A stretch of 64,000 nt of DNA. Origin: the human T2T-CHM13v2.0 reference genome, Homo sapiens. Positions 1 to 64,000 of this stretch are shown here, piece after piece. Each line of letters starts with the position of its first letter. The first letter of the stretch is position 1. A model generated the notes under the pieces. It searched no databases. It saw nothing but the letters and a program-made list of their open reading frames with translations, and was not told the origin of the DNA. The position numbers were made by a program, and so were the translations under genes. The stretch lies in assembly GCF_009914755.1 (NCBI RefSeq), contig NC_060938.1; one strand, written 5' to 3'.

Positions 1-94
1 TCCGGGCTGGTTTCAAACTCTTGGACTCAAGCAATCCATTCGCCTCAGTCCCACAAAGTGCTGAGATTACAGGCGTGAGCAACCGTGCCTGGCC
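1..94 (-). mobile_element. Alu, left-arm end (truncated by window edge)
   Basis: Antisense Alu 5' end ...caaagtgctgagattacaggcgtgagc...ggcc. Confidence 0.9.
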
Positions 95-165
95 TATGTT
101 GTTGTTTTATAGTCAATATTTGTTTAGATTTACCAAAGTGTTTACCTTCCTGTATTCTTCTTCTT

Positions 166-457
166 TTCTTTTTTTTTTTTTTTTTGTAGATGGGGTCTTG
201 CTCTTTTGCCCAGGCTGGAATGCAGTTGTGCGATCACAGCTAACTGCAGCCTTAACCTCCCAGGCCCAAGTAATCCTCCCTCCTGAGTAGCTGGGATTAC
301 AGGTGTGAGCCACCACATGCCATCTCTTTTTCACAGAGACAGGATTTTGCTGTGTTGCCCAGGCTGGTCCCAAACTCCTAGGCTCAAGTGATCCTCCTGC
401 CTTGGCCTCCCAAAATGTGCTGGGGTTACAGGTGTGTGTGAGCTACCATGCTGGGCC
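166..457 (-). mobile_element. Alu (AluJ-like)
   Basis: Poly-T followed by a diverged antisense two-arm Alu. Confidence 0.9.
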
Positions 458-985
<528 letters not shown>

Positions 986-1965
986 TGTATTTACCTTTTT
1001 CTTTGCTTACTTTTTCTTATATCTCTGACCTTCTTTTGGGGATCATTTTCCTTAAAATCGTTCTTTAACAGTTTAGGGCCCATTGATAATAAACTTCATC
1101 ATTTTGAAAATGTCTGTATTTTGATTTTAATCTTAAAGAGATTTTCTCTGGGTGTAAAGTTCTGGTTTGGCAGTTTATCATTTTCAGGATAGTATTCCAT
1201 TGCCTTCTGGCTTCCGTTATTGCTGTTGAAGATAACTGTCAGTCTATACCTTGATTCTTTGTAAGTAATGTAATTTTTTCATATCTCTTCTTAAGATCTT
1301 CTCTTTGAGTTTATGGTTCTGAAGGTTCACTATGATGAGTCTAGGTGTTTTATTTCTAGCTTGGGATTCAGAAAAATATCTGGATAATAGGATTGATGTT
1401 TTATCAATTTAAAATTTCTCTTTAAAGATTGTCTTTATCCTTTCTTCTTTCTTGCTGGAATTTAATATTTAACATATCTTAGTCTCTCTAGATTCATTAT
1501 ATACGATTTCTTCTGGTCTCTTTTACAATTCCCTTTTTCTTTATTTGGCTTTGTCTAATCTGTTTAACCTGCCCCTGAGTCTTTTTTTAGACTTTTTTAT
1601 TGTGAAATATAACACATCAAGAAAAGTGCCTGGAACAAAAATAAACACTGAATGATTTATGTAAAGAGAACAGCTCAGCTGTGTAACTAGAAACTAGGTC
1701 AAGAAACGTAAGATTGCTAGGACTCCAGGAGCTCCTGTTGTGTCCACTTGAAATCATTGTCCCCTCACTGCCCTCTGAGGGTTACCATTATCCTGTCTCA
1801 AGAAAGTCTATTTACTTTCTTGTTTTCTTTATACTTTTACTGCTTAGGCATGCCTCCCTCATCACTATAGTTTAATTTTACCTGTTTTTTAAATTTAGTA
1901 TAAATGAATCATCGAGTATGTGCTCTTTTTTGTCTTGCTTCTTTTTCCAAACATTGTGAGATTTA

Positions 1966-2421
<456 letters not shown>

Positions 2422-2599
2422 TCATTTACATTTGGGGGCTCTTGCAAAGAATGGTGCAATTGAACATTTACACTCATTATTGGGCGTATGTGTCTATGAG
2501 TGGAGTTCTGGGTCAAGGAGTTTGTGTGCACATGCACGCACAATTTTAACTTTTATAGATGATGCCAAACTGTTTACCAAGATCTTTTTATGAATTTAC

Positions 2600-3727
<1,128 letters not shown>

Positions 3728-4134
3728 TGATTGAGATTGTATTGTATAGATCAGTTTGTAGGGAACTGACTTCTTTATATTATTGAAGGGTTTTAAAAAA
3801 TTGACATGAAATTGTATATATTATGTATAATGTTTTATGCATATATACATTGCGGGATAATTAAATCTAGCTAATTAACAAGTGCATTACTTCACATAGT
3901 TATCATTTTTAATGATGAGAACACTTAACATACACTATCTTTGCATTTTAGTAATACAATATATCATCATTAACTATAGTCACCATGCTGTACACTAGAT
4001 GTCTTGAACTCATCCCTCCTATGTAACTGTAATTATATATTCTTTGATCAACATTTTCTCATCCTCCTCTCCTCCCAACCATCCTGGCCTGTGGTAAACA
4101 CTATTCTACTCTCTACTTCTATGAGATCAACTCT

Positions 4135-4428
4135 TTTATTTTTTAGAGACATGTTCTCGCTCTGTTACCCAGGCTAGAGTGCAGTGGCGTGATCATAACT
4201 CACTACAGCCTTGAGGTCCTAGGCTCAATCAGTCCTCCTGCCTTACCCTCCCAAGTAGCTAGGACTATAGGCACACACTACCACAACTGGCTAATTTTTA
4301 TTTTTATTTTTTAGAGATGAAGTCTCACTGTGATTCTTAGGCTGGTCTTGAATTTCTGGCCTCAAGTGATCCTTCCACCTCAGCCTCCCCAGTAGCTGGG
4401 ATTATGGGAGGGAGCTACTATGCCCACC
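4135..4428 (-). mobile_element. Alu (AluJ-like) inserted in an old L1 3' region
   Basis: Antisense Alu with tcaact on both flanks; L1M-like sequence continues on both sides. Confidence 0.85.
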
Positions 4429-4612
4429 AAGGTCAACTTTTTTAGATTCCACATATGAGTGGGCTCATGCAGTATTTATCTTTCTGTGCCTGGCTTATTT
4501 CACTTAACATAATGTCTTCCAGGTTTAGCCATGTTGTCACAAATGACAAGATTTCATTATTTTTTATGGACAAATAATATTCCATTTTGGAGGGAGAGAT
4601 TTATATATCACA

Positions 4613-6442
<1,830 letters not shown>

Positions 6443-7207
6443 TCACATTTTCTTTATCCATTCTTCTGTTGATGAACACTTAGGTTGATTCTATATCTTG
6501 GCTATTATGAATGGTGCTGCAGTAAACATGGGTGTGCAGCTATCTCTTTGACATACTAATTTTATTTCACTTGGGTATATATCCAGTAGTGGAATTGTTA
6601 GACCACAATATTGAGTTTTTGAATCTAAGTGTTTGTTTAGACCTTTAGTTTCTTTTAATAATGTATTTATAGTTTTCTGTGATTTTTAAATTTAAGTATA
6701 AATGGAGATTTTAAACATTTTTCTGTTTCTGGTACATGGAAAAATGCAACTGAGTTTTACATATTTCTCTTGTATTAAGGAATCTTTCTAAACTCACTTG
6801 TTCTAATTACTTGTAGATTCTTTTGGATTTCTATATAGACTATTATCTTTGAAAATGACCATTTTATTTCTTTCCCGTCCTTGTCATTTTTTCTTTCTTT
6901 TCTTGCCTTGGTGTACCTGGCTAGGATCACAGTACAGTGTTCAGTAGATGTGGTGATAGTGGACATCCTTGACTTATGCCCTATCTCAAAATGACAGCTT
7001 TTAACATTTCACCTTGAAGTATAATATCTGCAGTAGGTTTGTAGATCCCTTTATCAGATTAAATCTGTTCATTTCTATTCTTGGTTTGCTAAGAGTTTTT
7101 TTTTTAAATCATGAATGGTTGGTGAATTTAATCAAATGTTTTCTGCATTTGTTGAGATAATTATATATCTTCTCTCTTTATGCTGTTATTGTGTTGAAAT
7201 ACATTGA

Positions 7208-7625
<418 letters not shown>

Positions 7626-7657
7626 ATTTTTTTTTTTTTTTTAAAGAGACAGAGTTG

Positions 7658-8268
<611 letters not shown>

Positions 8269-8551
8269 TAGCTTCATACAACAGGTTAGGGGTGTTTCCT
8301 ATTTTTATGTTCTCTGGAAGAGTTTGTATAAGATTGTCATTCTTTTTTACTTAAAATGTTTAGTTAGAATCTACTGGTGAAGCCATCTGGAGTTCTCCTT
8401 TAAGGGAAGTTTTTGAATTATGGATACAATTTCTTGAATAGTTATAGAGCTATTAATATTTTCTATTTCTTAATGTCTCAGTTTTGATAAGTTATATATT
8501 TCATTTATCATCTAAATATGTTATCTTTAAAATTTTTTAATTATTGGCATA

Positions 8552-8850
8552 AACCAAGCGTAGTGGCTCATGCCTGTAATCCCACCACTATGGGAGGCTG
8601 AGGCAGGAGGATCACACTTCAGGCAAGGAGTATGAGACCAGCCTGGTCAACACAATGAGAATCTGTCTTTACAAAAAAATTAAAAAATTAGCCTGGCATG
8701 GTGGTGTGAGTCTTTAGTCCCAGATACTCAGGAGGCTAAGGTGGTAGGATGGCTTGGGCCCAGGAGTTCAAGGCTGCAGTGAGCTATGATCATGCCACTG
8801 CACTACAGCCTGGGCAGCAAAGCGAGACCCTGTCTCCCCCTCCAAAAAAA
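8552..8850 (+). mobile_element. Alu (AluJ-like)
   Basis: Sense Alu with J-type ggagttcaaggctgcagtgagctatgatc. Confidence 0.9.
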
Positions 8851-8860
8851 ATTATTGGCT

Positions 8861-9170
<310 letters not shown>

Positions 9171-10259
9171 ATTATTGGCATATATTTGTTTATGATATCC
9201 TCTGAAAAATTTTACCCCATTTGGTAGATAACTAGGAATGTCTCTTTTTTCATTCCTGACTTTGCTTACTTGTGCTTCTTTTTTCTTCATAATTCCTTCC
9301 ATGGGTTTATTAATTTTATTAGTCTTTTCAAATAACCAACTTTTTGCTTTGTTGATCTTCTTTATATTTGTGTTTAATTGATTTCTACTCTTATTTCTAT
9401 TGTTTCTTTCCTTCTGTTCTCTTGGATATAATTTCTTATTCTTCATTATTCTTCAACCAACTTTAATCTGACATCTTTCCATATTACTCCACTGAAACTG
9501 GTCAAGTTGATGGCTTTCTTGTTTTCTAGTCCAGTGGACACTTATTTGGACTCGTTATTCTTGCTCTCAAAAGCATCACACTCACATTCTTCTATCTCCT
9601 ATCTTATTATCCTTTCTACTTTTTCCTTTTCTGATTCCTGTTTTACCTGATATCTAAATATTGAAATGGGTCAGGCTTGGTCTCTTCTGTATCCACCCCA
9701 GATATTGCAAACTGAGATGCCTACAAGAGTCAAGCACGTTCTGTAAATGAATGATATAGAGTGATTGTTTGCTTTTTTTTTAATACATAGGAATGTTCTT
9801 AAATTCGTAAGGAAATGTATTACCTTTCATGTTTTCTTTAAACATAAGGCCTCTAGGGTCTATCTTTCATTTTTGTAGTTTTACTAGCAACATGGATCCT
9901 GAGAAATATTTCTTTGTATTAGAAAAATAGTGGTGTACAAATATGATGGTAAGTGAAGACAACATTTGGCTTCAGTTGAAAAGACATATGGTGAATTAGA
10001 GAATTCATGCCTCATATAAATGAAAAAGCTGCCATATAGTTCAAACCAACTGTTACTGGATTGCCCAGTTCTTTAAAAAGAAACTTGGAGTATGGATTCT
10101 TTAAAATGTGAACTCTACTAATTTAAAAATTCTGGCGTAAGTTTTTAAATACGTGGAGACCAAAAATAATATTATAATAAAAGCATGTCTGTGAGTCAGC
10201 AGATGGATCCGTGGGCCACTAATTTATGTCTTCTAATTTCCATTCTTTTCCTGTATTCC

Positions 10260-10460
10260 CATCTAATTGTATGGCTTTAAATACCATTGATATGGTGATT
10301 ACTCTCAAATTCAGAATGCCAGCCTTTCATATTCACCTGCCTACTTGACATCTCTCCTTGAATGTCTAATAGTCATCTCAAACTTAACATGTTCCTAACA
10401 GAATTCATTCTTGATTTTTCTTCCCAAACTTGTTATCCCTAGTCTTCCCCACATTTAAGA
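10260..10460. mobile_element. L2 fragment
   Basis: cctgcctacttgacatctctccttgaatgtctaatagtcatctcaaacttaacatgttcc resembles the L2 consensus; L2-like sequence resumes at ~11565-11760. Confidence 0.6.
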
Positions 10461-10901
10461 TTAAAATCAGTGAGACATTCTTCTCTCAGAGGGTTGTCCA
10501 ACAGGATGGTGATATGATTGAAAGGCAGAAATAAACAGACAGTATATGTTAAATTTCTTTAATGGCAAAATATATGCAAATCCAAAGAAGTGGTTATACA
10601 AAGCAGGAAATAACAGCATGCTATCACAAAGAGGTATAGGTTTCTTTGAGTTACCTATAATGAGGTATAACTGTGGATAAATCACCTGTACAAAATGAAT
10701 ATTCTGCCATGTTTTAGGAGCTATTATTGCCCTTCTCCTGAGGCAGGTGGAGACATTAAATACCTTTTTGATCCCCTGACTCCTGCCTGGTCCTTTCTGG
10801 AGACTCTGGCTACATATTTCCTTGCATAACAGGTACAAATAATTGGTGCAATAAAGGCTGAGCAAGGTGATTTTCCCAAAACCATCATCCTGTAGACCCA
10901 G

Positions 10902-11563
<662 letters not shown>

Positions 11564-11769
11564 CACCCCTACTACCTCCTGAGTCCAAGCTTCAAGTATC
11601 TCTCACCTGGACTATTGCAAATCTTCCCTTGACTGGCCTCCCTGCTTTGACTCTTGTGCATGTACAATCCTTTCTCCATGCAGTCACCAAAATATTTTTT
11701 TTAAATGCAAATTAGATTGTGTCAGTCCTCTGCCCAAAACCCTTCCATTGCTTAGAGTAAAATGCAGAT

Positions 11770-12057
<288 letters not shown>

Positions 12058-13514
12058 AAAACGCAGATGTCTCAATTACCTACATGCTCTTAAGGTCTTA
12101 CTTGCTGTAGCTTCTTTCAGCATCTCTGATTTTGTCTCCTCCTACTCTCTTTTCATCCTACTCTTATCGGCGTCTAGCCACATTGGGCCTTAGTTCTGTT
12201 GCCTGAACAGGGTAAACTCATTCCTATCTCAAAACCCTGGTCTAAATTTAACTGATACATAAACTCCACAGACTAGGGGTGCTCATTAGTTAACCTGTTC
12301 CAGCCCAGAAGATGGTCCCATGTCATTCTTTACTCTCTGTAGCCTTCATGAAGTCATTTAAAGAATCACAGGCCATTCCAGAAACTATTTTTTATGAATA
12401 CTGTTTTGTTGGTTTTTTTCTTTTAAGAATACTGAAGCCAAAATGGATTATCCCCTGGCTCGTGGAAGGAGGACTCTAACCCATTGTTCTCTAAATGAAT
12501 CACTGGAACAGCAGAGTGTTAGAAATTGTATCTGTAATGATTGTTGTTATTGTTCAGTTAAACTTTGTACTTTTGTGTATATATAACACATTAATACAGT
12601 ATTATATGTGCGTAATTTATAAATATATATAGTATATGTCTCAAACATTTTCGTATATGTTGACTAATTTTAAAAACCCTAGATTAAATAATGCTAATAA
12701 GACCACTGGTTTAAATAATGCTAATGAAATTAAAACGTGTCACTTTTTAATAATGTTGATAAGCCAAGGGTTTCTTGTTTCCCATGAGTAGTGATGTCAG
12801 GGCAAAAAGACATTAGAAAGCAAAAAGGGGGAAATATGAGAAATAGAGACTAGATATCTTATTCTTTAAGCTAAATTGACTCTCCTAGAAACATTATTCT
12901 TCCAATTATATATTCAATATAAGTTATGTACCTAGTGGAATCATAAACATTTGGATTCCTAGTGAGAAAACTTTGATTATAGTATATTGGATCTTAAGCA
13001 CAATCCAGAAACATTAAAGACAACTCAATTTACCTATCTGTCTATTTATCTAGTTATTTATTTAATGTATTTTATCTTTTCTTTTTACTCACCACTGTAT
13101 TAACAAGGAAATTAATGTATGGTAGACAATGAGACCTGACTGTAAAGAGGTACAAATATTGAACCTTAGGAATTTGTAGTGAGTTTTATGTCAAATTAGC
13201 AGTACTAGCTATTAGAAGTAGAGATTTATAGCTTTTTCTTGGAGAAAGCTGATATCACAGAGGGAAAGAACTACTCATTAATTTTTAAAAAAGTGATTTG
13301 GTCACATCCGGATGAATTATTAGAGAACTGGAACCCCAGTAGTCGTGTTTCTCACAGGTCTTTGTAACCTTGGCTGAGCCTCAAGAAATAGACAATGAGA
13401 TCAAACTGGCATGCTTTCGTGTGAGGATACGAAAATAGCTCTCACTGATAAAGCAGTGCCTAAGAAGGAAGCATAAGTCTTTTGTGAGTTAGATCATGGT
13501 TTTACTCCGCCTTA

Positions 13515-13915
<401 letters not shown>

Positions 13916-14158
13916 TCAATTATGCAATGTACCTCCTCTGATTAATTGTGACACTTTGCTTGAAACATTCCTTTGGCATTTACCATGTCATTTTCTGTGT
14001 GTGTGAGCTTGTGTTTATGTGTATCCCTCCTACTCCTCCTGTAAGATTATAAATTCCTTAAATCAGCACGCTCTCTTCCATTACTTTGTATGCAACTGTG
14101 GCACTGCAGGCCCAGCAGGCAGCTAGTACAGTAGCAAGAGGACCACATTGCCCTAGAG

Positions 14159-14358
14159 CAGAGTTTCTCAGCCTCCCCGCTATTGACATTTTGGGCAGAT
14201 GATTCTTTTTTGTACATTGTAGGATGTTTAGCAGCCTTCTGGCCTTTACTTACTAGATGCCTATGTACTTCCTCCCCACTTGTGACAACCAAAAATTTTT
14301 CCAGATATTGCCAAATGTCTCTTGGGGTACAAAATTACCCTCAGTTGAGAACTACTAT
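14159..14358. mobile_element. MER20 (hAT-Charlie DNA transposon relic)
   Basis: cagagtttctcagcct...ctattgacattttgggcagatgattcttt...cagttgagaactact with inverted termini. Confidence 0.75.
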
Positions 14359-14635
14359 TCTAGGGACTGGGAAATTTAGGTGATAGTGTGATAGCCCTAG
14401 CTTTGCCATGATCTCACCATACTTGGTCAAACTGATTCACCTATATTCCTCTCCTGACAAGTGAGAAGGATTAGAATTTATTGGGTGTTTAATCTGGGTT
14501 CTATGGATAGCTTTAGGGAAATTTTAATCCCTTGAAAATGTATGTGAGTTTTGTATGTACATTTTTCTAGGAATAACATCCTTAGCTTTCAGCATTTTTT
14601 CAAACTTATCTATGACCCCAAAAAGATTAAACCTC

Positions 14636-15010
<375 letters not shown>

Positions 15011-15161
15011 TTATGAAAGCCATTTGTGACTAGAAAATGCTGAGAAAGCACTTGGTGCTACCTGGATTTATTATATTATCAGGTACCACTTATTTACAGT
15101 ACTCTATCTTCTACCTCTTTTTAAAAATTGGATCTTGAGTCAGTGATGATAAGGTAAATGA

Positions 15162-15693
<532 letters not shown>

Positions 15694-15884
15694 TTAGGTC
15701 ACTGCTTCACAAAGTCCATTGCATTTGTTACTGTAGACTTATCTGTAGATGCAAACCAAAACCTGGTCAGATGCTACCTTTGGGAAGTTAAGGATGTACC
15801 TCTTAGACTTTTTTGTCACAGTTATATGTTATGCTCGCTGCTGTGCTCAGGTGTGAACCACAACCTTGTCTTCCTCTGTTGCAG

Positions 15885-16141
15885 GTAAATTTGGAAGGCA
15901 AAGCCAGCCCTCTGTCACTTCTACAAATGGCCTCCCCAAGTGGCCTGTGTGTCTTGGTTCGCCTGCCCAAGCTAATCTGTGGAGGAAAAACACTACCAAG
16001 AACGTTATTGGATATTTTGGCAGATGGCACCATTTTGAAAGTTGGAGTGGGATGCTCAGAAGATGCCAGCAAGCTTCTGCAGGATTATGGCCTCGTTGTT
16101 AGGGGGTGCCTGGACCTCCGATACCTAGCCATGCGGCAGAG
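15885..16141 (+). CDS. EXD2: EXD2 coding exon (aa 112-197), 3'-5' exonuclease domain including the ExoII Asp (CSEDA, D171)
   Basis: Acceptor ttcctctgttgcag|, donor AG|gtatgg; 257 nt; VNLEGKASPLSLLQMA...DLRYLAMRQR matches EXD2. Confidence 0.97.
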
Positions 16142-17169
16142 GTATGGTTTGTATGAATGCTGGGATTCCTATAGCTGCGGGACAAATATTTTAGCCAGAT
16201 TTGTAGATGCCTGGGACTCAATAGTGAGACATGTGAAATTGTATAGGAGCCTAGAGGCTTCTAAGATGCATATTGAATTTGTAAGGAGACATTCCACCTT
16301 CTGTGAAACTTTGGTTACCTAGAATTAGCCTTTTTAGATCAAACATTACTGAGGGATCTCTGTAAGCTACAGGCTAAAAGCTGGTGGTCCCACTGGCTAA
16401 ATTATGGCTGCAAAGGGTTTTTGGTTTTCTTTTTTCCCATATGATATTTTTGGGAATTTTTGTTTAAATCAAGAATATTTAATGTAAAAATCTGTATTTC
16501 TGGCTTCTCTTGAAATTAGGTAACCTGACTACACTGAGTCTACAGTTCTAGATGGCAGCATTTGGCTGGGTAGCATATGTGCCCTTTAGATGAGCGTGCT
16601 CTGTTCAGTTTGCCAGAGTCCCCACCACTCCCATTGTAACCCTGGCTCCTCCTAATAAGCCTTTGAGTTTGTAGAGCCTGCTTTAGGGCAAAAATGATGG
16701 TAGACCAGCCCTTATCTGGGAGGAAGAGAGATTTCCTTTAGAATTTTATTCCTATGGAAATTTGATTTCAGCTTGTCTTTTTGGGGCGGGGAGTCGTAAT
16801 TACCTCCTCATGTTTATGTATGGGTCCTCATTTATAACAACGTGGACTGAAACAGCCTCTTGCCCTGCCTGAAGTGACACAGTCACTAAAAGTTTGGAGA
16901 TTTGGTAAACTAAAAGAAGGCCTGATTAAAATCTGTACTTATCACAATTTTTTAGTATAAAATGAAATTTTATTTTAGTTTGTTAGTTTGGCTTATATAA
17001 AGATCTTATAAGTGAAGTATAATTTTTTAAAGTAATACATTAAGATATTGCTGTGAAAATTAAAACTCTGCGAAAGTCTATGGAGTATAACAGTAAAAGC
17101 CCCCCTTCATCAGGCCCTCCTTTCTTTGGCACCAGCTCCCCAGAATGCCACTGTCACTGTGTGCTGTTA

Positions 17170-17410
17170 GAGGCAGTGTGGATAGAGGCTAAAAGCTGAC
17201 TCGGGAGCACACTGCATGGGTAGGAGTCTCAGTGCTGCCACTTGCCAGCTGTATGACCTTTGGCACAGTACTAAGCCTCTCTGTTCCTCAGTTTCCTCAT
17301 CTGTAAAGTAGAGTTGATAATGTAGCCACCTCACAGGGTTGGTGTGAGTATTAAATGAGTTAAACTACAGAAAGGATTTATAAAGTGTTTCACAAATAGA
17401 TAACAAATTA
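17170..17410. mobile_element. MIR
   Basis: MIR core ctgtatgacctttggca...ctctgttcctcagtttcctcatctgtaaa. Confidence 0.8.
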
Positions 17411-17540
17411 TCATTTTCTTCGATTTCTAGTGAGATTCAGTATGTTATCTCTGTTTATTGGCCATTTATATGTCTTTTTTGATTTTCTTGTCCATGTCCT
17501 TTGCCCGTTTTTGATGCATGGTTTTCTTTGTTTCTTTTAG

Positions 17541-17667
17541 AAACAATTTGCTCTGTAATGGGCTTAGCCTGAAGTCCCTCGCTGAGACTGTTTTGAACTT
17601 TCCCCTTGACAAGTCCCTTCTACTTCGTTGCAGCAACTGGGATGCTGAGACTCTCACAGAGGACCAG
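17541..17667 (+). CDS. EXD2: EXD2 coding exon (aa 197-239)
   Basis: tttcttttag|A AAC...GAC CAG|gtactt; 127 nt; phase matches; LSLKSLAETVL...SNWDAETLTEDQ, a typical WRN/RNase D-type exonuclease motif. Confidence 0.97.
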
Positions 17668-17845
17668 GTACTTCTTATCAGAGTAGTTGAAGAATGGAAA
17701 GTCATTGTTTCTGAAGTATAACTGTTTATAAAATTCGAATTCTCAAATATAGTATAAGTATTGGATGGAGATGCCTTAAAATAGATTCATTCTCTGGTGA
17801 TACTCCAGCTAACTGGTCTACAATAATCACTTAAATAAAGGATAA

Positions 17846-18136
<291 letters not shown>

Positions 18137-19524
18137 AAGAGTCCTGATTTTTTTTGAGCATTTACTATATGTTGGGCATTTCAGAAAAAGGGATTTTTTT
18201 TATGAATACAAATGTATAATTTAAAAAAAATACAGTGTTATAAGTGTGTAGGAGTTATAACTTATTTTAAGAAGCAGTAAGTAGTTCCCTGCATTACCTT
18301 TCCCCATTCCTAATCCTTCTTCCTTCTTCTCCTCAGAGGCAACCACTTTCATTTCTTTCTGGTAATTATCATTATACTTCTAAATTACATGCATGCGTTA
18401 TTCTTTCTTATTTATTTATATTATCTTTTGACATCATACTGTGGGAGATACGGTTTAGTACTCTTGCAGCTCCCCTGTCCCCGGACAAATACTTCTCTTC
18501 CCCATCCTCCCAATTTAGGTAAATCATCATTTTTATCAGGTTAATATACAGTATTTATATTATTTATAGCTGAGTCACATAGTAAACTGCAGTTACTTTT
18601 ATTTCCCAGGATTAATAATTAGTATTTTGTTTGCATAGTGTTCCATGTACCTATTATTTCCACCCCAGACTCCTTATCAGAACTATGGATCTCCTCTGGG
18701 CTGGTTCAGACACACGTCAGGTCACTTACTTGTTTCATTTTCCCTTGGAGCCTTCTCTCCTAGAGCCCTCTATCATCTGGCTCCTCCCAGGACGGAGTGC
18801 ACTCTAGGCCTGCTGCCCAACTCTCATCCTGGAATTTGCATTTACCATCAGCCTGGAATTCCCTTCACCTTTCTCTTTCATAGTAGATCCTGTTTTTTAA
18901 ATTCCATGTCTTCTTCCTTTCTTGCCTTGGTGGAGTACATTCATAACAGTTTCTTGAGAAAGGGAGCATGAGCAGTAAAAAAAAAAAAAAAAAAAAAAAA
19001 AAAGTCAGTAACTGTCTTTTCTCTCAGGTGACTTAGTTTCTCCACAGATGAATCTTCTAGTATTCTATTCAAGAAGTGTAAGTCCCACTGCCTATATTCC
19101 AGTCACTGAGTGGGGGAAAGGTGCCAGTGGTTTTAACATTCAATGTGTAATCTCTCCCTTAATCCCCCTTTCTTCAGGTGACATTTTGTCCCTCCCTTCA
19201 GTTTTGCCTGGTATTACCAGGTCCAGATCCTCTGTGGTTTAACCATTATATGATTTAAACTTTTACTGTCTTTTGGGCTAGGGGAGGGATAGTTGTCTGG
19301 CCCTGTGCTGTAAAGGAGGAGATCAGGGTGTAAGTGTTCTCTATAGAGATTTCACCTTATCCTTCTGTTTCCGCCCTTGCCTTCACAGATACCTGGTGTC
19401 TCCATTCCTTATGCTTTCCTGGTCTCTGTGGCTCAAACTCATTTGAACTTAGGCTTTTTGCCATACCACTTGCATAGGCCTAGTTTCAACCTTGCTTGCC
19501 AAGTCAGTTACCACTTGTTCATCC

Positions 19525-20195
19525 TTGAGAAATGTTAACTGGTTTCCAAAGTAGCTACACCATTTTGTATTCCCACCAGCAGTGTATGAGGGTGTCGGGG
19601 TTCTGCATCCTTGCTGACATTTGTTATTGTCAGTCTTTTCCATTAGAGCCATCCTAGTAGGTGTGAAGCGGTATTTCATTGTGGTTTTGATTTACATTTC
19701 CCTTGTGACTAATGATGCTGGGCATCTGTTCATGTGGGTATTGGCCATTTGTATATCTTCCGTGGAGAAATGTCTATTCATACATATCCTTTGCCCATGT
19801 TTTAATTGGGTCATTTGTTATTTTATTTTTGAGTTTTAGGAATTCTTTGTATACTCTAGATCCTTTTCAGATAGATGATCTATAAAGTATTTTCTACCAT
19901 TGGTTGTTCGAAGCACAATAGTTTTTAATTTTGATGAGCTCCAGTTATCAGTTTCTTTTTAAAAATCTCTTCCTTTAATTGCTTATGCTTTTGGTGTCAT
20001 AGTCAAGAAATCATTGCCTCACCCAAGGTCATGATGATTGGCTCCTATATTTTCTTCTAAAAGTCATATAGTTTTAGCTCTTGCATTTAAGTCTGTGATC
20101 CATTTTGAGTTAATTTTTGTGTGTCTTGTGAGGTAGGGGTCCACATTCACTCTTTTGCATGTGGACCTCCAGTCATCCTAGTACCATTTGTTTCT
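19525..20195 (-). mobile_element. Old L1 (L1M) ORF2 3' fragment
   Basis: Minus-strand translation MKYRFTPTRMA...DNNKC resembles the ORF2p C-terminus. Confidence 0.8.
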
Positions 20196-20479
20196 TTATC
20201 ATTAGAAAATAATGTGTTAGAGGGAACTCTAAAGTCTTCTCATTCAAGCACACATTCTTCTGTGGGAAACAGTCTGCTAATAGATATGTAGATTGTTGGA
20301 TCTAGGTGGAAAATTTTATCCAAACTTGTTTTACTCTAAAAGTATAAATGATCCTTACTAATAGAATTATTCACTGGCTTGGTTATTAAAGGTGAAATAA
20401 TAGAATTTTAAAGTCCTTACACTTTTTGTTGGGAAAAGCTATTAATTTTAGTTTTTTTAAAATTTTAGTTTTTTTTTTA

Positions 20480-20807
20480 AATTTAATTTAATTAATTTAT
20501 TTATTTATTTTGAGATGGAGTCCCACTCTGTCGCTCAGGCTGGAGTGCAGTGGTGCGATCTCAGCTCACTGCAACTTCTGCCTCCTGGGTTCAAGCCCCA
20601 GGTTCAAGCGATTCTCCTGCCTCAGCCTTCCGAGTAGATGGGATTACAGGCGCGTGCCACCGCGCCCAGCTGATTTTTTTTATTTTTAGTAGAGATGGGG
20701 TTTCCCCATGTTGGCTGCGCTGGTCTCAAATTCCTGACCTCAAGTGATCTACCCGCCTCAGCCTCCCAAAGTGTTGGGATTACAAGCGTGAGCCACCACA
20801 CCCAGCC
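20480..20807 (-). mobile_element. Alu (AluS-like) with internal ggttcaagc duplication
   Basis: Antisense Alu with a (ttta)n tail. Confidence 0.9.
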
Positions 20808-20831
20808 GAATTTTAGTTTTGACCACGCTAC

Positions 20832-21133
20832 TTTTTTTTTTTTTTTTTTTGAGATAGAGTCCTGTTCTGTCTCCTAGGCTGGAGTGCAGTGGCACGGTCT
20901 CAGCTCACTGCAATCTTCGTCTCTTGGGTTCAAGCGATTCTCCTGCCTTAGGCCTCCTGAGTAGCTGGGATTACAGGCGTCCACCACCACACCCAGCTAA
21001 TTTTTGTATTTTTAGTAGAGACAGGGTTTCACCATGTTGGCCAGGCTGGTTTCGAACTCCTGACCTCAGGTGATCTGTTCGCCTTGGCCTCCTAAAGTGC
21101 TGGGATTACAGGTGTGAGCCACCATACCTGGCC
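20832..21133 (-). mobile_element. Alu (AluS-like)
   Basis: Poly-T plus full antisense Alu. Confidence 0.9.
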
Positions 21134-21766
21134 CACAGTACTTTTCTTTATGACCAGCTTGCCTATCACCAGTTGCTTAGGAGAATGACTTACCACTATT
21201 AAATAAGTAAATTCCAGGAATGGGCCCTGTGACTTTGATTTGAGGCCCATGTTTGAAACCTATTTGTTTTTTTTGTTTTCAATATCATATTAATAGATAT
21301 GGCAGTTCATTTCTGATTGACAGTCACACAGGCCTCTTAATGAATCATGATTTCAGCCATTCCAGAGGATGACTGCCTCCAAAGTGAATTTCATGTACTA
21401 GTTATCAGGCCTTTGTTAACTACCCTTCCCCCAAACTTGAGAGAAATCTGTCCAGCAATTTGGTAGTAGATAGAAACTTCACTGATTTATATAGGTGAGG
21501 ATTTTCCAGCATTTAGAGTAAGTCATTATTTTAGCTATTTTAGTTAAAAACATAGGGAACATGAGAGTTAATCATACTATTCAATTTACTTTTGTGTAGT
21601 TTGAAAATTTTTATAATAAGAAGTTTTAAGGAAGTGTATGGTGCCCAGGTTGTCGTACATTTTGAATTAGGATCCTAAGAGTTATCTATTTCTTTGTGAT
21701 TGACTTTGAAGTTTTTCTCTCTGGTTTGCCTTCCAGATTCCACTGATCTCTGACTTTTCTCTTCAG

Positions 21767-22098
21767 GTAATTTATGCTGCCAGGGATGCCCAGATTTCAG
21801 TGGCTCTCTTTCTTCATCTTCTTGGATACCCTTTCTCTAGGAATTCACCTGGAGAAAAAAACGATGACCACAGTAGCTGGAGAAAAGTCTTGGAAAAATG
21901 CCAGGGTGTGGTCGACATCCCATTTCGAAGCAAAGGAATGAGCAGATTGGGAGAAGAGGTTAATGGGGAAGCAACAGAATCTCAGCAGAAGCCAAGAAAT
22001 AAGAAGTCTAAGATGGATGGGATGGTGCCAGGCAACCACCAAGGGAGAGACCCCAGAAAACATAAAAGAAAGCCTCTGGGGGTGGGCTATTCTGCCAG
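21767..22098 (+). CDS. EXD2: EXD2 coding exon (aa 240-350): ExoIII YxxxD motif (Y242/D246) and basic linker
   Basis: ctcttcag|GTA ATT TAT GCT GCC AGG GAT (VIYAARD); donor AG|gtaact; 332 nt. Confidence 0.97.
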
Positions 22099-23112
22099 GT
22101 AACTGAATCACTCCCTGTCTAGTAAAGAGTCAGTGGCCCAGCCTTAGCAAAGGGTTTGATGCTTCCCTGGGGTCTGGGGAGAAGGCTTGTAGTAGGGGAG
22201 CAGCAGCTCTCCAGGGGTTAATCTTGCTTTTTCTTTCCATCAGAGACATTTGGTCTCTCCTTTGCTTTATTTGTGTATTTTTCTCCTTTTCCCTTATTTT
22301 ACCTTTTTATTTATTGACAGTTGGGGTGGAAATGAGGAAAGCTTAGCTTAGTTCTGTCATTGACCCTGATGTGACCTTAGGCCTTAACTTCTCCAACTGT
22401 AAATGGGGATATAATTATCATTCCTTCCTTGTTTCAGGCTAGCTGTGGAAAATAAATAACATGTAGTGCCTCATACTTTTCAGGAGAAATGCATCATCTG
22501 ATTTCTTGTTCATATGTTATTTGATTATTTAGAATGACATCCAGCTCCAAGAAAATGTTACTCTCTAGCCAATGAAAAATGTCCTGTATAACTTATTCCT
22601 CTATTGTAGGAAGATGACTAATAAGTACTTTGGAGCATAAATTTGGTCCCTGTAGCAAAGTGCCTTTAGGAATTAATTGGATGATTAAATTGAAGGAAGT
22701 GTTACTGCATGTGAGTTAGAAGTAAATCCACATGGCCCTCATTACTTTGGCTTGAACTTTAAAATTTTTAATGTACTTTGTTTAATCCAGTGATTTGGCA
22801 GTTTTCTTGTTGCTTGGTTCTTTTTTGCATTCACAGCAGAGCTGTGTGTAAACCACTTGACACACTCCCTAATGTCCTAGTCCATAAGTGTAAAAACTAG
22901 AGGCATAAACTCATTCATTTTTAGTTCTGTTTCCTAGCCCAGTGCAGGTGAGGATTAAACATGGTTTCTCACTCTGTTTTTTCCATAGTGGTGTGTTTGA
23001 CCTTAGTGTTGAGAATAGTTTTGAGTCACTCAGAAGAGAGCATGGGAAGGCAACAGACATTTTGACCCACAGTTAGCTTCCGGTTTGAGATTTCTCTTTC
23101 CTTTCCCTGCAG

Positions 23113-23219
23113 AAAATCACCTCTTTATGATAACTGCTTTCTCCATGCTCCTGATGGACAGCCCCTCTGCACTTGTGATAGAAGAAAAGCTCAGTGGTAC
23201 CTGGACAAAGGCATTGGTG
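23113..23219 (+). CDS. EXD2: EXD2 coding exon (aa 350-386)
   Basis: ttccctgcag|A AAA TCA...GGT G|gtatga; 107 nt; KSPLYDNCFLHAPDGQPLCTCDRRKAQWYLDKGIG; read manually, absent from the ORF track. Confidence 0.95.
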
Positions 23220-23473
23220 GTATGAGATTCAGCTGTCCTTGTTTATCTCTAATTAGGTGCATTGGATGCTGGCAGGAGTGGGGAGTGAGATAAGGAAGAG
23301 GGAGGGATAGAAGAAGGCAGAGAGACCGTGAGATGCATGGGACTGGGTAGGCACAACCCAGAAATCATGTTCTCTGCCAGGCCATAGCAGAGAACAGTGA
23401 AGGTAGTGCTGCTTCTTGGGTGTGGTGGTGGGGGCAGGGGGAGCAGTCAAACACTGATGTCTCTTCTCTTAAG

Positions 23474-23609
23474 AGCTGGTGAGTGAAGAGCCCTTTGTGG
23501 TGAAGCTGCGGTTTGAACCTGCAGGAAGGCCCGAATCTCCTGGAGACTATTACTTGATGGTTAAAGAGAACCTGTGTGTAGTGTGTGGCAAGAGAGACTC
23601 CTACATTCG
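23474..23609 (+). CDS. EXD2: EXD2 coding exon (aa 386-431)
   Basis: ctcttctcttaag|AG CTG...ATT CG|gtgagt; 136 nt; ELVSEEPFVVKLRFEP...KENLCVVCGKRDSYIR; phases match both neighbours. Confidence 0.95.
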
Positions 23610-24641
23610 GTGAGTGCAGCATTGGGCCACCCTGGTTGTCTGTGGCAGATGGAAATTGCTTTTGTAGCCATATGCAGAGCCTTTGGGGGCTGTGGCTGAG
23701 TCTGTCCACTTTGGCTGAGAGGCTTGTTCCTAGTATCCAGCTTCCCCAAGAGCTTTGGTATTCTGCCGCCCTTGCTATAGTGGCCCTTACCCCTCCTGAG
23801 CCGTTTCTCAGTTTCTGGAGTGCAACACCATACTCAGTAATGGTCTGTCATGGGGACAGTGGTTCCCTTTTGCTCATGAAAGACTGAAGACCAGTTCCTT
23901 CAGAAGCTGTGTCCCTCTCATCCTCTCTTGACTGGCTCACCAGCTTTTTGAGCCATGGTTTTATTCATGGAGTATCCAGATGTCCTGAAGCCTGCTCTGT
24001 GTTGTAATACTGTTTCACATCAGGGCCCCTGCACTGTGAGGGTGAGGCTGCCGACTACGTCTGAGTGCCCAGACACTTGGGCTTTCTCCCTGGCTTCTGT
24101 GGAGTCACTCACTTTCCTCCTTTCTCCCCTGCAAAGTGAGACAAAGTCATTGCTGCCAAGAGTTTTTCCTGAGAGCTTAGTTCTCCTTAGAAAATAATGA
24201 TGAACCTGGTGAACCAGGGAAATAGATTAAGGTATTCCTCAGATGAAGGAAATTGGCTTTTTCAGGTTCCTAGGCCTTCTTGAGAGAGTTGTTTTCCAGT
24301 TGTCAAAGGCCATTAGAGTATCTTTTCAGTTCTCTGAGACTTTCCCTTCTGGGAGCACAGCCTTCTCAGAGGTTGTTATTAACCTGTCACTATGCTGGCC
24401 CGCCACTGAAGCCCACAGCAGGTGGTCTGTACTTACTTGCAGGAGAGAGGAAGCTAAGACACAGATGGGCTGAGAGTGGAATAGGTGATACTGCCTTTCT
24501 GTGATCTGTGTTGGGCGGTGGTGCCCAAGGCTTCTCAGTCATGGTTAGGCCCCAGTTAGAACCCCAGTAGCCTGTCTGCTGTCTTCCCATGTGCTCTGTC
24601 ATACACTTATGAGCGCTGCTTTCCGGCTGGGCTTGTTCCAG

Positions 24642-24998
24642 GAAGAACGTGATTCCACATGAGTACCGGAAGCACTTCCCCATCGAGATGAAGGACCACA
24701 ACTCCCACGATGTGCTGCTGCTCTGCACCTCCTGCCATGCCATTTCCAACTACTATGACAACCATCTGAAGCAGCAGCTGGCCAAGGAGTTCCAGGCCCC
24801 CATCGGCTCTGAGGAGGGCTTGCGCCTGCTGGAAGATCCTGAGCGCCGGCAGGTGCGTTCTGGGGCCAGGGCCCTGCTCAACGCGGAGAGCCTGCCTACT
24901 CATCGAAAGGAGGAGCTGCTGCAAGCACTCAGAGAGTTTTATAACACAGACGTGGTCACAGAGGAGATGCTTCAAGAGGCTGCCAGCCTGGAGACCAG
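24642..24998 (+). CDS. EXD2: EXD2 coding exon (aa 431-550), HNH-like region and helical segment
   Basis: ttgttccag|G AAG AAC GTG...ACC AG|gtacaa; 357 nt; KNVIPHEYRKHF...LLLCTSCH. Confidence 0.97.
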
Positions 24999-25403
24999 GT
25001 ACAAAGCACAGGAATTGTGGAATGTACCAGGGACATTAACCCTCATTACTTAGTGAGAATGCTTGCCAGGGAGGGGGCATTGGCTGCTTAGGCACAGTGC
25101 CTAGCCTCATGCTTCACCTAGTAGGTGTCTAGTAGTTTAAGATACCTTGGAAGTGGAATAGAACAATCTACTTGAGGAGTTCCTTTCCATAGGAAACTTG
25201 CTTTTGTGAGGTGCCTATCTTTGACCTTTTTAAAGATCATACACTTAATTTCGGTCATTTTTGTGATTAGCGTGCGAGTGCAGTTGTGGTGGAGCTGCAT
25301 CTTACACATTCTATGCAGACGTAAATCCTCATGCCAGCACATGAGATGAAATAATAGTCCAATAACACCCTCGAAGTTCTGAAGTTCCCCATGAGATACA
25401 GTA

Positions 25404-26062
<659 letters not shown>

Positions 26063-26794
26063 TGTGTGGTTTTGTGTCTCCGACTTTATACAGGTCTGTG
26101 AGAACTGTGACTAATGAATTCATGGTTCCTATCTCACCTGCACTCCAGGGTATCGGCTCACTGAATGGAATGTTGAGCAGAATTGCTGTTACTATGTAAA
26201 TTACTTTTCTCTTTTTTCCTTCCTTGCTTTCTCCCTCCTTCTCCATGAGTACATAGTTGAATTCTTGTGACACAATGCAGTATTCTGAAATGAGAAATGA
26301 ATGGGCACGTGGCTCAGATGGTAAGAGCTCTGGGCTACCATGCGCAGTTCTGCCTCCCAACTGTCACTTTTTCCAACAGGACCAGGAGTTGAAATAAGGG
26401 AACTGATAAGTTCACAAAACCTTGAGCGTGATGCTGGTTTTTGTTAACTGAAAAATAAAAAAGTAACTCCAATTATAAGCAAATATTTAATTTTTTTAGA
26501 AAACAAAAATTTTTTTACTCTTATCCATTACTACTGATCCATTACAGATACTGCAAATATTTATTGAACAGTTATTTATAGATATACTATATCTTGCAGC
26601 AAACCAGCTAATAAACTTCACATAAATTGCCTTAATTGTTTCTCATGACAACCCGACAAAGTAGGATTTAGATTTCTTACTGGTTAACTGCTACTATATC
26701 TTAAATTTAAAAAATCTTTCAGGGTTTTAAAAGAATTATAGAATTTTATCCCCATAACTATTTTGTGAGGTTGTAGAATAGATGTTGTTTTGTA

Positions 26795-27038
<244 letters not shown>

Positions 27039-27950
27039 TGAATTGGGTAGATGAATGCTGGACTTGTGACTGAGAAGAACAGTTGTTTGGAGACAGGCAA
27101 GTTAGTGGGAAGCGCATGAGCTAAATATTAATAATAAAGTGTCTGCAGATACCCAGAGACGCCAACACTGCTGGGGTGGCGGGTGTCTTGGGAGGGAGGA
27201 TTGAACATGGGGTATGGATGTAGGGAGAGGAGAGTGTGTGTGGGCAGGGTGCTTCCTTGAGGAAGGTCATCTTTATTCACAGGAGGTGAAAGCACCATTC
27301 ACACAGCATCGGAGCAGTTTTTTAAGGACTCTGCTTAGTTAGGAAGGAGGGAGGCATTCATCTTCTCATTTAATGGCACCATTTGCACAACTGAGCAACC
27401 ATGGAAGCATTTCACTGTGACCGAAACACTTCTCACCACTGTGGCTTGGCATCTTTTTGTGAGAAAAAAGGCTCTAAAGAAATATGCTACCTTGCATTTG
27501 ACATTCAGTTATTAAATTGTGTTGTGAAAAAGTGTAACATGCGGGCCGATTTAACAGCCTCATATAAATACTGTGTCCCAGAATGAACAACTTAAAAGAG
27601 GGGTGAACTGGTCACTGGGTAATCCTGGAAGAAATGGAAGACCAGCATTCTTCATCCATTATCAGCTGGATGGTAGTGCCCCTCTCGTGGGAGCTGAACA
27701 TTATGAAGTGGCCTTCCTGTCAGTAGAGCTCAGAACCCTCAAATACCTTCTGTTGGGATTGCGAGTCGTATGTTCAGACTATAAAAAGGGCAGAGATAAG
27801 AAAGAGGATGTTTCGAAAACACCAAAGTAACTAACCCTTTAGGAGTCCTTCAACCTCCCCAGTTACCCTTGGCGCGCAGCATTTGAAGCTGTCTGTGAGG
27901 CCATCCTGCGCTTGTTTCCCTCAGACACTTTGTTTTTCATGTTTTGGCAG

Positions 27951-28167
27951 AATCTCCAATGAAAACTATGTTCCTCACGGGCTGAAGGTGGTGCAGTGTC
28001 ACAGCCAGGGTGGCCTGCGCTCCCTCATGCAGCTGGAGAGCCGCTGGCGTCAGCACTTCCTGGACTCCATGCAGCCCAAGCACCTGCCCCAGCAGTGGTC
28101 AGTGGACCACAACCATCAGAAGCTGCTCCGGAAATTCGGGGAAGATCTTCCCATCCAGCTGTCTTGA
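27951..28167 (+). CDS. EXD2: EXD2 last coding exon (aa 550-621 plus stop)
   Basis: gttttggcag|A ATC TCC...LPIQLS TGA, immediately followed by TAG. The seven exons sum to 1533 nt = 510 aa + stop, giving 621 aa when V at 15885 is residue 112. Confidence 0.97.
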
Positions 28168-29402
28168 TAGCTGCTTTCCTCCCAGTTAGGACAAGTGGGA
28201 AGCTGGAGCCAAGGTTGAAGAGTCACCTCTTCCCATTTTAGTACATCATTAATTGTCAAAGCCTGTGTGACACAACTCAGAATACTAACCTAGACTAATC
28301 CCAGGATGCTTCTGCTGGAGCAAAGATATTGTTTGAAGGAGAGTTTATGGTTTTGGATTTTAAACGGGCAGGGTCTTTTTTCCTCTCATTTTTGTGGACA
28401 AGAGAGGCCTTCGCCTTTATTTTTACTCTCCCTCTTCTGCTGTCCCTGTGCAGAGGAAAAATGAAGAATTCTCCCAGAAGTGACTTGTCAAGACTTAAAA
28501 AAAATGTTTTTAATGCATTTCTTCCTTGTCTAGTGCCTCGGTTTATCTCTAACAGGGGCTGTCCAGTATATCGGTCCTGTTAGGAGGGGAGAAAAAGTTC
28601 TTCCAAAGGCTGGAGAAGTGAACAAGGAGTCAAATTTATTTTCCCAATTCAACTTCATAATTATCATTTCTTTGGCTTCATGCTCTCCCGTAACTCATGT
28701 GGTTGGGATCCATCCCATCTGGGTCACTTCAGTCTACTTCACGTACTTGAAAAGGCTTTCCTTTACACTTCCAGGACCAAACAGCAACTTCCTGCCACAC
28801 ACTTCCACCCTATCACTGGGAGAAATCCTTTTCTGGACATGAGCCTTTGACCTGGGTGGGGCAGAAAGAACCACAAACTCCATCTCCCAATAGAACTTTG
28901 AAATTCACTCAGCTTTTCCTTTCATGCTGTTTGTTGCCTGCTTGTTGCACTCCTCCTGCCCCAGAACTGCAAGATTTTTAGCTTCACCCCTTTCTGAGAG
29001 TAATGTTATCTTTTATCAGAATCAGTATCAGTTCCCCTGTATTCTGTGCTTCATCGAATTTGCAAGACTGACCTCTTTTAAGCATTTAATTCACTCCCAG
29101 AGTCATCTGGTCAGGTTGCAATATGAGGACTTCTCTGTCTCCTCTGAAGCCTGGGACACTGAGCTTACTTAATACATTAGATGTTCAAAAGAGGAGCGTT
29201 GTTTCATCTTTCAAAATGTTAGGCCATTACTTTGAGTATAAAATCGACTTATTAATGATTAGTAATTTTTCTAAAGTATTGGGAAAACTTTCTTATTTTA
29301 TAAGATCTTAACAAGCTTAAAAAAGAATTTTATGACCAGAATCCAACAAGAGCTCTATTTTGGAATTGTGCCCAAGTTGGTGATGTTTACTCTAAAATTA
29401 AT

Positions 29403-29408
29403 AATAAA
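29403..29408 (+). terminator. Candidate proximal poly(A) signal AATAAA
   Basis: aaattaatAATAAAactac, ~1.2 kb after the stop. Confidence 0.55.
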
Positions 29409-31036
29409 ACTACTTGTAAGCACAAGGCTCACTGGATGTAAATGTAAAACTTCGCGACTTTATAAAACTGGCATTCCTAGGGGAGGGGCTATTTATCCTA
29501 CAGGTCCCTGCCTCCTGGCAGTGCCATGGTATGTGTGCATGGATATACCAGACACAGTCACCATCGGCCATCAGTAGCAGCCCATGAACCCACGTGCACA
29601 TCCTGCATCTTGCTCTTCTGACCCTTCATTCCCACTTGTCTTCAGGCAGGCATTTCTGGGATCTAAACTAGAAATCCTTGAAAACAAATAGTACCAGCCA
29701 CTTTGAGGAATGTGCATTCACTGTAGTGGGTTATTATGGGGTCTCTGCCTCCTGGCTGTGTTATGCGGAGCCCAGGAGTGGAGGAGAGCCGTGGAAATAG
29801 ACAGGGAGAGGCTGGTACTTGGGTTGTGGTAATAGTCAGGCTTGCCACAAGAGGGCACTCATAGATTTGTTTTTATATTCATTCTTGAGAAAAAAGCAAC
29901 TGGTTACTGAACGTAACTCATGACTTATGTTTCAAATTTTGCATAGCTGATTTTAAGTCATTTTGATAGCTTTGCAAGAAAAATTTTTCCTTTGAAACAA
30001 GGGAGTAGGGCTGTTTCATTTTCTTTCCTTCTAATCCTCATGCCAAGAGGTGAGAAACACTTAAGGTCATTTAAGGTGCTAGGGAAAGGGTTTTCCCATG
30101 GAGCTTTCTGTGAGGCGCAGTAAAATAGAGCCAGCAGCAAAGTAGAGGAAAAAGCCAGACTGCGTCACACAAGATTTCTCATCCTTTTCAGGAGAGAGTC
30201 ACTGTGTAGATTTGAATCTTTTTTCTTTGAGTCTGCTTTGAACTTTAGCAGGCTTTTCCTAAGACTGACAATTGTCGTCTTAAATCAGAGATTTGAGGGT
30301 AGACTTATTTTATGGCAAATGTCTATTTTTCTGATATAAAAGTAACAATGCTCATTACAGAAGAATCTAAACAAAGAATAAAAATTAGCCATCTTCTCTC
30401 CATCTAAAACAGAGCTAAACTTTGCTGATATGTTTATGAATTTCCTTTCAGTATTAAAAAGTGCATATAAGGTGTATATTTACACAAAATTGAAGGTCAT
30501 ACATAGATACAGGTTGGTATCCTAACTTTACCCTCTCACTGATTAACATGGTATCACGAGTAACTTCCTATGTTTTTAAATCTTTGAAAATAGATTTCTA
30601 GTGGTTCTACCTTATCCATCCCCACACTGTTGAAAATTTTGGTTGTTTCAGATACTTTTATTATCAATGATGATGTGATAAAGTTTCTTGTATATATCTC
30701 TTTGGCTCTATCTTTGGTAATTTCTTAAGAATGGAATCTTAGAATTGGACTGTGAAGAGGGGGATTCACATTGCTGGGGCTAAGTACAAATTGACATCAC
30801 CTTTTAGGAATGAAATGCTTCTCTTTGACCCTTTAGCTCCAGTGTCCCAGCATAGTCACTGGGCTTCATAGGAGTAGCAGTGAGAGGACAGTGTCACAGC
30901 AAGGGCCTCTCTGCATGCTCCCTGATCATTGTGTTTGCAGGTTCAGCATTTCTTCTTGAGTCCTTCCCTTCTTCCAACCTTATTGCCTCATTTCCCCCTT
31001 GTAGTCAATGTTTTTTGGAAACACTGTTTATTTTAA

Positions 31037-31069
31037 AATAAAAATGTAAAAAAAAGGTAAAAAAATAAA
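31037..31069 (+). terminator. Candidate distal poly(A) signals (two AATAAA)
   Basis: AATAAA at 31037-31042 and 31064-31069, with GT/T-rich sequence downstream (gatgttttttccc). Confidence 0.55.
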
Positions 31070-31697
31070 ATTTTAAATTTTAAAATATAGGCTGTAGGCA
31101 GATGTTTTTTCCCTGCTACACAAACAATTAGTGATTTGCCATCCCAAAGTGAATGAGGCACAATATTCAGGGATTTGTTACGGCTTACGCTTAAGAGCAC
31201 AGCCATAAGTTACTTATTCTTATCCATGTCACGGATAGAGATCAGATGACAAAATGTGTTCTGTTGAAATAAAGCCATTTTAATCATGCATTTTAGACTC
31301 TTAAGAATCCAGCAGGCAGAAAGAGGTTTTGTTCACCTTCCTATTCGCCTATTAGTTTGGGGCCCTAACATTTGACTGTAAGTTAAGTTCTTAGTTTACC
31401 CTGCCTCTCAATTTTTCATTCATTTATTTATCCTTTCTTCCTTTTTTTCCCCTTCCTTATGTCTCAGCCTTATAAGAAGTATCATTTTTTCTTTTAAAGG
31501 AGATATTTTCTCAGTTTGCTAGTTTACTAATTATTATGTATTTTAAATGAATCTTTCTTTCTGGTCTTTTATGTTTCCTATTATAAGATGGTTATTTTTT
31601 GAGAGTACCTAATCCCCTTAGGGATACACTGAGAATCAGTTTCTGTTGGAAGAGATAAACTAAAAGAGGGTATAAGAATGATTCTTGTTTTGATTAA

Positions 31698-32040
<343 letters not shown>

Positions 32041-32764
32041 CCCCCAAATACTTTTGTTTTGGAATTCAGGTATAATTTTCAGGCATTCACCAAGATACCC
32101 CTTGTGCAAGAGCCCAGCACCTTCTGCCTGTCCCAGTCCTGGAGTAGTTTTGCATCAGGCAATGGAGTAGGGATGACGTGCAGCCACACAGCCCATGTGT
32201 TCAAAAGTACCGATTCCACCAGCCTGCTAGGAGACGTATTAGTCACTCCCTTTGCTTGAGGAAGCAAGGCCTTGCTTAAATGCTAGCATGTTATTTAGAA
32301 AGGTGGGAAGTACATTAGACCATTTTTTTTTTAACCAGCTTTATCTGTGGCCAACTCTGGTTGAAGGCCCCTAGAAACTGGGTAACTGGACCAAATGGTT
32401 AATCATTTGAGAGATAATCAAGAACTGCCTTTGCAGAGGAACAGAGTTGTCAAAGGACCTAGTTCATGCATCCTGGGTTGTACCCCCTTCTGATGTGGTG
32501 CAGGCTGCCTCAAAGGTCATTTTGTGTTGTGACTGAATGGAGATAATGTCATACCCTCCAGACTGAACTCAAAGCATTTGCTTTTTGCTATTTGTTATTC
32601 TTGAATTTTTCTCTCTTGCTGGATGGGTAGCCTGTTGCCTTTCTCCCAGCATAAGCTTCAAAAGCTGCCGAGTTTACAGGCAGCATTATTATAAGCATGA
32701 TGTTTGGGTTCAGAAAATTCCTGAGTTGAAATGGCTACTTAGAATCTGCTTCTGCTGCTGCTGC

Positions 32765-33074
32765 TTTTTTTTTTGTTTTTTTTTTTTTTTTGAGACAGAG
32801 TTTTGCTCATGTCATCCAGGCTGGAGTGCAGTGATGCAATCTTGGCTCCCTGCAAACTCTGCCTCCTGGATTTAAGCGAGTCTCCTGCTTCAGCCTCCCA
32901 AGTAGCTGGGGTTACAGGCGTGCACCACCGCACCTGGCTAATTCTTGTATTTTTAGTAGAGACGTGGTTTCACCATGTTGGTCAGGCTGGTCTCGAACTC
33001 CTGACCTTAGGTGATCCGCCCGCCTCAGCCTCCCAAAGTGCTGGGATTACAGGCGTGAGCCATCGCACCCGGCC
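32765..33074 (-). mobile_element. Alu (AluS-like)
   Basis: Poly-T plus full antisense Alu. Confidence 0.95.
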
Positions 33075-33944
33075 CCTACTTCTGCTTCCTAAAGATCTCC
33101 CTTCTCAGGCTGCAGCACGCCAGGGCGGAGTTGAGATTCTGGCCACTCAGGCCACCAGGGTATCTATTAAGTCCTGGGTAAGAAACAGAATTTTGAGCTT
33201 AGTCAGCTACAGGGGGCTGAAAAGGAATGAGACTGAAACATGGATAATTTTAAAGGAGGTATGTTTGTTTAGTGGGGATGGGGTAGGCTGGGGGCTTGTT
33301 CATGAACTGAACTTTAAATTTTGCTCTTTCCTATACCTAGTTCTGTCATGTATTGGAGGATCAAAAAAAAGTGTGCTGGTGACTGAGGTTCTGGTTCCAG
33401 CCACCAGCTGTGTGCCTTTGGACAGATCACTTTTCTGGGCTCCTTTCTGTATCTATAGAGGTTTGAATTAGATGTGCTGTAAGGGCCCTCCTAGCTGTAG
33501 CATTCTGTAATCCACCCCACTGTTTCCTTATGTGGCCCTTTCCCTTGAGTACTGTGTACTTTCTGCTTTGTTGCACACTCTCGTCCCACCCCCAGCGCTG
33601 GGAATGGAGACTGCATGGAAAGAAGGGTAATGAGGGAAGCAGGATGCCACACCATGGCCTCATTGACTAGGGAGAAGCCTGCTCTCTCCATCTGGTGTCA
33701 GAATACCTGTCTCACCAGAGATGTCTGTGTGTGGGGAGCTCACATTTCCCTATCGCCCAGTCCACTGAATAATCAGAAAGAGAGAAGGGAAATCTGTATG
33801 TTTAACCACATTGCCAGTGCTCTAGGATTTAATAGGAGATAAGTGTAAAAGGGAAATGAGGCAAGTGTGCCAGGTGTTGTAGATGGGAGGATATTGAGTG
33901 GGGAAAGACTGTTTCTCATTTTAAGGATAAAGAAATTAAGATTT

Positions 33945-34048
33945 TATACATATATACACACACACACGTATATATACATATATACGTATATATGTGTGTA
34001 TATATACATATGTATATATACACACATATATGTATGTATATATGTATG
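33945..34048. repeat. Compound (TA/CA/TG)n microsatellite
   Basis: Alternating purine-pyrimidine tract, quasi-palindromic. Confidence 0.9.
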
Positions 34049-35426
34049 TAATGGAGAATTGAATTGGGTACTTTGAAAAAAAAACCTTAAACCAATAAGT
34101 AAAAATACTCTTTCTGTGTTTTGTGTGTGGGGTTGTAACAGCCCAAGAATATTGGAGGCGTCCACACTGTTAACGTGTTCTTACCCATCCATGAGTGCTA
34201 AGACATGAAGAACTCACAGGGAGACAGGGAAGCATCTCCGGAGCCTGTTTTGTATAACCCTGACATGCCTTGGACTTTGTCCTGCTTGCCTTTGCCTTTG
34301 CCTGGGCATCAGCTAGACAGACATGTGCAAAATGTAAAGTTTGCATTTTATAAGCTGCTGAAGACATTTCTTTCTATATCTCCATCCCCTATGACCTGAC
34401 AGAAAATACAATTTCTAGTCCATCCTTGTGCTTAGTTTCAGTCCCAAAGTGGATTGGCTTTTCATTGTGTAACACAGATTTGTATCAAATGTGTTCATCT
34501 TGGAGCTCTTTCCACAATAATCACCTAGATCTAGACATGAGCCCCTGCTTTTACCAAATTGGGGTCCTTTTGTTGTTTGTTTCAGAAAAAGTAGGCAGCT
34601 AGCCAAACAGGAAGCTCAACTACATTTCTCTGCCCTCTCCTCGATGGACCCTAACTTTATCTAAAATTCTGAAATTTCTCCTTATATCCCATGGAATCAA
34701 CTAAAGCCCTGTTGGCTGGCTTCGTTTCTTTTTAATCACGATATGTATGTTTGGCCCTGGAGGTTTGGTAAGCCTGAGCTGTTGCACATATGGCTGCCTC
34801 TGAGTTCTTGGACACAATGAGCAGGACTAAAGTTGGCTACAAAAAGGAACAGAAGATGACTTAGGTTAGTTTTTCTTTTTTAAATGTTATACAAGTGCAG
34901 AGCACTTGGCTGCCATCCCCCTCTCAGACCATCAACAGAACTTGACCTTGGCCAAGATTTTGCCTCATCCTCTCGGCATTTCAGCATAGAGTTGCGTTTC
35001 AGCCATGGAATGCTTAACCAAAAGCACATGCTGTAGTGGTGGTTTCCAAAGAGTAAGTTTTTGCAAAAAGTCCACATAATGTTTCCTCATAACAGCAGCT
35101 TTCTCTGAACCACCAACCCAACAAACCTCTAAGTGGTGATTTTTTGGCTTATTTGTCCACAAGGACTGTGATTTTTTGTTTTGTTTTTAGCAATACTTTA
35201 TTAAAGTGCAGTATAAGTAACATATGATAAAGTGCACACATCTAAGAATACAACTCAATGAATTTTGACAAATGCATATATCCATATAACCACCAGGGGC
35301 TGGTGTTTTTAATATTTTGTGAAGCACCTATTCTAATGATGTACGTTTTGGGATTGGAAGGTTGTGCATTCTTCTAGCTGAGAAAATTACTATAAAACAG
35401 TAAATCCAGATCAAAATGTGATGAAG

Positions 35427-35621
35427 ATCCACCTGCCACAGAGAAAGTATTAATAGAATATAAGGCTAGGGTGTAGGAGAAGTGGCCCAGGAAAGCCATC
35501 CATGCAAATTTTGTTTCCTTCCTACTTGAGAGGGTTGGGGATGAGAGGTCCGTCCTTCCCTGGCTCATAAGCCCATGAGTTGTGTAAAACACTGTTCAGT
35601 AAGGCAGAATATAAGTCCTCT
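35427..35621 (+). repeat. Inverted repeat 1, left arm (195 bp)
   Basis: Reverse complement of 36461-36655; 9 mismatches, no indels (manual alignment). Confidence 0.95.
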
Positions 35622-36460
35622 TATATATTGAGTCCAGACAGTTTTCCCTTTTGTCACATCTAGTGGATTTGGTTATTGCAAAGCTTCATGTTTGTTTTTA
35701 GTAAGTTAATTTTTAAAAATAGGTAAAATGTGCACATAGTATAAAATTTTTAAAAAACATATAATGAAAATCGCTCCAGTCTTTCTGCCCTCCTTGAAGG
35801 CAACCAGTGTTACTATTAATTTGCATCCCTCAGAGAGATTGTATGTGTGTGTGGTTTTGTTTTGTGTTTTAATTCCCAGGTTTCTTATTTGGTCGCGAAC
35901 CAATAATATTCTCCACCCCTTTGTTTCACACTTTAGGCTCTAGTTTAGGGCATTTATGCAGAAACGTTTTGGATACTGCAGCCTGAGTAGGACTACTTCT
36001 TTTTGTTCTGTACCACGAAGTTCATCCTCTATATCTGTCAGCTGGTTCAAAAGTTCATGTTTCTCACAGGATTGGCCATGGGTTGAGAATCACTGAAGCT
36101 GTGTGTTTATCATAGTGGGCCCCCTCTCTCTCTCTCTATATATATATATTTGAAATTTTCCATTAAAAATGTTCTTTAAAAACTCAGTCTTTTGTTTGTT
36201 TTAAAGTAATGCTTAGTTGCAACCTAAAAGCAAACCATAGATTAATCTCTAGACAGAACCCCCTGCCCCACCATCCAAGTCAGACATTCAGAGTTCCCAA
36301 TTTGCAAATTGTGACCTAGGATGGTTATTCACCTTTACAAGCCATCCTTCTGTTTAAACATAGGATTGACTTCAAATTTATTTTGAAAAGCCAGCTTCTC
36401 TGGCAGGTAAAATTTGATTTATACACTAATTCTTTCAAGAATATGAATATCATGCACAAC

Positions 36461-36655
36461 AGAGGGCTTATATTCTGCCTTCTTGAACAGTGTTTTACAC
36501 AACTCATGGGCTTATGAGCCAGGGAAGGAAGGACCTCTCATCCCCAACCCTCTCAAGTAGGAAGGAAACAAAATTTGCATAGATGGCTTTCCTGGGCCAC
36601 TTCTCATAGACCCTAGCCTCATATTTTATTAATACTTTCTCTGTGGCAGGTGGAT
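36461..36655 (-). repeat. Inverted repeat 1, right arm (195 bp)
   Basis: Reverse complement of 35427-35621. Confidence 0.95.
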
Positions 36656-39101
36656 AAGGAGTCAGGTCTTCTCCAAATTAGAACTTCCCAAAGATACACA
36701 GTCCAGAGAAAGGAGCGAGGCTGTTGGTGTTTTCCAATTCAAGTCCCGTATGGTTTCCCTAGGGCCATTTTACCCTTGATGCCTTTTCATGCTCGCTCCT
36801 TTGTCTTGCCATAGTCTAAACACCCAAGGCCTCTCAGTCATCATTAAGAATATTCCCACTGGTCAGGGAGTGCCCTTTGAGCGTGCCCTTAAGAGCAGCT
36901 GTCAGATTTGAGCAGCATCTGCTTTCTGACAAGCTTGAAAACAGGATGAAGGAAGCCATTGAGTATTTCCCAGTGGAAATGGTACCACAAGCTGCCTTTG
37001 GGACTGTGTTCAATATGCGAGGAGTTTAGTGGCCTGGCAGCTTAGGTGGGGGTGGGGGATGTAAGTGTGGGTCATTCAGGATGGAGCAGGGATCTTCCCC
37101 ATCCTGAATGGTCTCAGCCATGTCATCCATGCAGGGTCCTGATGCTGGAATCCTTCCCTCTCCCTCAGCCTTCGGCTCCAGCCTTTTCTGGGCAGGGAAA
37201 CAGAATGAGGCAAAATGCCTGGTGTGTTTTAAATAGATTCTTCTTGTGGCAGCCAATGAGTCCAACAGCTTGGAAGGTGAGTGACCCTTCCCGAGAGACT
37301 TATGTTGTGCCATTTCTCTTGTCCCTAGCCCCTGGAATACTGACCACCTCGACCCCTCCTGCTGTCCTCCCCTTCGACCTAAACTCCAGTGATGTTAGCC
37401 ATCCTCCTGCTGCTCCCTAGATGGACTGTCTTCAGGCTTTTCTGGTTTTAGTATTTATTACACTTCCCACTTGGCTTTTTCTGTCCCCAAAGCTGATTTT
37501 CCTCGTGCTATTTGTCCACTCCACCCAGTGCACATCCCCATCTGCTGCTGCTTGTCTGACTGTCATGGCTTCCCGATGATCTTCTTGCCTCCACCTTCCC
37601 GTGGCCTGCTTGGGGACAGCCCAGCCCCACCTGGGCCTGTGTGCAGCTGGGGAGGCAGGAGAGGCTGCTCATTGCAGTGGCAAACACTGGGGCCTGCAAT
37701 GTGAGGTCAGCAGTCAGTGCTCCAGCACAGCCAGGACACCCCAGATTGAGCATGGGCAGCGTGCAGAGCCATTTTCAAAAGAGTATCTTTTAGCAAAGAG
37801 AGTTAGGACTTCAGAAGACCAATGTGGCCTCTTCCCACCCTATCCACGGAGACCACTTACAAGACCTAAGCATCATGATCTCTGGATTCCCAGTAAGGGG
37901 TCATACAAAGGAAGGACATGAATATTTTTTACTTGCTAAGGGGAGATTGGCTGTGTTGATTCTGGAAAGATGTAGGGTATGGGGTATGTGAATGGACGGT
38001 AGAGGCTCCTACCTCGAACAATCTCGGTTGTGGGGCAAGTGAGAGCTCCAGACTAGGAAGCAGACCTCAGTGATGATGGCTATTCTTGGCAGTGTGGCAG
38101 TGCCATAAGTCGGTGAAACAGGTAATGGGGGGGATCAGAAATCTGAGGAGGGGCATAGAGAACATAGGACACACAAGTGATGGGCCAGCACCCATTAAAG
38201 GTTAGAATCAAAAGAGGAAGGTCAGGTGGAGGCTGGATGTCATGAGGGAAAGTTGATGAGGAGCAGGCACTGGGGAGACCAGGGCAGTGGGACCCTGCCA
38301 GAGACCCTGCAGCTCAGCTCTGCCACATGGAGGCAAGCAGTTTGGGGATAAGGCCAGGAACAAAGGGATCTGTGAGGACCCTGTCTCCTACTCATCTCTT
38401 GCCCTTTTATTATTTTTTATGAGCCTGTCCTCATGTTATATTAGTAGTAGAAAACAAACAAAGGCAGTCTGCATTTGAAAGGGGATGGCACAGCCTGGAG
38501 AATTTAAGGCTGGATGTACTTCCCCTTTTGCTGAATTCTTAGGCCTCTTTGCCCATCTGCTGCTGGAGCTATGGGGCCAGTCCCTTACTGGAGCACTCTG
38601 AATGGAATCCCTACACAGCTCGACAGCTCAGATGAGTGCCGGCGGCAGGGGTAGCCAGCAGCGGGTGTGCACCCACAGAACCCCTCCAGGCCCATGGGGC
38701 AGCCGGGGGAGCAAGGCTGTTGGCCAGCCTGGCTAGAGAGGGACCCTTAGGGAGGGTCTGGTCTGAAGGCAGCTTCCAGCGTGTGACTCCAGCTCAGTCA
38801 CTGGGCTCCTCTTCCCCTAGGCACTGAGCTGCAGAGAGGCCTGAGGTAGAAGAAAGAGGAAGGAAAACTTTTTTCTTGCTGGAAAAGAATTTTAGGTAAA
38901 GAGGTAAAAAAAATTGAAAAGGCACAAAGGGTATACAATGAAGGTCTCTCTCCTACTCATGCTCCCCTCAAACTCCCCTCCTCAGAGGCATCCCCAGATG
39001 TACCAATTTCTTGTACATTCTTCCAATTTCTCCTTTTTTAGTCTGCTGTAATCCAGAAGTTTCCAGATTCTTGAACAAATGGACTATTTTCAGTTGTTGG
39101 G

Positions 39102-39102
<1 letters not shown>

Positions 39103-39137
<35 letters not shown>

Positions 39138-39148
39138 CTGTGTGTGTG
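39103..39148. repeat. (TG)n microsatellite
   Basis: TG run with interruptions at its 3' end. Confidence 0.9.
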
Positions 39149-39451
39149 TAAGATGTAGAGGGGGGGATCAAATGATAATAAAGAAAATTGTATCCTAGTT
39201 GATTGCCCATCATTCTTGCTGAGGCAGGGAATGGTTTAAAACATTAAAACAAGTAAATAGAATTCTAAAATGCTAGCACTTGAAAGGACCTTCCAAGTAC
39301 TTTTTTCTTTCTTCTTTTCTTTTTTCTTTTCTCTTCTTTTCTTTTTCTTCCTTCCTTTTTTTCCCAAAGCCCTCCCCATAAACATGAGGAAGAGGCCCAG
39401 ATAAGTGACTTTTCCAGGGTCACCATGCTAGCTGACAGCATATCAGCTACT

Positions 39452-39551
39452 GAAGTGGAAATTAAAGCAGTGTTCCTGGAATTGGTATGTATCTTGAAGC
39501 TGTCAGTATGGCTGAAGATATCCATCGATATATTCTGAAGTGTCATTTCTA
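39452..39551 (+). repeat. Inverted repeat 2, left arm (100 bp)
   Basis: Reverse complement of 40450-40549; 14 mismatches, no indels. Confidence 0.9.
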
Positions 39552-40449
39552 AAACCCAGGTTTCCCATCTCCCAGTTGTCCCAGTTGCCCAAGAAAATAC
39601 TGCGTGCTCCATCTTTAGGTAGTGGTCTTTGTAAAGATAAGTGATTCAGAGGTGGAAGGAAAGACAAGTGATCAGACATGGATTTAGAAATTTTCTCCGG
39701 TGGACACAAATAGGAGGAAAGAAATTAGTAATTCCAGGAAAAGCCTGAAGTCAAATTCCAATTGAAAACAGAGCCTGTGCACACATGCACCCGCCCACCC
39801 ACCCATACACAAGTACTGGCAGAAGACAGAAGATGGCTGCCGGCAAAGTCTATTGTCTGTCTGTCCTGCTGGGCTCCGGGCTGAGATTCAGGGTCCAGGC
39901 AGAGGCTGTGAGAGGCAGCATAGCGCCATCCCTCTGCCAAAAAACTTGCAGCCCTCTGGCTTACTGTCACTGGGCAGGTATTTTCTTGTTGGGCAAAAGG
40001 GATAAATGTCAACTTAGACTGGACAACTAAGAAGACAAGCTGTGCATGGGGAGGATGTGCCTGGCCATGCCACCATGGAGCTCTGCCACCACTGGCTCCA
40101 TGAGCACTGATAGACAGCCCCAGCTGTTTCCTACCACCTACCAGGAGGAAACTCCATAAAATTTACACGCTGATAAAATGGCAGGATGATATTTTAAAAT
40201 CCTCCCTGTTTTGGCATCAGCTCCAGACACTGTGAGCAATTTCAGTGTCCAAGCCAGACTGATGGGCCTTTTGATGGCTTCAGAGGGTGGCTTCAGTGAG
40301 AAGGGGACATGTAGGACTGTAAACATTGGCTGTAAAAGCCTTCAATTGCTTTGAAATGGTAAATTTCCAGGCAATGTAGATCTGATGTTATATGCCTCCT
40401 GCATTAACAGCTTTTTCTTCCCGTTCAATTATTTTGACTGGTAAGGGAG

Positions 40450-40549
40450 TAGAAATTACACTTCAAAATATATCGATGGATATTTTCAGCCTTGCTGAGA
40501 GCTTCAAAATATGTACCAATCCTGGGAACATTGCTTTAATTTCTACTTC
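40450..40549 (-). repeat. Inverted repeat 2, right arm (100 bp)
   Basis: Also visible in the ORF track: TLQNISMDIFS occurs in both 39265..39612(-) and 40392..40595(+). Confidence 0.9.
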
Positions 40550-41043
40550 CCAGTTTCACAAGGAAAATGGAGATATCAATTATAAGCACCATTAAACTGA
40601 AGGAAATGCAGGACCAGGACTATGGATCTCTCTTCAAATTCTCTTTGGTCTTGTCACCTGACCTTTTTGATATGGAGACAAATTTTATTCAAACCCTAGG
40701 TCAAGGGGTCCATCCTGGGTTTCCCGATAAAGCAATGAGTATTCCTAAGAGACTGGGTCCAGGGACTTGAATTAAGGCATCTGACAGAGGCAGAAAAAAA
40801 TGCCAGTTTTCTGTCTCTCCATCTTCACACGAGGCATCCAGAAGCCCTCATCTCTGACAACATGGCCTTTCTGCCATGCCTAGGTGCTGGGTACATAGGC
40901 AGCCACCCAGCAACATGTTCACCCCAGTTGTGTTTCTGGCTTTCTCATCTCTACCTGACTGGCGACGTCCACTCTCCCTGAGCTCCATATCTGGATTTAT
41001 AGATGCCTTCCTGGACCGACCACAGACAACTCAAGTTCACTGA

Positions 41044-41564
<521 letters not shown>

Positions 41565-44500
41565 CTCATCTTGTGATTATCTATGTGTATTTCCCCATTG
41601 TCAATTACTGGACTCTTCAGAGGCTACAACCAGATTCTATTAATTTTTGTATCCCCAGTACCTAGAAGTGCCTGGCATGGTAGGTGTTCAAGAAGGAAAG
41701 GAAAGGAAGGGACTGGAAATTCCACGCCAATGGGCAATCAAGCACTGGCTTTACAGTCTGAGTGGGCTATTTGGCATTTTCATGGGACAGAATGGGGAGT
41801 AGCAGCAGCTGCCACCCTCAATATTCATTCATTCATTTACTCTGCCTAGATATTTAGCGAGTGCTGCCAAGATGCCCAACACTGTGCTAGAAACTCATGA
41901 TACATAAAAGGAGGCTGCCAGTCTCTGCTTAGAGGAGCTCCCATTCAAGGGAAAGACAGGCATGTGGTAGGCACTAACCTGGCATCTTGGGCCATGTAGT
42001 CTGATCTGAGGACCTTGGCCACCCAGCTCTGCAGAGGCTACGGAGAAGGGGAAGTGACTCAGGAGAAGGTAGTGGAGACGGGAAGGTCAGAGAGGCCTTG
42101 GAAAGGGCTCTGCCTCTGGGATCAACTCTGCTGAGGAGTGGTTTTATTTATGTATTTCTCCTTTGTACAAATTCCTTGCTTGTTAATGAAAATCATTTGA
42201 CACATTTCTAATTAGCCTGCAGCCTCTGCAATCCTATTATTCCCAAATGCAACACCTGGGTTATTTCATGATCCCTGGTAACATTTATGGTTCTTGCAGT
42301 TGTCCACCAGAATTGGGGTCATTCCTTCTGCTACTTCTCATGGGACCACAAAGGACTTTCTCTCCCCCCTCATCCTGGGGCAGGAAGGTTTGGCCCTGGC
42401 TCCATGACTTGGGGAGGAAGCACTGGCAGGGGACTCCCTACACTGGCCCGCCCTGACCCTAAACGAATCACCCCCTTTGTCTGTGCTCTAGTCCTGTACT
42501 CATTTCTCAAGTGCTTGGCTTAAGAGAGAAGTGCATTTTTTCATAGAGCTACACTGCCTTTTCTCCTCCTTCCCTCTTCCTCTCCCTTCCTTCCATCAAC
42601 AAATAACTATGCGATCGCATTCCAAGGGCTTCAGACAAACAAACAAACAAAAAAACAAATACTACACACTAACAAGCATGTACTATTTGCCACTACTATA
42701 GGCACCGGGGAAACAGTGGTAAGGAAAATATACAAGAACCCCAGTCCTCTTGGAATTTTTACTCCAGTGGCAGAAACTAATAAGTAAGAAACCAGGGTTA
42801 TCAGACAAGTAGGAGGAGGAGGATTGACAATAAGAAAACTGCCAAGTTCCTTTCAAAGAGCTAAGTCCTTTCCTCCATCTATAATGGTTTATAGAAACTA
42901 CCTTATAAATATCTTTTCCTTAGAGACGATTGGTGCATTGAGTGCGCTCAGCTGGCAGTGGGCAGCGCATGCTCCACTTTATGCTGGCACCTCCGTGGGC
43001 ATCAGTCTCCTCCCCTGTGGAAGGGGGATGATTGCGCCTTCCTCACAGGGTCGTTATGAGTATTCTGAGATCGTGTATCAGCACATTGCCTGTTGCTTGG
43101 TAACATACATTCTGTCCACCATCCCTGCCTTCTTTCCTGCTTAGAGCAGACATGGGCCAGTAAGGGTATCCAATCAGGTCCCTTCCCTACCTTCTGGGCC
43201 CTGCTGCTGTGGACAGAGCAAGAGCTTCTGAGCTGGCCCAGCACCTCAAATGGGAGGCTGGGGCCCTGCTCTGTGCCTCTCCCCTGCCTTGCCTCCAGCC
43301 TGCTCAGCAGAGGCTCTGGAAGATGCAGCCACCCACCCACGGGCAGGACAGTCTATGACTGCTGGACATTAGCCATGGCCAAAGAGGCTGGCATCAGGTC
43401 TGTTCTTGGCAGCAATAGTGAGCAGTCCCTTTCAGGAGGCCCCTTTCACCTCCAGCAGCCAGCAACAGCCTGCAGGAGAGAGCCCCTGGGGGGTGCTTAT
43501 GAGGCACTGGATTTTACATGACTTTATTTCATCCTATCTTTCCCAACAAAGTTGTGAGGTAAGAGCTGTCAGTGCCCCATTTTGCAGTTGAGGAAACTGA
43601 GGTTAAGAATTTGCCCAAACCACTCTCTTAATTTGTGACAGGATCAGCATTCAAGTTCAGGTTGTCCAATTCCAGAGCCAGGGCCTTACACTGAGCTGTA
43701 CCCTTTCCCCCTCGGTTATCCACTCCTCCACAACCCCCACACCAAAGGCCCAGAGGCAGAGAGCTCCCTGGGGCATCTGGGAGCCCCAGGGGCATGTGGA
43801 ACTTTGCCCAGCTTACCCTGAGTGCTGGCTTTGACAGCTTTAAAACAATATGAACTGTGCCTAAGAGAAATCCTGAAAAGGAGGAAATGCAAGTTCAAAG
43901 TGGCACAGTTGGTGAGACCCCCCCACCCCAGGACATCTTATATCCCTCCTTTTATGGATGAGAAAACGGAGAACTGTGGGCAGGGAAAGTGAGACTCCTG
44001 CATACAGAAATTCAGACCACACTGCAGATTTCCCAGTGGCCTCAGAAGCCCTGTACTCGTACCCAGACACAAGCGTTGAAAATGGCACAGGACTTAAACC
44101 GAGCTTCACCACTTACTTGCTGTAGGATTCCAGGCAAGTTGAGTAGCCGTTGAGCTTCAGTGTCATCATCTGCAGTTGGGGATATGATCATCCTTAGCTC
44201 AGGGTTGTAGGGGCTTTAGAGACAGTATAGGTGACAGTACCTGGTAGGTACTGAGTAAACTGCAGCTATTATGATGACTCTTGTTTTCACAGTTCAAAGT
44301 ATGTGAAGAAACAGTGAATTCCTTAGGTGTTGCTTTGATTCTGTGATGCTGCTGGAGTCCATTCCTAGTACCAGAGAGGAAACAACACTCATTGTCATTT
44401 CTGAGCATTGAAACCTATCCCAGGGAGGGCCAGTTCTGCACCCACTTGGGATTACAATCTGAAACGAAGACCACAGACTGTAGCCAAGGTGGCAATTCCT

Positions 44501-46559
44501 GGTCTTTAGCTCTGCCAGAGTGCCTATGGCTTCAGGCACATTACTCCACCTCTGTCTATGTGGAATTCCTGTCAGTCAAATGAGCATGGCAATTACTTGC
44601 TGTCTTACCCCCACCCCACCCCCATCATCCCCCAGGGAAGTGCCCAACTAAGGAACAACTGTGGTGAAGTCATCTAGAGAGGCTACGCTTCACTTCTGTG
44701 CAGTCTTTCTGGTGGTGGGGGCCAAGCAAACCTTCTCTCAGGGACAGAACTACCAGGAGTGACCATTTGGGGCAGATATATAGCATCCTCACCACTGAGC
44801 CCTGGGCAGTAAGTGGTGAGATGTGAGAAACCCTGCCACATTCCAGCCCATCCCACCCCTCCCTCCTTCCCCCCATGGAGCCTTCCTTTTGGAGTCACCA
44901 GAAGCCCCAACTGTCTGGTTTCAGTCAGCATGGTCCAGCTTCATCCCCGTGCCGAGGGGTGAGTTTGGAGCCTTTTACCAGGAGGTGATAGGTGATGTGA
45001 TGTCTTCGAATCCCACATCCAAAGGCAACTAGAGATGCACAGACCAGGCTGGGATGAGGGGAGCAGCCTATGACAACAGGGCTACTCCCCAAGTTTTCAC
45101 CTGGCTCACCTGAGAGATGTGTGAAAATGGGGGCACCAGGAGGGTAGTTCCCTTACATTTTCTTGGTTGACCTGAGAGGCCTGTGGAGCCTGATTCCCAA
45201 GGAGCAAGGTCTTTCCTGGCCTCCCACAAATGGCACCGCTGGATCTGCCCCATGATTCCTGCGGAAACCAGATGGAGGTTTGGCAGTGGTTTTCTCCATC
45301 TATGCAAACAAGCCCTGGCCCCTGGCGCAGTCTTATTAAACTCCCCAGGGGAGAGAGACCTGGGAGAGCATCTGGCGTCTCCAGACTCCTGCCCCTGTTG
45401 TGACTGCCACACCTTATGCCTGAAATTCCCTGCTACTTGTGTAGACCCTTTGTGAGGCCCTCTTTGTGCATTCTCTTCTTTCTAGGTCCCATTCCTGCGT
45501 GGGTCACTTTTGGACTTGTCTAAGTGTCATCGTAATTAGTCTTCTGAGTGAGGATATCGTATTGCAGTAATGACCCTGGGTTTTCCTCAGCAAAAACCCA
45601 ACTAGGGTTTCTTCACCTCAACAGAAATGTATTGAGCATCTATTATATGTGCGGTTCAGTCTCGAGTGCTGGAGAAATGGAGAAAAGCCACCTGATTTTA
45701 CTTCTATCTGTCAGGGTGGTGCTCATGGGATGCTTGTGGGGGGGCATGATGCTGTGACTTCAGTTTGCCTGATTCCCCAGATGGCTTCATTTAGAGGCTG
45801 GACCCTATGTGGGTCTTCGGAGTAGCCATGGTGTCCAGCAGTGCCAGCAGGAAGCAGACTCCTCAACAACTCTGCCCCGGCATTCAAGGACCTCCTGAGT
45901 TCAGACTCACCCAGCCTGGCCAACCTCAACTCCTATCAAATCCTAGGCCCCCTGCAACGCCTGGCAGCTCTCTCTCTTGAACACATCAAGCTCTTCCATC
46001 CTCTGGATTTTTGCAAGGCCTATTTCTGCAGTCTCTCCCCTGTCCTCACCTCCCCCTTCCTTACCTCTTAAGTGATTCATCCACCTTTCTGAGAGCTTTC
46101 CCAAAGGCCACCTTACAATAAATTATTTCTTCCTCTGTTGGATCCCTACTTTGTTGTTACACATCTATTCATTGAGCGCTCTGTGCCCGACACTGTGCTG
46201 GTTTCCTAAAACTCATCCAAGCCTCTTGCTTTCTGCCTGGAGTGAAGAGTAGTTCACGTTCTGATTCTCAGTGCCTCTAGGGCTGGAGCGGAATCTTAAT
46301 GTCTGTGTCCTCGTCTCTCACCACCGCGTTTTGCACTTTGTCGAAAGGTGTCAGATGGTGAGATGGCTTCTAGACTGGGCTCTGCCCACTAATTAGCTGT
46401 GTGGCCTTGGGAGAATCATCCGGCCTCTCTTGCTGCCCTTCTTTCCGATGAAATAATGCTGACGATGATATTTCAGGGTTGTCCAGGGGTCAATGAGGCG
46501 GGATAGAGGGAGGCATCGTGAAATCTGGGAGCCCCAGGCCAGCGAAAAATGTGGAAGGG

Positions 46560-48740
46560 CCGTACCCGCACTCTCCTAGCACTGGGTGTGAGGCAGCGTC
46601 GTTTCCCCTTCGCGCTCTTCGAATGTCAAGTGCACCAGCTTCCAATCCCTCCTCTGGGCGGGCCCGGTCTGGCTAATCTCAGCTGCAGATTCCAGTACAA
46701 ACTCAGGACTCTCCCCCGCCCAGCCGCCCCTACACAAGGACTCGCCGAACACACCTTGAATCCCGCGCCAGAGCGCAGCCCGGAACTGCAGCTCGCGGCG
46801 CGGGCCCAGGTCGGGGGTCGCGCGTCTCCAGTCGGTGACTCAAGGCCGCTCGGTCCGGGGGTGGGTGTGGGTCGGCAGGACCGACCAGGGCCGCGCGGGG
46901 GCAGCTGCCGGGCGTTCGGTCACCTAGCGGTGGGAGCCGAGGCTGGCTTTGGCCAGTCGCCATTCCGCCGCGGGCGTCTGTCTCGCCGGGTTCCCGGGCG
47001 CGGGAGGAAGGCCCGCGCCGCTTCCCACTCGGCGCGCTTCTCTCCCAGTGCGCAGTGGCCTGGTGGGTCAGCCGGCGGCGGCTGGAGCGCGGGGCCGGCC
47101 CTGCGCACGAATGAATGGGCGCCCGGGGGACGCGCGCGCTCGGGGCTGAAGGGCATTAGGACCGTGAGGATCGCTCCGCGATCCTGTCTCTCCCTATCAC
47201 CCCCCCGCCCCCCCACCTCTCTCCTTTTTCTGCTCTGCAGGACTGAGCAGCTAGGCGCGAGCGAAAACAAACAGCTGGGGCTGCGAGCGCCCCCGCCCCG
47301 GCCCCGAGAGCACGCCGGCCCAGTCCCCCACCTGGGGCGCCCGTCTGCCCACCATGAGGAAGATCCGCGCCAATGCCATCGCCATCCTGACCGTAGCCTG
47401 GATCCTGGGCACTTTCTACTACTTATGGCAGGACAACCGAGCCCACGCAGCATCCTCCGGCGGCCGGGGCGCGCAGAGGGCAGGCAGGAGGTCGGAGCAG
47501 CTCCGCGAGGACCGCACCATCCCGCTCATTGTGAGTACGCCCCGAGCGTCGGCCGGCCGGCTAGGGAGCCGCGGCGCGCGTCCAGACCCTGCGCGGCGGC
47601 CGAGGGCGCGGGGCCCGGCCAGGGCTGAGTGCCCGCTGCGCCGGGCCGGCTTTGTATATGTTGGAGCATTCCTGCCCGTTGTTATGGCAACCTCTGCCGG
47701 GCGGCGGGGCTGGGGCGCACCGACTAAGGGAGGGTGACAGAGGGTGGGGGCTGGGAGAAAGTGCTGCAAGTTTGGTGGGCCCGGCGTGCGCGCGCGGCTG
47801 GGAACGTGGCGGCTCTCCCGGCTCTGCGCTGCCGGGGCCGGGAGTCTGGGGGCTGCGGGAGCCTCGTGTGCCCCGGAAGGCTGCCGGGCCCAGCGCGCGG
47901 CGAGCGGGCGGTGGGAACCACTCGCAGCCGAGCGCGTAGGTGGCAGTGCGCAGCCCCTCTCCAGCCTTCTGGGGGCAGAGGACATCGGGTGGGGGCGTGG
48001 GTAGGGGAAGGCTCTCTAGGCGCTGCGCCTGGCTTCGAACCCCCTTCTGAGCCGGGTCAACTTGAACCCGCTTCTTCGGCGCGGACACCCAGCTTCCCCG
48101 GAGTTCTCTGGGTTGAGGAGAGGTCTCGCACTGTACGCGTCTCTCACTCCCAACCTTAGGGTCCGCCACCACGGGTAGGTGGGCAGTGTCAGCGCCCGAA
48201 CTTGGCGATACCCTTGCATGAAGTCAGCCTCGCGACATCTAAGCGGGCAGGGAAACAAAGGCAGTGTGGCACAGCGGGGGCGGCGGCGGGGCTGCGGGGG
48301 CCCTTGGCGCTCTGGGGACCCGGGCGGGGGCGTGCGGAGCCGCAGCCGCCCTGCAGGGGGCGATCCTGTCGCCGTCTCCGTCCGAGCCCCAGGTGACAGA
48401 GCTGTGCGTGGCCAGGCAGGGGCACCTGTTGAGGCGGGAGGCTTTGGCACCCGCCGAGAGTGCGCTCGAGCGGGCGCATTCTTCCAGACGGGGGCGGTTG
48501 GTGGACGAGAGCCTCGGACGACCCTCGGGAACTACCAGGGCGGGGCAGCCTGGCCGGATGAGGACCAGGAAGAGGAGAGCCGAGTGGGGCGGGGGTAAAG
48601 GAGTGAGGAAGCGTGGCGATTCCGACAAGGAAAGATCTGGGCCTGGGGGTGGAGGGGTGAGGAGATCCGCGGGGGAGGTGCAAGGTCCGGAGGGCTGAGG
48701 CTTGTGTGGAGCCGAATCCGAGAAACGCATCCAGACGCGG
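46560..48740. promoter_or_regulatory. GALNT16: CpG island / GALNT16 promoter and first exon region
   Basis: Sharp rise in GC and CpG density, several GC boxes (ccccgcccc), no TATA box evident, surrounds the GALNT16 ATG. Confidence 0.92.
47354..47530 (+). CDS. GALNT16: GALNT16 first coding exon (aa 1-59): polypeptide N-acetylgalactosaminyltransferase 16 cytoplasmic tail, signal-anchor TM and start of stem
   Basis: Kozak cccaccATGa; MRKIRANAIAILTVAWILGTFYYLWQDN (basic tail plus TM, type II Golgi topology); donor ATT|gtgagt, phase 0. Confidence 0.93.
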
Positions 48741-49934
48741 ATCTGAACCCCAGGAATATCGGGAAGTTCATTGGAGAGTGTCCCCTCATATTCCCATCCT
48801 GCCCCAGATTCCGAGTCCCCTGCAAAGGAAACATTATTTCAGGGCTTTGCCTGAGGAGACCTGGGGCGGGGGGGTGAGGTTGTGGGTTTTGTCCTAGATA
48901 CCAGTCTGGGTGAACTCTCTGGGGGCAAGCCTGATTAGGTGCACTGTTCCCTTCTGGGCTGTTCTCCCAGGACACTGTTTCCAAAGCACTTGTCGCCCTT
49001 TGGACAGAAAACTGATAAGGAAAAGCCTCCTGTGCTGAGGCCCCAGAGTGTTGTGATCTGAGCAGAGGGACAGGTTGGAGCTGGAACTGTCCAAACCAGC
49101 AGTGGCCTCCAGACCCCAGGGAGCTTCCTCTCCAGGAGCCCAGGCTGCCACATTCATACTCAGTGGCAGGAAGAGCCCTAGTCTCAGGCAAGGCAGGCTG
49201 GCCAGATGCTCTGTCCCTCTTTCTGGTGAGGCGATGAGAAGAGGGTCTGAGTTGGAAGGGGCGGAGAAAGAGGCTGGGCAGGGAGGAGAGGAGGGAAGAG
49301 AGCACAGGAGACTGCTGCTCAGAGCCTCTGCTTTGGAACCCGGAACCTGAACCCTGACCTGGCCCATGCACCTCTCTCCTGCTCCTTCCAGAGTCCTGTA
49401 AGATGCACTGGGAGGGCCGCTCACATTTCTCAAGAGTCCCAGAATGGTGTAGGGGACCTGCTGGAAGGATTCAGCACTCATTTTGAGGGGTGGGAATTGG
49501 AGGTCATGAGAATCACCAGTAAACATCCTCTTGTCCCTGCTTATTCCCACAGGGTTTGACTTGCTGCAGGTAAGAAAAGGTCTCAGAGCGGGAAGCTAAG
49601 TTTAAAGTATGAAGGAGTATCAGGGAGATACCTGGGAGCTGGGAAGTGAAGGTGCAGGAAGAAAGGGAGAATGGAAGTCCCTGGGAGTGGCAGAGCCTTC
49701 TGTGGCCACTTAGGGGCACAGCCAGCTCCCTCTTTGTTCTTAAGCTTTAGATGCCTGTTCCACCAGCACTGACCCCCCCGTCAGGCACCACTTTTGACAA
49801 CTGCCTTGCATTGTTTCATTGTATTCCTCTCTTCCAGTTATTTCTTCCATGTGATTTGCAGCTGAATGTAAGTGATGCATGCGGGAACTGTGCTGGAAGC
49901 TCCTTGCATCCCCACATTGATGCACACAGCAAGA

Positions 49935-50207
49935 TTTCTTTTTTTCTTTTTTTTTTTTTGAGATGGAGTCTCACTCTGTCACCCAGGCTGGAGTGAGGTG
50001 GCATGATCTCGGCTCACTGTAACCTCCACCTCCCGGGTTCAAGCGATTCTCATGCCTCAGCCTCTCGAGCAGCTGGGATTACAGGCATGCGCCACCACTC
50101 TCAGCTAATTTTTGTATTTTTAGTAGAGATGGGGTTTCATCATGTTGCCCAGGCTGGTCTCAAACTCCTGACCTCATGTGATCCATTCACCTCAGCCTCC
50201 TAAAGTG
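49935..50207 (-). mobile_element. Alu (AluS-like), slightly 5'-truncated
   Basis: Antisense Alu; cacagcaag on both flanks. Confidence 0.9.
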
Positions 50208-51755
50208 CACAGCAAGGCTTCTTAAAGGAGTGAAATAGGATTCTCACCCATTTCTGGGGGCAGTCAATGCTTCACATCCCCCTAATATTATTGTATTATA
50301 TTCATATCTCCTTAATATTTTATTATCAACTGTAACCTCTAAGTAAGGAGGTGGCTCTAAGTAAGGAGGTGGGGGATGTACGTTCAAGCTTCTGCAGGCA
50401 TTGAATGCTTTGTTCAACTTAAAAGGGGCAGGTGCAGCTGAGGATTTACTTTCTCCCTGCAATTTGTGGTAACCGCTTATTCAGAAACATTTCTCTGTCT
50501 AGTTGGGCCAGGATGCTGCATGTGGATTTTCAGATTCTTAGAGAATGATGTGGCTAGCCCTGCTGTCAGAGGCTGGCAAATTCAGACAGGCGTCATCATT
50601 GCTCCCTTGGGGAATCAGAGAGCTGAGCTGGGAAAGGGAGGGTCTGCAGAAGCGCCTGGACCTGGAGGCAGCTCTGCTTTCACAATGTCTGGACTATTTG
50701 AAGCCAGCCAAGTTGCTTCTGGACCTTGGAGATGCCTGTTTGGCATTACAGGGTGTCGGCATGGCAACCGTATGGCCAGATTTCTCAAGAAGGTCCTGAT
50801 TTTTAATATTCTGTCCTGCTGTCGGCCCAAGTGTCACCAATTTTGATGTGAAAAATTTGGCTATGGAATCTGTAAAGCTAAAGGGAGATACTGATTCCAT
50901 CCCTATATGGCTGCTTACGATGCGGCAAGGTTTGTGATTTTTCCATGCTGTACCCGATGCAGCGAGGCAGTAGATTTGGGGACATCCCCTTGAATCTACA
51001 CTGATGCACGCTGGGACAGGACAGCAGCCAAACTGGGAGGCAGGGCTGACACAGCCGGCCTTGAGTCTTCAGTCCTCACAGTTGGCGAGAACATTTGTGG
51101 TTGTTTTGGTTTGGGACTTAGGTTTTCCATATGCCAGTTCACTAACAGGCATGGGTGGGAGGCTAAGGTGTTATATGGAATTTCACTTTACATTTTTTAA
51201 AAAGACTACTCATTTTCGGTATAGGTGCACTCATTTGTGTCAACAGTCTCCTATTTAGAACTGTGAAAGATTTAGGCAAGAATTTCTTAAACCGGAGTTT
51301 CTTAGCCTGAAATTGGGATACTACTGAATGACCATGGACACAATACTTAACATCTCTGGACCTTGGTTATTTTGTCGGCTGAAATTGAGTTAAATGATTT
51401 GCAAGGTTTGTTGATCCTGAGATAAGCAGATGATAGCTCCATTTCTAGATGTAAATACATGGCTTTAAGGGGGAGTTCTCCTGAAAGGTGTTGTGAAGTT
51501 TCTGCTTATGGAGGAACATGCTCCTGTCAGTGGAAGGTCCCACAGGAACCCTTGAGGCCTCGCAGGAAGCCCCCACTTACCTAGCAGAAGGGGATGCAAA
51601 TGATGGCTTTTCTGGTAGTGTTCTCAGAGAGCGGATGCTTTAATAAGATCTAAAATAATTTATATTTTATTTATAATGTGTGCATTTTGGAACTGTGGGA
51701 ATATGATTTGCCTAAATATAATAACAGAAAGTGATTTTGTATTTAATTGGTTTAG

Positions 51756-52195
<440 letters not shown>

Positions 52196-55100
52196 AAAAA
52201 TGTTCAGATATAAAGGGCCTGATTTCCTGTCAATGGGGTCTGTTCCTGGGCCATTTCGAGACCTGCCTCTGGGACATGGGGTCAGCCCAGAGGGAACTAA
52301 GACTGGGGGTGGGGAGGAGGGCTGGCAGCCCGAGAGTTACCTTCCTGGAAGGCCAGAGGTCCAAGGGCACGGGACTAGCTTTAGGGTGCTGCTCATGCTT
52401 CTGCAGGTCTTTTATTTCTGTGCTGTAACAGCAATTTACCCCCGAGCTGCTCCGAGATCTTTGGGAGCATGGCTTTCTTCCCTGGTGGCTGTGTTTGTCC
52501 TTGCTGCAGGCAGAGGAAACCCTTGGCTCTGGAAATGCCATTTAAGGTAGAGGTAGGAGGACACTGGTAGACCAGGGCCAGGCTGAGTTGCCCACGGGAC
52601 TGTCTCACTGTAATGGAGGAAGCTTCTCTGAGGTCAGAGGGGAGCCTATAGCCAAGCCTTCATTACAGTTACAAGATTGAAGATTTATACCCTGTCTGCT
52701 TCTTGAGGAGACCTTAAGCACCTTCCCCATGAACAGCAGAGCAAAGACACAGGAGGCTAAACAGACGTGGAAAGGAGCAGAGGAGCCGAGCTTTCAGACA
52801 TGAGTTAACTGCTGATTATACTTGGGCAGTAAATTCAGTTCAGTTAATCAGTGTGCTTGCCTGGTACAGTCACCGACTGTGTGTAGCCCACTCTGAAAAC
52901 GGTGTCAAGTGGTTTAGTCCCTCTTCTCTGAAATCTTGTGGTCTTTGACCCGTACCTGTCTAGCCTCCATAATCACTGTATACTCTGTTATGTTGATGGT
53001 GATGACATTCGTTGGAGACCTGGATGCTGTGTGTTTTACAGGCTTACCTCTCTGAATCCCCTCAACAACCTAATGAGATAGGTACCATTGTTAAGTTCTC
53101 ATACGAGTAAACACGCTTACTCATGCTCTGACAACTAGTAAGTGCACCCGACACTAGGTGTTTCTCACTCCAAAGCCCAGGCTCATGTCTTCCTTCCCCT
53201 GGAGCATCTTCTGGTCAAGATCCAAGCCTGGTCTATCAGCACATCTTTTCTGGGGCACCTGAATCAGCACCTTGCTTTGTATTCGCTCCACAAACATTCG
53301 ATGGGGAAAAAAATGCAAAAACGATACAGAACAAAATGTTGGCAGTAGGGAGGTAGGATTATGGGCAATCCCTCCTTCCATCTTTTGGGTTTTTACCCCC
53401 AAATTTTCTGTAATAAGCATCCATTGACATGATAATGTTCAAACCAATAAGGATAATTATTTTTAAAACATATTTGGTGACTGGTTAAGATCACTCTTGA
53501 CTCCAAAATCAAAGTATAACCTTCTTAACCACATCTCACACTTCTGACTCCCCATCAAAACTTAGCATTGAGCCAACTTTCAGAAAAGGCAAGAGACTTA
53601 TTTGAATTATTCTGTAGGGTTCCAAGGAATAGAATTGAGGCCAGGAGGTGAAAGATGCAGGGAGAGAAATTTCTTTGCAGCAGAAGGAAAACATTCTCAC
53701 AGAACCATCCAACATGGGAGCAGTCCAAAGGCTGGCCAGGGTTTCTCTCCACACTCCCCGTTGGCCCATAAGTGCTCCCAACAGCAGCAGGAAAGGGAGA
53801 AAAAAGACTCTCTGTCATGAAATAGGGCCCAATTATTGCACTGCAAGAGCCCTGCACCCTGGGAAGTAGGCGGGCCCCATGCACTGAGGCCAGCCCAGGA
53901 CAGGGTAACGACCAGAAATCCATAACTGCTGCTGTGCTCCTCTCTCCCCTGTTCCTTTGGAGCTGCCAAGCAAGGACAGAGAGAGGAAGCCAAGGCTGGT
54001 CAGAGACAAAGCTGCAAAGTTGGAGGTGCTGGTCTTTAGCATCTTTCCTCTCCCAAGACCGAGGCCTGCATAGGTGTTTCTGCCTGGTGGAGGCACCTTG
54101 AGTCTGACCTTCCCATATTCCACTTCTATTTTCCCAATCCAACCCAGGTGTGATTTCCAGGTTACCTGTCCTGTCTCCCAGACCCCTGACTGTTGCTGCC
54201 TGGGGCGGCGCTGGCTGGCAGTGCCCCTGAGCTGTGTGCTTATGGAGAAGCCACAGCCCTGGCCTGCCTGTCTCCCCACACCCCTAAACTTCAGATGCGC
54301 CTTTGAACTGTATCTGGCTAGAGACAGTATGGTCACCCAGGGAACTTTTGTGAACATTTCAGACCAGATAGGAGTGGCAGGCCAGAGGTACTTTGGGAAA
54401 GAGGGGGCGACTGGAAGAAGCTTGTCGATCATATTATATAGGCAAGATAAGGCTCAGGCAAAATTTGAGGAGGCATTGAGGCAGGTCTGCCCAGGTATAG
54501 CCTTTCCACTTTTCCAGACCCATTAGGAACAACTTCACGTTTCGCTGAAGAGCACAAGCTCCTCTTTCTTGCTGTTTCATAAAGTGAGGTGTGGCTCTGT
54601 GTAGAGCAGGGATGACTTTGTCTCAGAGTTCAGAGGTGAGTGACATGCCTTAATGTGAATTGGGCTGTTGCAGGATTTTCCTGGCCCCTAGGTGGGCCAG
54701 GCAGAGTGGAGTGGCCCAGGATGGAAACAGATGTTGGCTGTCAGCAGGGGATGGAGAGAGGGAATGGAGAGAGGATGTGAATGAAGTCCAAGTGATCCCA
54801 CTTCTAGGCTCAGCCCTGCCCTCAAGGGACTGTGTTTCCTTAGGTGAGTCAGTCCCACTCCCTGGACCTTAGTTTCCTCATCTGTCAGGTGAGGGTTGAA
54901 CTACAGGATCTCGGCGGTCCCTATCAGCTGAAATAATCTTGGACTTTGTTGAACTTCTCCCGCGAAAGTGAGGTGGCCTTCAGCCAGGGCTTAAGTCCTG
55001 ATAGTGCTTGAATTAAGGAGAATAAGACCAGAGGGTGAGGTGTACAGAGACCTCGACCACATGTATTAAGAAGGGCTGTAACCTTTAAATTCTCATAAGG

Positions 55101-56339
55101 AATAAACTGGCCCTCATCCTTCCCCTTTCTCTTCCCTTGAAACATTGTCTGATGGAGCTACGCTGCTCCCTGCCCGCTGTACTAGAAGCCTAAGATATTT
55201 GTGAGTGTGTCTGAGAATGCACACAGGCATGTATGCAGAAGTGTCTACAGGTGGACTTCAGATACCTCAACAATCTAGGAAGACCAGAAGGAAGCTACAA
55301 AGACCCCTTTGCAGAGCATAAATAGCCACAACACCCATGGACTTTACTCAGAAGACAGGCATGGAATTGCCCATAGGCCACAGTCTGGAAATTAACATTG
55401 TTTATAAAAACTGGTTTCAGTAGTTCAGGGGGTTGGTCATCTCCTGGCAACTTTCAGTTTTCCTAGGTTACAAATATAGTAGATTGGATGAAGCAAGATG
55501 AGGGAATTGCTAGGAGCTGCTGACACACTGAGAAGTGACAGCTGATAGCAAAGGCCTAGCCAGGAAGGGCCGTGTGAGGTAGGAGGGGCCCCTCCTGCCT
55601 CCACACACACACAGGGTCCGAATGCTGAAGGCAGCATCTATTCATTCTCTTGACAATTATTTACTGAGCATGTACTATGTGCCAGGACTGTTACAGGCCT
55701 GGAAATAACAAACCAGGTAAAATCCAAGCTCTCAAGGGGCTCATATTCTAGTGGGGAGAGGGAGAAAATAAACAGAAAGATATATTAGGTGGTGGCAAAT
55801 ACTATGAAAGTAAAGCAGCATAAGGGAGCAGAAAGATGGGAAAAGGATGGCCAGGAAAGGCCTCTGGTAAGACTTCATTGGAGATGGCATTGGCATGCAA
55901 AGAGAGAGTGAGCCATGCGGACATCTAGGGAGACAGTGTTCCAGACAGCCTGGGCCAGGGCACCATCCCGGAGAGTGTGTGCTTAGAGGGGCAGCTGGAG
56001 CAGCAGGAAAAGTGCCCACAGCAGAGGCCAGACACGTTAGGCCTTGCAGGCTGTGGTAAAGATAGGCTCAGAAATCTGTCCCTGAATCATCAGGAAGTGA
56101 TAAATTCCACTCGGTGCACAGGCTGGTAAGTCAGGGAACTGTGTCATTCATTTCAGAACATTTTCCAGCAAGATGGTCAAATTTAGTTGTTAGTGTTGGT
56201 TCTTTTTTCTTTTTTTAAGATTTTTTTCCCTCTCAGGATAATGTGTGTGTATAAAAGCGTTGGTTCCTAAGGAGGTAAGTGTAGGTTCGTTGGAAAATGT
56301 TCTGTGTCTTGGAACACTTCATTTCCTTAAAATGTGGGA

Positions 56340-56945
56340 TCAATGTGTGTTGTGTGTGGTATGTGTGGTGTGTGGTGTCTGTGGTATGTGTATGTGTAGT
56401 GTGTATGTTGTGTTGTATGGGTATGTATAGAACGTGTGATGTATGATATATGGGGCGCACGTGTGTGTGTGTGTGGTGTAGTGTGTGTTGTGTGTGGTAT
56501 GTGTATGTGTGGTATGTCTGGTGTGTGTGTGATGTGTGGGGTTTGTGTATGTGTGTGTAGTATGTGATGTGTGTGTGTGGCATTTGTGTGTGTGTGATGT
56601 GTGGGGCTTATGTGTGTGTGATGTGTGTGATGTGAGGTTTGTGTGTATATAGTGTGTGTGTGTGATTTGTGGGGTTTGTATGTATGTGTGTTATATGTTG
56701 TGTGTGTGTGGTATGTGTGGTGTGTATATGATGTGTGGGGTTTGTGTGTGTGTAGTGTGTGTGTGATGTGGGGTTTGTGTGTATGTAGTGTGTGTGTGAT
56801 GTGTGGGGTTCGTGTATGTCTGTGTGGTGTGTGAGATGTGGGGTTCCTGTGTATGTAGTATGTGTGTGTGTGTCTGTGTGCATTTGTGTGTTTGTGTGTG
56901 TGTGTGTATGATGTATGTGTCGGGGGTGTAGTGTGTGATGTGAGG
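56340..56945. repeat. TG-rich degenerate minisatellite / low-complexity tract
   Basis: Recurrent units such as gtgatgtgtggggtttgtgtgt. Confidence 0.9.
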
Positions 56946-58639
56946 CTGGTGGAGGGTGCCGGTGCCTGAAGCGATGTAAAAGGGAAAAGGTAACGGAGCC
57001 CTTGTTGAAATATTGGAGTGGGCAGGCTGGGGAGGACTCTGTCTGGAGGGAGAGTTTTGTGTGGGATGGAGAATTCCTCTGAATGGTGGTACCTGATCAA
57101 GCCCGCCTTTGTCTCCTTGTCTGGTTCGTGGTGTTCTCTTCTGGTACAGTTGGGACTCTGGAAATTGTTTTCTGGCAATGCAGGAACTTGGAATCCCTGC
57201 CCCTCCCCACAGCTTCTCCTCTGTTCAAGCAGACCCCCTGGAGGCTGAAGCCTGTCGGGGCCTTCCCTAAGACACAGAGTAGGCACTCGTGCGGGGAGTA
57301 GTCACTGCTGGGCAGGAGTGGGCACTGCGCAGCTGTTTCTCGGGCAGGTGGTTGATAAAAGGGGCTGCCCTCAGGAGGCAGACGGCTCTGCCCGGCCCAT
57401 CTGAGGTGTGTCCTCTGAGGTTCGATGGCTCCCTCAGTGCCCAGGTGACTGGTATGACACAGTGTCGTGTGTCTCTGGCAAGCTGCAGGCACCTTTTTTC
57501 TGTGGTTTAGGTCACACACAATTCCAATCCCCTGGCAGTCGTGCCCTGTGAGATGCTTCTTGTCAAAGTTCAGATTTTCATCCCTTCATCTTCTCACAGC
57601 AGCTCTGCCTGTAGCTTCTTTAAACAAACTGTATGGGAGGGCTTCTGATATTTCAAGGTCTTTCATGTCAAGGGAAGCTGGCCTTGGGCTGCCACAGCCC
57701 ACTGGGGCAACCCGAGTTGCCTTCCAAAGTTGCTGGATCAGCGGTCCGTTCCAGGGGGCTTCACTTCTGACGCCTCACACATCTGTGACCTGATTATTTC
57801 CTTGGAAGTCATCTTTTCCTCTCCCTGTGGAAGTTCTCACTGGATAGGGAGATGCGGGGCATGTGGCAGGCTTGGGGCATTATCCCAGGGATGAGGGGAA
57901 GTGCAGCCTGGGGCTCAGGGAGAAAGAACACGTGATCGCCTAGTGATGTCTTGCTGGGGATCTGGTGGTTTGAAGGGGCGAAGCAGTTAGGACTGAGCAC
58001 AGCCCCCACAAATACCGCACCAACCTAGAGGCCGGATGAAGAAGGAGAACCAAAGGTCAGGGCAAACACACCGCAGGGACCAGGGAAGGCAAGGGAGCAG
58101 CAGGCCAAAGCACTTCTCCAAGTGGAAAGCAGAGGCTACCCACGGTGATGTGTGAGTGCAGTCTTGGTGGTGCCTTGCGGGGGCATGAACATGGCAAGGG
58201 CCTTCTCCCAAAACAACAACGGGACATGGCTCATCGCTGGATGCACCCCGGAATTGCCAACTCCAGTTGTTTTTTGTATAGCAGAGAACACAGCGTCACC
58301 CAACTACCTCTTCCAGACAATGCAGCATCCCTGAACCACACCGGGGCCGGGGCTCTGGAACTGGGACTCACAGCGGGGTGAGGATGGGCTAGCTCAAGAC
58401 CTATGGAACTTGGGAGATCAGAAGGCCAGCGCTGGGGCAAAGCTGAAGGCAGGCCAACCAGAGAGCCCAAGAAAGGGCCCTGGCAGAGAGGAAAACTGGG
58501 CATAAGGTGACAGGTCTGAGCGAGAGTGCTCAGAGGAGCCGGCCCCTGGGATCCCCGAAGCCAAGCTGAGTCACAGGAGCTCTGATGGGAGGCTGGCATC
58601 TGCCCAAGGCTGGGGAGAGCCCTCCTCATCACAGGGTCC

Positions 58640-59120
58640 AGACTGTGCTCACCAGTGCAGTGGTTGCCGGCCACAGGTGGCCACCGAGTGCTTGGAATGT
58701 GGTTAGTGCAACTGAGGAACTGAATTTTTCATTTTATTTGATTCTCATTGATTTAAGTTTTGAAACAACACTCATTTTAGTTGTGGGGAAACATTTGGGA
58801 ATGTTTAGAACTTCGGTATGTGGAATCTATATTTTCAACTGTAAATTTTTGTGAAATCTCAATACAGATCAAGTATCTGTGCTGAAAATTTAGTATCTGA
58901 ATTGAAATCTGCTGTAAAATATATATCGGATTTCACAGACTTAGAAAAAGAACTAAAATACCTTGCTAGTATTTTGTACATGTTGAAATGATATTTGGAT
59001 ATATTAGGTGAAATAACATTATTAAAGTTAATTTCGTCTGTTTCTTTTTATTTAATGTGGCTACTAGAAAATTTTAACTTGCATACATGGCTTGCAGTCT
59101 GTTTCCACTGGGCAGTGCTG
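58640..59120. mobile_element. hAT-Charlie relic (MER3/MER33/Charlie1 family)
   Basis: cttggaatgtggttagtgcaactgaggaactgaattt start; aatgtggctactagaaaatttt...gggcagtgctg end. Confidence 0.7.
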
Positions 59121-59163
59121 GTGCTCACATTCATTCACATCCCCTCTCTTAAGTGCTAGGAGG

Positions 59164-59478
59164 GACCAGGTGCTGTGGCTCGTGCCTGTAATCCCAGCAT
59201 TTTGGGAGGCTGAGGAGGGGAGATCATCTGAGGTCAGGAGTTCAAGACCAGCCTGGCTAACATGGTGAAACCCCATCTCTACTAAAAATACAAAAAAATT
59301 AACCGGGCCTGGTGGCATGCACTTGTAATCCCAGCTACTCAGGAAGGGGAGGCACAAGAATTGCTTGAACCTGGAAGGTGGAGTTTGCAGTGAGCCAAGA
59401 TCGCGCCACTGCACTCCAGCCTGGGTGACAGAGCAAGACTCTGTCATAAATAAATAAATAAATAAATACATAAATAAA
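59164..59478 (+). mobile_element. Alu (AluS-like) with (TAAA)n tail
   Basis: Sense Alu; TSD aagtgctaggagg on both sides. Confidence 0.95.
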
Positions 59479-59510
59479 AAGTGCTAGGAGGTTGTCCAAG
59501 GAAGGTTATA

Positions 59511-60081
59511 CAGTCATGTGCTGCAACAATGTTTTGGTCAACCAGGGACTACATATATGACAGTGGTCCCATCAGATTATAATGGAACTGAAATATTCCT
59601 CCCCTACTGACCCTGTAGCCACTGTAATGTTGCAGCACAATTACTTTATTTTAAAAAATAAATTTAGTGTAGACTACATGTACAGTGTTTATAAAGTCGT
59701 GTAACATCCTAGGCCTTCCCATTCACTCATCACGCACTCACTGACTCACCCAGAGCAATTCCCAGTCCTGCAAGCTCCATTCATGGTATGTGCCCTATAC
59801 AAGTCTACCATTTTTTATCTTCTATACTGTATTTTTACTCTACTTTTTATACGTTTAGATACGTACACATGTGAAAATACTTATTGTGTTACCATCGCCT
59901 ACCATTCAGGACAGTAATATGCTGTACAGGTTTATAGCCTAGGAGCAATAGGGTATCCCATATAGCCTAGTTGTGCTGGAGGTTATACCATCTAGGTTTG
60001 TGTAAGTGCACTCTGACATTTGCACAGTGATGAACTTGCCTAATGACGCATTTCTCAGAATGGATAAGGAATGCATGACTG
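59511..60081. mobile_element. Tigger3/MER7-family non-autonomous DNA transposon
   Basis: TIR ends cagtcatg...catgactg flanked by TA target duplication; internal gacagtggtcccat.agattataat. Confidence 0.85.
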
Positions 60082-61074
60082 TATACAAAGTGAAGAATCT
60101 GGCTACGCATCCTAGTTTACCTTGACTTCAGGATTAGATCTTTCCAGTCCAGCTGCTGCTGAGCTATTGGTTCCTAATTCACCATTATCCGTGAGCATGG
60201 GATACCTCCCAGCATGGGCTCTAGTCCTCATATCATCATTAAAAACAAGGTCAATATTTTGTGCAGTGTCTTCTCTTTTAGAAATCCCTTCTAAGCTCTT
60301 GCTGTGATGAAAATGGGTTTTGGAGGAGGGGTAGGAGCAGTGGAGGCGAGAAGCCTTTTACTCCCCTGGAAGGTAGAGGGATTATTTCCAGTCTGTTGCT
60401 TTTGGTGTTTCGTCTTTGTCCTGTTACAGCCAGAATGACAAGTAGGTCTCAGCTCTAATGCCAACTCAGAACTTGTGGAAGTGGCAGCCTGGAGCACTGT
60501 GGTGAGGATTCTGGAGCTGCCTCCAGGCTGAGCGGGAAAGAGGCTATGATCGATTAGCCATGTCTGTAAAGGGCTTGGAAAGGGACCCTAGGACATGCAC
60601 CTTGTATTTACTAATCCTGCATTAGGTGAGGTTGTCTTCTTGGAGTGATTTTTCTCCACTTTAGAGATCTGACATGCTTTAAGACATCAGCCACTTTGAA
60701 GAAGCAGGGATGAGGCTTACACTGAGCCAGAACATGTGCAGAAGAGACATTCTCATCTCCTTGGGCCAGAATCCTAGCTAAGGAGATGTGTGACATTTTA
60801 GTAAGCATTCCTGTCAGGAAAGTCTCAATACCCACTTCACATATTTGGTGGAGGTGAGCTTGGCTCTGGTCTGGGCTCAGCCTACTGGCAAGATAGGACA
60901 TAGTTAGAGCCGTAAACCCAAGAAGAGTAGGAGTCTGCAGGGTCTGGAAGAAATGGGAGGGGTTGGCTCTTTTTCTGTCTTTCCTCTTCTTTGCTTAAAA
61001 ACAGGAGCTGTGGATTTGAGAACATGTCTTGCTTCTTGGTGCTAAATTTCTGATGATGGCTTTGTTCAGGATGC

Positions 61075-61330
61075 AGCATAGCGTAGTGGTTATGGGCACA
61101 GACATTGCAGCCAAAGTGTCAGGGTTCATATTCTAGTTCTGCCACTTACTAGCAAGTTACTTAAGCATTCCATGCCTCTGGTTTCTCATCTGGAAAATGA
61201 GGATGCTAGTAATCCGCGTTTTAGAGGGTTGCTCTGAAGATTGAGTTAATTCACATCAAGAGTTTAGGTTAATTCACATCAAGAGTTTAGAATTCTGCCT
61301 AACTCGTAGTAAATGCTATACAAGCATTAG
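61075..61330. mobile_element. MIR
   Basis: gcaagttacttaag...tgcctctggtttctcatctggaaaatgagg core. Confidence 0.75.
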
Positions 61331-61390
61331 TATACAAATTGTTACACAAATTAGTATGCAAACTTGTAATATGTTATTATTTGTTAATTT

Positions 61391-61780
61391 GTATATTAGT
61401 TATCTAATTCTGCATAACAAATCACCCCAAAACTTAATGACTTAAAACAATAATTATTTATTCTCTCTCATTGGGTCAAGGAATTTGGGAGTGGCTTGGC
61501 TAAATGGTTCTGGGTTTTCTCATGTGGTTGCAAACAGATGTCAGCCAGGGCTATTGTTATCTAAAGGACTGAAGGTGTTTCTCTCATATTGTTGGCAAGT
61601 TGGCATTGGCTGTTGGCAAAAGACCTCAGTTCTCCACGTGGGTCTCCACAGGCCTCCTGTGGGAGGCCTTCGTAGTAATGCATCTTAATAGTATGGTGGT
61701 TGGCTTCCCCCAGAGCAAGCAATCTGGGAGACCAAGGCAAATATTGCCAAGCCTTGTATATGTGTGATGCAGCCTTGGAA
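61391..61780. mobile_element. MLT1-family MaLR LTR
   Basis: tgcataacaaatcaccccaaaacttaatgacttaaaacaataa is a typical MLT1 end. Confidence 0.65.
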
Positions 61781-62659
61781 ATCTCATAAACAGAAGAGTA
61801 GTAAGATTTTGAGAGACTGCTGCGGCTGCTGGTTTGAGAATAGACTGGAGGACGGCAGGGATAGAAGCACTTTTTGACTGTCCAGCTTGTTCTGGTACTT
61901 TCCCCCTTGACCAGAACAGCAGGCCTGAGCTGAATGTTACTGTCCTCATTTTACACATCAGAACCTGACTCAGAGATGGCAGGTTACTTGCCAACAGAGC
62001 CAGGATTCTACCAGGGCTGCCCGGCTTCAAAGCCATGGACACACTTACTTGTCAGGATACCCACCACCTGATGGCACAGCTTACAAGGGGAAAACAGATT
62101 CTGTGAAGGATCTTAGTTCCCTTATCTCTTCAAGTCAGGATGGGGAGCTTCAGAGGGCAGAGAGGTACTCATGGATCAGACAAAGGATTGGAACGAGAAA
62201 GGGGTGACCATAGCAGGTGCCATAGCTGTGGGAAGATAGAGGGACTGGGGCAGAGTTTGGAAGGTCTTAGGGACTAGAAGGGTGCAGCCTGGGGAGAGCC
62301 CCTGCAATTGGCTTAGCCTCTCCAAAGTAGAACCCCTGAGGTCAGGGAAATTCTTGGTGTTATTTATTATACCCTAGAGAGCTCTATGCAAAGGGAGCAG
62401 GACCACCCACTTGGGATGGAGTACCTTGCAGGAGTAAAATAAATGAAATTGATCAGTATATATATATATCAGTATGAAAGGAGCTGAAAAATATGATGTT
62501 AGGGAGGAAAAGAACTGCATTGCAGAATTGATGATTTAGTATGATACCATTTATGTAAATTAAAATAATACAAAACAATTCCATATATCATCCTTGGGTG
62601 TGTCTATGTGTGTGTGTGCGCATGCGCACATATACATCTCAAAGTATAAAAGTGGAACT

Positions 62660-62939
62660 GGCCAGGCACACTTGCTCATACCTGTAATCCCAGCACTTGG
62701 GGAGACTGAGGCAGGAGGACTGGTTGAGCTTAGGAGTTTGAGACCAGCTTGGGTAACATAGTAAGCCTCTGTCTCTACAAAAATTTGTTTTTAATTAGCC
62801 AGGCATGGTGGCATGCACCGAGTAGTCCCAGCTACTCTGGAGGCTGAAGTGGGAAGATTGCTTGAGTCTGGGAGGTCATGAGGCTGCAGTGAGCTATGAT
62901 CATGCCACTGCACTCCAGACTGGGCTATAAAGTGAGACA
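62660..62939 (+). mobile_element. Alu (AluJ-like), split near its 3' end by a THE1 LTR; tail at 63296-63322
   Basis: Sense AluJ up to agtgagaca; remainder tctgtttccaaaaaaag lies after the LTR. Confidence 0.85.
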
Positions 62940-63295
62940 TGTATTAGTCCGTTTTCACGCTGCTGATAAAGGCATACCTGAGACTGGGCAATTTACAAAA
63001 GAAAGAGGTTTATTTGGACTTACAGTTCTACATGGCTGGGGAAGCCTCACAATCATGGCAGAGGATGAAAGGCAGTGGCAAGAGAGAATGAGGAGGAAGC
63101 AAAAGTGGAGACCCCTGATAAAGCCATCAGATCTCGTGAGACTTATTCACTATCACAAGAATAGCACGGGAAAGATGATTCAGTTACCCACATTGATTCA
63201 GTTACCTCCCATTGGGTCCCTCCCACAGCATGTGGGAACTCTGAGAGATACAATTGAAGATGAGATTTGGGTGGGGACACAGCCAAATCATATCA
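62940..63295 (-). mobile_element. THE1 solo LTR (MaLR)
   Basis: tgtattagtccgttttcacgctgctgataaag ... gggtggggacacagccaaatcatatca. Confidence 0.9.
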
Positions 63296-63468
63296 TCTGT
63301 TTCCAAAAAAAGAAAAAAAAAGAAGACCAAAGAAGATACACAGCGCACTTATGACAGTGAGTGTCCTGGAGAAGGATGGGAGAGAGGATCAAAAGAGAGT
63401 GTGACTTTATCTGTAATGTTTTGTTTCTGTTGTTTTTGTGGTTTTGTTTGTTTGCTTCAGTTTTTTTA

Positions 63469-63801
<333 letters not shown>

Positions 63802-64000
63802 CTAACAAAATATAAACAGTTGTTAATTCTGGTGGCAGTGCAAGTAATAGTATTCTTTGTCTTTGTCCTTTTTGGAATAAAAAAACTCTGATTTTAAAGC
63901 ATGTTTAAAGTAAAAGGAAAGAGCGAGCTTGTGACTTAAGGTTGCTGGATCTCAGCTGATTGAGAAGGAGGGTGCAGTGGAGGACTGAAGGCAAAATGCC

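What the first reader, a model, noticed from the sequence alone, without database searches (positions are those of the whole stretch)
23135..24750. EXD2 C-terminal region looks like an IshB-type PLMP + HNH module (IscB/Cas9-ancestor family) fused to a eukaryotic exonuclease
Seen: splicing exons 23113-23219, 23474-23609 and 24642- gives aa 358-467 = CFLHAPDGQPLCTCDRRKAQWYLDKGIGELVSEEPFVVKL, a 22-aa spacer, then CVVCG...RKNVIP...HDVLLLCTSCHAISN. Recalled knowledge: the N-terminal PLMP (RRXRR) domain of IS200/IS605 IscB reads roughly VxVLDxxGKPLMPCxPAxARxLLKxGKAxVVxxxPFTIxL. The EXD2 segment follows this pattern with essentially no gaps: DGQPLCTC~DGKPLMPC, RKAQWYLDKG~AKARKLLKKG, PFVVKL~PFTIQL. 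IshB is the short family carrying only PLMP + HNH, with a similarly short spacer before CxxCG. Inference: the C-terminal half of EXD2 may be a domesticated IshB-like module. It could bind structured RNA or RNA:DNA hybrids and steer the DEDDy exonuclease, which raises the question of an RNA partner. An HNH-like label for this region is known to me; I do not recall the PLMP/IshB link being stated.
Basis: partly seen in the sequence, partly recalled or inferred. Interest (0 to 1): 0.85.

Follow-up and report, generated by a model that had tools for sequence, protein, structure and literature searches.

The report
PLMP and HNH module in EXD2
The tail half of the human exonuclease EXD2 starts with a small domain related to the 'PLMP' domain of the bacterial RNA-guided nucleases IscB and IsrB, followed by an HNH nuclease domain that has lost its catalytic histidines, and the whole tail has free-standing relatives in very large phages.

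Summary

The PLMP resemblance is far above chance:
- Profile-profile comparison with 90 IscB N-termini gives probability 97% and E 9e-11. An IF3-N control gives 4.9%. 200 column shuffles reach at most 15.3 against a real score of 46.8.
- Pfam RRXRR and NCBIfam guided_IscB are the top, sub-threshold, hits of a mouse EXD2 isoform, exactly on this segment.
- AlphaFold models give strand-strand-helix-strand-strand. Their best PDB matches are IscB and IsrB chains.

New finding: EXD2 aa ~350-612 is one module, made of a PLMP-like part, an HNH part and a helical part. It has 250-300-aa stand-alone homologues in huge phages. Those keep the His-His dyad (51 of 51). Animals carry Lys-Asn there.

The phage genes have no HEARO RNA, and no transposase was seen among the commonest neighbour families. 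I could obtain no IshB sequence. So PLMP plus HNH is supported, 'domesticated IshB with an RNA partner' is not shown. No paper searched links EXD2 to IscB, PLMP or RRXRR.

The parts
23135..23218 (+). PLMP-like domain, first part (EXD2 aa 358-385, exon 5): strand 1, the P-L-C-T strand that aligns with the P-L-M-P motif, and the helix
   Evidence: Translation. hhalign alignment to IscB. HMM match at aa 362-400. Predicted secondary structure (mouse isoform residue + 255 = human residue).
23474..23508 (+). PLMP-like domain, second part (aa 386-397, exon 6): strands 3 and 4, ending in P-F-V-V-K-L, which aligns with P-F-T-I-Q-L of IscB
23509..23574 (+). 22-residue spacer (aa 398-419)
   Evidence: It aligns without long gaps with the phage homologues.
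23575..23609 (+). HNH-like domain, first part: first Cys pair C420 and C423 (exon 6)
   Evidence: C420 and C423 are invariant in 19 of 19 animal rows.
24642..24750 (+). HNH-like domain, second part (aa 431-467, exon 7): K432-N433 in place of the His-His dyad, D454, second Cys pair C459 and C462, H463
   Evidence: hhalign to the IscB HNH. The phage members hit Pfam HNH, HNH_2 and DUF968 below cut-off.
24751..24998 (+). Helical C-terminal domain, first part (aa 468-549)
   Evidence: Aligned with the phage homologues. Helices predicted with pLDDT above 90.
27951..28164 (+). Helical C-terminal domain, second part (aa 550-621), with the W-R-x-H-F motif at 28045-28059
   Evidence: W582 is present in all 17 animal rows with a residue there (2 of 19 are gapped) and in 51 of 51 phage rows. 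The family profile matches this exon at E 5.5e-10.

Best explanation
EXD2 aa ~355-612 is one compact, inherited module of three parts:
1. A PLMP-type domain (aa 358-397; two strands, a helix, two strands) that is a distant homologue of the N-terminal domain of IscB and IsrB.
2. A four-cysteine HNH (beta-beta-alpha-metal) domain at aa ~418-470.
3. An alpha-helical domain ending in a W-R-x-H-F motif.

The same three-part protein exists on its own (250-300 aa) in huge phages, where the HNH His-His dyad is intact, so there it is most likely an active nuclease. In animals the module is fused behind the DEDDy exonuclease, and the dyad reads Lys-Asn.

Inferred, not shown: in EXD2 the module no longer cuts by the canonical HNH route. 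It serves as a nucleic-acid or partner-binding arm that brings substrates to the exonuclease. The PLMP-like part may bind RNA hairpins or protein partners, as the PLMP domain does in IscB and IsrB.

The module has the PLMP-then-HNH order of IshB. It is not shown to be an IshB or to use a guide RNA.
For: Homology with phage proteins:
- tblastn of a fish EXD2 fragment hits three huge-phage records over 91-95% of its length, E 6e-18 to 2e-8.
- BLASTP of a mouse isoform against a viral-contig ORF gives E 1e-46 and 31% identity over 252 residues.
- 54 viral-contig loci and 2 'genome' loci were found.
- A family profile matches the human genome only at four EXD2 exons, in order.

PLMP link:
- hhalign of the family (70 rows) against 90 IscB N-termini gives probability 97.0, E 9.2e-11 and 45 columns. 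Against IF3-N it gives probability 4.9.
- Whole-family against whole-IscB comparison gave two collinear hits, N-terminal domain then HNH, in the first run.
- Pfam RRXRR is the top hit of mouse isoform P0029 (E 0.021, residues 108-147 against profile positions 6-45). It is hit by 16 of 63 family members at E<=1.
- NCBIfam guided_IscB is the only hit of P0029 at E<=0.1 (E 0.0021, profile positions 2-44). It is also the only hit of a phage member, there on the HNH part.
- My IscB-derived HMM against the human protein gives 13.8 bits, and 0 of 2000 shuffles reach that.

Fold:
- The AlphaFold2 models have pLDDT above 90 over the module. No IscB rows and no templates were used.
- In Foldseek against 350,542 PDB chains, ranks 1-8 are IscB for the mouse model. 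For the phage model IscB takes ranks 1-5, 7, 8 and 10. Setting aside rank 1 (9nvu), which in both runs is a 309-340-column alignment at rmsd 18-21 A, these are 45-50-column alignments at rmsd 1.0-2.1 A.
- IsrB, which has no HNH, is at ranks 12 and 13. 7xht is a delta-HNH construct. So the match is to the PLMP domain.

Dyad: His-His in 51 of 51 phage rows. Lys in 19 of 19 animal rows, followed by Asn in 16 of 19.

Binding role: a preprint maps PABPC1 binding to EXD2 aa 296-408 (passage read). IscB and IsrB papers report that the PLMP domain contacts omega-RNA terminal hairpins (passages read).
Against: - Every database-model hit to RRXRR or guided_IscB is below the curated cut-off: 15.2 bits against 25, and 17.3 against 175.
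- No Foldseek match to the PDB has E<=0.001. The best are 1.2e-3 and 3.2e-3, and those rank-1 rows are long alignments with rmsd 18-21 A. The tool does not print which residues are aligned.
- Only 2 of the 4 P-L-M-P letters are kept in human (P-L-C-T).
- The mammalian HNH part is not detected directly by Pfam (member 1). It is called HNH through the phage members, whose own Pfam HNH hits are also sub-threshold.
- The HNH-to-IscB profile match alone is modest (probability 58-86).
- Loss of nuclease activity is inferred from residues only.
- Binding of RNA or DNA by the module is not tested.
- My IscB set comes from few lineages: two bacterial phyla, plasmids, and closely related viral-contig copies.
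Confidence: 0.72

Rival explanations
1. The module is a domesticated IshB: a gene of an IS200/IS605-type OMEGA element captured by an animal ancestor, which still works with a structured RNA partner that steers the exonuclease.
For: It has the same domain order as described for IshB, PLMP then HNH with no RuvC (review passages). The PLMP homology is supported. In IscB and IsrB the PLMP domain touches omega-RNA hairpins.
Against: - The closest relatives are resident huge-phage genes in conserved gene order. Among 147 neighbour ORFs of 37 loci, no Y1 transposase is among the 25 commonest of 56 matched Pfam families.
- In many of those loci the nearest called upstream ORF overlaps or ends within about 50 nt of the gene, leaving little room for an upstream omega-RNA.
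- HEARO RNA is in 0 of 20 such loci, against 10 of 13 IscB loci.
- The family has an extra ~150-aa helical domain and is 250-300 aa long, against ~180 aa reported for IshB.
- The catalytic dyad is lost in animals.
- No IshB sequence could be compared.
Confidence: 0.12
2. The likeness to PLMP is convergence on a common small strand-helix-strand fold, such as the IF3 N-terminal domain, and not common descent.
For: The domain is only ~45 residues long. The IsrB paper itself reports likeness of PLMP to IF3-N. IF3-N structures appear at ranks 18 and 32 for the phage model. All curated-model hits are sub-threshold.
Against: - hhalign gives 97% against PLMP and 4.9% against IF3-N. PLMP against IF3-N gives 6.4%.
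- Among 24,736 Pfam and 18,950 NCBIfam models, the top hit for this segment is the IscB-type model at matching profile positions.
- Most IscB and IsrB chains match at rmsd 1.0-2.1 A over 45-50 columns, against 3.4-8.3 A for IF3-N.
- An HNH domain follows in both families.
Confidence: 0.08
3. The EXD2 HNH-like domain is still an active nuclease that uses other residues, for example H437, H453, D454 and H463, so EXD2 has a second catalytic site.
For: D454 and H463 are invariant in 19 of 19 animal and 51 of 51 phage rows. H453 is invariant in animals and H437 is present in 15 of 19. The four cysteines are kept. One dragonfly sequence keeps the second His.
Against: Both dyad positions are replaced in 18 of 19 animal rows, while all 51 phage rows keep them. 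None of the 4 EXD2 papers whose HNH passages I opened reports HNH-dependent cleavage. Two call it 'HNH-like' and one an 'HNH endonuclease domain'.
Confidence: 0.1

Closest known systems
PLMP domain of IscB and IsrB (N-terminal part of Pfam PF14239 RRXRR; NCBIfam NF040563 guided_IscB)
   Same: Length of about 45 residues. The same order of strands and helix. Aligned G-x-P-L and P-F-x-[IV]-x-L motifs. Best profile, model-library and fold matches.
   Different: Scores are below the curated cut-offs. The motif reads P-L-C-T in human and L-M-F in most phage members. No RuvC, bridge helix or TAM-interacting domain follows. The RuvC and TI domains that the PLMP domain packs against in IscB and IsrB are absent.
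IshB (OMEGA family, PLMP + HNH, ~180 aa; known to me only from review passages)
   Same: PLMP-type domain followed directly by an HNH domain, with no RuvC.
   Different: There is an extra helical domain, and the size is 250-300 aa. The phage members show no transposon context and no HEARO RNA. The animal copy is fused to a DEDDy exonuclease and lacks the His-His dyad. No direct sequence comparison was possible.
HNH endonucleases (Pfam HNH PF01844, HNH_2 PF13391, DUF968 PF06147)
   Same: Two Cys pairs, an H-H-[IV]-V-P core in the phage members, and a final C-x-x-C-H. At E<=1, 20, 26 and 15 of 63 members hit these models.
   Different: All hits are below the cut-offs. The mammalian copy is not detected directly. 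Asp stands where the Asn of H-N-H is usual.
Stand-alone proteins of huge phages (unnamed; no common Pfam family in the Atlas clusters)
   Same: Full-length homology with EXD2 aa ~350-612, at 31% identity and E 1e-46.
   Different: No exonuclease domain, an intact His-His dyad, and some members lack zinc cysteines.
[quoted passage not shown]
   Same: A similar small fold, as published for PLMP. Weak fold matches at ranks 18 and 32.
   Different: hhalign probability is only 4.9%, and rmsd is higher.

Membership tests
PLMP domain (Pfam PF14239 RRXRR, N-terminal part) | Match to the Pfam model at or above its curated cut-off (25 bits) | tested here: not met
   Mouse isoform P0029 scores 15.2 bits, E 0.021, residues 108-147 against profile positions 6-45. 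It is the top hit of that protein. 16 of 63 family members match at E<=1, best 0.0078. Exon pieces alone give no hit.
PLMP domain (Pfam PF14239 RRXRR, N-terminal part) | Profile-profile homology with the N-terminal domain of bona fide IscB proteins | tested here: met
   hhalign probability 97.0, E 9.2e-11, 45 columns. 200 shuffles reach at most 15.3 against 46.8. IscB identity of the comparison set is backed by RefSeq names and by HEARO RNA in 10 of 13 loci.
PLMP domain (Pfam PF14239 RRXRR, N-terminal part) | Fold: small antiparallel sheet plus one helix, as in solved IscB and IsrB structures | tested here: met
   The predicted order is strand-strand-helix-strand-strand. IscB and IsrB chains are the best PDB matches, most with rmsd 1.0-2.1 A over 45-50 columns (IsrB 2.0-3.0 A; rank-1 9nvu rows 18-21 A), though all E-values are above 0.001. 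These are predicted models, not solved structures.
PLMP domain (Pfam PF14239 RRXRR, N-terminal part) | The P-L-M-P motif itself | tested here: not met
   Human reads P-L-C-T (2 of 4 letters kept). In the phage rows the second and third motif positions (aligned with human L368 and C369) are mostly M (47 of 51) and F (47 of 51).
IshB (OMEGA) | PLMP domain directly followed by HNH, with no RuvC | tested here: met
   Two collinear hhalign hits to IscB, N-terminal domain and HNH, and nothing on the RuvC or bridge-helix parts. The spacer is 22 residues.
IshB (OMEGA) | Encoded in an IS200/IS605-type element | tested here: not met
   37 phage loci and 147 neighbour ORFs were examined. NusG/KOW was found in 10, IMPDH-like in 11, dCMP deaminase in 6 and sigma-70 in 2. 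No transposase is among the 25 commonest of 56 matched families. The tool lists only those 25, so rare neighbours could be missed. Transposon ends were not searched.
IshB (OMEGA) | Adjacent omega-RNA | tested here: not met
   Rfam HEARO is in 0 of 20 family loci and in 10 of 13 IscB loci. Only the described HEARO family could be tested. An undescribed RNA is not excluded.
IshB (OMEGA) | Sequence kinship with true IshB proteins | not tested
   No IshB sequence was obtained. The defining paper is not held. In 80 viral loci and 401 genomes searched with PLMP queries, I examined 7 of the 11 short viral ORFs and all 7 are truncated IscB. The short frames in the genome search were not inspected.
HNH endonuclease | Catalytic His-His dyad before the [IV]-[IV]-P strand | tested here: not met
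   Human has K432-N433. Animals have K in 19 of 19 and N in 16 of 19. Phage members have H-H in 51 of 51.
HNH endonuclease | Two Cys pairs (zinc) and the final His | tested here: met
   C420 and C423 are invariant in 19 of 19 animal rows, as is H463. C459 and C462 are seen in the sequence.
HNH endonuclease | Match to a Pfam HNH model above cut-off | tested here: not met
   Best is PF01844 at E 2.7e-4 among 63 members. The three phage ORFs score 11.4-18.4 bits against a cut-off of 21.4. The mouse isoform has no HNH hit at E<=1.
IscB (RNA-guided endonuclease) | Split RuvC domain with an Arg-rich bridge helix | tested here: not met
   hhalign and NCBIfam matches cover only the PLMP segment (profile positions 2-44) or the HNH segment (184-241) of the IscB model.

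The most novel reading that the evidence does not exclude
The EXD2 tail and its huge-phage and giant-virus relatives are a separate, non-transposon lineage of PLMP-HNH proteins. They are sister to, or older than, the PLMP and HNH parts of IscB and IshB. In animals the PLMP-like domain would still recognise a structured RNA, a hairpin or an RNA end, and so give the DEDDy exonuclease its substrate choice, for example at the mitochondrial outer membrane or on poly(A)-bound viral RNA.
Probability: 0.2. Interest if true: 0.85.

Novelty: new variant of a known kind. Interest (0 to 1): 0.68.

Why it matters

Finding the domain next to an HNH domain in a conserved animal protein and in resident genes of huge phages matters in three ways:
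- It widens the family beyond mobile OMEGA elements.
- It gives a domain assignment to EXD2 aa 358-397, which current schemes leave blank. They show only an HNH-like domain at 408-470.
- It shows that the whole C-terminal 260 residues are one ancient module whose nuclease dyad was lost in animals.

It also turns a vague 'HNH-like' label into testable questions. Does the module bind hairpin RNA? Is PABPC1 binding, mapped to aa 296-408 in a preprint, through the PLMP-like domain? What does the active phage version cut?

Tried and rejected
- Exon-by-exon Pfam and PDB sequence scans found nothing relevant.
- The Pfam RRXRR model over the six-frame human genome did not find EXD2, probably because an intron splits the domain.
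- The fish fragment P0003 gave no Pfam family and only chance PDB hits.
- tblastn of P0003 against plasmids gave one chance-level hit at E 5.
- Microbacterium phage hits at E 9 were ignored as chance.
- PHROGs gave only weak 'HNH endonuclease' hits for 2 of 4 phage members and none for the mouse isoform.
- Search for IshB. A PLMP alignment against viral contigs returned 80 loci. I extracted ORFs from 78 of them: 67 are 406-442 aa IscB and 11 are shorter. The 7 short ones I looked at all carry RuvC-I and a bridge helix, so they are truncated IscB. A PLMP alignment against 401 genomes of one phylum matched 6 genomes. All matches were in frames of 253-595 aa, apart from one broken 90-aa frame.
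- I considered and rejected the top Foldseek row 9nvu_P as evidence by itself. It spans 309-340 columns at rmsd 18-21 A.
- The Atlas searches are leads only. The whole-module search gave unnamed viral clusters at 0.96-0.97. The 53-residue part gave RRXRR clusters at only 0.77-0.79.
- The direction of transfer between phages, giant viruses and animals is not settled. The tree has only a midpoint root.
- Supplementary files of papers were not consulted. The paper that defines IshB is not held, so its supplements may hold sequences that bear on the IshB question.
Full report
OBSERVATION. Joining the annotated coding exons of EXD2 inside a script gives an open frame for aa 112-621. The first coding exon lies upstream of the window. 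The 40-residue stretch spans exon 5 (23135-23218) and exon 6 (23474-23508). A 22-residue spacer follows. Then come the first Cys pair (23575 onward) and, in exon 7, R-K-N-V-I-P, D454, the second Cys pair and H463.

SIMPLE SEARCHES FAIL. The exon pieces alone have no relevant Pfam or PDB sequence match. The Pfam RRXRR model run over the six-frame human genome reports two weak matches on other chromosomes and nothing at EXD2. A 255-aa fish EXD2 fragment (P0003) has no Pfam family at E<=10 and only chance PDB hits. So neither the HNH-like nor the PLMP-like nature can be seen from one animal sequence.

A FAMILY OF STAND-ALONE RELATIVES. tblastn of P0003 against phage records found three uncultured huge phages (595-642 kb). 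The matches cover 91-95% of the query at E 6e-18, 9e-9 and 2e-8. They lie in ORFs of 252-267 aa.

An alignment of these ORFs found 54 loci in viral contigs and 2 in genome contigs. By the contig lengths listed, 19 of the 54 viral loci lie on contigs of 200 kb or more. One of the two genome contigs has the same length and match range as one of the viral contigs.

The homology runs from just before the PLMP-like stretch to the W-R-x-H-F motif near the EXD2 C-terminus. A mouse isoform and one viral ORF share 31% identity over 252 residues at E 1e-46. A profile of the family matches the human genome only at EXD2 exons 5, 6, 7 and 8, in order, at E 3e-6, 3e-7, 4e-28 and 6e-10. That profile includes three animal rows. 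The third protein search gave 99 proteins. They include EXD2 of vertebrates, a spider, a millipede, a mollusc and a dragonfly, and three MAG proteins.

IS THE N-TERMINAL PART A PLMP DOMAIN? I collected IscB proteins in three ways:
- with the Pfam RRXRR model from 301 genomes, 9 of which had a match;
- from viral contigs;
- from RefSeq plasmids, where they are named 'RNA-guided endonuclease IscB'.

HEARO omega-RNA lies in 10 of 13 such loci. In the ones I compared it sits just upstream of the IscB gene.

The results were as follows.
- hhalign of the EXD2/phage family against IscB gave two collinear hits. The N-terminal domain scored probability 87.2 and P 3.9e-6. The HNH scored probability 85.8 and P 5.4e-6.
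- With the domains cut out, the probability is 96.8 and the score 46.8. 200 column shuffles of the IscB domain give mean 8.8, sd 1.9 and maximum 15.3. The reversed profile gives 10.7.
- With 70 family rows (19 animal) and 90 IscB rows, the probability is 97.0, E 9.2e-11, over 45 columns. The same query against 30 IF3-N domains gives probability 4.9. PLMP against IF3-N gives 6.4.
- An HMM of the IscB domain scores the human protein 13.8 bits at aa 362-400. None of 2000 shuffles reaches this.
- Pfam RRXRR is the best hit of the mouse isoform (E 0.021, 15.2 bits, cut-off 25, profile positions 6-45). It is matched by 16 of 63 family members at E<=1.
- NCBIfam guided_IscB is the only hit of the mouse isoform at E<=0.1 (E 0.0021, profile positions 2-44). 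It is also the only hit of one phage member, there on the HNH part.
- The Atlas feature search of the 53-residue part lists RRXRR clusters at 0.77-0.79. That is a lead only.

FOLD. AlphaFold2 was run on family alignments with no IscB rows and no templates. It gave pLDDT above 90 over the module in the mouse isoform (mean 82.7 including a disordered N-terminal 100 residues) and a mean of 91.6 for a phage member. The N-terminal part is strand-strand-helix-strand-strand. This fits the published description of the IsrB PLMP domain as a four-stranded sheet plus a helix (passage read).

Foldseek against 350,542 PDB chains puts IscB structures at ranks 1-8 for the mouse model. For the phage model they are at ranks 1-5, 7, 8 and 10. 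IsrB is at ranks 12 and 13. Apart from the rank-1 rows and IsrB (2.0-3.0 A), these alignments span 45-50 columns at rmsd 1.0-2.1 A. IsrB has no HNH domain and 7xht is a delta-HNH construct, so the shared part must be the PLMP domain.

Three caveats apply. No match reaches E<=0.001. The rank-1 rows are long, poor alignments. The tool does not print the aligned residues. IF3-N appears only at ranks 18 and 32 for the phage model.

THE HNH PART. Phage members hit Pfam HNH, HNH_2 and DUF968, all below cut-off. At E<=1 these are matched by 20, 26 and 15 of 63 members. All 51 phage rows have H-H before [IV]-V-P. All 19 animal rows have Lys at the first position. At the second position 16 of 19 have Asn, and one dragonfly keeps His. 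D454, H463 and the first Cys pair are invariant in animals. By established knowledge of HNH enzymes, the dyad supplies the general base and a metal ligand. I therefore infer that the animal copy does not cut by the canonical route. This is inference only.

CONTEXT, AND THE IshB QUESTION. In 37 phage loci the gene sits in conserved, co-directional gene order. In many loci the nearest called upstream ORF overlaps the gene or ends within about 50 nt of it. Among 147 neighbour ORFs the commonest Pfam families are IMPDH-like (11), NusG/KOW (10), dCMP deaminase (6) and sigma-70 (2). No transposase and no DEDDy exonuclease is among the 25 families listed. HEARO RNA is found in 0 of 20 loci, where only tRNAs were seen.

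IshB is known to me only from review passages: PLMP plus HNH, about 180 aa, an OMEGA member. The defining paper is not held. My searches found no IshB-sized PLMP protein. So the shared domain order is shown, but membership is not.

DISTRIBUTION. The 17 animal rows form one clade (support 100/99) whose inner order follows animal phylogeny. With a midpoint root the clade lies among the much more diverse phage rows, but the root is not established. Three truncated rows were left out of the tree. Predicted structures of giant-virus proteins also match. [quoted passage not shown] Atlas look-alikes are unnamed clusters of 244-295 aa, mostly viral.

HOW IT LIKELY WORKS. Shown: there is a three-part module, it is homologous to phage proteins, its first part is homologous to the PLMP domain, and animals have lost the dyad. 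Inferred: in phages the protein is an active HNH nuclease whose PLMP-like and helical parts hold the substrate. In EXD2 the module is a non-cutting arm that binds nucleic acid or partners and feeds the exonuclease. Two observations fit this. A preprint maps PABPC1 binding to aa 296-408, which contains the PLMP-like domain (passage read). The PLMP domain of IscB and IsrB contacts RNA hairpins mainly without sequence specificity (passages read).

WHAT IS IN PRINT. A predicted HNH-like domain at aa 408-470 is published (figure legend read). It is repeated in two preprints. Full-text searches for EXD2 together with IscB, PLMP or RRXRR found 0 papers each. A five-term search (EXD2, IscB, RRXRR, PLMP, IshB) listed 20 of 27 papers, none of which mentions EXD2. 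The library does not hold most subscription papers, and domain databases could not be queried. The link may therefore exist elsewhere.

VERDICT. The PLMP-plus-HNH reading is supported. The IshB and RNA-partner reading is open and on present evidence less likely. The finding is a new variant of a known kind.

Noticed in passing
no window coordinates; BFVD entries reported: Giant viruses of eukaryotes carry the module. A 659-aa Yasminevirus protein is named as a 3'-5' exonuclease domain protein, apparently the same fusion as EXD2. There are also shorter stand-alone versions in Harvfovirus (247 aa) and Catovirus (183 aa).
   Followed up: no
L036, L041, L044, L060 and relatives (viral and genome contig loci), HNH part: One sub-clade of the phage family has lost zinc cysteines. 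At the position of human C423 the 51 phage rows have C in 30, T in 11 and S in 10. All 51 keep the His-His dyad.
   Followed up: partly
L061 (genome contigs, labelled a Paceibacterota MAG) and L042 (viral contigs): Both come from a contig of 362,763 bases with the same match range. A huge-phage contig seems to have been binned as a CPR bacterium.
   Followed up: no
L171:1744-3182 (Pseudoalteromonas plasmid): A 394-aa 'RRXRR domain-containing protein' lies directly after a group II intron reverse transcriptase. A group II intron RNA match lies just upstream of it, and there is no HEARO RNA.
   Followed up: no
window 63620-63767, + strand: An Rfam Metazoa_SRP match at 70.7 bits, barely over the gathering score of 70. 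It is probably an Alu-type repeat inside GALNT16.
   Followed up: no
L025:2884-6732 and other phage loci: tRNA genes lie close to the phage homologues, four of them in L025 alone.
   Followed up: no
P0003 (icefish partial EXD2), residues ~28-50: The second half of the PLMP-like domain is replaced by an unrelated Cys- and Ser-rich stretch. This is probably a gene-model error in that record.
   Followed up: no
window 23219/23474 and 23609/24642 (exon junctions): Introns split both the PLMP-like domain (between aa 385 and 387) and the HNH-like domain (at aa 431). This explains why six-frame genome searches with domain models miss them.
   Followed up: partly
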